From NCBI GenBank assembly GCA_014905635.1, contig JABVCE010000002.1, forward strand, positions 1,054,001-1,118,000: a stretch of 64,000 bases of DNA, in the 5' to 3' direction. Of the stretch, positions 1 to 64,000 are shown in pieces. The stretch is from Scenedesmus sp. PABB004 (taxonomy: Eukaryota). How positions within the stretch are numbered: the stretch's first letter is position 1; every line of letters starts with the position of its first letter. Under the pieces are notes generated by a model. The model was not told where the DNA came from. It saw only the letters and a program-made list of their open reading frames with translations, and ran no database searches. The position numbers and the translations under genes were made by a program.

Positions 1-3000
1 AGCACCGCGGCGCAGGTGCGGCGCGCGGGCGCTCCCAGCAGCCTGCGGCGGGGGGGGGGGCGCTGAGGGGTGCAGCAGGTGGTGAGCTCCTCTCGCCCGC
101 GCTCTGGCTCAGCCGCCGCCGCCGCCGCCGCCGCCGCCGGTCCAGGTCGAGGTCATGCAGCGCGAGCTGCAAGGCCTGCAGCCGGTGCTCGCGGCGACCG
201 CGGCCGAGGTGGAGGGCATGATGGCCACCATCGCGGCGGACAAGGCGGAGGCGGCCGAGACGAAGCGCGCCGTCACGCAGCAGGAGGCCGACGCGAGCGA
301 GCAGGCCGCGGCGGCCAAGGCCATCGCGGCCGACGCGCAGCGCGACCTCGACGCCGCGCTGCCCGCGCTCGACGCGGCGGTGGCGAGCCTGAAGAACTTG
401 AGCCGCAACGACGTCGTCGAGGTGCGCAGCCTGCAGAACCCGCCCGGCGGCGTCAAGCTGGTCATGGAGGCGGCCTGCATCCTGCTGGACGAGAAGCCCA
501 AGATGCGGGACGACCCCGCCAAGATGGGTGCGCGCGCGGGCCGCGCGCGCGCGCGCCGGCGTGGGGCGGGGGCGGCGCGGGGCGGGAGGGGCGCCGCAGC
601 GCTGGCGGCGGCAGCGGCGGCCCGCCAGCTCGCGCACCCCGCGTGCCCGCGTGCCCGCATGCCCGCAGGCAAAAAGGTGCCCGACTACTGGGACGCCAGC
701 AAGCGGCTGCTGAGGTGCGCGGCGCGCGGCGCGGGCCGCGCCGCCGCCCCGGCCGCGACCGCGCGCGGCGCCGAACCGCGCCGAAACGCGCCCCGCGCCG
801 CGCTGCGCTGCTCCGCGTCGCAGCGACGCGACCAAGTTCCTGGACTCGCTGCTGACCTTTGACAAGGACAACATCCCCGAGGCCATCATCCGGCGCATCG
901 AGCCCTTCATGGCCTCCGAAGAGTTCACGCCCGAGGCGGTCGCCAAGGTCTCCAAGGCCTGCACCAGCATCTGCATGTGCGCCGCTGCGCCGCGCCGCGC
1001 CGCGCCGCGCCGCTGCGCCCCCGTGCGGGCCCCGTCGCCGACCCCGCCTGCCGCCCCGGCCGCCTCCCTGGCCCCTGCAGGTGGGTGCGGGCGATGCACC
1101 TTTACCACACCGTCGCGCTCGGGGTGAGCGGCGGCGGACGAGGGACTTGGGCTCTCCGGCTGGCGTGCGCGCAGGTGCAGCGCAGCGTAGCGCGACGGCT
1201 GGGCGCTGACGCTGCCGCCCGCCCCGCGCCGCGCAGGTCGCGCCCAAGCGCGCGGCGCTGGCGGCGGCGCAGGAGGCGCTGGACGCGACGCTCGCGGAGC
1301 TCGCGGCGGCGCAGGCGCGCCTCGCGGCGGTGCAGGAGCGCATCGCGGTGCTGGAGGCGCAGTTTGAGGAGGCCACCGCCAAGAAGGCGGCGCTCGCGGC
1401 CCAGGTGCGGGCGGCGGCACGCCATCTGTAGTCCGTCGGGGCTAGCACACCGCCGCCGGCTGACCGCGCCCGTGCCGCGCTGTGCGGCCGCGCGGCGTCG
1501 CAGGTCGCGGACTGCCAGGTGAAGCTGCAGCGCGCCGACAAGCTCATCGGTGGCCTGGGCGGCGAGCGCAGCCGCTGGGCGGCCACGGTCCAGCAGCTGC
1601 AGGCCGACATGGACAACCTGGTTGGCGACGTGGTGCTGGCCGCAGGTGCCGCGCCGCGCGACAGCCGCGGCGCGGCGTGGCTTGCCTGTGCGGGCGGCGT
1701 GCCCCGCCGCTGTGCGCGCCACCCCTGCCGCCAACCTGGCCGCCCCGCCGCCGGCCAGGCGCGATCGCCTACTCCGGGCCCTTTGTGCCCAGCTACCGCG
1801 CGGCGCTGCTGGCCGACTGGACGGCCAAGCTCACAGACGTGGGCCTGCCGTTCAGCCCGCACGCGGGCCTCGCCAAGACGCTGGCCGACCCCGTGCAGGT
1901 GCGGCGGCGCCGGGCAGCGCCGGGTGCAGCCGCGTGGTGTGCGTCGGCGCCCACGCGAGCACCCTGAGCGCGCGCTCACGCTAGCGTGAGCCGCCGCCGC
2001 CGCCACACGGACTCACCGCGCGCGCGCGCGGCCGCGGCGCAGGTCCGCGCGTGGACGCTGGCGGGGCTGCCGAGCGACAGCGTGAGCGTTGAGAATGCGA
2101 TCATCGTCAGCAGGGCGTGGCGCTGGCCGCTCATGGTGGACCCGCAGGGCCAGGCCAACCGCTGGGTGCGGGCGATGGAGCGCGGCGCGGGGCTGGAGGT
2201 GGTCAGGACCAGCAACAAGGACTTCCTGCGCACGCTGGAGAACGGGATTCGCTTCGGCCGCCCCGTGCGTGCGCGCGGCCGGCGGCGGCCGGCAGCCGGC
2301 GCGCTGGGCTGACCGCCGCCGGGCGCGCCCGGCTGACCGCGCGCGGCGCGCTCGGTCCGCGCCCACGGCGCGCAGGTGCTGCTGGAGGACCTGGGCGAGG
2401 GCGCGCTCGACGCGGCGCTGGAGCCGCTGCTGCTGCGCGCGACGTTCAAGCAGGGCGGCGGCGAGGTCATCCGCCTCGGCGACAGCGTCGTGCCCTACCA
2501 CGCAGACTTCAAGTGCGCCGGCCCCCGGCGCTGCACGCCGGGCAGCCGCAGACGCAGCGACCGCACGCGCCGTCGGCGCTCGCGTGACACCGCGCGCAAC
2601 ACGCCCGCGCCAGGTTTTACATGACCACCAAGCTGCCCAACCCGCACTACCCGCCCGAGGTGTCGGTCAAGGTCTCCCTGCTCAACTTCTTCGTCACGCC
2701 GGAGGGCCTGGAGGACCAGCTGCTCGGCGCCGTGGTCACGCAGGCGCGCGCGCGGCGGACGGGGCGCTGCAGCTGGGCGCAGCGGCGGCGGGGCACCGCA
2801 GCCATGCCCCGGCCGCGCCGGCCGCGCGCCGCCGCCTGCCCCCGTCAACGCCCGCCGCCGGCGCGGCGGCCGCGGCCGCGCAGGAGCGGCCCGACCTGGC
2901 CAGCCTCAAGAGCGCGCTGGTGGTGAGCAACGCCAAGATGAAGGCCGAGCTCGCCGCCCTGGAGGGCCGCATCCTCGGCCTGCTCTCGGCGAGCAGTGGC

Positions 3001-6000
3001 AACATCCTGGACGACGAGGAGCTCATCGCCACGCTGGCCCAGGCCAAGGTGCAGGGCGGCGCTCAGGGCGCGGGGCGAGCGCGGGACGGCGGGCGGCGTG
3101 CGGCGCGACGGCGCCCGGGCTGGCGCTCACGCCGCTGCCCCGCCCCCATCGGCCCCCGCCGCCGCCGCGCGCCGCTGCGCAGGTGACGTCGAACGAGGTG
3201 TCGGCGCGCGTCGCGCAGGCCGAGGCGACGGAGCGGGAGATTGACTGCGCGCGCGAGGCGTACCGCCCCGTTGCTGAGCGCGCGAGCCTGCTCTTCTTTG
3301 CCATCTCTGAGCTGGCCGGCGTGGAGCCGATGTACGCGTACAGCCTCGGCTGGTTCCTGGGCCTCTTTGCGCGCGCCATCGACGACGCGCCCAAGGTGCA
3401 GCGCCCGGCGGCCGGCGGCGCGCTGTGGCTGGAGCCGCGCCGGCAGGGGGAGCGCGCGCCCTGCCCCTCACGGCGCGCCCGCCCTCGCGCGCGCGCGCGC
3501 AGGCGGCGAGCGTGGCCGAGCGCGGCGAGCTGCTCAACGCGCACTTCACGTACAGCCTCTACGTCAACGTCTGCCGCAGCCTCTTTGAGCGCCATAAGCT
3601 GCTGCTCAGCTTCATGCTCGCCACGCGCGTCCAGCAGCACGCGGGCGCGATCGACCCCGCCGAGTGGCGCTTCCTGCTCGCCGGCCCCGGCGCCGCGAGC
3701 GCCGACGACGGCGACGCGGCGGGCGCCGCGCGGGGCGCGGCGGCGCCGCCGCCCAACCCCGCGCCCGCCTGGCTGACCGACAAGGCCTGGGCCGAGCTGC
3801 TGGGCCTCAGCGCGCTGCCTGCGTTTGCGGGGCTGGCGGCGCACGTCGCGGCGGAGCTGCCGCACTATCGGGCCATCTTCGACTCCAGCCAGGCGTGCCA
3901 CGGCGGCGCGGCGGCGGGCGCCGCCGCCCGCCCGCCCGCCCGCCCGCCGCGACGCCCCTCGCCCGCTGCCCGCTCGATCGCCCACCCGCCCCCGCCGGGC
4001 CGCCCGCCCGCCCCCGCCGCAGGCGCACGCGCTGCCGCTGGCGGAGCCTTTTGAGGGCCGCCTCAGCCGCTTCCAGCGCCTGCTCCTGCTGCGCTGCCTG
4101 CGCCCCGACCGCGTGCTGTCGGGCGTGCAGGAGTTTGTGGCGGCGGAGCTGGGGCCGCGCTTTGTCGAGCCGCCGCCCTTTGACCTCGCTGCGTGCTTCA
4201 AGGAGAGCTCCGCCACAACGCCGCTCGTGTTTGTGCTCTCCCCAGGTGCGCGGCGCCTCGGGGCCCCGGCGGCATGCCCCCCCCCCCCGCAGGCTGGCTG
4301 TCAGCTGCCGGCCAGCCCCGGGAGCTGGACGCCCGGCGCTGGAGCCCACCTGCCCCGCCCCGCCCCGCCCCGCGCGCGCAGGCGCCGACCCCATGGCTGA
4401 CCTGCTCAAGCTTGCGGAGCAGCTCAAGTTCAGCCGCAAGTTCGAGAAGGTCTCCCTCGGCCAGGGCCAGGGCCCCCACGCGGAGCGCCTGCTGGAGCTC
4501 GGCATGGAGCGCGGGCTGTGGGTCTGCCTCCAGAACTGCCACCTCGCCGTGAGCTGGCTGCCCACGCTCGAGCGCATCGTGGAGGGCATGGCGCCCGAGC
4601 GCGTGCACAAGGACTTCAGGCTCTGGCTCACCTCCATGCCCAGCCCCGCCTTCCCCGCGAGCATCCTGCAAAACGGCGTCAAGATGACGCTCGAGCCGCC
4701 CGCGGGGCTCAAGGCCAACCTGCTGCGCCAGTACAACCGGTGCGTGCTGTGCGCTGCGTGCTGCGCGCTGCGCGTGCGGTGCTGTGCGCCGCGCTGCAGC
4801 GGCGGCGGCTGAACCGCCCGCCGCGGGGCGCTGCCCAGGTTCACGGAGCAGTACCTGGCGACCAGCAGCAAGCCGCGCGAGTGGCGGCGCCTCGTGTACG
4901 GGCTGTGCCTCTTCCACGCGGTCGTGCAGGACCGCCGCAAGTTTGGGCCGCTCGGCTGGAACATCCGGTGGGGCGCTGGCGCGCGGCGCGCGGCGCGGCG
5001 CGCGGCGCGGCGACGGCGCGGCGACGGCGCGGCGACGGCGCGGCGACGGCGCAGCTGGCACGGCTGGGGGGCGCTGATCCCGCTGCCCACCGCGGCGCAG
5101 GTACGACTTCACCGACGGCGACCTCTCTGTCAGCCTGGCGCAACTGCACGAGTACCTTGACGCCTACGAGGCGCCGCCCTTCAAGTGCGCCCTCGCCAAG
5201 CGCGGCCGCGCCCGTGCTCGCCAATTGCAGAGCGCGGGCCGCCTCGCTTTCAGCGCCCTTAAATCGCCGCCGCCGCCCGTGCGGCGCGGCGCCGCCGCCG
5301 CAGGGTGCTGCAGTTCCTGATCACCGAGATCAACTACGGCGGCCGCGTGACCGACGACAAGGACCGCCGGCTCATGGCCAGCCTCGTCACGGCGTTCTGC
5401 GCCCCGCCCGCGCTCGAGGAGGGCCATGCGTTCAGCCCGAGCGCCACCTACGTCGTGCCCGGCTGCGAGACGGTCGCGCAGGTGCGGGCGCGGCGAGGGG
5501 CCCGAGGCCACGCCGTCGCCGCCGCTGGCGCCGCGCCGCTCGCCCACGCGCCCGCCGGCCGCGCCGCGCGACGCCCCGCGCCGCGCAGTTCACCGAGGTC
5601 ATCCGCGGCCTGCCGCTGCTGCCGGCGCCCGAGATCTACGGCCTGCATGACAACGCCGACATCACCTACCAGCAGGCCGAGGCGTACGAGCTGCTCGGCA
5701 GCCTGCTCGGCCTGCAGCCGCGCACGTCCGGCGGCGGTGGCGGGCGCAGCCAGGAGGACGTGGTCCGCCGCGTGGCGGCCGACATTCTCGCCAAGGCGCG
5801 CGGCACCGGACGCGGGCGCGCGGCGGGCGCGGCGGGGCGGGGGCGCTGCTGGCCGGCGCGCGGCGGGCTGACCGGACCGCCGCCGCCGCCCACCGGCGCC
5901 GCTGCCATTCCCTCGCCCAGCTGCCGGCGCCGCTCGACTGCGAGGCCATCGCGGCGGCGCACCCGCCGTGCTACGGGCAGAGCATGAACGGCGTGCTCGG

Positions 6001-7060
6001 CCAGGAGGCGGCGCGCTACAACGTGCTGCTGCGCGCCGTCGGGGGCAGCCTGCGCGCCACGCTGCAGGCGCTGCGGGGGCTGACCGTCATGGGGCCCGAC
6101 CTGGAGCGCGTTGCCGACGCGCTCTTCGACAACCAGGTGCGCCCCCGCCTGGCCGGCCAGCGCCAGCGCGCGGCGGACGCCGCGCCGCGCGCGTGCCACC
6201 GAGCGCGCTCCCCCCCCCCCCCCCTCCCCCGCCGCGCATGCAGGTGCCCGAGGCGTGGGCGGCGCTCGCGTACCCCTCGCTCAAGGGCTTGTCGAGCTGG
6301 GTCGCCGACCTGGCCGACCGCGTGGCCTTCATAGCCACCTGGGCGCGCGACGGCCCGCCGCCGGTCTTCTGGATCAGCGGCCTCTTCTTCCCCCAGGCAA
6401 GGCCGGGGCCTGGGCGCCGCCAGGCTGCGCCGCGCGCAGCTTTTCTGACGCGCGGCGCGCCCGCCCGCGCGCTGCCAGGCCTTCCTGACGGGCACGCTGC
6501 AGAACTATGCGCGCAAGCACGGCTGCGCGATCGACACCGTGAGCTTTGGCTTCGAGGTGCGCTACGGCCTGGACGCGCCCGGCGCCGCGCCGGTCGACGC
6601 GGGCCCGCCCGACGGCTGCTACGTGCGGGGCCTCTTCCTCGAGGGCGCGCGCTGGGACGCCGAGGCGCACGCGCTGGGTGAGCGCGGGCGCGCAACGCGG
6701 GCGGCGCGCCCGCCGGCCGGCGCCTTGCGCCCTAGCCGCCCGCGCGCACGCTCAGCCGGCGCAGCAGCACGCACCCCGCTCACCCCGCTCACCCCGCGCC
6801 CGGCCCCGGTCGCAGCCGAGAGCCGGCCCAAGGAGCTCTTCACGGAGCTGCCGACCGTGGCGCTGGTGCCCGCGCAGCACCGGCGCGCGGCGCGCGGCGT
6901 GTACGAGTGCCCGCTGTACAAGACGCTGTGCCGCGCGGGCACGCTGTCAACGACGGGGCACAGCACCAACTACGTGATGATGCTGGAGCTGCCGTCGGCC
7001 GCGCCGCCGGAGCACTGGGTCAACCGCGGCGTCGCGCTCTTCGCGGCGCTCGCGTTCTGA
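1..7060 (+). CDS. Axonemal inner-arm dynein heavy chain (DNAH1/DHC2-like), 5'-truncated, about 22 introns; covers stalk/MTBD, AAA5, AAA6 and C-terminal domain
   Basis: Spliced exons give dynein motifs: [15 protein letters not shown]...[119 protein letters not shown]. Stop TGA at 7058-7060. [20 protein letters not shown] resembles the DNAH1 subfamily. Confidence 0.95.
5006..5052. repeat. 11-bp tandem repeat (gcggcgacggc) x4 in a dynein intron
   Basis: Directly visible in the sequence. Confidence 0.8.
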
Positions 7061-7182
7061 GCGCGCGGATCGGCCGGCCGGGGCGGCGGCGCGGGGGCCG
7101 GACGGGGCGCAGAGAGGTGACACCTCGCCGGAGCCGGCACCGCCCCACCACGCGCGCGCAGCCGCCGCCCGCGCGCTGAATC

Positions 7183-8639
7183 CTAGGGTTTGGGGTAGAG
7201 CAGGTCGTAGTGCCCGGGGCGGTACAGCAGGTGCACGACCGGCGGCCCCAGCGCGGCCTGCGCCTCGGCGCTGAGCGTCTCGGGGCGCATGTCCACCGTG
7301 AGCGCGGCCGCCGCGTCGGCGCCGCCGTAGGGGCTGCTGTCGATCTGCACGATGCGGATCGGGACCTGCCCGCCGCAGGCGCAGGGCGGGGCGCAGGGCG
7401 GGGCGGGCGGCGCGCGCGGGCGTCAGCCGTGCCGCGGAGCGGGCGCGGGGCCCGCCTGGGGCGCCGCGTGCCCCCGGCAGCCCCGCGCCGGCGCCACACC
7501 TCCACGGCGTCTGTGAGCGCCTGCGCGTGTATGTGGTCGCTCTCCTCGCCCATCACGTCCACGCTGCGCTCACAAAACGTGGCCACGTCCATCTCATACT
7601 GCCCCTGCGGCGGCGCGACGGCGACTGTCGCCGACACAGACGTCGGCGCCGCGCGCACCGCCCGCGCCGCGGCGCGCGCCGCCCGCCCGCCTGCCCATCG
7701 CCGCGCCGCGCACCAGCACAAACGGCTCAAAGTGCTCCGCGCGGCGCTTGATCTCGGCGCTCGTGATGAAGCGCAGCAGCATGACGCACGTGTTGCTCCA
7801 CGTGTCGTCCCGGAAGTTTGAGAGCAGCTGCTCGGGCGTGATGCCGCCGTCGAGCCCCGTCCCCGAGATGAGGATCGCCTGCACCTGCCCCAGCAGCATG
7901 TCCAGTGGGTCCTCGTACACGATGCCGTCGTAGCCCGCCGCCGACAGCTTGGCCTTCCAGCCAGACAGGCACGCCGCAAACCTGCGCACGCACGTCCGCG
8001 CGCGCGCGGCGCTCGGGCGGCCGCCGCGCGGCGCTGCGTGGCGCGCACACGCACCGCTGCGCGTCTGCCTCGCGCGCGGGCTGGTGCGCGAGGAGCCACT
8101 CCAGGTAGCCGTAGATGAAGGATCGGAAGAAGCAGTTGCCGTCGCCGCGCGTGCGCCGCAGCCCCGCGTACGCCGGCTCGAGGCCGCCGATCTTGGCCAC
8201 AAACACCTGGCTGCCGTTGGCGTACTCTGCGGCGCGGCGCGCGCGGCGGCGCGGGCGCCGGGCGGCGGGCGCGCGCGCGCGCGGGCGGAGGCCGGGTCGG
8301 CGGCGCCGCGGCCGCGCTGGCGGCGGCGCCGCGGCCGCGCTGGCGGCGCGCGGCGGGCGGGGCGGCTGCCGCCGGCGCACCCGCTTTCAGCGCGGCCAGC
8401 GGCTCGACGTCGCCGATGTAGGGTTTGCTGCGCTCCGACTCCCTGCGCGCCGGGCGGGGGCGCGGCGCAGCGGTCGGCCGCGGCACGCTGCCAGGCGGTG
8501 GCTGCAGCAGCGTGCTGCGGCGGCGGCGCAGCAGCAAGCCCTCCGCCACGCGCGACACGCGCCTGATCTGGTCGATGTTGGCGTTCTGCGCCAGGCTCTG
8601 CGCGATGTCCGCGTCGAGCGTCGTGCCCGGCTCCGCCAT
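7183..8639 (-). CDS. OTUB1: Ubiquitin thioesterase otubain (OTUB1-like, peptidase C65)
   Basis: MAEPGTTLDAD... LRRTRGDGNCFFRSF (catalytic Cys), LLRFITSAEIK, MGEESDHIHAQALTDA, VHLLYRPGHYDLLYPKP* (catalytic His). Confidence 0.92.
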
Positions 8640-8930
8640 CGCCGCCGGGCGCCTGGCGGCTGCGTGCGGCCCACGGGAGGACGGCGGGGCGCGATCCCGG
8701 AAAGCTCGGGAGGCTGCGCCGGCGGCTGCGGCGAGCAGGGCGGCGGCGGGCTGCCGTGCGTGCTGCCGCTGCTGCTGCGGGCGCAGACGGCCCCGGCTGG
8801 GCTGGGCTGCGAGCTGGTCGTGCCGCGAGCGTGAGTGCTGGTGGGAAAGGACGGCCGACACTTGGACGTCGGCGGCGCGGTTCACGGCGGCGCCGAGCGT
8901 TTCAGCAAAACGCGCGCAACGACGGCGCGC

Positions 8931-9789
8931 TCAGAGCGCGGTGCTGTCGGTGCAGTCCCACGCCGGGTTGGCCTGCCGCTGCCGCTGCCGCCGGCGCTCC
9001 GCCTCGGCCTCGCGCGCCGCGTCGGCCAGCGCCGCCTCGCTGCTCGGGTCCAGGCAGTCGACGACCGCCTGCGCCGCCTGCGCCGCCGCTGCGCCCGCGC
9101 CGCCAACCTGCTCCAGCTCCAGCAGCACGCCGTCGCAGTCCTTGGGGTGCAGGAAGACCACGGGGTTGCCGTGCGCGCCGATCTTTGGCCGCGGGTCGAG
9201 GCAGCGCACGCGGCCGCCGATGCCGGCCAGGCTCGCCGCCACGTCGCCGACCTCGAGGCACAGGTGGTGCACGCCGCCCGCGGGGTTGCGGCGCAGGAAG
9301 CCCGCGATGGGCGAGTCGGTGCCTAGCGGCGCGAGCAGCTCGAGCTTGGTGTTGGGCAGCTCCACAAACACCACGGTCACGCCGTGCTCCGGCAGCGCCT
9401 GCGGCGGCGACACGCGCGCGCCCAGCACGCCTGCAAAGCGCGCCGCCGCTGCGACGAGGTCGGGCACCGCGATGGCGACGTGGTTGAGCCGCCCCACGGC
9501 CGCGCTGCTCGGCGGCGGCGCGCGTTGCTGCGGCGCCTGCTGCGGCGGCGGCGCAGGTGACTGCTGCTGCAGCGCCGCGCCGCTGGTCCACAGGGCTCGG
9601 GCCAGGGGGGCGCACGCCGGCTGCGCGCGCCGCGGGCGGCGGCGGCGGCGGCGCGCGTGAGGCAGCGGCGCGGTGCCAGCGCTGCGCGCCACCCGTGCGT
9701 GCCGGCCGCGCGCGCATCCGCGCCGTGCGCACCGCTGCGAGCCGGGCCAGCACGCCCGCCAGCACCGGGCCGTGGGCCGCCAGCGCCAT
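8931..9789 (-). CDS. MCEE: Methylmalonyl-CoA epimerase (VOC/glyoxalase fold) with probable mitochondrial presequence
   Basis: GRLNHVAIAVPDL...LPEHGVTVVFVELPNTKLELLAPLG..SPIAGFL..NPAGGVHHLCLEV...KIGAHGNPVVFLHPKDCDGVLLELEQ. The ATG at 9789 (MALAAHGPVLAG..., Arg-rich) plus one intron is inferred. Confidence 0.9.
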
Positions 9790-10105
9790 GCGGAGCCGGG
9801 CGGGCGACAAGGTCTTCGCGGGCGGCGGCGCACAGCCGAACCGGGCGGCAGGCAGGCAGCAGGCGCGCTGAACGGCTGGTTGTACGGGAGCGCAGTTGGC
9901 GTGGGTGTGGGCTGCCTGGCGAGGGCCGCCGGTGCTTGGCGTGCGCCGGCGTCAGAAGCGGTTTGCCGCTGCGCCGCCGCCGCCGGGCGCTTGGGCGCCA
10001 GCCCACGCCGGCGCCAGAGAAACTGCGGATCCGGTGCTGCAGCGACGTGCGTGGGGACCGGGCGGCGTCGCAGGCCGGCAGCGGGGGCCGCGCGCGGGCG
10101 CCGCG

Positions 10106-13100
10106 ATGGCGCCGCCGCGCGGCCGCTGGCGCGGCCTGCTCGTGGGCCTCCTGGCGGTGGCTGCCTACACCAACACGCTCATCGGCGACTTCACGTTCGA
10201 CGACAACTTCGCGGTGGTGCGCCGCCCGCGGCAGCACCGCGCGCTGCCGCTGCTGGCTCGCGCGTGCGCGCCGCGCCGAGCGGCCGCCGCCGGCCGGCCC
10301 CCGCAGATCAGCAACGGCGACGTCACCAGCGACGCCAACCCGGTGGCGGGGCTGTTCCGGCACGACTTTTGGTGCGGCGGCGGCGCGCGCCGCTGCCGCC
10401 GCCGTCGCAGCGCGGCACCCGCCCGCCGCCCACTCCGCCCGCCGCGCGCCGCCCCCCCCCCAGGGGCCAGGACATCGCGAGCAGCCAGAGCCACAAGTCG
10501 TACCGCCCCGTGACGATCCTGGTCTTCCGCTGGACGCGACAGGCGTGGGGCTGGGCCACCGCGCTGGCGCCGTGGCTCGAGGCCGCGCTGCCGGCGCCGC
10601 CGCCGCTGCCGCAGCAGGCCGCCGCCGCGGCGGCGGCGGACCCGTCTGCGAGCAAGGCGCGGCCGCCGGGGCTGCACCCGTTCCCCTTCCACGTGCTGAG
10701 CGTGGCGCTGCACGCGGCGGCGAGCGTGCTCGTGCTCGTCCTGGCGGACCACCTGTTTGCAAAGCTCGAGCTCGCCACGGGCGCGGCGGGCTGCAGCGCC
10801 AGCAGCGACGGGAGTGTGAACGCGAGCGCGAGCGCGGCGGCGGCGGCCGCCGCGGAGCTGGCGCACGCCCCAGGCGGGCCCGTGGCGCGCTGGCTCATGT
10901 GGCGCTGGCAGCCGCGGCCGTGGCTCGCGCCCGCGACGTGCCGCGGTCGCCAGCAGGCGCTCGTCGCGGCGCTGCTGTTTGCGCTGCACCCCATCCACAC
11001 CGAGGTGCGGCCGCGCCGCGGGCCTGGCGCCGCTCCGTGGGGGCCTGGCGCCGGCTGCCGCCGACATCGCCGACCGCCCCGCGGTCGCGCCGCCGCAGGC
11101 GGTCGCCGGCGTCGTGGGCTGCGCGGAGCTCATCTGCGCGGTGTGCTCGCTGCCGGCGCTGCTGCTGTACGCGATGGCAGTCGATGGGCGCCACGCGGCG
11201 GCCGCGCTGCTGCAGGCGCAGCGGGCGGCGGACTCGCAGGCGGCGGACCCGCACGGCGCCGCGGGCGGCAGCAGCGCGGGCGGCGCCGGCAGCAACAAGG
11301 CCGCGGCCGCGGGCGGCGGCGCCCGGCCGCGTCCGGCGCGCGGCCCGCAGGCGCCGCCGGCGGCCAGCGGCGGCGACGCGCGGCGCCCCGCAGGCGCCGC
11401 CGCGTGCGCGGCGCTGGCGCGCGCAGAGGCGCTGCAGCACTGGGCCCTCGTCGCCGCCGCGGCCGGCCTCGCGCTGGTTGCGGCGCTGAGCAAGGAGATC
11501 GGCATCACCATCACGGGCACCATGGTCGCATACGACCTGCTCCTCGCGCCCCACATGGCCGCGCACGGGGCTGCCAGCGGCGGCGGCGACCTGGGCGCGT
11601 GCCGGCGCCAGGCGGCGCGCGTGGCGGCACTCGCGGGCGTCACGCTGGGCTACGTGCGCCTGCGGCAGTGGGTCGCGGTGCAGCAGCTGGTCGCGATCTA
11701 CCGCAAGGTCCGGCGGCGGCGGCGCTGGCGGCGCGGCTGGGCGCGCCGGCGGGGGCGGCAGCTGCACACCCGTCCGACCGCCGCTCCCGCCCGCGCCCTG
11801 CCCCCTCTCGTCTCCGCCGGCAGGTCGAGAACCCCATCCCTTTTGCCGGCAGCGCCGCCACGCGCCTGCTGAGCACCGCGCACCTGCACGCGCGCTACGC
11901 GGGCCTGCTGCTCGCGCCGGTGCACATGAGCGCCGACTGGTCATTCCACTGCATCCCCCTCGTCACGCGCCTGGGCGACCCGCGCAACCTCGCCGCCGCC
12001 GCGCTCTACACCTACCTGGCCGCCCTCGTGCTCGCGGCCGACCCGCCCGCGCTCGCGCGCCAGCTCGCCGGCGCCGCGCGCGCGGCGCTGCCGGGGCGCG
12101 CCGCGCCGGCGCCGCCCGCGGGGCCGGCCGCCGCGGCGCGGGCGGCCGCCGGCGCGCCGGCGGACGGCGCGCCGGCACGCCGCGTCGCCGCCGCGCGCTG
12201 GCGGCTCGCGGTCGCGACTGGGCTGGTGGTCGGGCCCTTCCTGCCCGCCAGCAACGTGCTGTTCTACGTCGGCACCTTCATCGGCGAGCGCCTGCTCTAC
12301 ACGCCCTCCATCGGCGCAGCGCTGCTCGCCGCCGAGGCGGTCGGCGCCGCGCTGCCGGACGGCGGCGGCGGCGGCAGCGGTGATGGCGGCGACAGCAGCG
12401 ACAGCGGCGGCGGCGCCGCCGCGCCGCGCGCCGCGCCGGGCGGGCGGGCGCGCCGCGCGCGCGGCGTCGTGGCGTGGCTGTGCATCGCGCTCGTGCTGGC
12501 GGCCTTTGGCGCGCGCACGCTGCGCCGCAACGCTGACTGGTGGGACGAGGAGCGGCTCTTCCTGGCCGCGCTGCGCGTCTGCCCCGACTCGGCCAAGGTG
12601 CAGCAGAACTGCGGCGTCCTGCAGCGGCGCTACCAGAACTTCAGCGCCGCGCTGAGCCACTTCAGGTGCGGGGGGTGTCCGGCGCGCGGCCTCTCTCTCT
12701 CTCTCTCGCGCGCGCGCCGGACGCCTCGCGCGCGCGCCTGGACACCGCGCCGCGCCGGCGCCGCTGCGCTGCAGGCGCGCGCAGGAGATTGAGCCGGGGT
12801 ACTGCGAGCCGACGTACTGGATCGGGCTGACGACCATCAACACGGGCGACCTGCGCGGCGGGCTGGCGGGCATGCGGGACAGCCTGTCCTGCAAGTACAC
12901 CGCGGCCGAGGCGCTGGCGGGGCTGAACAAAATCTACCTCATGCTGCACGGCGCTGCGCCGACAGACCCGGGCCCCCTCATCGTGCGGCGCGCGCGCGTG
13001 CGGGGGGCCGGGGCCGGGCGGCGCCGCAGGGCACCGCCCCAGGGGCCTGCAGGCGCCCGCGCGCGCGCAGCGCGCCGCCCGGCGCAGGGCGCGACCGCGC

Positions 13101-14421
13101 GGCCGCGCGCCGACCGCGGCGCGCAGGAGTGGGCGGGCGTGCTCGGCTGCCCCGCCGTGCTGCGCGTCGCCGACGCGTGCGCGGTCGCGGAGGACGGCGC
13201 GCTGCTCGCGGCCACGGTCGGCAAGGCGCCCGCCATCCGCACGGCGCTCGACGTTTGCGTTGCGGCGCTGGACACGTGGCAGGCGGGCGGCGGCGAGGTG
13301 CGCGGCGCGGCGCCGCGGCGGCGCCGGCCCGCCCGCGCTGCGCCGTCCGACGCGCGCTGGCGCCGCCGCCGCCGCAGCCGGACACGCTGGCGGGGCTGGC
13401 GCGGCAGCGATACGCGGGGCTCAACGCCACGCTGCTGGCCAAGTGCGTCGCGCTGCGGCGGCCGCTGTACGCCAAGCTCGCCGCGCACGGGCCCAAGGCG
13501 CGTGAGACGCGGCGGGCGATCTACAGGTGGGGGGGGGGGGGGGTCGGCGCTCGGCGCGGCGGCGGGGCGAGCGCGGGCTGCGAGCGCAGCCAGCCGCCGC
13601 CCTGGCCGCACCGCGCCCCGGCGGCCCGCTCCCGACCGCCGTGCCGCCGCGCCGCGCCGCCGCCAGGTACATCGCCAAGGTGGCCGCACGCTACCCGGAC
13701 TGCCGCACCGCCGGCGCCGCCGCGCCCAGCGACGGCGACGACGCCGCCGCGGCGGCCCCCCCGCCGCACTTGAAGCTGCTGCACCGGTGCGGCGCGGCGC
13801 CCGGCGCTGCGCAAGTCGCTGCGCCGCCGGCGCCGCCGCCGGCGCCCGACGCGTGCGCTGCGCGCCACGCGCCGCGCGCCGCCGCACAGGGTGCAGTCGG
13901 CCGACCCAGAGGACCCGTGGCTGCAGCTCGAGTGGGGCGAGAGCCTGATCGCGCACAGCGGCGGCGCGGGGCTGCGCGACGCCGCGATGCACCTGGAGGT
14001 GGCGTCCGCGATGTTCATGCGCGCGCACCAGCAGCTCAGCGCGGGCGGCGGGGTCGGCGTCACCGCGCTCGACGGCGCCGCGCTCACCCCGGAGTCTGCG
14101 CTCGAGGCGGCGGCGCAGCCGCTCGAGAGCTTCCGCGCGGCCGTCAGGGCCGGCGGTGCGCCGCCGTCGGGGCCGGGCGCGGCCGGGTACTGCGAGCTGC
14201 TCAAGCGGCTGTGCCACCTGCGGCTGCAGCAGGTCGTGCTGGCGCAGCAGGCGCAGGCGGCGGAGCAGCAGGGCGACGCCGGCGCGGCGCAGCACACCGC
14301 GATGGCTGCGCTGAACGCCAAGGCCGACGCGCGGCGCTGCCTGCTGGAGCTCACGGAGCGCCGAGGCTGCGAGGCGGCGGCGGAGGAGATTCGGCGCCTG
14401 GTCGGGCGCGGCGCCGACTGA
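10106..14421 (+). CDS. TMTC-family (GT105, DUF1736 + TPR) protein O-mannosyltransferase-like
   Basis: AYTNTLIGDFTFDDNFAV|ISNGDV...FRHDFW|GQDI..SHKSYRP, FHVLSVALH, LFALHPIHTE|AVAGVVG, ALSKEIGIT, MSADWS, FLPASN, GERLLYTPSIG, RNADW.DEERLF, then TPR-like helices. Confidence 0.88.
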
Positions 14422-14741
14422 GCTCCGTGGGGCGCGCCGTCGGCGCGCGCGTCGCTGAGCGCTGTGACCCTGAGCCTCGAGCTGCCAGGTTTCAGCGGCA
14501 GCGCCCTCTCCGCGGCCAGCGACCGCCCTGAAGCTTCTTCGCGCAGCACGCCCCGCACGCAAGCCCACAGCGCCAGCACGCCCGCGTCGCTTGCGCAGCG
14601 ACGGCGCCCCGTCAACGCCCCCCGCGTGCCCGAGTCAGACCCACACAGCCCAGTCCTGCAAGGCCCCGCCGCCGCACGGGCGGCCGCCCGTGCGCCCGCG
14701 GGGCGCTTGCCCGTGCGCCCCGCGGGGCGCTCGCGTGCTGA

Positions 14742-16583
14742 TCAGCTCGCGTGCTGGAGGAAGTGCGAGAGAGCAATGTCCGCCGCCGAGCGCGGCGCCA
14801 TGGCGCCCGCGCGCACCATGGGCATGAGGCGGGCCATGAGCCACCGCGTGTGCGCGTCGGCGCGGAGGCCCTCGAGCAGCTGCTCCTCCAGGCTCAGCCA
14901 GGTGATGGCCTCGGCGCGGCGCACGCGGCACCTGCGGCGCGGCGCGGCGCGGCGCGGCGCGGCGCGGCGCGGCGCGGCGGCGGTGGGCGCGCCGCGCGCG
15001 CCGCGCGGGGCGGCCGGCCGCACGCGGCGCCTCACTTTTCGAGCTCGCCCGACGCCTCCAGCGCGGCCTCAAACTCGCCCACCAGGCGCGCGAGCGCGGG
15101 CACGTTCTTGCCCGTGTGCGCGCTCACGGCGAGCACCTGCGGCTCCCAGCCGCGGTACCTGCGGCGCAGGCGCGGCGCAGCGCTCGGCGCGTCCGGCGAG
15201 CCCGCACGCGCCCTGCCCGCGCGCAGCCGCGCGCCGACCCGGCCGCGCGCGCGCCGCCGCGCCACCTGTGGGGCATGAGGTGAAGGGCGCCGTCAAACTC
15301 GGCCGCCGCGCGGCCCGCGGCGGCCTCGGTCGCGCCGTCGGCCTTGTTGACCACCACCACGTCAGCCACCTCCATGATGCCGCGCTTGATCACCTGCAGC
15401 TCGTCGCCGCCCTGCGACCGCGCGGCGCGGCGCGCGCGTGAGCCCCACCCCGCCCCGCCCGCTGGCGCGCCGCCGCGGGCGGCCTCCCGCGCGGCCTCCC
15501 GCGCGCGCCGCCTCTCCCACGCACCACCGGGGGCATGACCAGGGTGACGCAGTCCACCAGGTCGGCGACCGCGACCTCGCTCTGGCCCACGCCCACCGTC
15601 TCCACCAGCACGCGGTCGTAGCCGGCGGCCTCGCACACGACCATCGCGTCGTACGTCGACCGACTGACGCCGCCTGGCCCCCGCGCCGCGCGCGGCGCGC
15701 GCACGGTGAGGGGGGCGGCCGCCGCCGCGCGCCTGCTGCGCCGCGCGGGCGCGGCGCGCCCCCAGGCCGGCCCCGCCGCGCCCGCGCCGCGCCGCGCCGC
15801 GCGCCGCGCGGGCCCGCGCACCCAGCGTGCCGCGCGCGGGCGAGGGGCGCACGAACGCGTTGGGGTGGCTGCTCAGCCGCGCCATGCGCGTCTTGTCGCC
15901 GAGGATCGCGCCGCCGCTCTCCGCGCTGCTCGGGTCCACCGCCAGCACTGCGACGCGGCTGCCGTGGTCGGCCAGGTAGCACCCCCACGCCTCGATCAGT
16001 GACGACTTGCCCGCGCCGGGCGGGCCCGACACGCCGATGCGCAGCGACGACGCGCGGCGCGCGTGCGCCGCGGCCGCCGCGGCCGCCGCGGCCGCGCCGC
16101 CAGGCAAGCTGGTGCCCCTCTCTTGCTGCTGCTCCCGCGGCTGCCGCTGCTGCCGCCGGTGCTGCTGCGTGTCATCCACGAGCTTGCGCAGCAGCGCCGC
16201 CGCCTGCAGCGCGTGGTCGGGCCGCGTGCTCTCGCACAGCGTGAGCGCGCGCGCGATGGACAGGCGGCTGCCCGCGCGGATGCCGGCCGCCAGGTCCTCC
16301 ACGAAGCTGCCGCCGCCCACCGAGGCGAGGTAGGCCGCCAGGTGCGCGGCCGCCGCGTGCTGCGGCCGCGACGGCCGCGCGGGGGTGCCCGGCGCATCGG
16401 GCGCCTGTTGCTGCTGCTGGTGCTGGTGCTGCTGCGGCGCTGGCGCCGGGTGCGCCGTCGCCGCGCCACCGACCGCCCAGGCGGGCGGTCCGAACCGCGG
16501 GGCCGCGTGCCGGGCGCTGCCTGGTTGCCGCGCCGGCTCTGGTGCAGCGTCTGCCGCGCTGTGCTGCCGTCGCTCCTGCTGCA

Positions 16584-16615
<32 letters not shown>

Positions 16616-16770
16616 AGCTGCGTCGGTCGTTGCTGCTGCTGCGTGCCGCCGGCGGCCGCCCAGGCGCCGGCGCAGCGCCGCGCAGCGGCCTGGCAGCAGC
16701 AGCACGCGCAAGCGGCCCAGCCGGCGCCGCTGCCGGCAGCGGCGACGGCCAGGCGTGTCGCCGCCCTCAT
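14742..16770 (-). CDS. MMAA: MMAA/MeaB (ArgK family) GTPase, chaperone of methylmalonyl-CoA mutase, with a long Gln-rich N-terminal extension
   Basis: [93 protein letters not shown]. Confidence 0.92.
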
Positions 16771-17242
16771 GCCAGCCGCGTCATGGCAGCCGGGCCAGCT
16801 CTGCAGCCGCAGCTGGCCGGGAGCAGCAGGCTCGGTGGACTGTCGTGTCGGGACGGCCGGCGCGCGTGCAGGCGATGACAGCTTTGCGCCCTGGAGTGTG
16901 GCGTGGTGCGGAGGGCAGCGAAGACCATCGGCGGGCGCGCGTTCGGCTGTGTGACGGCGAGCAGGGACCGCCAAAGACGCAGAGACCTTCTGCCGCTCGC
17001 AGCACCGCGCGCCCTTGCCCCCGCGGGGCTCGCCCGCAACCCACATCATCACAGGCCACGTCCGGCGTCCGCCCCCGCCTCCGAACGCCGCGCCTGCCTC
17101 CGCTGCTGCTGCTGCTGCTGCTGCTGCCCTCGCCCGCCCACAGCCCGCCCCACAGCCCGCCCCGCGAGCCGCTCGCCCGCCCGCGCATCCTCCTCACCTT
17201 CCGCCCCGTGTAGGGCGCACGGCCGCGGGCGGCGGCGGGGGC

Positions 17243-18011
17243 ATGGCGGACAGGGACCCGCCGTCGCGGCGGCCGGCGCCGGTGCCGAGCCTGGACCCGG
17301 CGCACGCGCTGCCCAACAAGGACGGCGACTTCGCGCTCCTGAACAAGCAGCTGCGGGCCTGCTTCGTGTGCAAGCTGGTCAAGGCGACGACGCAGGCGCG
17401 CGCCGCGCGCGGGCGCCGGGCGAGCAGCGACGGGCGGCGGCGGCCCACGCCGCGCCGCGCCGCGCGCCGCCGCGCAGTGGATGGACGGCGGCTGCGACAA
17501 CTGCCGCTGGATGGACATGTCGGACATGGAGTCGCTGGACCAGTGCACGACCACAAACTTCAGCGGGTGCGCGCCGCGCCGCGCCCGCTGGCGCCGGCAG
17601 CGGCCCGCGCCAGGAGCAGCGCGCAGCGCTCACGGCGGCGCCGCCGGCGCAGACTGATGACGCTGATGGAGCCGCCCACGAGCTGGGTGGCCAAGTGGAC
17701 GCACACGGGTGCGCGGCCGGGGGCGCCGCAGCTGCTGCGCGCCCTCAGCAGCTCGCCCGCAGCGGCCGGCGCGCTTGCGCGCCGCCCGACCGCGCCGCCG
17801 CCGCCGCGCGCGCAGCCAAGTGCGTGCCGGGGTGCTACGCGCTGTCGATCAACGACGAGATGCCGCGCCGCCTGCAGGCGCGCGGCGCGGCGCTGCGCTG
17901 CGCCGCGCGCGCGAGCCGCGCGCGGCGGCGCCGGCGCGGGCCGACCCCGCCCGCCCCCGCCGCGCGCCGCAGGAGTCGCTAGAGAACCGCGGCATGCGCA
18001 TGCACCGGTAG
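17243..18011 (+). CDS. SPT4: Transcription elongation factor SPT4
   Basis: LRACFVCKLVK...GCDNC (Zn ligands)...CTTTNFSG|LMTLMEP.TSWVAKW...PGCYALSI. Four introns, two of them GC-AG. Confidence 0.92.
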
Positions 18012-18144
18012 CGCCGGGCGGGACCGCGGCCGCCACGCGCGCGTTTGGGGGGGCGTTGCAGGCGCGCACTGCCGCTGGCGCTCGGCGCGTGGTAAAGCTG
18101 CTGCCGCCGTCGACGTCGCGCGCCCGGCCCGCGCCGCGCGCTCG

Positions 18145-18149
18145 TTACA
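18145..18149 (-). terminator. TGTAA poly(A) signal for GID8
   Basis: ttaca on the + strand about 86 nt past the GID8 stop. UGUAA is the established chlorophyte polyadenylation signal. Confidence 0.6.
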
Positions 18150-18234
18150 GCGCGGCCGCCCGCCGCCCCGGGGCGCGCGCGCGCGCCCTGTACAGCTGAT
18201 GTACACGCCCCTACCCCGCGCGCGCGCCGCCGCG

Positions 18235-19306
18235 CTAGCTGCCCGGCGGCGTGAGCGCGGCAGTGGCGAGGTCGGCGATGCGCGGGTAGGCCGCGCGCTC
18301 GTCGAGCTGCGCCTGCGCCCAGAGCATCATCTTGAGCAGCAGCAGCAGCCGCGGCTCGCGCTCCTGGCCCTGGCTGCTCAGTATCGCGGCGTTGAGCTCG
18401 CTCGCCGTCTTCTGGCGCTGCGCGACGTCCATGAGCTCGCCCACGGGGCTGCGCCGCGCGTCGTCGCCAAACGCGAGCAGCGCGACCGTGCGCTCTGCGG
18501 CGGGCGGCGGCAGCGGCAGCGTGCTCGGCGACAGCGGCCGGCCTGCCAGCCCCGCACCGCGCCGACTGGCTCTGCGCGCCGCCCGGGCGCGCGCCGGCGC
18601 CGTGGCAGCCCGGCGATCCGCGCGGCCCCGCGGTCCGCGCCGCACCCAGCTCCTCCAGGAAGGCCTCGTTCTCCTCGCCGTGCGGCGCGAGGTACTCCGT
18701 CGCAAACGACAGCGCCGCCTCGGTCTGGCCCGCGCGGATGAGCTCGATGAGGCGCTGCTGCTGCAGGTGGAACAGCAGCGGCGCCTGCTCCTCCAGGATC
18801 TGCGCCCGCGGCCGCGCGGCGCGGGGTCGGCGGCGGCGGCTGCGCGGGCCCGCCCCACCGCTGCTGGCCGCGCGCGCCCACCGCGCGCGTGCACGGGCGC
18901 GGCTCGCACCTCTGGGTTGAGGTCGTTGACCCTGCTGATCGCCTCCTCGACCTGCCCGCTCTGCACGGCCTTGCGGATCTCCATGCGGTCCGTGATGCTG
19001 CCGAGCTCCACGCCCGGCGGCGTGCCCGACTCCTGCTCAAACGTGCGCGCCGCGTCGACGTAGCCCTGCGCGCGCGCGCAGAGAGCGGGAGGGGGGAGGG
19101 GGGATGCTGGGCCCCGCGCGCGCCGCCGCCGCTGCTGCGGCGCGCCGCTGCTCGCCGCTGCCAGGCCCGCCGCCGTGCGCGCGCGCCTCTGTGACGAGGA
19201 AGTTCATGACCAAGCGGTTCATGTCCTCCTTGGCCACCTTGACGGCCGCCAGCTTGGCGTCCCAGGCCTCCGCGCTGATCGCCTTCTTGCCCGCGGGCGG
19301 CGGCAT
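18235..19306 (-). CDS. GID8: GID8/TWA1, CTLH E3 complex subunit (LisH-CTLH-CRA)
   Basis: KEDMNRLVMNFLVTE|GYVDAA..FEQESG, ITDRMEIRKAVQSGQVEEAI..VNDLNPE, LFHLQQQRLIELIR, ERTVALLAF, QRQKTASELNAAIL, LLKMMLWAQ. Confidence 0.93.
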
Positions 19307-19558
19307 CGCGCGCGTTCGCGCCGCGCCACGCGCACGCCGGCGGGGCTGCGCCCGATCGCCCGAGCGCGGCGAGGGCCGGTCCCGCGGCCCGACGCAGAGG
19401 GAGAGAGGCCGTCAGGCTCGGCCGGGGCGGCGCGGGGGCAGCAGCAGCGGCGGCGGCGCTGCTGCGCGGCGGCGCGGCGCGGCGGCAACTCGCAACGAGG
19501 CGGGGGCTGCTTATGGGGCCGCTGGCGCCGCCGAACGTGCTTGCGTGAAGCGGTGCGA

Positions 19559-19596
19559 AGGGCTGCAGGGCTGCAGGGCTGCAGGGCTGCAGGGCT
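19559..19596. repeat. 8-bp tandem repeat (agggctgc) x4.75 in the GID8/shikimate kinase divergent intergenic region
   Basis: Directly visible in the sequence. Confidence 0.85.
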
Positions 19597-19910
19597 CGCT
19601 CAACCTGCCGCGGCACGCCGCCGTGCGGGCGTCAGGCGGCCCGCACGCCAACCCAGACGCACCGGAGCTCAGCCACCCGCGCCTCCTCGGCTCGTGCAGG
19701 TGCGGCCGAGCAGCACGCGCGCGCGCCCGCGCCGCCAATTGCGCACGCATTGGCCCCAGCGGCGCCTGCGCAGCTCCACGGTGGCGCCGGGGTCGCACGG
19801 CCATCGCCGCGGCGGAGCCGCGCGGGCGCCGGCCGCCGCCGCCAGCGCCGGCGCTGCTGCCGCCGACGCTGCCGCTGCCGGCCGCCCCGGCGCGCCGCGC
19901 GCAGGGCGCC

Positions 19911-20414
19911 ATGGCCTCCTCCTTTGCCACGCGACAGCAGCTGGCGCGACCGTGCAGCAGCAGCACAGCGGCGCCGCGGCCGCGCGCGGCGGTGGCCGCG
20001 CCGGCCGCCGCGCTGCGGGCCGTGCCGCGGCCAGCGCGCCGCGCGGCGCAGCCGCCGCAGTCGCCGCTGCAGCCGCAGCGGCCGCCGGCGGCGGCGCTGC
20101 TGCGGCGCGGCGCGCGCGCGCAGCGCCCGCCGGCGCCGCGCGCGGCGCCCGAGCCGGCCGCGCCGCCGCCGGCCGGCGGCGCGGGCGGCGAGGCGGAGGG
20201 GCTGGACCCGAGCATCCCCGCGGTGGACCAGGACTTCGACCTGCTCGGCGCGGAGGTGAAGCGGCTGCAGGAGGTGCTGGGCGACGCGCTGAAGGGCTGC
20301 TCCATCTACCTCATCGGCATGATGGGCTCCGGCAAGTCCACGACCGGCAAGATGCTCGCCAACACGCTCAAGTGCGGCCGCGGCACGGCGCGCGGCGCGG
20401 CGGCGGCTGCGCCT

Positions 20415-20455
<41 letters not shown>

Positions 20456-21336
20456 CGCGCCGCGGCTGCTGGTGTGGTGGCCGCAGGTACGCGTTCTTTG
20501 ACACCGACAACGTCATCGAGCTCGCGCACCCGGGGGAGAGCGTGGCCGACATCTTCAAGAAGTACGGCGAGGACTACTTCCGGAACTGCGAGTCCCAGGT
20601 GCGGGCGGGGAGGAGGAGACCCTGGATGGGCGCGCGCGCACGCACGCGGCGGCGGCGGAAGGCGCAGCGCGGGGCCTCGGCGGCTGCGCGGCGGCGCCCG
20701 CTCACGCGGCCCGCGCGCGGGCGGCGGGCGCCAGGTGCTCAAGGAGCTCGCGCCGTACAAGAACCTGGTCGTCGCGACCGGCGGCGGCGCGGTGACGCGG
20801 CCCAAGAACTGGTCCTACATGCACAACGGCATCGTCGCGTGGCTGCAGGGCGACCCCGACCTGCTCGCGCGCCGCGTCGTCGCGGAGGGCATCGAGAAGC
20901 GGCCGCTGCTGTTCGGCGAGGGCGTGTCGGGTGCGGCGCGCGCGCGCGGGGGGTGGCGCGCGGGCGGCGGCGCGCGGCCGCGGCGCGCGCACACTGCTGC
21001 GCCCCGCCGCGCCGACCGCGCCGCGGCCGCCGCCGCGCCGCAGAGGACGAGGCGTACGGCATCAGCCTGTCCAAGCTGCAGTCGCTGCTGGCGGAGCGGA
21101 CCAAGTACTACGAGAACGCGGACGTGACGGTCGACCTGCGCGGCTACGGCAAGGACGAGGGCAGCGGCGCGCCGAGCGCGGTCGTGATGCACCGCCTCAT
21201 GAGCGCCGTGCACGCCAAGATCGAGGCGACCGAGGCGGAGCGCGAGGCGCGGCGCCAGTTCACCATCGAGCGCGCCGGCGACGTGCCGTCGATGCGCAAG
21301 CAGCCCGCGCCCAACGCGCCCGCCGCGGAGGAGTGA
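19911..21336 (+). CDS. Plastid shikimate kinase
   Basis: Transit-peptide-like N-terminus, SIYLIGMMGSGKST (Walker A), FFDTD, IFKKYGEDYFRNCE, VVATGGGAV, RPLL, ERTKYYENAD. Confidence 0.92.
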
Positions 21337-21833
21337 GCGCGGCCGGCGGCGCGCGCGCGGCGGCGCGGGGCGCGTGCAACGTGCCTCGCCGGCGGCGGCC
21401 CGGGGACACGTCGCTCTACGGGACGCGCGCATCCGGTCAGGCGGTGCCAGCAGGGCGGGCGCCGCACGACGAGCAGGCGCCGCGGCGGCGGCCCGGAACC
21501 TGCGCCGTCGCGCAGGTTTCCGGCGCCCCGCGCCCAGCAGCCAAACCCGGCAGGCCGCAGCGCCCGTTCCACTCAGTTGCGACGGTTCACGCGACACAGC
21601 ACGAGCGCCCTCACTCGCTCACGGAACCGCGTTCGGCACTTTCGCGATTTGTCGCTCAATTGATGCTCGCAACGCCTCGTGCGTCGCGCGTGATCGCCGC
21701 CGACACCGCGCTCCGCTCCCATAGTTTTCACGTGACCTGCGGCCGGTCGGTGACCGCGCTCCGACACCGATCGAGCCTCCCACCGGCGGCAGCAGCGGCG
21801 GCCCAGCGGCGGCGGCGCCACGGAGCGCGGCCC

Positions 21834-22890
21834 ATGAGCGCATCCATGGCGCGCAGCGCTGCCGACAGTGCGTCGTCCGTGGAGCGTCAGGGCTCGGCGG
21901 CGCAGGGGCTGCCTGACGCGGCGTCCGCGAAGGACGCGCCGGCGGCGCTGCCGGACTCGGCGTCGGCGAAGGACGCGGCGGCGGCGGCAGCGCCGCAGGC
22001 GGCGCAGCCGGCCCCGCCGCAGCCGGCGCAGCCGCGCTGGCTGGTGTGTGTGGCGGATAACCTGCACTACACGACGTTCCTGCCCATCGTCATCATCAAC
22101 CTCTTGCAGGACGTTGCGCTCGCGATCGGGGCGGTGTGCTGCTGCGGCGTCGCGCTCACGACGCTCCTCGCGAGCTGGCTCCTGCGGCGGCGCGGCCTCG
22201 TCAAGGCGCGCGCGGCGCGCCGCGCGTCGTGCTGCGCCGCGCCGCGTGCCGCGCGCCGCGCGTCGTGCTGCGCCGCGCCGCGTGCCACGCGCCGCGCGTC
22301 GTGCCGCGCCGCGCCGCGCGGCGGCCCGCCTCCGCCGCCGCCCCGCACGGCGCGGGCGTCCGACGCGCGCCGCGCTGCGCGCCCGCCCCGCCGCGGCGCA
22401 GACGTGGCCCAAGAAGTACGACCTGTTCAACCTGCAGCTCTACGCGACGATTATCCCGCTCGCCCTGCTCGTGTCTGCTTGGATGCACACCTGGATCAAC
22501 GTATACGTGAACGCCAGCAACGCGTGCTTCATGTGGGCGACCGTGCTGCTGCCGTGCTGCCAGCCGTTTGTGCACGACTACGTCCTCGACCGCCTCCCCC
22601 CGCGCGCCGCGGACCACCCGCTCGCGCTGCGCATGTCGACCGTTCTCTCGTGCGTCTGGGCGGCCGCGCTCAGCGTCATGGCCGCCGCCGCGGTCGTGCC
22701 CGGCGCGACGCGCACGCCGCCGGGCGTGGTCAACGCGACGGTGATCGTCTGCTCGTACGTGCTCGGCTTCGGCCCGCTCCTCGTCGCGACGGTCGCGCAG
22801 GCGTTCATCAAGCGCTCTTACGCAAAGCGCCTGCGCGCCGCGCTCGCGCCCCCGCCGGCGGCGGCGCCGCCCGCGTGCGACGCGGTGTGA
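21834..22890 (+). CDS. Uncharacterised multi-pass membrane protein (about 6 TM segments)
   Basis: Exon 1 ...YTTFLPIVIINLL...LLRRRGLVK, GC-AG intron 22206-22401, exon 2 TWPKKYDLFNLQL...QPFVHDYVLDRLPP...HPLALRMSTVLSCVWAAAL...; hydrophobic segments and coding-like codon use. Confidence 0.7.
22215..22320. repeat. 36-bp tandem repeat x3 inside the intron
   Basis: cgtcgtg recurs at 22225, 22261 and 22297 with near-identical flanks. Confidence 0.8.
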
Positions 22891-23504
22891 GCGGGCGCCG
22901 GGCCGGTGAGCGGGCGCCGGGCCGGCGGTGCCGGCGCCGCCGGCACCGCCCCCGCGCTGTGTGCCACAGTGGGGCGGCGACGCGCTGGCAGCGTGTGTGT
23001 GTAGAGGTGGTCACTGAAGAACAAAACTGGGCGAGGATCGGTTGGGCGCGTTTGGGGGGGGGCACTGAGCTGAGTGCTGGCGGCCTTGCGGCAGGCTGGC
23101 AACGCGGCGGCGGCGCGCGGCAGCTGCCCGCCCCGCGGTGGAGGGCTTGCACGGGTGGTGCGAACTCGTCGGCCACCTGGCCGCGATGAACAGCGCTTTG
23201 CGTCGGGCGGTGGCGGGCGCCCGCGACGACCGGGCTCGGGCGCCCGAGATACTGCAATTCAGGCGTACCTGGTGCCGCAGAAGACCGCCGCAATGGCGCT
23301 GGGCATCGCGCGGGCAGCTGCGCGGCGGGCGAGGTCTCCGGGGAACCGCGAGAGCGCCGCCCGTTCATTCGCCGCGCCGAGCACTCCCCGATTCACTTCG
23401 CACGCAGCGCCCGCCGCCGCGACACAGCTGGGAGCCAGGCAGCGCCCGGGCCGCCGGCAGTCGATTCTCGGCCACAGCGGCGCCGGCGCGGCGCGGCAGC
23501 AGCC

Positions 23505-24314
23505 ATGGCGGCCTCCCTGCTCAGGGCGGGCGGCGCGTTCAGCGTGGCGTCGACCCGCATGGGCGCGATGCCCCGCGCGCGGCCGGCGGTGGCGGTGGCG
23601 CCCCGCCTCAACTCCATCGCGCCCTGCGTGGTGCCCTCATGCTCCTACCTCGGCGGTGAGCGCCCGGGGGCGCGACGGGGCGCCCGGGCAGCGTTGGGAC
23701 CGGCGGCGCGGCAGAATGGGGCCGCCGCCGGCGCGCGCCGCCGGCGGCGCGGGGCGGCCGCCGCTGCTGCCGGCGGCCGGGCCGGGCGGCGCCGCCGCGG
23801 GCGGGCCCTCGTGGGCGGTCGCGACCCGCCCTGGGCGTGGCAGGAGCAACCAGCAGCGCCGCGCCTCACGCGCGCCCGTCGCGGCCGGCGCTGTCGCAGG
23901 GTCGTTCGGCAGCTCGCTGTTCCGGCCCAGCCCCGCGCGCGGCAGGGGCGCGCTGCTGGTGGTCGCCAACGCCAAGAAGTCCCTGGGCTGCACAAAGCAG
24001 GGCACCCGCAGGTGGGCGGCGGGCGTGCGCGGCGGCGGGCGTGCGCGGCGGCGGGCATGCGCGGCGCCGGCGGCCGCGCGGCGGGCAGGCGTGGCGCCGG
24101 CGGCCGCGCGGCCGCGCCGCCCGCCGGCGGCCCGCCTCGACAACGCTCACCCGCCGCCGCCTGTGCACCCCGCAGGGCGCGCCGCCGCACGTCGGGCTTC
24201 CGCACGCGCATGGCCAGCCCGACGGGGCGCAAGCTGCTGAAGCTGCGCCGCAAGAAGGGGCGCAAGAACCTGTGCCCCGCCAGCGAGCGCTCGAGCGCAG
24301 GCAAGAAGCAGTGA
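23505..24314 (+). CDS. PRPL34: Plastid 50S ribosomal protein L34 precursor
   Basis: Transit peptide followed by [45 protein letters not shown] (L34 signature). Confidence 0.9.
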
Positions 24315-24861
24315 CGCAGCTGCAGCAGCGGGCCAGGCGCACTGGGGGGCGGGCGGGGCGGGAGGGCCGGGGAGGCTCGGGGCCGACGGGGTAAGCTGAG
24401 CTGACCGCGGAGGATCGCGCCTGCCGCCCGGCGCTGCCGGCGCTTGCGACCCGCGGTCAGCGTTACCAGTGCTGCCAGGCAGGCAGCAGCACTGGCAGCG
24501 CTGCCAGCACGCAGCGCCGCCGCAACCGCTCAGGCCTGGGCGCGGCAGCGGCAGGCGCAAGCTCCGGCGGCGCAGCACGGCGGCAGGCGCGGTCCTGTCT
24601 GCAGCGCGCGGGCGCGCGCGACTGCCGCCGAGCGCTGCACGCCGGCTGCCGACCCCACGCAGGGCGCTGCTCTGCGCCTGGGGGCAGAGGAGCGAAGCCG
24701 TAGGGCGGCGAGGTGGTGACGGCGCCACGCGGCCTTGCGAGGCGGCGCGGGGACGTGGGGGGGGGGGGGGTGGCGCCGGGGGTGGGCGCAGCGGGAGGGC
24801 AACCCTGCGCACAGGTGCTGTGCGCTCTGGTGGTGGGGGTGGGGCGCTCGGCCGGCGCGCG

Positions 24862-25694
24862 TCATCCCGCCGGCCGCCTGTCGGTGGACAGAAGGCGCTC
24901 CGGCTGCGGGCGCGCCGCCACCCTGCCCATGCGCTCGGGCGGCCACACGACATGCGTCACGCGCCCCTCCAGCAGGCCCAGGTGCACCTGCCGCGCGCGG
25001 CGGGCGGCGCGTGAGCGCGGCGAGGCCGCCCCGGGCGCGGCCGCGCCGGCGCGGCGGGGGCGCTGCCGCCGGCCGCGCCGCGCCGCGCCGCGTCGTGCCC
25101 CGCGGCGCACCGGGCCGTACGCCGACTTGGAGTCGCTGCTCATGGCCGGGTTGTCGCCCTCAACCCAGCAGCGGCCCTGCGGCCCGCGGCCCGGGCGCGG
25201 GCGGCGCCGGCCGTCGGCCGCCGCGGCCCCGCGCGCCTCGCGGGCGCGCGCCGCGCCGCGCTCGCGCACCCGCGGGACCTCGGTCCAGGTGCCGGCCCTG
25301 GTGTCGTCCACGATCGTGTCGCCCTCGAGCGCCAGCAGGCGCTTGATGATCTGCTGGTGCGGGTCGTCCGGCGCCCTGCGGCGGCGGGCGCGCCGCGGCG
25401 GTGGGCCGCGCGCCCCGCTGCCGCGGTCGCGCGGCCCCCGCGCCGCCGGCGCGCTGCCCGCCCGCCCGCCGGGGCGGCGCACCAGAGCACCACGACCTCG
25501 CCGCGCGCGTAGCGGCGCAGGAGCTTGACGCTCGCCTTCTCGACCAGCACGTAGTCGCTGCCGCCGCCCGCGTCCGGGTTCAGCGTCGGCCGCATGGAGG
25601 CGCCGTCCACCCGGATCACGGCCGCCACGAGGTCGGTGAACGCGACGACGGGCGGCAGCAGCCACAGGCCCTGCCGCAGCCGCGCGCCGGCCAT
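24862..25694 (-). CDS. IMP2: Mitochondrial inner membrane peptidase subunit 2 (S26)
   Basis: RVDGASMRPTLNP (Ser), GEVVVL, IIKRLLALEGD (Lys), GRCWVEGDN..SSDSKSAYGP, LLEGRVTHVVWPPER. Confidence 0.9.
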
Positions 25695-26153
25695 GTGCAC
25701 GCGCCGACGATCTCTCCGGCGCCGCCGGGCCGCCCCGGCGAGCGCGCGAGCCCCGGCCCGGCCGGGCCCGCCTAGCGTGCCGCCGCCATGCCGGGAGTGG
25801 GATGTGCGCGTCCTGGCGAGCTGCCCGCGCGGGGGCCGCAGTCAGCAGCGGCGGCGACTCCTGCTGCTGACGGCGGGGGGGCTGCGCCGCGCTGCTGAGG
25901 CGGGAGCGCTGCGCAGTGGCCCGGGCGCTGCGGCGGCGGGCGAGCCCTCACAGGGCACAGCGGCGGCGCCGCCGCGCTTGTAGCCCAAGTCCGCGGACCG
26001 GCCGACTTTGACGCGAGCACGCGGCGCCAGCTCGCAGACCCCGCCGACGGTCCGCAAAATCTCTCTCCCAGCTCCCTCCGCAGCTCGCCAGCAGCGCACG
26101 CGTCGCCCACGCGGCCAGCGCGCGCGCGCGAACAGCGGCGCCGGCGAGCAGCC

Positions 26154-27915
26154 ATGAAGGGCGCCGCCCCGGGCCAGCTGCCCTTCACGGAGCCGGAATG
26201 GAAGGTCCCGGGGTGGGTTTGCGGGCTGGGCGGCAGGAGGCCGCCAGCCAGCGGGCCGCGGCCAGCGCGCCGCGGCCAGCGCGCCGCGGCCAGCGCGCCG
26301 CGCTCAGCGCCCTGCCGCGCCGCCCCGCCGCCAGGTACACGGGCTACGTGCAGGGTCTTCAGGAGGTGTACAAGAAGACGCCGGTAATGGCGCAGCTGGA
26401 GACCAAGGCGCCGGGCGAGGAGAGCTTCCTGCACACGCGCACGGCCAGCCCGCCGCGGTCCACGCACCAGTCGATGCAGCGCGACCCCTGCAACTTTGAG
26501 GAGAACTTCAAGCGCCCCGAGCTGGACAACCTCTGGCCCCGCCTGCAGGAGCGCGCGGCGCAGGTGCACGGCGCGGCGGGGCGCCGCCGCGGCGTGCGCT
26601 GCCGCGCTGCCGCGCGTGCGCGCGCGCGCGCCCCTCTGCCCACGCGCCGCGGGCGTGCGCCGGCACGCGCGCGCAGGACTCGTTCAAGCCGCCCTGCAGC
26701 AACATCGCGCTGGGCGACGAGCGCGTGAGCCCGTTCACGACCTCCTACTCGACCGACTTTCTCGCGCCGTTTGAGGCCCACGCACGGCTGCGCAGCCCGA
26801 TGCGCAACAAGGACCTCGCCGCGACGCAGACGAGCCTCAAGGAGCACTACGCGTCGTCGTTCAACCGCGTCGGCGAGTGCGTGCGCCGCGCGGCACGCGG
26901 CGCGGCGCCAGGCGCCGCAAGCGCGGCCGCGCCCGCCGCCGCGTGCCGCCGGCAGGGCGCGGCTGGCCAAGATGCTCAGCACGATGCGGGAGCGCCTCAG
27001 CGCCAAACTCGGCAACAGCAACGACAACGCGTTCAAGCTGCGCAAGCTCTTCAAGATGTACGACAAGAAGGAGGCCGGCCTGGTGCGGCGATGATGCCTG
27101 CTGGCCGCCGCCGCTCGCGGCTGTCTGGGCGCGCGCCGCGCCGGGCCGCGCTGAGCCGCGCTGGGCCGCGCCCGCACCCACACCCCGCCCGCCCGCGTGC
27201 GCGTGCGCGCGCCCCAGATTCACTACGAGGACTTCCGCATGTTCAGCGAGAGCTTTGGCATGCAGCTCGACGACGACAGCCTGCTCGCGCTCTACCACGT
27301 CTACGACCCGCACGGCAGGCACGACACCGCGCAGCGCCAGCTGCAGGCCCCGCGCCGTGCCGTGCCAGCTGCAGGCGCTGTGCAGAGCAGCTGCAGGCGC
27401 CGCGCCCCGGGGCGGCAGCAGCGGCCGGCGCGCGCGCTGACGCGGCCGCCGCGCCGCGCCGCAGCGGCTTCCTGGCGTACGAGGAGATTGTGCGCCAGCT
27501 GCTCGACGCCGACTACTACGCCATGTTCTCGCCCGCGGGCGTGGACAACACGCAGGCGCGCGCGCGCGCGCGCCGCGGGCCCGCGGGCCGGGGGCACGCT
27601 GGCGAGGGGCGCCGCGGCCGACTGCGCGCCCGCGGCCGGCCGCGCCCGCAGGCGCTCGTCGACGCGCAGGCGACGGCGGCGCTGGTCGCCAACCTGCGCA
27701 AGCGCGTCAACGGCGGGACCGCGGACATGGTCGCCGTGTTTCAGTCGTTTGACGCCGACGGCAGCGGCCTGCTGCCGGCCAAGGCCTTCCAGGCGGGCTG
27801 CGCCGCGCTCGGCGTCGTGCTGTCGCCCAAGGAGGCGGCGTGGGTCAGCGCCGTCGCGTCGGCCGGCGACGGCCGCGTGCGCTGGGCGGCGTTCTGCGAG
27901 GCGTTCGGCGAGTGA
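26154..27915 (+). CDS. Flagellar EF-hand microtubule-inner-protein-like gene (FAP252-like), about 355 aa
   Basis: N-terminal VPG|YTGYV (PYG-type motif), FTTSYSTDF, EF-hands LFKMYDKKEAGL|IHYEDF, YDPHGSGFLAYEE, FDADGSGLLP. The FAP252 assignment is from recall. Confidence 0.65.
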
Positions 27916-28222
27916 CGGCGGCGGCACCACCGCAGCTGTTGGGTGCCGCCAGCGACGGCGGGTTCTGCGGCGGGGGGCGGGGTTCTGAGCAGGGCCCGGT
28001 GTGCGCGCGCGCCGGGCAACGGTGTGGCCGACGGCGCGAACAGCACACACAAACACAGCCTCCTCCGTCACTGCCGGCGGCGCACAGAGCAGCCCTGCTG
28101 CCAACGCGTCGCGCCCTGCTGTCCGCCGCAAGCGCTGCAGCAGCGCCCGCCACCGCGCCCGTGGCAGCCCACGCCTGTGTCCCCTGCAGCCCTGCTGCGC
28201 CCTCGATACGACGGGAGGCGCC

Positions 28223-29280
28223 ATGAGCAGCGCGGCGGCCCGCCGGCGGCGCGGCCGGGCGGCGGGTGCGCTGCCGCTGCTCGCGCGCCGCGGGCGCCGC
28301 CGAGCCGGGCGCCCTGATCCCCGCCCGCCTTGCGGCTCCGCAGCCGGCGAGGGCGAGCTGGGCGAGTCGCTGCTGGCCGGCGAGCAGCCGAGCGCCGCGG
28401 CGGCGCCGCGCCGGGGGCCGCAGCAGCAGCTCATCGTGCATCAGCCGTTCTCGCTGGAGGCGTTCCTGCGCTTCGTGGTGCAGTCATGGCTGGCCCTGCT
28501 GCGTGAGTGGCGAGCGGTTGGGGCCGCCGCGAGGCGTCGGCGCAGTGCGCGCCCACCCCGCGCCCCACCCCGCGCGCTGCCGCCGCCGCCGCCGCAGAGT
28601 CGCTGAGCAGCTGCCTGCGCGCGCTGCTAGGCGGCCGCGGCGGCCCCAGCCTGTCGCTGGTGCAGGCGGAGCGGCTCGAGGAGCTGCAGGAGCGCCTCGC
28701 CGTGCCGTACGACGGTGCCAACCCGGCGCACCAGGACGCGCTGCGCGAGCTCTGGGCGCTCGCCTTCCCCGGCGAGGCGTGTGAGGCGCTCAAGTGCGCG
28801 CGCTGGAAGGACATGGGCTGGCAGGGCGAGGACCCGGGCACCGACTTTCGCGGCGCGGGGCTGCTGGGCCTGGACTGCCTCATCTACCTCGGCACGCGCC
28901 ACCCGCGGCTGTGGACGGCGCTGCGCCACAAGACGGCGGGCACGCGCTCCGACTGGGAGTACCCCTTTGCCGTCGCGGGGCTCAACCTGTCCTTTGTGCT
29001 CGCCGACCTGCTCGGCCTCGCCGGCGCGCCGCCCGGCAGCCTCCCGGGCACGCCCGCGGGGCGCGCGTTCTGCGCGCTGCTGTGTGAGAGCGACGCCGCG
29101 TTTGAGGAGGTCTACTGCGCCGCCTTTGCCGCGCTCGACGCCGCGTGGCTGGCGGCGGGCGCGTCGTACATGCAGTTCAACGCCGTGCTGCGCGATGTGC
29201 GCGCCGCGCTCACCGACGCGCTGCTGGCGCGCCCGCGCAGCCTCGAGGCGCTGCGCGCGTCGCTCGGCGTGCGCGTGTGA
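28223..29280 (+). CDS. ELMO/CED-12 domain protein (ELMOD, Arf-GAP-like)
   Basis: PYD...HQDALRELW, WKDMGWQGEDPGTDFRGAGLLGL, YPFAVAGLN, W....ASYMQFN. Confidence 0.9.
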
Positions 29281-29304
29281 CCGAGCCCCCGCGCGCGCAC
29301 ACGC

Positions 29305-29309
29305 TGTAA
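29305..29309 (+). terminator. TGTAA poly(A) signal for ELMOD
   Basis: TGTAA about 25 nt after the stop codon. Confidence 0.6.
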
Positions 29310-29344
29310 GCGCCGCCGCCGACCGCTACGCCGCCGCGGGCGCT

Positions 29345-32107
29345 TCACTTGGCGCTCTTGATGCGCAGCCGCGCCAGCTCGCTCGCATACTTGTCGGGCA
29401 CGCCGCTCGCGGCCAGCTCCGCCAGCTTGCGCGCCTTGACCTGCGCGCGCGGCGCGGGGCGGGGCGGCGCTTGCAGTGTGCGCCGAGCGCGCGCGCACGC
29501 GCGCCGGCCTGGCCACCCCGCGCGAGCGGGCGCACCTCTTCCAGCGCTGCCTTCTCCTGCGCCTGCTCGTGCCGGATGCGCTTGCCCTCCTGCAGGTACG
29601 CCGCGCGCTCGGCGCGCTCCGCCTCGCGCCGCGCCTGCATCTGGCCCAGCAGGTCGCGCTTGTACGCCTCCGCCAGCTGGCGCTGCGCCACGCTCTGCTG
29701 GGCGGCGGGTGGCGGCGGGGCGCCGGTGAGCGGCGGCCGGGCGCCGTGTGCACGTCGCGGGCCTGCCTGCCGCCCCAGGCGGGCGGCGCCCGGGCTCAGC
29801 GCGCGCGGCCGACCTGGCTGCGGTCCTGCGCCTCCTTCTCCTGGTTGACCGCCAGCACGCGGCTGAACTCGGCCTGCTCCACCTCGGCCATCTCGCACTG
29901 CGCGACCAGCTTGCTCCGCATCTGCGACTCCCGCGCCGCCGCGAGGTCGGCCATCATCGCCGCCCGCCGCGCCGCCGCGGCCGCCTCCCTGGCCCGGTAC
30001 TCCCGGTCCTTGGCCTCCTGCGAGAGCGCGCGCGCGGCGCCGGGCGGCGCGAGGGCGGCTCGGCACCCCGCGCCGGCGGGCGCAGCGCCGCGCGTGCCAG
30101 CGCCGCGCCGGCGCGGCCGCGCGCCTGGTAGCGGCGCGCGCGCAGCTCGTCCTGCTCGCTGCGGTGGTCCGCCACCTTCTCCTGCATCGCGCGCAGCCGC
30201 GCGACCTCGAGCTCCTTGGCGCGGCTCACCGCCTCCCGCTCCGCCGCGACCGCCTGCGCGCGCGCGGCGGGGGCGCGGCGGCGGGCCGTCGGCATGCCGG
30301 GCGGCGGGTCAACCGCGTGCCGGCCGGGGCGCCGCGCAGTGCGCTGTGGGGCCGCCCCGCGCGCCTGCTCGCGCGCGTCCTTTGCCCGGATGTACGCAGC
30401 GATGCGCAGGTCCTCCTCGCGCTCCTGCTCCGCGAGCGCGTGCTTGCGCGAGATCTGCTCCGCGTTGGCGGCGGCCACCTGCGCCGGCGGCGGCGGCAGG
30501 CCCGCGCGGGCGGCGCGCGTCGGGCCGCCGCGCTGGGCGCCGCCAGCCGCGCGCACCGCGCCGCGGGCCCCCACCTCGGCCATGAGCGCGGCGGCGCGGG
30601 CCTTCTTGGCGGCGGCCGCGGCGGCCTCGTCGTGCTGCAGCCGCTCCAGCTCGCGCACCATCTGCTGCCGCTCCTGCGGCGCCGCCGGGCCGGGCGCGAC
30701 CGGCGGCCGGGGTCAGCTTGCGCGCCGGCGCGGCGCGCTGCCCGCCCCGGGGCCGCCGGGCTCGCCGCGCCGCAGGCGCGCGCGCCTGGTCCCGCATCTC
30801 CTCCTCGCGCTCGCGCTGCCGCTCGCGCTCCGCCAGCTGCTCCTGCAGGATGGCCGCGCTCCGCTCCTGCTCCTCGTGCCGCTGCACGTCGCGCGCCTGC
30901 GCGGGGGCGGCAGAGGCGCCGGCGGCGGCGGGCGCTCGTTGGCACGTGTCGGCGGCAGCAGCTGCGCGCGCGTGCAGCCGCAGCGCGCGGCGTGCCTGGT
31001 ACGCCTCCAGCGCGCGGAGGCGCTCAATCTCCATCATCAGGTCCAGCCGCCGCTGCTCCTCGGCCTCCGCGCGCTTGGCCGCCTCCTTCTCCTGCGGCGC
31101 GGCAGGGGGCGCCCCAGGCTGAGGCTCAGCTGGGGCCGGCGCCCCCCCTCGACCTCGGCTGCCGCGCCAGCTGCAGCCGCGCGAGCTGCGGCCGAGGGAC
31201 AGCCGCATGGCCGGCGCGCCGGCGCGCGCACCTGGACCTGCTTGTCGCGCACGCTCACGCACTTGGCGCAGTCGACCATCTGGCTCATCACCTTGACCTC
31301 ATCCTTCTCCTCCGCCAGCAGCGCCGCCGCGCGGCCGAGCGTCGCGCCGTCCGCCGCCGCGCGCACCGCCTCGCTCTCGCCCGGCGGCGCCTGCGCGCGC
31401 GCGCGCGCGCGCGCGCGAGAGAGCACGCGGGCGCGTGGCGGCGTGGGCACACGAGGGTCGGCGGCGCCAGGCAGCCAGTCAGCCAGGCGGGCCCCCTGGC
31501 CGCACCCACCTGGCGCCGCGCCTCCTCCTCGAGGCGGAGCATCTTCTCATTGCGCGCCCGCGCCGCCGCGCGCGCCGCCGCGTTCTTGTCCTCCGCCTCG
31601 CGCCGCGCGGCGCTGAGCTGCTCCGGCGTCATGATCGCCGGCGCCGCGGCCATGCGCGCGACCTCGCGCGCCGGCAGCGCGACGACCTCCGGCCGGCGCT
31701 CCGCCTTGACCAGCGCGGAGCGGTACGCCGGCTTGCGCCCGGGGCTGCCCGCGCCGGGGGACTGCGGCGCAGGGGAGGGCGTGAGCTGCCCGGACCTGCG
31801 GGGGCTGGCCCGGGCCCCGGCCGCGCGGCGCCGGTCTCGGCGGCCGGCGCAGCGACGCGCTTGGCGGCGCCGGCGCACCTGCTTGGCCGCGTCCTTGCTG
31901 GGCGAGCTCGGCTTCGCAAACAGGGAGTCGTCCACGAAGCTGTCGGGCGCCAGCGTGCGGTATCTGCGGCCGCAGGCGTGCAAACGTTGGGCTGGTCCGC
32001 CGAGCGCCGCTGCTGCGCGGCGCGCCGCTGCGCCGGGCTTGGACTCACCCGCCGGGCTTGGACGAGCGCGCGCTGGCCCCGCTCGCGGTGGAGCCGGCGC
32101 GCCCCAT
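29345..32107 (-). CDS. CFAP45: Cilia- and flagella-associated protein 45 (FAP45/CCDC19, TPH domain)
   Basis: RYRTLAPDSFVDDSLF, EEKDEVKVMSQMVDCAKCVSVRDKQ, RLDLMMEIERLRAL, KELEVARLRAMQEK..D..SEQDELRARRYQ, C-terminal KLAELAASGVPDKYASEL. Confidence 0.88.
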
Positions 32108-32338
32108 GGCTGGGCCGGCGCTGCTCCGGCGCTGCGGCGCGCGTTGGCCGCTGGCTCTGTCGCAGCTCGCGCGCGCGGGAGGCGGCGCTGTGCTGCGTGA
32201 GGGGCCGGGGCGGGTGTGGATGCTGCAGCGCGGCGGCGGCGCTGCGTGGCCGGGCGGGGTCGGCGGCACGCGCTGCTACAGCCGCGACGGCGCGAGCTCG
32301 CGTTTCAACTCCCGGCGCCCGCCGGCTCGCCCAGCTCC

Positions 32339-32786
32339 TCACATGACGCCCAGCCAGCGCAGCAGCACGGCCAGCAGCAGCACCGCGAGCGCGAGCACGA
32401 GCACCAGGTGGCTCGTCAGCAGCGCGCGCGCCTTGCGCGCCGCCGCGACGCCGCCCTGCGCGACCGCGAGGCCCTTGGTGAGCATCGCGACGTGGCTCGG
32501 CTTCATCGCCTTGAGCTGCGCCGCCATGGCCGCCGCCTGGGCCTCGTCGCCGCCCATCATGCCGGCCATCAGCTGCGCAGCGCGCGCGCGCGCGCGTGCG
32601 GCGGCGCCGGCGTCAGAGCGGCGCGTGCGCGGCGCCCGCGCCGCCCCGCGCCCGCCCCGCCCCGCGCTGTGCCCCGTGTCTGCGCACCTGCGTGAGCGCG
32701 TCATGGTCCATCTCGCGGAAGGAGTTGAGCATCGTCTCGATCATCGCCGGCGGCATGCTCGTCAGCATGGCTGCGCCGCCCGCGGC

Positions 32787-32844
<58 letters not shown>

Positions 32845-33214
32845 CGGAGCGGCGCGTCAGCCAACGAGGGCGCGCCCTGCGCGCGCGGCCGGTGCACGCG
32901 CCGGCCCGCGCGCCGCGCGCTGCCGCGCCGCGCGCCGCGCGCCGCGCCGCGCACCGCTGGCGCTGGGCATGCCCGCGGCGCCGCCGCCGGGCGCAGCGGC
33001 GCCGCCGGCGGCGGCCATCGTCGCCATGCGCTCCAGGTCGGCGGGGGACATCGCGCCAAACATCTTGCCTGCCATGGCCATCATCTCCGGCGTCATCATC
33101 GCGGCCATGGCCGCTGCGTCGGGCGCGCCCGCGCCCGCGCCGGCCACCGCGCCGGCCGCCGCCGGCGCGGCGGGCGCGGCAGCGCCCGGCGCTGTGCGCG
33201 GCGCGAGTACGGCA

Positions 33215-33246
<32 letters not shown>

Positions 33247-35374
33247 GCCGGCGCCGCCCATGGCGGCGGCCATCTGCTGCAGCTGCTCCGGCGGCATGCT
33301 CGTGAGTGCCTCGGCCGCCGCGCTGATGGCCGCGGGGTCGACGTCGAGGCCCGCCGGCAGCCCCGCCTGCGCCATCGCCGCCTGCAGCTGCTCCTTAGGC
33401 ATGCTGCGCATCATCTCGGCCGCGCCCTTGAGCATGTCCGGGTTGGACTGCATCAGCTGCGGCGCGCGCACGCCAGCCAGCGCGTCGTGAGGGCGTCGCG
33501 AGGGCGGCGCGCGCACGCCAGCCAGCGCGTCGTGAGGGCGTCGCGAGGGCGGCGCGCGCGGCAGCGGCGCGCCGCCGCAGCCGGGGGCGCTCGACGCCGT
33601 CCTCGCCCTCCCTCCCCCTCGCGCGCGCGCGCGCGCGCCACACCTGCGCCATCTGCGCCATGCCCTCCGGCGACGCGCCGCCGCCGGGGCCGAGCGCGGC
33701 CATCTGCGCCATCGCCTCGAGCTGCTGCGGCGACATGCCCGCCATGTGGCGCTGCGCCGCCGCGAGCGCGGCCGCGTCGAGGTTGGCGCCCGACTCGCGG
33801 CCCATTGCGGCCAGCTGCTCGGGGGACATGCTGGACATCATCTGCGCAGCCTGCCCCGCCGGCGGCGGCGCGCGCACACGTGTCAGGCCGCGGCAGCGGC
33901 GGCGGCGGCAGGGCGCGGAGCGCGCAGCCCCAGTGCACCGCGTCGGGCGGGCAGCCCACCTGGCGCATCATGTCCGGGTTGGAGCGCAGCATCGCGGCCG
34001 CCTCCTGGAGCTGCGCCGCCGACAGCCCGCCCATGCCGCCCAAGCCCGGCCCGGCGCCGGCGCCGGCGCCGGCGCTCCGCGCGGCGGCGCGTTGCGCCGT
34101 GGCGGCCTGCTGCCGCGGCGCGCCCAGGATCTCCAGCTCCGGCGCGTCCTGCAGCGCCGCGTCGTGCCCGCCGCTGCTGGTGAGCTCGGGCACCTCTTCG
34201 ATCAGGCCATCCTCCTCCACCGCCGGCGCCGGCCGCTGCTGTTGCTGCTGCTGCTGCTGCTGCGCCTGCTGCTGCGCCTGCGCCTGCTGCTGCTGCTGCA
34301 CCTGCTGCTGCCCGTCCTGCTGCTGCGCCTGCTGCTGCCCCTCCTGCTGCTGCCCGTCGCCGCCGGCGCCCGCGAGGCGCGCCCGCACGGCCGCGAGCTT
34401 CTCCCGGATGAGCACCTGCTGTGCCGGGTCGTGGCCCGACAGCTCCAGCGCGGCGGCGAGGTCGGCCTCCGCCTCGCCGTGCCGCGCGAGCGCCGCCAGC
34501 GCCTGCCCCCGCCGGTAGAGCGCCTTGAGGTTGCGCGGCTCGCCTGCGCCGCGCCGCGGCCGGGGCGGCGTGGGCGGCCGCCGCCCCCGGCCCGCCGCCC
34601 CCGCCGCGCGGCCCCGGCCGCCGCCGCCCGCGGCGCCGCCGCCCGCGGCCCCGCGCGCACCGGCGAGCACGTCGGCACACTCGTCCACGCACTCGGCGTG
34701 GCGGCCGAGGTTGAGGTAGCAGCTGCCCAGGTTGAGCACGCACGCCTTGCGCAGCACGCCCGCCTCGGCGTTGGCGCCCGCGAGGCCGTCCAGGTTGGCC
34801 TTGGCGCGCGCGTACTTCTCGGCCGCCTCGGCAAACTTGCCTGCGCGGTCGGGGGCGCGGCCGCGGCGGCCGTGGCGCGCTGCAACGAGGCACCGCTGGC
34901 CGCTGGCCGCCGGCTGGGCGCTGGGGCCGCCGCCTGCGCGCGCGCCGCCGCGGCGCCCGCCGCCCACCCGCGGCGTGCAGCTTGTTGCCCTCGGCCTTGA
35001 GCTGGTTGCTGGCGCTGACCGCGTACTTCTCGCGCGCCGACAGCGCCGCGCCGGCCTGCTGCGCCTGCTGCGCGATGGTGGCGGGGTCCATGCCCGCGAC
35101 CTGGCGCTGCGCGGCGGCGAGGTCTTCGGGGGACATGCTCTGCATTTGCGCCATCGCCGCCGACATCATGCCCGGGGTCACGTTGCCCATGCTCGCCATC
35201 ATCGCCTGCATTTGCTCCGGCGACATGCGGCTCTGCGGCGGCGCCGAGGCAGCAGCGGCAGCAGCAGCAGCGGCGGCGGCGGCGGTTGGCGCCGGGGCGC
35301 CGCTGGCGCGCGGTCGCGGGGCGTCGCCTCCGCACCATCTGCTCCATCGCCGCCTGCATCATGGCGGGATTCAT
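32339..35374 (-). CDS. OEP61/TPR7-like tail-anchored TPR chaperone receptor with Met-rich STI1-like repeats
   Basis: MNPAMMQAAMEQM..MSPE repeats; TPR clamp LKAEGNKLH, KY.RAK, LNLGSCYL, NLKALYRRGQA; C-terminal TM LVLVLALAVLLLAVLLRWLGVM*. Confidence 0.82.
32784..32842. repeat. (CGG)n microsatellite in an OEP61 intron
   Basis: About 18 consecutive cgg units. Confidence 0.9.
33459..33559. repeat. 45-bp tandem duplication in an OEP61 intron
   Basis: 33459-33503 is identical to 33504-33548, followed by a partial third copy. Confidence 0.9.
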
Positions 35375-35783
35375 CCGGCCACAGCCGGCCGCCAGGAGGC
35401 GGGGGCGCGGACCAGCAGCAGCAGAGCGGCCCGGCGGCCGCGCACGCGGGGCGTGTGGCTCCTGGTCGGCTAGGGGGCAGCTCGGTGTGGGCGCTGCGAC
35501 GGGACGCGCCAGGCTGTCACTGGCGCAGCGTTAGGCGCGCTTCGCCTTCGGGCCAGTAGAGCGAGCGCGGCGGCCGCCCGGCCGCGCGTCGTGCATCCCC
35601 GCACACACGCGCCGCCGCAGGGCTCGCCGCACGGCCGCCACGAGCTCGTGCGCGACGCAGCAGCAGCATCAGCGCCGAGGCGTACACGTAGCGCTGCCGC
35701 CCGCGCGCGTCGGCGCGACCGCAGCGGCCTGTTCGACGGCCAGGCCCTCGCCGGACGCGGAGCAGTCTTGATCGCGGGCCGGC

Positions 35784-36571
35784 ATGGAGGCGCTGCTGGC
35801 GCAGCTTGGCGCGGGCGCATTCAGCCCGCTGCAGCTCGCCGCCCTGGCGGGCCTCGCCGCGCTGCTGGCGGCGATCGTGGCGCGCGTGGCGTCCGCTGCC
35901 TTCCCGGGCGACAAGCCGCCCGTGTTCGAGGGCGTGCCGTTCGTGGGCGGGCTGCTCAAGTTTGTCGGGGTGCGCCGCCGCTGCCCCGCTGCCGCTGCCC
36001 CGCTGCCGCGCCGCCGCGCCGCGCCGCCGCGCCGGGCGTCCCCCGGGCGCCAGATTGGGCGCGCCGCGCCCGACGCGCCCGACGCGCCCGACGCGCGGCG
36101 GCGCAGGGCCCGTGGCGGCTGATGGAGGAGGGCTACGCGACGCTCGGCGAGGCGTTTACTGTGCCGGTCGCGCACAAGCGCGTCACCTTCCTCATCGGCC
36201 CCGACGTGTCGCCCCACTTCTTCAAGGCCACCGACGACGAGCTCAGCCAGACCGAGGTGAGCCCGCGCGCGCGCGCACGCGCGGGGCCAAGGGAGGCGTG
36301 GGGGGAGGCGCGCTGCGGCGGGCGCCGCCGGGCGCTCGACGCCCCGCGGCGGCGTCGCCCCACGCCCGCCCGGCCCCGCCCCACGCGGCGGCGGCGGCGC
36401 GCAGGTGTACGACTTCAACGTGCCGACGTTTGGCCGCGGCGTGGTGTACGACGTGGACCAGAAGACGCGCACCGAGCAGTTCCGCTTCTTCACCGAGGCG
36501 CTCAAGAAGGACCGGCTCGCAAAGTACGTGCCACAGTTTGTGGCAGAGGCCGAGGTGCGCGCGCGCCGCCA

Positions 36572-36603
<32 letters not shown>

Positions 36604-37927
36604 CCGAGCCACCGCCGGCGCGGCGGCGGCGCCCGCGGCGCGCGCCGCCCACGGCCCGCCGCGGCGCCGCGCGCCGTTGCGCGCAGGCCTACTTTGCCAA
36701 GTGGGGCGACAGCGGCGTGGTGGACCTGAAGGACGAGTTCAGCTGCCTCGTCGCGCTCACCGCCGCGCGCACGCTGCTGGGGCGCGAGATCCGCGAGCAG
36801 CTCTTCGACGAGGTGCGGCGCCGCGCAGCGGGGCCGCGCAGCGGGGCGCGCGGCTTGGCAGCAGCGGCACCACCACGCAGCGCGTCGCGGCGGCTGCGGC
36901 AGCAGCAGCGGCAACCGCCCGCCGCCGCGCCGCGCCGCCGCGGCGCGCGCAGGTCGCGGACCTCCTGCACGACCTCGACGACGGCATGCGGCCGATCAGC
37001 GTGTTCTTCCCCTACCTGCCCACCTCGTTCCACCGCAAGCGCGACGCCGCGCGCACGAAGCTGGGCAAGATCTTTGCCAAGGTCATCCAGGCGCGCAGGT
37101 GCGGGCGGAGAGGACGCCACCGCGGCGCTGCGGTCGCGGCGGTCGCGGCGGTCGCGGCGGCGGCGGCGGAGGCGCAGCAGTATCAGCGGTGGCCGCGGCA
37201 GCTGCGCCCGCCCGGCCGCCCGCCCGCCCGCCCGGCCGACCCCCGCTGCCGCCGCGCTGCGCCGCCGGCCGGGCGCAGGGCGAGCAGCGTGAAGGAGGAG
37301 GACGTGCTGCAGCAGTTTTGCGACGCGCGCTACCAGAACGTGTGCGGCGGGCGGCAGCTGACGGAGGACGAGATCACCGGCCTGCTCATCGCGGTGCTCT
37401 TCGCGGGGCAGCACACCAGCTCCATCACCAGCGCCTGGACGGGCTACGAGATGATCGCGACCCGGGTGCGCCGAGCGGGCCGCCGCCGCGCAGCAGCGCG
37501 GGGCGGCGCCGCGCAGCAGCGCGGGGCGGCGCCGCGCAGCAGCGCGGGGCGGCGCCGGCGGCGGCAGCGGCGGCGGACTGGCGGCGCGCCGGCGGCCTGG
37601 CGGCGCGCCCACGCCGCGCCGCGCGCACGCCGCGCTGCGCGCAGGCACGGGGGCCGGGCAACCCCTACGACGCGGCGGTCGAGGAGCAGCGCGCGTGCCT
37701 GGCCAAGCACGGGCCCGGCCTGAGCATGGACATCCTGGCGGAGCTCGAGGCGCTGCACCTCAACATCCAGGAGGCGCTGCGCATGCACCCGCCGCTGCTG
37801 CTGGTCATGCGCTACGTGAAGCAGCCCTTCCGGCTGACCACGAGCACCGGCAAGACCTACAGCATCCCCGTGGTGCGCCGCCGCCGCGTCGGGGCCCACG
37901 CGCCGCCGCCGCCGCGTCTGGGCCGCA

Positions 37928-37973
<46 letters not shown>

Positions 37974-38466
37974 TCGAGGCGCCCGCCCGCTCGCCTGCGC
38001 GGTCGCAGGGCGACATCCTCGCGGCGTCGCCCAACTTCAGCCACATGCTGCCGACCGTGTTTGCCGACCCGTCGCGCTACGACCCCGCCCGCTTCCTGCC
38101 GCCGCGCGAGGAGGACAAGGCCAAGCCCTTCAGCTACCTCGGCTTTGGCGGCGGCCGCCACGCGTGCATCGGGCAGAACTTTGCATACCTCCAGGTGCGC
38201 GGCACCGCGGCGCGCGCAGGGGATGGGCGGGAGGAGGGCGCCGGCGGGGCAGCGCACGGGCCGGCTGCGGCGCGCCGCCGGCGAGCCCACGTGTGTGCCC
38301 CGCGTGTGTGCCCGTGCCGCGCGTGGCGCAGATCAAGTCCATCTGGAGCGTGATGCTGCGCAACTTTGACTTTGAGAGCGTCGACCCCGTGCCCGCGCCG
38401 GACTACGACTCCATGGTCATCGGGCCCAAGCCCGCGCGCGTGCGCTTCACGCGCCGCAAGCTCTGA
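35784..38466 (+). CDS. CYP51: Sterol 14-alpha-demethylase (cytochrome P450 CYP51)
   Basis: YDFNVPTFGRGVVYDV, LFAGQHTSSIT (I-helix), EALRMHPP (ExxR), YDPARF, FGGGRHACIG (heme Cys). Confidence 0.97.
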
Positions 38467-38898
38467 GCGCGCCGCAGCGCGCGGCACGGCAGCGCAGCGC
38501 GTGGCACGGCAGCGGCGGCGCCGCGCGGCTGCGGGCGGGAAGGGGAGGGAGGGGGCGGGCGCTGCGGCTGGTCCGTGCCGCGCAGCAGAGGGGGCGGGGG
38601 CGTGGGCGCACTGCGGGACGAGGAGAAGAACACGCGAGGGCGGGCTTGACTGCGTCGAGAGAGCGGCGCTAGGAGCGCGAGGAGAGGGGCGCCCGGCGTC
38701 GGCGGCGGCGGGTGGCGTTGTCGGTGTGTGACAGGCAACCTCCGGCCCAACGCGCCGCCCCCGAGCCATGCGCTCCGAGGCATCCGAGGCTCCGCTCCGC
38801 TCGCAAAACTGACAGGCCTGTCCTAGGGGCCCGCCAATGCGCTGGCCGGCCGCCGTTGCGACTATGGTACACGCGCACGCGCGCACAGGTCCGGCAGC

Positions 38899-39959
38899 TC
38901 ACGCGACCTTGGCCCTCGCGCCGGGGCCCGCCTTGGGCCGCGAGCGCTGGATCACGTACACGCCCCTGCGGTCGCGTGCGGCCGGGGCGCCGGCGGCGGC
39001 GCCGTGGGGCGCCGGCCAGCGGCGCGCCGCGCGGCCCCGCTGCTGGCGGCCGCCCGCGCGGCCGCGGCGCGCGGGCGCGCGCGCGCACCAGAAGAGCGCG
39101 ACGACGTTTGCGAAGAGCACGCGCAGCTGCAGCGGCACGCAGCGGTAGTTGACCAGCATCACCGCCGGCCACACGCGCCACCCCGCCGCCTGCAGCGCCG
39201 GGAACTCGGCCGCCGCCTTGCGCGCAAACGCGCCCGGCGCCATGCCTGCCCGGGCGGCGGGTCGGCGCAGCGGGTCGGCGGCCGCGCTGCGCCCGCGCGC
39301 CGCGCGCGGCATGACCTGCGGGCCCTGGCGCCGCGGTGCGCACCGTTGACGACCATGGCCGTGTAGGCCATGAACGCCAGGTTGTAGGCAGGGCCGAAGG
39401 TGAGCTGGTCCAGCGCGACGCGGCGCAGCGCCGACCAGGTGCTGCCCTCGGGCCAGCGCGCCGTCGCGCGCGCGAGCGCGGCGTGCCAGTAGTGCGCCGA
39501 CGGCGCGCCGATGAGGAGGCCCCACACCTGGTGGGGGGGGGTGGGTGCGTGGGCGGGGGCTTGGGAAGGTGCAGCGGCGGCGGCGGCGGCAGCACCGGCG
39601 GCGATCGGTCGCCGCCCGCAGCAGCCGGCCACGCACCGCCATCTTGAGCGTGCGCCGCGGGTTGTACGGCCCGCCCAGCAGGCGCTGCGCGATGACGTCG
39701 CTCAGCGACGCGACGCACGCCGACGTGAGCGCCTGGCGCGGAGAGCGGGGCGGGTGGGCGCCGGCGGCGAGCGCGGCGGCCCCGCGCGGCAGCCCCCATA
39801 CGCGGCAGCCCCCACCTTGGTGCGCAGGGGGCGCTTGGCGAGCTGCTGCTTGTAGCCGCTCCACGCCAGCGCCAGCACGCCGCCCCCGGGCGCGGCGGCG
39901 GCGCTGCTGCTGCTGCCGCCGCTGCGCAGCCCCGGCGGCGGCGCGGACGCTGCCGCCAT
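38899..39959 (-). CDS. Mpv17/PMP22 family peroxisomal membrane protein
   Basis: Y..QLAKRPLRTK|ALTS...SDVIAQ, GAPSAHYW, VALDQLTFGP, GWRVWP...VNYRCVPLQLRVLFANVVALFW. Confidence 0.9.
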
Positions 39960-40386
39960 GCTGCTAGAGGGCGCCCAGATGGGCCGCAGACCGCGTCTGT
40001 GCGGCGCACGCGCGCTGCGGACGGGCGTGGGTGCCGCGCAGGGGGCTGAGCGCGCCGACGTCGGCGCCGCGCTCCCGGCGCGTGCGGCGTGTGGGCGCGA
40101 GGGGTGGGCTGACGGCAAGCTGCGTTCGGGAATGGTCACACCGTCAACTCGCGGGAGCGCTTAGGGCTCTGCGGCGCGCCGCGTCACCGGTTACGCCCGA
40201 AAAAGCGCTGCCCGCTGCGCCGCCGCCGTCGCGCCGCTGCGCTGGCTGCTTCCTCCCCTCTCGCCCGACTCGGCCGGCGCACCGCCAGCCTGGACCGCCG
40301 CCGCCGCAGGCGCGCAGCCGCGGCCCGCCGTCGTTTTGACCGCACCGGCCGCGCAGGCTGGGCCCGGATCAGGGCGCGTCGCAGGG

Positions 40387-40391
40387 TTACA
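40387..40391 (-). terminator. TGTAA poly(A) signal for GatA
   Basis: ttaca on the + strand about 16 nt past the GatA stop. Confidence 0.6.
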
Positions 40392-40406
40392 GGCCGCCGC
40401 CGCGCA

Positions 40407-42640
40407 TCACGCCGCCACCAGCTGCTGCCCTTCGCTGCTGGCCGGCGCCGCGGCGACCGGCGCGCGCCGCGCCACGCCCGCGGTCTGCTCGTACGCGTGC
40501 GCGACGCGCAGCAGCTGCTGCTCGCCAAACATGCGCCCCACGAGCTGCATGCCCACCGGCAGCGCGCCGCCGGGCGCGCCCTCGGCCGGCGCGAAGCCGC
40601 ACGGCACCACGACCGCGGGCAGGCCGGAGAGGTTGAGGTTGACGGTCATCAGGTCGCCCTTGTACATGGCCAGCGGGTCGGCCGCCTTCTCGCCGAGGCC
40701 GTACGCGACCGTCGGCGCGGCGGGGCAGAGCAGCACGTCGAAGCGCGCCAGCGCGGCGCCCATCTCGTCCGCGACGAGCGTGCGCACCTGCGCGGCGCGG
40801 CGACGCACGCGGCGCGCGGCGTGGGCGGCGCGCGGCGCGCGGTCGCGGGCACCGCCGCATTGCTTGCAATGCGAGTGCTGCCGCGGTGGCGCAGGCGCGG
40901 CCGCCGTGCCTGCTGCGCGCGCTTGTAGTAGGCGTCGTAGTAGCCCGCGCTGAGCGCGTACGTGCCCATGAGCACGCGGCGCTTGACCTCGGGCCCCAGC
41001 CCCGCGCCGCGCGTCGCGCCGTACATTGCCTTGAGCTCCGCGCCCGCCGCGCCGCCGGCCGCACGCGCGCCGTAGCGCACGCCGTCGTAGCGCGAGAGGT
41101 TGCTGGAGGCCTCGCTGAGCGCGAGCACGTAGTACGCGGGAAGGCCCAGGGCAAAGGTCGGCAGCGACACCTGCGCGGCGGCGCACGCGGCGTGGGCGCG
41201 GCGTGGGCGCGGCGCGGGCGCGGCGCGGGCGCGGCGGGGGCGGACGTCGCGGCGGCGGCGGGCCCGGCCCGCCGCCGCACCTGCTCGACCGCGGCGCCGA
41301 GCTGCTGCAGGTGCGCGACCGCGCCGTCGATCGCCGCCGTCACGCCCGGCGACACGCCCTCGCCGCACGTCTCCGCGATCACGCCCACACGCAGCCCCGC
41401 GAGCGGCGCGCTGCCGAGCGCGTCGCGCGGCGGCAGCGCGGCGCAGTAGTCGGGGACGGACTCGCGGCTCGCGGTCGCGTCGGCGCCGTCGGCGCCCGCC
41501 ATCACGCGCAGCAGCAGCGCCGCGTCGGCCACGCTGCTCGCGAGCGGGCCGACGCAGTCGAGCGACGAGGCGTAGGCGATCAGGCCGTGGCGCGACACGC
41601 GGCCGTAGCTCGGCTTCAGCCCCACCACGCCGCAAAAGTGCGCGGGCTGGCGAATGCTGCCGCCCGTGTCGCTGCCGAGCGCCGCCGCCGCCTGGCCCGC
41701 CGCGACCGCCGCCGCGGAGCCGCCCGACGAGCCGCCCGGCACGCGCGCCGTGTCCCACGGGTTGCGCGTCGCCTGCGCGGCGCGGGGGCGCGGGCGCCGG
41801 CGCGGGCGCGCGCCGCTCGGTCTCCGCCGCGGCTCGCGCCAGCGGGCGCCCGCGGCGCTGCCGTCCGGCAGGCAGAGAGAGGCCCTCCTCGCCCGCCCAT
41901 CACGCGCCCACCGGCACCCCCATCGAACGCCCTCAACGCCCTCGCGCCCTCGCGCCCTCACACGCCCTGCGCCGCCGCACCTGGTAGGCCGAGTTTTCGG
42001 TCGAGCTGCCCATGCCAAACTCGTCCATGTTGGTCTTGCCCAGCAGCACCGCGCCCGCGGCGCGCAGGCGCGCCACCGCGGTCGCGTCAAACGGCGGCGC
42101 GTAGGCCTCCAGCACGCGGCTGCCCGCCGTCGTGCGGAGCCCCGCGGTGCAGATGTTGTCCTGCAAGGCGCAGGGCGGCGGCGGTGAGGCCGCGCGCGCT
42201 CGTTGCGGCCGCCGCGGCCTCTGCTGCGGCCGCTGCGGCCGCATGGCTGCTGGCGTGGCGGCAGCGGCGGCAGCCACGGCCGCTCCGCACCTTGATGGCA
42301 ATCGGCACGCCCGCGAGCGGCCCCGCGGGCTCGCCGCGCGCGATCGCCGCGTCGACGGCGGCCGCCTGCGCGAGCGCCGCGCCCTCGTCCACGGTCAGGA
42401 AGGCGTGCACCTGGTCCTCCACCGAGCGCAGCGCCGCCAGGTAGGCCTTCGTCACCTCCACGGCCGACTGCTGCTTGCCCGCGACGCGCTGCGCGATCGA
42501 GCGCAGCAGCGCGCCCGCGGCGCGGCGCCGCCCGCGCTGGCGAACGCGCGCATGGCGGCGGCGCGGCGCGGGCGGGCCGGCGCGAGGAGGTCGGAGCGGG
42601 CGCGGTTGCAGGCGCTGCGCTGCGCCAGGCGGTGGGCCAT
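40407..42640 (-). CDS. gatA: Glu-tRNA(Gln) amidotransferase subunit A, organellar (apparent indel in the transit-peptide region)
   Basis: [88 protein letters not shown]. Confidence 0.95.
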
Positions 42641-42895
42641 GGCGGGCGGGGCGGCAGTCGCTCGCAATGCGCGGCCGGCACGGCGCGGAGCGCGGCCGCC
42701 GGGTCGGGCGCAGGGGCGCGTTGTGTGGCTGGAGGCCTGGAGGCAGCGGAGGGCGCGGGTAGCCAGGTCCGCGAGGCTTTGCGGCCAGGCTTATGCGCGG
42801 TCTGGGCTGGTGCCAGCTTTTCGCGGCTAAGACGCCGCGCGCCTGAGCGCGCGCCAATGCGGGACGCCCTCAGCGCGTGACGGGGGCGCCACGCC

Positions 42896-43340
42896 ATGGC
42901 GATGCGACACGGCGCCGGAGCCCAGCGGCAGCTGCGCTCCGCCGGCGGCGGCAGCGGCGCCGCTGGCCGGCGCGCCGGTGCGCGCGCGCCCCAGCCCGCC
43001 CGGCGACGCCCAATCCGCAGCGCCGCGACGCCTGGACAGCATGACGGCCCGGCAGCGGCGCGGCCCTCGCCGGCGGCGGCGGCGTCGCATCAGGACAGCA
43101 GCAGCGGCGCCGGCGCGTACTACGCGCGCAAGCCCGGCCTCCTCACGCGCCACCTGCAGGCCGCGGCCGACGTGGAGCAGCTGGAGCAGCTGTGGGCCGT
43201 CAACCAGCGCCAGTTCAACGCCATTCACTTCAGCGCGATCATGCAGCAGCTCGCGGCGCTGCACGCGCAGGCGGCGGCAGCCGCCGCCGCCGGCGCGGCG
43301 GCGCCGGCGGCGCAGGGCCACGCGGAGCGCGGCGGCGGCA

Positions 43341-43371
<31 letters not shown>

Positions 43372-45309
43372 GCCAGACGACGGCGAGCTCGGCGCGGCGC
43401 TGGCGGGGCTGCTCGGCGGCGCCGCCGACGAGGGCGACGGCGGCGCGCCAGGTCTGCCGGGCGACGAGGGCGAGCTCGTGGCGCTGCTGCGCGGCACCGC
43501 CGGCGGCGGCGGCAGCCGCTCCAAGCAGCAGCAGCGGCAGCAGCGCCTGGTGCGGCCGCCGCACCTCAACCTGCAGCAGTGGCAGGCCGACAAGGCGGCG
43601 CGGTCGCGGCGCGCCGCGGCGGCGCTCGCGCACGCGGTCGCGGGCGCCGCGCTGAGCCCCACGGCGGCGGCGGCGCTCGACGGCCGCGCGCTCGCGATGA
43701 TCGGTCACAGCCTGGCCAAGATCGGGCTGCAGGATCCGCAGCTCCTCGCCGCGCTCGTCGCCGCGGCGACGCCGGACGTGCTCGCGCGGCTGGACGGGCA
43801 GCAGGTCACCAACCTCATCTGGTCGGTCGCCGTGGCCGCGGCCGCGCTGCGCGGCCGGCCCGGCGGCCGCGCCGGCGGCCGCGGCGCGCGCGAGCAGCCG
43901 CCGCGCGAGTGGCTCGCCGCCGCGGCCGCGGCGCTGCAGGAGCAGCTGCCGCGCTGCAGCAGCTCGGGCGTGGCGATGGCGGTCTGGGGGCTGGGCCAGC
44001 TGGGGTTTAGCCCCGGCACGGCGTGGTGGGACGCGCTGTGGGCGGGCACGCAGGCGCGGCTGGGCGAGTTCAGCGGCAACGAGCTCGCCCTCCTCATCTA
44101 CGCCTGCGGCAAGCTCAAGCAAAAGGTGGGCGGGCGCGCCGAGGGCCCGCCGCTGGGCCCGCCGCTGGGCCCGTGCGGGGCCGCCGCCGCCGCCCCGCGC
44201 GCCCGCGCCGCGCCGCGCCGGCAATCTGCGCGCCCGTCCGCGGCGCGGCGCATTGCGCGCAGCCGCCGGAGCCCTGGCTGCGGTCCTACCTGGGCGCGTC
44301 GTGCGAGGCAGTCGCGGGGTTCAGCCCGCAGCAGCTCACGATGTCGCTGTGGGGCCTCGCCGCGAGCGGCAGCGAGCCCTACAAGGCCTGGCTCATGGCC
44401 TGGTTCCTCACCAGCAGGGCCGCCATGCCCCGCGCGACCACGCAGGCGCGCCGCACGTGCGCGCGCGCTGGCGCCGCCGCCGCGCTGGCCGCCACCGCCG
44501 CCACGCGGCGCCTCACCGTGCCCTCCTCGCTCCCTCCCTCCCATGGATCCCCAGGACCTGGCGATGTGGCTCTACTCGCTCGCGCTGCTGCGCATCACGC
44601 CCAGCCCCGTGTGGTGCACCAGCTTTGTGGAGGCGAGCTTTGAGCCCCTCACCGCGCCGACCACGCGGCCGTCGGTGCGCGCGCGCAGCTCTGCCCCCGC
44701 GCGCCACGCACCCGCTCGCGCCGGCCCGCGCCCGCCGACGCCCGACGCGCGCCGCGCGGCGCCGGCGCGCAGGAGCTGGTCAACGTGATGTGGGCGGTGA
44801 GCTGCATGACCTGGTCGCCGCCGCTGCTCTACTGGCGCGGCCTGCTCGACGCGGCGCGGCGCGGCTTTGCGCGCTTCAACGCGCAGGACCTCGCCAACTG
44901 CGTCTCCGCCGCGACCGCGGTCGACGTGTCCAGCCTCGAGCGGCGCTGGGTCGCCGCGTTTGTCGCGGCGTCGCGGCCCAAGCTCTCCTCGTTCCTGCCC
45001 GTGCACCTCGCGCACACCGCGACCGCGCTGGCGCGCGTGTCGCGCGCGCACGACTGGGCGTACGCTGCCGTCGACGCGGGCTGGCACGACGCCTTTGTCG
45101 CCGCCGCGGGCGCGCAGCTCGCGGCGGGGCGGTTCAGCGCGCGCAACCTGGAGCTCATCGTGCAGCGCCTGCGCCAGCTCCAGTTTGTGCCGCCCTCGCC
45201 TGCGCTCGCCGAGTTCCTGGACGCCGCGGACGCAGCGCTCGCGCGCATGGCGCGGCGGCCGCTCGGCGTTGAGGCGGCGCGCGGCGACGGCGACAGGCCG
45301 CGTGCGTGA
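42896..45309 (+). CDS. Octatricopeptide-repeat (OPR)/FAST-like organellar RNA-binding protein
   Basis: About 10 degenerate helical repeats: [93 protein letters not shown]. Confidence 0.75.
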
Positions 45310-46127
45310 GGTCCCTTTTTGTTACATGTGCGTACACCGCCCGCAACGCCGCATGAGGAGGGAGGTACACAGCCCCCGCACGCCGGGGTCATGCAGGGGG
45401 CGCCTAGCTAGCTAGGCTGCGCCGCAGGCGTCAGCGAGAGTCGGCGAGCGCCGCGCTCAAGGAATAGGGGCGGCGGAGCCGCGCCGGGCGCGCGCCCCCT
45501 ATGTGCGCGGGGACGGATCGAGGTCGGTCAGTCAGTCAGCGGCAGTGTGTGTGCCTGGGCCTGCCTGGCCTGCCCGGCGCGCGCCCCGCGCCGCAGCAAG
45601 GGCAGCGGCGCGGGGCGCCGCGGCGCGGGCAGCAGTGTGGGGAGGAAAGGCATGTACACGCGCGCCTGCACACGACAGAGCCCTGCAGTGCCGCCCTTTG
45701 TTGGTAGCTAGTGTACAGAGAGCAGGCCGCGCGCGCCTGCGCCCTGCTCGCCGGCGGCCCGGGCGCGCGGGCGGGCGGGCGGGCGGCGCCGTGTGACGCC
45801 GCCCGAGCCCGTCGACGGCCGGGCGCCGCCGCAGGCGCGCGCGCGCCCGCCGGCGAGCAGCAAGAGCTGCGTCCGCTGCTGCTGCCTCGTGAGGAGCGCT
45901 CCCTACCCGCGCGGCGGCGCGGCGGCCGCCGCCGGCCCCGTTATGCGGCGCACCGCCGGGCCGGCGGCCGCCCGCGCCGCGCCGCCGCCGCCTAGCGGCG
46001 CGCAACGCTCCCGGCTGTGCCTGCCTACGTGGACGCCGCAACGCTGCCGCACTCAACAAGCCGCTCTCTCGGGTCGGTCAGGGTCGGGGCCGGGCGGCGA
46101 CGGCTGCGGCGGCCGCGCCCGGGCCGC

Positions 46128-47369
46128 CTACGCCTCCTCCTCTTCGCTGGAGGAGAGGAAGCCGTCGTCGTCGTCGCTGCCGCCGTCGCTCGCCTTGCTG
46201 CTGCCGCCGCTGCAGCCGGGCGTGGCGTAGCGCCGCACGTAGTCCTTGACGCGCGCGTTGTAGCCGGTCGGCTCGCGCATGAGCAGCGCGGCCGCGTCGC
46301 CGTTGAGCGGGTCGGTGGGGTTGGGGTAGAGCAGCAGCTGCGGCAGGAAGACCTCAAACACGTTCACCAGGTCTGCGCCGCGCGGGCGTGGGCGCGGCAG
46401 GGTGGGGTGGGCGGGGCGGGGCGCCGCCGCGTGAGCGGGCCACCGCGGGCGAGAGGGCGCGCGCCGCCTGCTGCGCCCGCGCCCGCGCCCGCCGCCGCGC
46501 GCGCCCGCACCAAACATGGGGCTCCAGGTCTGGTTGATCACGTCCAGGCAGACCGACCCCGACCTGCGCCGCGGCGCGCGCGGGCGTTGGCGCCGGCCGC
46601 GCCCCGGCGCCGCCGCCTGCGCTGGCGGCCGCCGCTGGCTGCCGCCGGGCGCCGGCGCTGCCGCCGCGCGCGCGCGCCGCGCACCCCTCGTCGACGTTGG
46701 GGTGGAAGATCTTGTTCACAAACCCGATGGAGGGGCTCTTGTAGGGGTAGGCCTCCGGCAGCTCCACGTGCAGCCGCCACACGCCGCCCTCGTACGGGCC
46801 TGCCGGCGGCGCGGCGCGGCGGGCGGCGCGGTCGCGTCGGCGCCGCATGCATGCGCCGCGCCGCGGCGGGCGGGGCGGCGGGCCGCCGACGGCGGCGGCG
46901 GCGCGCGGCGCGGCGCGCGGGCGCGCGTGCGCGGCGCGGCGCGCGCAGCAGCGGCGGCCGTTTCGCCGGCGCGGCGCGGCCGCGGCGCGCACTGTCTTTG
47001 GGGCCGCCGAACTCGACGTAGAACTCGCTGATGTTGTCCTCCACCAGCTCCACCTTCCAGTCGGACATCATGCTGCGCAATTGGGCGCGCGCCGGGGTCA
47101 GAGGACTGCCGGGCATAGGTGCAGCCCCGCCCGCCCGGGCTGCTGCCGCGCCGCCCGGCCCGCTGCTGCCCGCCCCGGGCAAGCCGGCGGCGCCCTGCGC
47201 GCATGGCCGCGCCCGCACGGCGTGCCGGGGCGCCTGCGCGCGCTGGGCCCGGGTTGCCGTTGGCATCGGGCCGTCCCCGCTGGCACGCAGCGCTGGCACG
47301 CATCCCCCCTGCGCCCGGCACGCACAGTCGCATCACGTCCTGCTGTCGCCGGCTGCCTGGGGAGCACAT
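46128..47369 (-). CDS. UBE2H: Ubiquitin-conjugating enzyme E2 H (Ubc8/UBC4-6 type)
   Basis: [85 protein letters not shown]; acidic tail. Confidence 0.95.
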
Positions 47370-47677
47370 TTTGGATGCGGCAGCGGGGCGCGCGCCAGCA
47401 GCGGGGAGCGGGTTGGAGCCAGCCGGGACGGCGCAAACAGCGGTGGAATGCCGCGCGGAGGCGGGCGGAACGGAGATGACGCGCGCTCGGGCTCGCTCAA
47501 CCCCTGCTGGCTGCCCACCTGCCCACCCGCTCAGCCTCCGCCCGCCACGGCGCCTGCGACGCTCGCCACGCCGCCCCACGCCGCGGATCGGGGTACGCGC
47601 AGCGAGCGGGCCGAGGCGCTCCGACCACCGCCCAGCAGCGGCGGCGGCAGCGACGCGCACGCGCCGCACGCGCGGCC

Positions 47678-50600
47678 ATGGCGCTGAGCCCGGCTCTCCG
47701 GCGCTGCAGCGCTGCGGCCGCGCCCACGCAGCGGCGCGGTGGCGCGCGCGCCGCCCGCACCGGCCGCGCTCGCGGCCGGGCGCCGCTGCCGCCGCTGCGC
47801 ATGGCCAGCCCGCGGTCCGCACCGGCGCCGGCGGCCATCGAGGGGCCCAGCACCGACATCGCCGTGATCGGAGCGCGCCTGCAGCGGGTGCGGCGCGGCG
47901 CGCGGCGGCGCGGCACGCCGCCGGCGGAGGCGGCGGCGCAACCGTCGCCAACCGCTGCCGCGCGGCGCACACCGCGCGGCGCACACCGCGCGCCGCGGCA
48001 GCTGGTGCTGCCCTACTGGCAGGAGGTCCCGTCGGCGCGCTGGCGCCTGGCGGGCGTGGTGGGGCTCACGCTCGCGACGACGGGCGTGAGGTGCGGCGGG
48101 CGCGCGCGAGTGCGGCGTGTGCGTGCGCGTGGCGTCGCGCGTGGCGTGTGGTCGTGTGTGCTGCCGCCGCGCCCGCCCGCGCGAGGCCGCCCCGCGCAGC
48201 CCCTCCCGCGGCCAGCCCCGCGCCGCGGCGGCCGCGTCGCCGCCGCCGCCGCCGCGCGCCGCAGCGTCGCGTTCAGCTACCTGGGGCGGGACTTTTTCAA
48301 CGCGCTCAGCGAGCGCGACGCGCCGGGGTTTCAGGCGGCGCTGCTGAAGTACCTGGGCGGCTTTGTGGTTGGCATCCCCGTCTTTGTCTTTGCAGACTAC
48401 CTGCAGGTCGGGCGCGGCGCCCACCGCCCACGCGCGCGCCCGGCAGCCACGCGCCGCAGTGACGCGGCGGCAGCGACGCGGCGGCAGAGCGACGCCAGCG
48501 CCAGCGACGCCGCGGCAGAGCGACACGGTGCCCGCCGGGCAGCGGCCGACCGCCCGCGCCAGTGCGCGTGTGTGACGTTGCGGTGGCGCGCCGTCGCGCG
48601 GGGTCGTGCGTGTGCGCGCGTGTGCGTGCCTCTCTCTCTCTCCCCCTCTTCGCGCGCGCCGCCCACGCTCCCTCTCCCTCTCTCTCGCGCGCGCGGCGCG
48701 CCGCCCCACGCGGCGCGCGCGGTCTGGTCGCGCGCAGCGTCGCGTTCAACTACCTGGGGCGTGACTTTTTCAACTACCTCGCCGAGAAGGACGTGGCCGC
48801 GTTCAAGCTGCAGCTGCTCAAGTACCTCGCAGCCTTTGGCGTCGGCATCCCCGTGTATGTCATCAAGGCCTACGCCCAGGCGCGCGGCGGCGGCGCGCGT
48901 GCGCGGACGCTTGCGCGCGTGCGCGGGCGCTTGCGCGCGTGCGCGCGTGCGCGCGTGCGAGAGCGTGCGAGCTTGCGTGTGCGTGTGCGTGTGCGTGTGT
49001 ACGTGTGTGTGCGCGCGCGGGCAGCGCCGCCAGCCCCGCGCGCCAGCCGGGCAGCCACCGGGCAGCCGCCGACGCCAGCGGACGCCAGCGCCGGGCCGCC
49101 CACCGCGCCGCGCGGACGGCGCCGCCGCCGAGCCGGCGCCCGCGCCGCGCGCCGCGCCGGCGGCCCGCGCAGTCGCGGCTCGCGCTTGAGTGGCGCGAGT
49201 GGATGACGGGGCACCTGCTGGAGCAGTACTTTGCCGACCGCTCCTTCTACCAGCTGCAGGCCGGCGCGCTCGTGGACAACCCCGACCAGCGCATCGCCGC
49301 CGACGTCCGGTGCGCGCGCGCCGCCCGCCGGCGCGCCGGCGCGCCGCCGCGCCGGCGCTGCCGCCGACGCGCCGGCGCGCCGCGCAGGCAGTTCACGGAC
49401 GCGGCGCTGGGCCTGTCGCTGACGGTGCTGAACAGCCTCATCGACCTGGTGAGTTTCAGCGGCATCCTCTACTCCATCTACCCGCCCCTCTTTGGCGCGC
49501 TGCTCGCATACTCCATCGGCGGCACGCTCGGCTCGATCGCGCTCGGACGGGTGCGCCGCGCGTCGCCGCCGCGCCGCGCCCGCCGCGTGCCAGCCCCCGC
49601 CCGCTGACCGTCGGCGCCGCGGGGCACGCCGCGCCGCGCCGCCAGTCGCTGGTCGGACTCAACTTCAACCAGGAGGCGGTAGAGGCGGACATGCGGTACG
49701 GGCTCGTGCGCGTGCGCGAGAACGCCGAGTCGATCGCGTTCTACGGCGGCCAGGCGAACGAGATGGCCGCGCTCATGCAGGTGCGGCGCGCGGGCCGCGC
49801 CGCGCCGCCGCCGCGCCGCGCGCTCGGCCCACCTCGCCGCGCTGCGCCGCGCGCGCGCGCAGCGGCTGCGCGCGGTGGTGGCCAACTACGGCGCGCTGCT
49901 GGTCGCGAGCCGCAACCTCGACTTCTTCACCTCCTTTTATCGCTTCCTCATCCAGCTCCTGCCCGCTGCGGTCGTCGCGCCGCTCTTCTTCGCGGGTGCG
50001 GCGCAGCTGCCGCCGGCGCGCTGCGCTCCGCGCCGCGCGCGCGCGCGCGCGCTGCCTCTCACTCCTGCCTCTTCCACGCGCGCGCGCAGGCAAGATTGAG
50101 TTTGGCGTCATCAACCAGAGCTCCTCCGCGTTCAACCACATCCTCAACGACGTCAGCCTCGTCGTGTATCAGGTGACGACGCAGCAGCGCACACAGCACG
50201 CGCAGCACGCGCAGCACGCACAGCACGGCCCGCCGCGCCGCGCCGCCCGAGCCCGCCGCCGCCGCGGCGCGCAGTTTGAGACGCTGGCGGGGTTCAGCGC
50301 GGTCGTGGACCGCCTGGGCGAGTTCCAGGAGGTGGTGGACGTGAAGCTGCGGCACACGCACCCGCGCGTGCGCCGCGCGCGCGCGCCGCCGCGGCCAGCC
50401 TCGCGGCCGCGAGCGCGGCGGCGAGCGTCGACGCGGGCGACCTGCAGCAGCAGGCGCCGCCCGCGCCCGCGCCCGCGGCGGCGGCGGCGGCGCTGGAGCA
50501 GGCAGCCGGCGCGGCGAGCGGCGACGGCGCCGGCGGGGGCGCCGAGCCGGCGGGCCCCAGCATCCAGGTGGTGCACGTGGTGCCCTGGCGGGACGGCGGC

Positions 50601-51560
50601 GCGCCCGCCGACGGGGAGCTGCTGCTGGAGCTGGACGGCGTGAGCATCAACACGCCGGACGGCGGGCTCGCGCTGGTGCAGGACCTGAGCCTGCGCGTGG
50701 CGGCGGGGCGCAGCCTGCTGATCATGGGCCCCAGCGGCGCGGGCAAGACGAGCATGCTGCGCACGCTGGCGGGCCTCTGGGCGAGCGGGCGGGGCACGAT
50801 CTACTCGCACGGCCTCGCCGGCCTCGGCGACCCCGGCGCCGCGGGGCAGGGCGCGGGCGGCGGCGTGCTGTTCCTGCCGCAGCGGCCCTACATGGTGCTC
50901 GGCAGCCTGCGCGACCAGCTGCTCTATCCGACCTGGAGCCAGAGCCAGAGCCACGACGGCGGCGAGGCCGGCGACGGCAGCAACGGCAGCGGCGCGCGCG
51001 CGCCGCCGCGGCCGCGGCCGAGCGACGAGCAGCTCGAGGCGGTGCTGCGGCAGGTGCAGCTGGGCTCGCTGCTGCAGCGCTGCGCCGCCGCAGCGGCGGC
51101 GGCGGCGGCGGTCGCGACGCCGGCCGAGGGCGCCGAGGGCGGCCCGCCCCCGGTGATGAGCGCCACGTCGGCGCCGCACGCGGTGCTGTCACCGCCGCCC
51201 GCGGGCGCTGCCGGCGGCGGCGCGTCGTCGGCGCTGGACCACGTCGCCGACTGGAGCGGCATGCTCTCCCTCGGCGAGCAGCAGCGCCTCGCGTTTGCGC
51301 GCCTGCTGCTCGCGGCGCCGCGGCTGGCGCTGCTGGACGAGGCGACGAGCGCGCTCGACACCGCGAACGAGGCCCTGCTCTACGGCGCGCTGCTCGCGAG
51401 CGGCACGACGGTCATCTCGGTGGGCCACCGCCCCAGCCTGGTGGCCTTCCACGAGCAGGTGCTGCAGCTCGGCGGCGGCGGCGGCGGCGGCGGCGCGACG
51501 AGCTGGCGCGTGCTGCCCGCGGCGGAGGCGGCCGCCGCGCTGGCCACGGCGTCGCCGTGA
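47678..51560 (+). CDS. ABC transporter subfamily D, plastid ABCD2/YddA/BacA-like half transporter, with a duplicated alternative exon
   Basis: Transit-like N-terminus, LVDNPDQRI, EAA motif EADMRYGLVRVRENAESIAFYGG, Walker A GPSGAGKTS, FLPQRPYM, LSLGEQQRLAFAR, LLDEATSALD, ISVGHR. Confidence 0.93.
48265..48406 (+). other. ABCD alternative exon A (142 nt, AG acceptor, GT donor)
   Basis: Encodes (S)VAFSYLGRDFFNALSERDAPGFQAALLKYLGGFVVGIPVFVFADYLQ. Confidence 0.88.
48738..48879 (+). other. ABCD alternative exon B (142 nt, AG acceptor, GC donor)
   Basis: Encodes (S)VAFNYLGRDFFNYLAEKDVAAFKLQLLKYLAAFGVGIPVYVIKAYAQ, a paralog of exon A. Confidence 0.85.
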
Positions 51561-51751
51561 GCGGCGCGCGCGCGCTGGGCCACGTTGAGCGAGCAACAGG
51601 ATGCGGCGCGTCGCCCGACCCCCGCCGCGCGGCCACGGCCGCCCAGGCTCCGTCGCGCGGGGGCTGCACGCTTCGCCACCCCCGCCGCCACGCGCCCCGC
51701 CGCGCGCAGCGCCCGCAGCAGCAGCCGCGCACGCCCCGGCGCGCGCTGCGG

Positions 51752-53523
51752 TCAGCGGCCGAGCACCACGATGCCGACCTTGCCGACGTATGTCTCGCGC
51801 CCGCGCGAGTCGCGCCCCGCGGGCGCCGCCTCGGCCGCAAACGCGAGCAGGCGGGGGTAGCGCGGATTGAACGCCACGCTCTCGCTGTGCCCCGCGAGCG
51901 GCACGCGGCACACGTACTTGCCTGCCCCGCCCGCGGCAGCGGCGCGGGCGCGGGCGAGCGCGCGTCAGGCGCGCGCGCGGGCGCGTGGCGCGAGCCCGCC
52001 GCGGGCGCGGCGCGCACCCGTCTTGGCCGACACGACGTCGAGGCTCGCGCCCTGGCCCAGGCCCGCCTGCGCGCTGTAGGCGAGCATGCTGTGGTCGCAG
52101 CTGAAGCTCAGCGCGCGCACCGCGTCGTCGGCGCCGTACGCCACGCTCAGCGGCGTCGCGCTCGCGAGGTCCCACACGCACACCAGGCCGTCCATGCCCG
52201 CGCTCGCGAGGTACCTGCGCCGCGGCGGCGGCGCCCCTCGGCAGGCGGCAGCGCAGGCCGCGCGGCGCGGCGGCGCAGGCGCGGCACGCACTGGTCCTTG
52301 GAGCTCACGGCCATGGCGGTCACGCCGCCGTCGCGGCCGTGGTGCATCGTGTGCCCCGCGAGCGTGGTGAGGTGCTTGTAGCTCGGCCACGCCAGCACCT
52401 GCGGCCGCCGCGCCGCACGGCGGCGCGCCGGCGTCTCGCCGCGCCGCCCGGGCGACGCGCGGCAGGCGACGGGCGCCCGCGCCGGCCGCGCCCGCGCCCC
52501 GCACCTCGACGCCGTAGCGCGTTGCGGCCAGCAGCTTGCGCCCGCCGTCGATGAACGCCACGCCAGTCACCTGCGCGCGGGAGAGAGAGAGAGAGAGCGG
52601 TGTAAGCCGCACCGCCCCGCGCCGGCTGCCCCGCCCCGCGCCGCGCCGCGCCGCCCCGCCCAGCGCCGCCCCGCCGCGCCGCCGCGCCGCCGCCCGCGCG
52701 TGCGCGCCTCGTCGCCGGGGCGCAGCATGTGGGGCCTGTGCACGCGCTTGCGGCGCGGCTCGAGGTGGGTGAAGGTGTTGTTGAGCTGCGCCACGACGAG
52801 GCTGTCGTGCCCGCCATCCCACGCCGCCGCGATCGCGTCCGGCGTGGCCGCCTCGCACACGATCGCCGACGACGACTTGGCGCGCGTGTCGTACACCCTG
52901 TGCATTGGGCGCGCGCGCGCGTGCGGGGCGGCGGCGGCGGGTCGGCAGCAGCACCGGGCGGCCCGCGGGCGGGGGTTCGCAGCGGGGGCAGGCGCGGCGG
53001 GGGCAGGCGAGGTGCGGGCAGCAAAGACACACTGGCCGTACTTTGTGACGTTGCTGCCGATGACGGCGAGCAGCTCCTCGCGGCGCGGGTGGAACGTGAG
53101 CGCCGTGATTATTTCCTTGGAGGAGTGGTGCAGGTCAATCTCCGGCTTCTCCGGCCGCGCCTGCCGCGGCAGCGCGGAAGCGCGGCAGCGCGCCGCGCTG
53201 GTGGCGGGCCCGGCACGGCAGCGCGCGGCAGCGCGCCGCGGCAGCGCGCCGCGCTGGTGGCGGGCCCAGCGGCCGCGATGATCGCGGCACCGCGCGCACG
53301 GGCGGCGCGGCGGCGGCGCGCGCACCGAGGCGCTGTGCTCGATGTTCCACAGCTTCACGACGCCGTCGTCCGACGCCGACGCGAGGCGCTTGCCGTTGCC
53401 CGCCCACGCAACCGCGGCGACCTGCTTGGTGTGCGACGCGAGGTCGCGCCGGCTGTACTCGCCCGGCGCGCCGCCGCCCCCGCCGCCGCCGCCGCCCGGC
53501 GCGGTCCCTGGCCGGCTGCCCAT
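51752..53523 (-). CDS. THOC3: THO complex subunit 3 (TEX1), WD40
   Basis: YSRRDLASHTKQVAAVAWAGNGKRLASASDD..VKLWNIE, L.WPSYKHLTTLAGHT, YLASAGMDGLVCVWD, VRALSFSCD, VAFNPRY..LLAFA. Confidence 0.75.
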
Positions 53524-54080
53524 CGCAGTGGCCGGCGGTGCCACCGCCGCCGCTGCCGGCGCGCTGCTGCCGTCGCCGCCGGCCGCTCAGCCGCGGGGCG
53601 CGCCGCTGCCGCTGCCGCCGCTGCCGCCGCTGCCGCCGCCGCCGGTGCCCTGCTGCTGCCGCCCGGCCGACGCCGAGGTAGATCCAGCGGTCGAATGAAC
53701 GGCGGGATCGGGCGAGCGGGATCGGGCGAGCGGCGCCGCCGGGCGGCCTTCGAAGGCTGGGCCTCCCGTCGCGGCGACGCCTGTGCTGCCGTCGCGGCGA
53801 CGCCTGTGCTGCAGTGATCGTCACTGGAGGCGCCGATCGTCGCCGTTGACGATCCGCAAGCGGCGCGGTTCAGGCCGGCGCAGCGAACGCGTCCGCCGCG
53901 TTGGCACCTGCGCCGCCGCCGCGCCGCGCCCCACACCCCCCACGGCCCTCCCCCCGCGACCGCCGCACGCAACGGCACGCCCTGAGCGGCAGGCCTGCAC
54001 GCACGCGCACGGGGCAGCAGCCCGCGGCGCCGCCGCTGCTCGCGCCGCTTCTGCTGTCGCTGGCGCCGCTGCCGGGCAAC

Positions 54081-54302
54081 ATGGCCGACCCCGCGCAGAC
54101 GGGGCAGACGCTGGACGAGGACGACGACTTTGTGGAGTTTGAGGCGGACAACTGGAGCGAGCGCGAGGCCAACTACAACCAGCCGGGCCTCTGGGATGCG
54201 GCCTGGGACGACGGCGGCGAGGGCGGCGCCGACGCGGTGGCGGCGCAGATCCGCACCGAGCTGGCCAAGAAGCAGGCCGCCGCGCCCGCCAAGCAGGGCT
54301 GA
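54081..54302 (+). CDS. SEM1: SEM1/DSS1 (proteasome lid, TREX-2 and BRCA2 cofactor), intronless, 73 aa
   Basis: LDEDDDFVEFEADNW...LWDAAWDD....AQIRTEL matches the Sem1/DSS1 pattern. Confidence 0.88.
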   Translation: MADPAQTGQTLDEDDDFVEFEADNWSEREANYNQPGLWDAAWDDGGEGGADAVAAQIRTELAKKQAAAPAKQG

Positions 54303-54413
54303 GCGGAGCTGGCGCGGCGGCGCAGCAGCAGCGCACCGGCGGCGGTGACCAGCAGCCGGCAGGCGGCGCGGCGCTGAGAGAGTGCGCCCCCTCGCACGCC
54401 GGGCGAAGCTGAT

Positions 54414-54441
54414 TTACACCGCGTCTTCTTGGGCCGTGTAA
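54414..54441. terminator. Opposing TGTAA poly(A) signals (- strand 54414-54418; + strand 54437-54441)
   Basis: gatttacacc and gtgtaac lie between the convergent SEM1 and OPR-like genes. Confidence 0.6.
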
Positions 54442-55060
54442 CAGCCCAGGCGCGCGCAGTTTGCCGTCGATGCTGCGTGACAGGTGCCGCCGCCCTCCCG
54501 CGTGCCCGCGCTGCTTCGTGTTGCATTCGACGACCCGCGCCCGGCGGAGCGCGCCGCCGCCGCCTGCATCCCGGCTGCGTCGCAGCAGCAGCAGCAGGCG
54601 GCGGCGGGGAGCGCTCCTGGCGGTGCAGCGGCGCGCCCTGGGCTCAGGGCGCGCCGCTGCCCCGCGCGCAGGCGAGGATGGGATGGAGCGACGGCTGTCC
54701 ACCCGACACCGCGGCGGCCGGCCGCGCCCCGCAAAGGGCGGTGGCGGCCGCGCCTGCCGCACAGCCAGCGCTCGCAGCTGGCAAGCACACAAGTGGTGGT
54801 CGCAGAGGGGCCCGGCGGTGCCAGAGCCTGCGGCGGCGCCCCACGCACAACCCGAACGCTGCTGCCCTGCCGGCGTGCGGCCCGGCGCAATCGCATGCAA
54901 CCAAACACGCCCGCAGCTGACACGCCCCCAAAGCTGAACGCTCCCGCAGGCGCCGCCGCTGCCGCGGCGCGCTGCGGGAGCTGCAACTGACCCGCGCCTG
55001 CGCGTCCAAACCGACCGATCCTGGCGCCTGGCTGCAGGCCCGTCCGAGGCCGCGCGCAGC

Positions 55061-57042
55061 TCACCGCGCGCCGGCCGGCGCCTGCATGTGCGCGCTGAGC
55101 GCGGCGACGAGCTCCCCCGCCCGGCCCTCCGGCTCACTGACGTTGATGCCCACCGCCGCCATCGACTGCAGCGCGCGCCACGCGAGGTGCTGCGGCGACG
55201 CGGCGGCCGAGCCGGGCGCCGCGGCCGCGTGGCGCGCGGCCTCGGCCGCCGGCGCCGCGCCCGCCGCTGGTGCGGGGGCGTGGTGCGTCAGCAGCGCCTC
55301 GGGCCACACATCTTCCGGCGCCACCGGCGGCCCGTGCTGCAGCTGCGACACCAGGCGCGCCGCGAGCTCGATCACGAGCTGCTCCAGCTCGCCCGGCGCC
55401 ACGGGCGCCTCGCCCGCCAGCTCGGCCGCCGCGGCATCCTCGTCCGCGGTCGCCGTGAGCGCCCACGCCACGTCCGCGAGCTGCTGCGGCCCCCAGTGCA
55501 CGACCAGCGCGGCCCACTGCTCGCGCAGCAGGGCGAGCGTCGCGCCGGTGAAGGGCTCCCCCAGGCGCGCGAGGCCCCACACCCCCGCCGCCACCTCGGC
55601 CGCGCCGGGCGGCGGCGGCTGCGCGGCGCCGCCCGCGGGGCCGCGGGCGGCCGCGAGGAAGCTGGCGACGACGTCGGCGAGCAGCTTGGGCTCGGGGTGC
55701 CACTCGAGGGCGGCCCAGCTGTACAGCAGCTTTGCGAGGTCGGCGCCTGTCGGGGACGGCCCGGGCGGGTGCGTGGGACGCGCGCGGCGCGGCGGTGCGG
55801 TGCGCACCCGGGCCCGCCGCGCGCGCGCGCCGCTGCCGCCGCGCCGCACACCGGCCATGTCTCCCATCTGGTGCCAGATCGTGTTGCCCAGCTCGCCGAG
55901 CATCTGGGCCACCAGCTGCTCCTGCGGGCCCTGGGTCTCGGAGCCGCGCGGCGCGGCGCGGCTCAACTCCTGCGCCGCGCGCACGCGCGGCTGCGCGCGC
56001 GCCGCCGACGCCCACGGCCGCGCCGCCGCCGCCGCGTCGCCGGGCGCCGCGGGCGGGCCGCCGGCGCGGCCGCCGGCGCGGCGCGCCGCGCGCGCGGCGA
56101 GCACGAGGTGCTGCAGCACGAGCAGCGTGTTGGCCGTGTGGCTGGGCGCCATGTTGGCCTTGTACTTGAGCATGATGCGCCGCAGCACGCCGAGGCCGCG
56201 GCAGCCGAGCAGCAGCGCGTTCAGCGCGTCCGCGGCGCCCCCGCCGCCCGCGCTCGCGCTCGCCGCCGCGCGGCGACCGTGCGCCGCGTGCAGCTCGCCC
56301 GGCTGCCGGTGGTGCGGGTGGTGATGGTGGTGGTGGTGGTGGTGCTGGTGATGCGCCGCGTGCTGCGCGCCCGCCGCGTGCGCGGCGTGGCTGCCGTGCG
56401 GGGCCTTGTGCCCCGCGTGGACGTGGTGGTGGTGCGCAGCGTGCGCCGGCGCCGCCGCGCCGCCGCCCTCGGCGCCGCCGCTGCCGCTGACGGGCGCGGC
56501 GTGCTGGAAGAGCGCCGCCGCCGCCGCAAAGCCGGCGTGCTCGCGCTGCTCGCGCCGCTCGCGCCGCTCGCTCGGGCGCTGCTGCGGGTCGGCCGCGGCG
56601 TGATCGCGCGCATCGTCCGGCAGCGCCGCGCTGTGCAACAGCGCGCCGAGGTGGGGCCCCGCAGCCGAGGAGGCGGGGCCCCAGGGCGCGTGGTGGTGGT
56701 GCTGGTGCGGCAGGCCCGGGCCGGCGGCCGCCGCGGGCGGCTGCTCCGGCCCGGCGCCGCCGGCGCCGCCGCCGCTGTGCGCGCCCCGCCGCTGCTGCTG
56801 CTGCCGCTGCTGCTGCGGGCGCCACGGCGCCGCTCCGCCGGCGGCCAGCAGCCAGGCTGACGCAGGCAGCGCCTGCGCTCGGGGCCGGACGGGGCGGCGG
56901 ACGTGTGGCCAGGCGTGTGGGCAAGGCGTGGGCTCGGCCGCGCGGGGCGCCCCCGCCGCGGCCAGCCCCGGGCGCGCGTCGGCCGCACCCGCAGGCCCAC
57001 CGCCATCTCCCACGCCACCCGCGCGAGGGCCGTGGAGGTCAT
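55061..57042 (-). CDS. OPR/FAST-like helical-repeat protein with a His-rich low-complexity N-terminal region
   Basis: MTSTALARVAWEMAVGLR|ALPASAW...; repeats MAPSHTANTLLVL, GADLAKLLYSWAALEWHPEP, EVAAGVWGLARLGEP, WGPQQLADVAWALT; poly-His tract. Confidence 0.6.
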
Positions 57043-57444
57043 GTCGCGCGGCCGCGGCTGCGGTGCCGCTCGCGTCGCATGCGACGAGCTCCTGGCGCGA
57101 CGCGGGCTGCCCGGGCGCGGCCGGTCCTGTGGTCGGCACCGCCTGCACCCGCTCTATGTCTCAGGCGGTGGCGCGCGGCAGGCGTCTGCGCGGGTTGGTG
57201 CGGCAGGCGTTGGCGCGCGTCCAGTCCCACGGGGACGCCTACGCTGTCTCTGGCAAGGAAGGGCGCAGTCACCGAGCAACGCCGGCGCGGGAGCCGTGGC
57301 CGCCGCCGACGCCGCCCCCGTGGCCGCGCTTGCGCCGCCGCGGTCCGGGCGCGACGACGCCGCGCCGCGCACGACCTTCGAGCGCGTGCCGTGGCGACGG
57401 CACCGCGGGTGGGGCAGTCGTTTGATCGGCGGACCAGCGGCGCC

Positions 57445-59243
57445 ATGGTGTCGTCACGCAGCTTCCTGGCGGCGTCGCTGCAGCGCTGCCGCGTGCTGCC
57501 TGTCCCCGCCGCGCCGGGGGCGGATGGCGACTTCCTGGACCTCCCGACCGTGCTGGCGAGTTGGAGCGAGGAGGCAAAGGTGCCGGCCGCGCGCCGGCGG
57601 CGCAGCGCCGGGCGGCGGGAGCCGCCGCAGCAGCGACGCGCAACCGCTGCAGCCGACCGCGGCCGCCGCCGCGCCCGCAGCAACACATCCTCACCGTCGG
57701 CGACGTGCGGCAGCACGCGAGCACCCATGAGATGCTGCAGTACGTGCCCAAGCTCACGATCAAGCACCCCGGCGCGATCACGGACCTGCAGGTGTCGCGC
57801 ATCGAGGACAGCATCCTCGCAGCGAGCAGCAGCGCCGCGGGCGGCGTGTGCCTGCTCATGATGCAGCTGCCGCCCGCGCCGGGCGCGACGAGCGCAGACC
57901 TGCAGGCGCGGCGCGGCGCGGCGAGCGGAGGGGCGCCCCGGGGCCGCGGCGGCCGCGGCGGCCGCCAGCGCGCGCCGCGTTGGGCGGCAGGGCCGCCAAC
58001 CGCCCCCACGCTGCCGCCACGCCGCCGCCGCCGCAGTTTGTGCTGGCGCCGGGCGACGGCGACGACGACGGCGGCAGCGACGACGGCGAGGGCGGCGGCT
58101 ACCTGCACGAGCTGCCGGCGCTGCACGACTGCCCCGCCGCCTCGCTCGACATCAACGCCGTGCGCCAGGTGCGTGCGGGCGGCGGTGATTTAAGCCCCGA
58201 CCACGCGCCGCCGCCGCCGCCGCCGGGCCGCTGCCGGGGGCCGCGCGCGCGCAGCCCCGCCGGCTGACGCGCCGCGCTCGCGGCCGCCCGCGCGCGCCGC
58301 GCGCAGTCGCTGCTGAGCGTGGCCGGCGACGGCAGCATCTGCGTGGTGCCGCTGGACGCGCTCGCGCAGCTGGGCGGCGACTGCTGCTTCCGCTCCGCGA
58401 GCGGGTGGAGCGGGTTCAGCCAGGGCCGCTGGGTGGACAGCAACAGCTTTGCAACGGTGCGGCACGGCGGGCGGCGCGTGCTGCCGCGCCGGGCCAGGCG
58501 TGGCGGCCAGCGCGCCTGCGCGCGCGCGGCTCGCCCCGGCCCAGCACGGACGGCGGCGGCCGCCGCGGGTCCCGCGCCGCCCGTGCAGGCGGGCGTGCTG
58601 GGCGGGCTGCAGGTCTGGGACGTGCGGCGGGGGCCCAGCCCCGTGAGCAACTCGCCGCTGGCCTGGGGCCACACCGGCTGCGCGGCGCTGGACAAGCAGC
58701 AGGGCGCCGCGCGCCAGGTGCGCGCGGGCGGGGTCTTGGGGCCGGAGCGCGGGCTGCGCCGCCGCTCGGTGCGCCGCGCCCCCCGCCTCCTCCGACCGCG
58801 CGCATGCTCGCGCGCAGATGCTGTGCCTGGGCGTGCACCCGTCGCGCCCCAACCTGGCGGCCACCGGCGCGTCGGGCGGCTGCGTGGCGCTGTGGGACCT
58901 GCGCTTCGCGTCCGCGCCGCTCGCGCTCGCCGGCGCGCCCGGCGCGGCGGGCGACGTGTGGGAGCTGCGCTTCGACCCCTGCGAGCCGCTCATGTCGAGC
59001 AGCGTCGCGGCGGTGCCGCCGCTGCTGTACTGCACCTCGGACGGCGCGCTCGCCTGCGCGGCGGCCGCGGCCAGGCCGGGCGGCGCAGGCGGCGGCACGG
59101 GCGGCCTCACGGCGCAGGTGCTGCTGAAGGACAGCTGCTCGGTGAACAGCTTTGACGTGGAGCCGTCGGGCGGGCAAGATATTGTGGCCGTGACCGACGC
59201 GGAGTGCATGCTGCTGCTGTCGCGGCGCGCGGTCGACTCGTAG
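57445..59243 (+). CDS. NUP43: Nucleoporin NUP43 (WD40, Y-complex)
   Basis: LLSVAGDGSI, LQVWDVRR, LGVHPSRPNL.ATG..GGCVALWDLR, DVWELRFD, PLLYCTSDG, VNSFDVE...DIVAVTD.E resemble plant and animal NUP43. Confidence 0.78.
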
Positions 59244-59278
59244 CGCGCGTGCTGCGGTCCGCCGCCGCTGGCGCGCTG

Positions 59279-59283
59279 TGTAA
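59279..59283 (+). terminator. TGTAA poly(A) signal for NUP43
   Basis: TGTAA about 36 nt after the stop codon. Confidence 0.6.
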
Positions 59284-59554
59284 CGGCCTCGCCGAGCGCC
59301 CGCCTGCCCCCGACCCGTGCGCAGAGCAGCCTCGCTGCGCCACGGCGTGCGCGCCCAGCGCAGCGGGGAGCGGGCACACAGGCTGGCGGCAGTCGGTGAC
59401 TGCAGCGCGTCAATCACAACAGTGACGGAGCAACGTTGCTCGTTAACGCTTCGCTGACGCCGCGCCGCGCTCGTCAGCGCGCGCGCGCGCGCGCGCTGGG
59501 CGTGTCCTGCCGCGGCGGCGTGCCGCCCTCGCCGCCGTCACACGCCGCCCCCGC

Positions 59555-60437
59555 TCACAGCTTGTAGAGCTGGCCATACTTGGTGCGGAGGTGGTCCAGG
59601 AACACCTGGGGCTGCAGCGCGCTACCCGTCACGGCAACCATCAGCTCGTCGCCCGAGGCGTCGAGCGAGCCCCGGGTGTGGATGTTCTCGCGCAGCCACT
59701 CCTGCCGGCGGCCACGGGTGGCCGCGCGTGTCGCGCCCGCGGTCGCTGTGGGGCGCCGCGGCTGGGCGGCGTGCCGTGCCGCGCCGCACGCGCCGCACCC
59801 GCAGCGGCTTGAAGTCGCCGGCCGCGATCTGGTCCTCCAGGCCGGGCAGGTGCTGCTTGGCCGTCTCAAAAATCTGGCAGGCGTACATCGCACCGAGCGA
59901 GTAGGTCGCAAAGTAGCTGCGCGGGCAGGGCGCGCCGGCAGCGGAGGCGCGGTCAGCATCTGGCCGCGCCCTGGCTCGCTCGCTGGGCCGAGCTCGCGGC
60001 GCCGCGCACCCGAAAAGACCCGCGCTCCAGTGCACGTCTTGAAGAGAGCCATCTGCGTCGTTCTCCGGCTCCGCGCCGAGCAGCTCGACCATTTTCTCGC
60101 GCCAAACGCGCGGGACATCCGCCACCGCGATGGAGCCGTCGATCAGGCCGCGCTCGATCTCGTAGCGCAGGATGACGTGCAGCGAGTAGGTCACCTGGCG
60201 CCGGGGGGCGCGGCGGACGTTGGCCCGGGCCAGGCCGGCAGCGCGGGGCGGCGCGCTGCGCTGTCCGGCGCCGGCGCCGGCGCCGCGCCTCGTCGGACTC
60301 GACCCGGATGAGGGAGGGGTTCTTGATGACGTTGAGCGCCTCGTAAAACTCCTCCGCGCTGCGGTCGGGGAACGCCGGGAACGCGGACCGCACGCGCGGC
60401 AGCAGCCACCGCGCAAACGGCCGGCTCAGCGCCACCT

Positions 60438-60468
<31 letters not shown>

Positions 60469-62228
60469 CGCGTGAGGCAGCGGCGGCGGCGCTTGTGGCG
60501 GCGGCGGCGGCGCGTGGGGCGCGCACCGCGCTGCGGCGCCCCGTGCGCGCGCCCGCGGCGCCGGCCGCACCATGCGCTCCCAGAGCAGGCTCTGGCTCTC
60601 GTGCACGCCCATGCTAAGCGCGGAGTTGACGGGGAGGCCCTCCCACTCAGCGGCGAGGCTCCGCCCTTGCTCGTACAGTGCATGACCGGTCTCGTGAACA
60701 GCGCCGGTCAGGCCCTCAGTCAGGTCGCCCTCCTTGAACCTGGTAGTCATGCGCACATCCGTGGGGTGCGACCCGCCTGCCGGGCGGCGCGCGCGGCGCA
60801 CGGCGGGCGGCGGCGGGTGGGCAGGGGCGGCAGGGGGCGAGCCTCGCGCCCGCCGCCGCCTGCCCGCTGGCGCGGCCGCCGCCCCAGCCAGGCCGCGGGC
60901 TGCCCGGGCGGCGCCCCCGCCCGCACCCGTGAAGGGGTGCACGGACACGTCGAGCCGGCCGTTGTTGGTGTCAAAGCCGAGCGCGAGCGCAATCTCCTTG
61001 CACAGCGCCGCCTGGCGCTCGACGTCGTAGCTGCCCGCCAGCCACGAGTCGTCGGGCGGCGTGCCCCGCGCGCGCAGCTCCGCCAGCAGCGGCACGAGGC
61101 CCGCGCGCACCTGCCAGGCGGAGGCGGCGGCGGCGGCGGCGTCGGCGGCGGTATGGCGTTTTACGGCGCCTGCCGGGCACGCCCGCGGCCCCGCCGCACG
61201 GCCGCGCCCGCCTCGCCTCTGCAAAGATGGCGTCGAGGCGGTCGGAGGTCATGCCCTTCTCGTAATCCTCCAGCAGCACGTCGTACGGCGGCGCGGCCGG
61301 GTCGATCGCGGCCGCCTTGGCGCGGCTGACGTCGACCCACTGCTGCAGGAAGGGCGCGAAGGCCGAGAAGTCGGAGGCCTTGCGCGCGGCGACCCACGCC
61401 TGCGGCGGCGCGGCCGCGCGCGCGGGGCGGGGCGGGGCGCGGCGGGGCGGGGCGAGACGTGGGGATGCCGCGCGGCCGCCGGGCGCTGCGCAGCGCCGCA
61501 TGCGAGCGGGCGTGGGCGGCGGCGGGCGTACGACGTAAGCGTCGGTCTCGAGCTTGGCGATCCGCTGCGCCAGGGCCTTGGGGATGGCGGTCTCGCGCGC
61601 GTACGCCCTGCGCGGCGCGGCACGTGCGCGCGCGTGGGACGGCGGCTCAGCGGGCCCGGCCGGCGCGCGCCGCCCGCCCCGCCCGCCCGCTCACTTGCGC
61701 GCGTCGCGCACGACCGCCGCCTGCACGGCGTCGAGCCCAGGCGCCCCGTGCAGCGTGTCGAGCAGCGCGCCGAGCGCGGGCTCGGTGCGGCGGTCGTACA
61801 GCACGCCCGCGAGCGCCGCCTTCTGCGCCCCGCGGCTTCCCACCGCGCCCTCCGGCATCATGACCAGCTCGTCCCAGCCCAGCAGGCCGTTGATGCCCGA
61901 CAGCGCGTCCAGCTCGCGCAGCTTGGACACCAGCTCACCGTAGGCCGCCTGCGCGGCGGTGCGGCGGCGCGGCGCCGGCGAGCGCTCGCTCGCGGCCGGG
62001 CGGCCCCGCAACCGCTGCCACGCAACCGTCGCTGCCACCGGCCGGCCCCGCACGGCCATGCCGATCGCCGCTCACCGTCACGTCCGGCGCCGGCGACTCG
62101 ACGGCGGCGGCGGCGGCCATCGCGCGGGACGCGGCGCGGCGCGTGGCGGCGCGGCGCGGCGCGGTGGCAGCGGCGGCGGCGGCGGCGGCGCGTGGGAGGG
62201 CGTGTCGGCGCAGCGCGGCGGCGGCCAT
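59555..62228 (-). CDS. M32 metallocarboxypeptidase (carboxypeptidase Taq family) with transit-peptide-like N-terminus
   Basis: LLGWD..VMMP, RLDVSVHPFT, DVRMTTR, HETGHALYEQG (HEXXH), HESQSLLWE, IRVESDE, LQDVHWS.G.FG.YFATYSLG, WLRENIH. Confidence 0.95.
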
Positions 62229-62544
62229 GGCGTGCGGAGTCTGGAGGAACCGCGAGGCGGGCGAGCCGGGCGAGCTCGGGAGGAGAGCAGCAGAATAGAG
62301 CACGCCGAAAAACCACACGACCCCTGCATCAACGCGGTGCGTCGCCCCGCTCAGGAGTCTTACAACGCCCAGGCTCACACCACGCGCGACCGCGCAGGCA
62401 GCCTCGCCGCGCCGGCGCCCGGAGCAGCGCTCGGGCCGACCTCCTCGGCGACGCAGCAGCGCGCCCGACGCCCGGTCGCGGCCCGCACGCTCCAAAGAGG
62501 CGGCTTGGGAGTTCACCGACCCGCTCGCGCGCCGGCGCAGCGCC

Positions 62545-64000
<1,456 letters not shown>

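Follow-up and report, generated by a model that had tools for sequence, protein, structure and literature searches.

In animals, mutually exclusive exons of homologous sequence are common. Exons IIIb and IIIc of FGFR2 are of this kind, with exclusivity achieved through reading frame and decay, and the Drosophila MRP gene, which encodes an ABC transporter, carries clusters of alternative internal exons. Documentation in plants and algae is rare, consisting, in the accessible text of the sources cited here, of one verified case in Volvox and unverified predictions in Arabidopsis: exons 4 and 5 of Volvox carteri cyn23 are homologous, equal in length and mutually exclusive, as verified by RT-PCR (PMC4378016), and Kassiopeia, which defines the general class of tandem homologous mutually exclusive exons, holds only predictions for plants, with 99 candidate exons in Arabidopsis that it terms preliminary (PMC3923563). 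The term "mutually exclusive exons" occurs in none of the 10 Scenedesmaceae papers searched.

We analyzed a stretch of 64,000 nucleotides from Scenedesmus sp. PABB004 (contig JABVCE010000002.1; hereafter the window), in which one transporter gene carries a candidate pair of this class. The gene corresponds to an annotated ABCD-type protein of the strain (P0001), whose model joins exon 1, exon A and exon 3 of the structure listed below. Pfam placed ABC_membrane_2 (PF06472) on exon 3 (E 2.2e-12) and on the open reading frame at 48765-49604 (E 3e-13), and ABC_tran (PF00005) on 50640-51557 (E 7.9e-17), an order of membrane domain followed by one nucleotide-binding domain (NBD) that recurs in the predicted structure of the protein, where long helices precede a single NBD. 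Neither 47-residue exon peptide (A or B) was recognized by Pfam by itself, and none of the five long minus-strand ORFs over the region matched a Pfam family. Among the full-length matches (41-78% identity), many are named "ABC transporter D family member 2, chloroplastic", and the best solved half-transporter matches were 6tqe (Rv1819c; E 4.8e-61) and ABCD4 (E 6e-54). Judged by the names of these matches rather than by a subfamily tree, the nearest relatives are ABCD2-type and not peroxisomal ABCD1-type; the sequence thus reads as an ABCD-family half-transporter of the plastid-type ABCD2 group, in agreement with the initial annotation, which had called a plastid-type ABCD transporter. The gene shares the half-size ABCD architecture (ABC_membrane_2 plus ABC_tran) with Arabidopsis ABCD2 (At1g54350), Rv1819c (6tqe) and ABCD4; by contrast, its alternative exon pair was not seen in the proteins of other relatives inspected. 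In the accessible text of two sources, AtABCD2 has a transit peptide that directs it to the chloroplast inner envelope (bioRxiv 10.1101/2024.02.14.580295), and its function was termed unknown in a 2012 review (PMC3355763). The algal protein begins with a long, Arg/Ala-rich extension predicted at low confidence (pLDDT below 50 at residues 1-57 and 79-107), and this, together with the analogy to AtABCD2, makes it a putative plastid protein. The part of the gene that concerns us is organized as follows:

47678..48090, plus strand: exon 1, an exact match to P0001 residues 1-137, with the start codon, the N-terminal extension and the start of the first transmembrane helix (TM1); ends in phase 2
48091, plus strand: exon 1 donor, GTGCGG, read in the sequence
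48091..48264, plus strand: intron 1, GT...CAG, 87% G+C
48265..48406, plus strand: exon A, 142 nt, a 100% match to P0001 residues 138-185; 63% G+C; donor GTCGGG
48407..48737, plus strand: intron between exons A and B, 331 nt, 81% G+C, with a CT-rich tract at 48629-48706 (repeat family D8)
48738..48879, plus strand: exon B, 142 nt, intact and in the same phase as exon A; 60% G+C
48762..48764, plus strand: TGA, the first stop (codon 194) when both exons are included
48880..48885, plus strand: candidate GC donor of exon B, GCGCGC, whose use would be required for an exon B product of canonical length
48880..49172, plus strand: intron between exon B and exon 3, 293 nt, 85% G+C, its 5' part rich in GT/GC repeats
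49173..49311, plus strand: exon 3, an exact match to P0001 residues 186-231, encoding the next part of TM2 and the conserved ABC_membrane_2 core
49204..49206, plus strand: TGA, the first stop (codon 149) when both exons are skipped

Exons A and B are neighbors on one strand, not separated by any constitutive exon, and are flanked by exons 1 and 3. Both follow a CAG acceptor, are entered in phase 2 and left in phase 0, and contain no stop or indel; coordinates and phases, re-read from the sequence, agree with those originally given for two paralogous 142-nt exons. The copies are identical at 103 of 142 nt (39 differ) and at 29 of 47 whole codons, a count that becomes the 30/48 amino acids reported earlier once the split Ser codon common to both is added. 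This pair is the sole long direct repeat within 47990-49320 (48260-48419 versus 48733-48892, 73%), and the similarity extends only ~5 nt upstream and 13 nt downstream of the exons, beyond which the flanking introns are no longer alike. Although the first 37 nt of A and B are identical at 35 positions, their synonymous sites are indistinguishable from those of the remainder (Fisher p 0.36). Exon 1, either of the two exons, and exon 3 together form an open frame. Since 142 is not a multiple of three, only an mRNA with a single copy can encode the transporter: joining A to B runs into the TGA at 48762-48764, 8 codons into B, and omission of both runs into the TGA at 49204-49206, which bears out the frame logic on which the initial annotation rested.

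The claim that acceptors and donors are all intact stands for both CAG acceptors and the GT donor of exon A, but the donor of exon B is GC (GCGCGC), whereas the other donors read in the gene are GT in 7 of 7 cases. GC-AG introns usually have a strong extended donor with the consensus AG/GCAAGT; the context of exon B, CAG/GCGCGC, is weak and resembles the gene's own GTGCGC donors, not GCAAGT. The intron at 48880-49172 begins with GC and ends with AG. Possible GT donors lie nearest to exon B at 48899, where the extra 19 nt would break the frame, and at 48919, where an extra 39 nt would preserve it and add 13 residues. A canonical-length product from exon B would need this GC-AG intron, making GCGCGC a candidate donor. 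In a relative with only one full copy of the exon (L001/L002), the corresponding donor is also GC (GCAAGT), and two B-type ORFs on Tetradesmus-like contigs (P0100 and P0223) read Val directly after the exon, which implies a GT there.

Several lines of evidence bear on whether exon B is a maintained coding exon. Scored against a family profile made from the exon peptides of 32 relatives, with the window's own A and B left out, exon A reached 85.3 bits and exon B 84.3 bits. Exon B retains all 11 invariant columns of a 34-sequence alignment (A1), shows 51-69% identity with the 98 proteins retrieved with exon A, and has a G+C content of 60% as compared to 81-85% in the adjoining introns. When the observed 39 differences were placed at random in a neutral simulation of 4 x 2000 copies, none of the 8000 reached 70 bits (maximum 56.1 bits), and a stop was gained in 913-1422 of each 2000. 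Counting against this are the even spread of A/B differences over codon positions (10/15/14) and a Nei-Gojobori dN/dS of ~0.54, a value that comes from 47 codons only. The profile scores, invariant columns and simulation support the view that both copies have been kept by selection, and by the same measures exon B is not a decaying copy. An exhaustive HMMER search with exon B retrieved 163 proteins at E<=0.001; a word-indexed search yielded 0 matches among 12 candidates, which reflects a limit of the index and not decay of exon B. Exon B was absent from every annotated protein of PABB004 found, and protein searches found no protein carrying it at high identity (best 70-72%). At exon position 43, exon B has Lys, as do other Chlorophyceae, and exon A has Ala-Asp where relatives have a basic residue. 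From sequence comparison, B is the conservative copy and A the derived one, which corrects the opposite expectation.

The same pair occurs in a second genus. It was found in Tetradesmus obliquus, where proteins P0232 and P0324, from two records, contain an A-type segment (85.7 bits), 41 further residues, a B-type segment (90.2 bits) and then exon 3. Single-copy models also exist, joining exon 1, B and exon 3 in T. obliquus (P0325) and A and exon 3 in Scenedesmus NREL 46B-D3 (P0235); like P0001, these are gene predictions, not reads. The annotation of T. obliquus UTEX 393 was produced, according to the accessible text of its report, with RNA-Seq-guided BRAKER1 (bioRxiv 10.1101/425934), and the T. 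obliquus entries probably derive from it. Between PABB004 and T. obliquus, A matches A at 33/47 residues and B matches B at 32/47, as compared to 26-29/47 for A against B; the copies match better across species than within species. Type-specific residues are present in both species: Tyr13, Gly34 and Lys43-Ala44 in B, and Ser4, Asp44 and Leu46 in A. We built trees with IQ-TREE on 24 sequences and with FastTree for a larger set of 150 peptides. In the IQ-TREE maximum likelihood tree the two B exons pair (UFBoot 73) and the A-type clade has little support (UFBoot 49); the AU test does not reject separate duplications in each species (delta lnL 10.1 and 9.0, p 0.215 and 0.318). Each copy is 68-70% conserved between PABB004 and T. 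obliquus, as compared to 229/244 identical residues in the remaining membrane domain, so constraint on each copy is relaxed; the change per copy, 30-32%, exceeds the 17% of the Hariotina/Flechtneria exon at equal overall divergence, a rate ~1.8x faster. In the proteins of Hariotina, Flechtneria and Chromochloris, a B-like exon is the only version seen. Of 117 confirmed metagenome loci, the best 80 contained no second full tandem copy; this set left out the contigs with the most A-like or B-like environmental ORFs (P0002, P0100, P0101 and P0127). A-type and B-type ORFs could not be linked to each other by the lengths of their contigs.

In the predicted structure, the exon-coded segment starts with the final 15 residues of TM1, passes through a turn of 3 residues and takes in the first 29 residues of TM2, consistent with the TM1-loop-TM2 placement initially proposed. 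Isoforms made with A or B would be expected to differ at 18 of 47 residues. Among these differences is a conserved swap in the TM2 portion encoded by the exon, near its NBD-side end, where A has Ala/Thr-Asp and B has Lys-Ala.

With the anatomy, the selection on both copies and the conservation of the pair demonstrated at the level of sequence, we consider it probable that the ABCD2 gene of PABB004 contains a conserved pair of homologous mutually exclusive exons, both kept as working coding exons. The second coding exon would have been duplicated in tandem before PABB004 and T. obliquus split, both copies being retained; exactly one of A and B would be spliced in, giving two mRNAs and two transporter isoforms, with exon B leaving through its GC donor. 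Transcripts with both exons or neither would meet an early stop and are predicted targets of nonsense-mediated decay, and the two proteins may differ in function.

The most serious competitor, to which we give a minor but real share of the probability, is that exon B was long functional and is now a silent relic in PABB004, a GT-to-GC change having killed its donor so that A is constitutive and one protein is made. The weak context of a GC donor in a gene whose seven other introns start with GT, the GT of the Tetradesmus-like B-type exons, and the use of A in the sole annotated protein all fit such a loss, and the simulation rules out long neutral drift but not a recent event. Yet exon B is undamaged in its profile score, invariant residues and G+C content, its conservation between species equals that of A (32 versus 33 of 47), and the relative with a single copy splices that exon from a GC donor. 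Less probable still is that splicing is either/or but unregulated and the isoforms equivalent, the redundant duplicate being kept by chance or dosage. The accelerated change of each copy is what such a history might produce, and no competing RNA structure stands out from shuffled sequence; pure redundancy, however, does not predict that type-specific residues are retained in both species, and both copies are undamaged in two lineages.

That A and B enter one mRNA, an extra small exon restoring the frame and a helical hairpin being inserted, is very improbable, although the T. obliquus models P0232 and P0324 (948 and 960 residues) are annotated so. Tandem alternative exons are often merged by gene predictors into a single model, and Caulerpa models display forced inclusion of this kind; none of the other aligned relatives has anything corresponding to the 41-residue T. 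obliquus linker, and direct joining in the window stops after 8 codons. Least probable of all, to the point of being negligible, is an assembly artefact in which two haplotypes or strains were collapsed side by side: nothing was found in its favor, the copies differ at 39/142 nt and sit in unrelated introns, and the A-then-B order recurs in T. obliquus proteins from two records, so the early judgment that an artefact is unlikely holds.

Returning to mutually exclusive splicing as the preferred reading, the closest counterpart is Volvox cyn23, also in a chlorophycean alga, where two neighboring homologous exons, each 106 nt long and likewise not divisible by three, yield equal-length isoforms with differences at certain residues. 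It differs in encoding a soluble cyclophilin and in having been verified by RT-PCR, whereas the window holds a membrane transporter with one GC donor and comparative evidence only, from two genera. The initial annotation held that such exons are rarely described in the green lineage; rare documentation in the plant and algal literature agrees with this, but the Volvox case had already been verified by RT-PCR (PMC4378016), and the accessible account of it makes the present pair an addition to a kind already shown there. The pair further resembles the FGFR2 class in being tandem duplicates of the same frame and similar length, in the frameshift that follows from including both or neither, and in placing the variable segment within a folded domain; unlike that animal class, it lies in a unicellular or coenobial green alga, and no splicing regulators or competing RNA structures were identified in the window. 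A screen for competing or looping structures turned up 35 GC-rich inverted-repeat pairs; in five duplex tests against dinucleotide shuffles, three results were ordinary and two marginal (z ~-2, 4/200 shuffles each), neither of the latter being significant after correction for the five tests. Drosophila MRP likewise exchanges membrane-domain segments of an ABC transporter through alternative homologous exons, and differs in being an animal gene of the ABCC subfamily with several variants per cluster.

A more ambitious reading, which we offer tentatively and consider on balance doubtful, is that Scenedesmaceae hold an old, regulated one-of-two exon switch in a plastid-envelope ABCD2 that changes function through the trans-side turn and a charge pair. 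If true, one ABCD2 gene would yield two homodimers and a heterodimer; the isoforms would be distinguished by the trans-side turn and by the charge pair at the NBD-side end of the exon-coded TM2 (acid in A, base in B), and substrate range or gating would differ between them, as the initial annotation had envisaged for a splicing switch with possible heterodimers. The pair would then be a case, outside animals, of conserved mutually exclusive exons that alter the function of a membrane transporter. Since the pair is intact in two genera and lies within the membrane domain of a chloroplast-type ABC transporter, it offers a clean test case for whether exon duplication replaces gene duplication in the diversification of transporters in green algae, and for whether frame-enforced exclusivity operates there. 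It also bears on annotation, as public models of this ABCD2 gene drop one exon or force both into one protein.

The half-transporter gene of Scenedesmus sp. PABB004 carries two tandem exons, A and B, between exon 1 (47678-48090) and exon 3 (49173-49311):

48265-48406, exon A: 142 nt, CAG acceptor before it
48738-48879, exon B: 142 nt, CAG acceptor before it

The initial annotation had proposed these as mutually exclusive alternatives, and re-reading the sequence bore out most of its description: firstly, the exons share length and phase, contain no stops or indels, and are paralogous, with 103/142 nt and 29/47 codons identical, the latter at the level of encoded residues (23 codons identical, 6 differing synonymously, 18 non-synonymously); secondly, exon 1, either single copy and exon 3 form an open frame; thirdly, joining A to B creates a stop 8 codons into B, and skipping both creates one at 49204-49206. 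The claim of intact donors held for exon A, which like six other introns of the gene uses GT (7/7), but not for exon B, which is followed by GCGCGC, a GC dinucleotide. Of the nearest GT sites 3' of B, 48899 would cause a frameshift and 48919 would insert 13 extra residues halfway through TM2, so the canonical B product would require a GC-AG intron. A GC donor does serve the homologous exon in a metagenome relative (loci L001 and L002). There, one full 142-nt exon has the in-frame donor GCAAGT, and downstream of it the 3' end of the exon, donor included, is partially repeated twice (69 nt each):

L001, 315-573: exon plus partial repeats
L002, 384-642: exon plus partial repeats

The gene's annotated product (P0001, 838 residues, exon A only) maps to 47678-51557 in eight exact-match blocks that cover all residues but 452. 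Although NCBI names it 'ABCC2 [Scenedesmus sp. PABB004]', its sequence places it in the ABCD family, because Pfam assigns ABC_membrane_2 to exon 3 and ABC_tran to the last exon, the closest solved half-transporters are Rv1819c (6tqe, E 4.8e-61) and ABCD4, and the name 'ABC transporter D family member 2, chloroplastic' is carried by many of the full-length relatives. Arabidopsis ABCD2 has a transit peptide directing it to the chloroplast inner envelope (bioRxiv 10.1101/2024.02.14.580295) and a function listed as 'unknown' in a 2012 review (PMC3355763).

Whole-protein searches for relatives revealed both exon types in Tetradesmus obliquus. In this species P0232 (948 residues) and P0324 (960 residues) run from exon 1 through an A-type segment (85.7 bits against a profile of relatives' exon peptides), a 41-residue linker absent from every other aligned relative, and a B-type segment (90.2 bits) to exon 3. 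A third T. obliquus protein (P0325, 872 residues) joins exon 1 directly to the B-type segment and then exon 3, and in Scenedesmus sp. NREL 46B-D3 (P0235) an A-type segment is joined to exon 3. An annotation of T. obliquus UTEX 393 is described as RNA-Seq-guided BRAKER1 (bioRxiv 10.1101/425934); we infer that this annotation is the source of the T. obliquus entries and that reads support the B-only isoform. A B-like exon also occurs in Flechtneria rotunda (transcript-derived proteins), Hariotina and Chromochloris (models).

Between PABB004 and T. obliquus, 33/47 residues are identical for A and 32/47 for B, as compared to 26-29/47 for A against B within or across the two species. In a 24-sequence set, Tyr13 and Lys43-Ala44 are common to both B exons and to no other sequence, and Ser4, Asp44 and Leu46 are common to the A exons. 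Position 43 is Lys or Arg in 12/12 other chlorophycean exons of this set, so A is derived and B is the more conservative of the two. Each copy evolves faster than its surroundings: outside this exon, PABB004 and T. obliquus agree at 229/244 positions of the membrane domain, and Hariotina and Flechtneria, which are equally far apart overall, share 39/47 residues in the exon.

Trees of the exon peptides agree only weakly with an A-type and B-type grouping across species. FastTree (150 distinct peptides) placed A within a 16-tip clade (support 0.88), and B with two environmental B-like ORFs (0.76-0.84), a further environmental protein (P0011) and Chromochloris; IQ-TREE (24 sequences) paired the two B exons (UFBoot 73) but gave the A clade low support (UFBoot 49). 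Separate duplications in each species were not rejected by AU tests (p 0.215 and 0.318). Under either duplication history, each species retains both copies, undamaged and identically ordered.

Scored against a profile of exon peptides from 32 relatives, the window's own exons excluded, A reached 85.3 bits and B 84.3. In a 34-sequence alignment B keeps 11/11 invariant columns and, at the nearly invariant Gln25, B rather than A matches the family; against 98 proteins retrieved with A, B is 51-69% identical. In simulations that scattered the observed 39 differences randomly over A or over B, under a uniform or an intron-like base bias and with 2000 replicates per setting, the copies scored 21-24 bits on average (maximum 56.1, none reaching 70), and 913-1422 of each 2000 contained a stop. 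The exons are 63% (A) and 60% (B) G+C, as compared to 81-87% in the three surrounding introns, and recognisable similarity of the duplicated unit extends just 5 nt upstream and 13 nt downstream of the exons. Profile scores, simulation, composition and these limits together show that selection held the exons while the introns diverged, and they exclude long neutral decay of exon B. Against this, A/B differences are spread evenly over codon positions (10/15/14), and A/B dN/dS is near 0.54 (47 codons). The main rival, that exon B recently fell silent in PABB004, is compatible with the evidence against long decay, and we consider it unlikely.

Our preferred reading is that A and B are probably a conserved alternative exon pair. 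The pair appears to show every sequence feature by which the Kassiopeia paper (PMC3923563) defines homologous mutually exclusive exons. The closest verified parallel is Volvox cyn23 (PMC4378016); the PABB004 pair, a candidate identified by sequence comparison, is easy to test.

For P0001, AlphaFold2 run on a 35-sequence alignment predicts helices at 118-153 and 157-206 (mean pLDDT 73 overall, with block means of 87-93 across residues 121-190). The exon encodes residues 139-185 and would therefore supply the final 15 residues of TM1, a turn of 3 residues and the initial 29 of TM2. The 18 A/B differences form two clusters: one surrounds the turn, at exon positions 13-25, and the other, at 40-46, includes the acid/base swap.

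The frame rule is the only exclusivity mechanism visible in the sequence. Both introns at the pair are of ordinary type, and with 331 nt of intron between A and B, their spacing does not bar double inclusion. A search for competing RNA duplexes found nothing beyond shuffles after correction. One 24-nt pairing of the exon A acceptor (48244-48267) with the exon B donor region (48872-48895), 88% complementary, was marginally beyond shuffles in energy (z -2.1, 4/200). At 48629-48706, 30-110 nt upstream of the B acceptor, there is a pair of CT-rich direct repeats (36 nt, 75% alike), a composition unusual among otherwise GC-only introns; this tract may have a regulatory role or serve as a polypyrimidine element. 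Over their first 37 nt (48265-48301 and 48738-48774) the exons differ at 2 sites, as compared to 37 in the other 105 nt, and share the rare codons GGG and TTT; gene conversion or RNA-level constraint could account for this near-identity, for which a synonymous-site test was not significant (p 0.36).

Among the best 80 of 117 confirmed metagenome loci, the 78 other than L001 and L002 had no second copy of at least 8 bits on the same strand. In L006 (ORF P0104), a short gapped stretch at about 9900-10000 resembles the exon start, in the same frame about 25 codons upstream of exon 2, and might be what is left of an earlier copy. Caulerpa lentillifera models (P0003, P0099) contain a first copy (85.2 bits) and, immediately after it at residues 153-190, a partial, strongly diverged second (36.7 bits), which may reflect a further tandem duplication of an exon, with both copies forced into a single gene model.

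G+C is 76-81% throughout the window; a comparative paper gives 39.8 Mb and 78.5% for the genome (PMC12571836). Elsewhere in P0001, an apparent 102-nt in-frame intron (50173-50274, GTGACG...CAG) is translated, giving 34 extra residues absent from relatives; residues 411-448 in this area are modelled with low confidence (pLDDT below 50). Finally, the family-conserved Glu-Phe-Gln-Glu-Val after '...DRLG' is missing from annotated P0001; because the genome encodes it in frame (about 50320-50400) and relatives have it, the intron annotated there is probably misplaced.
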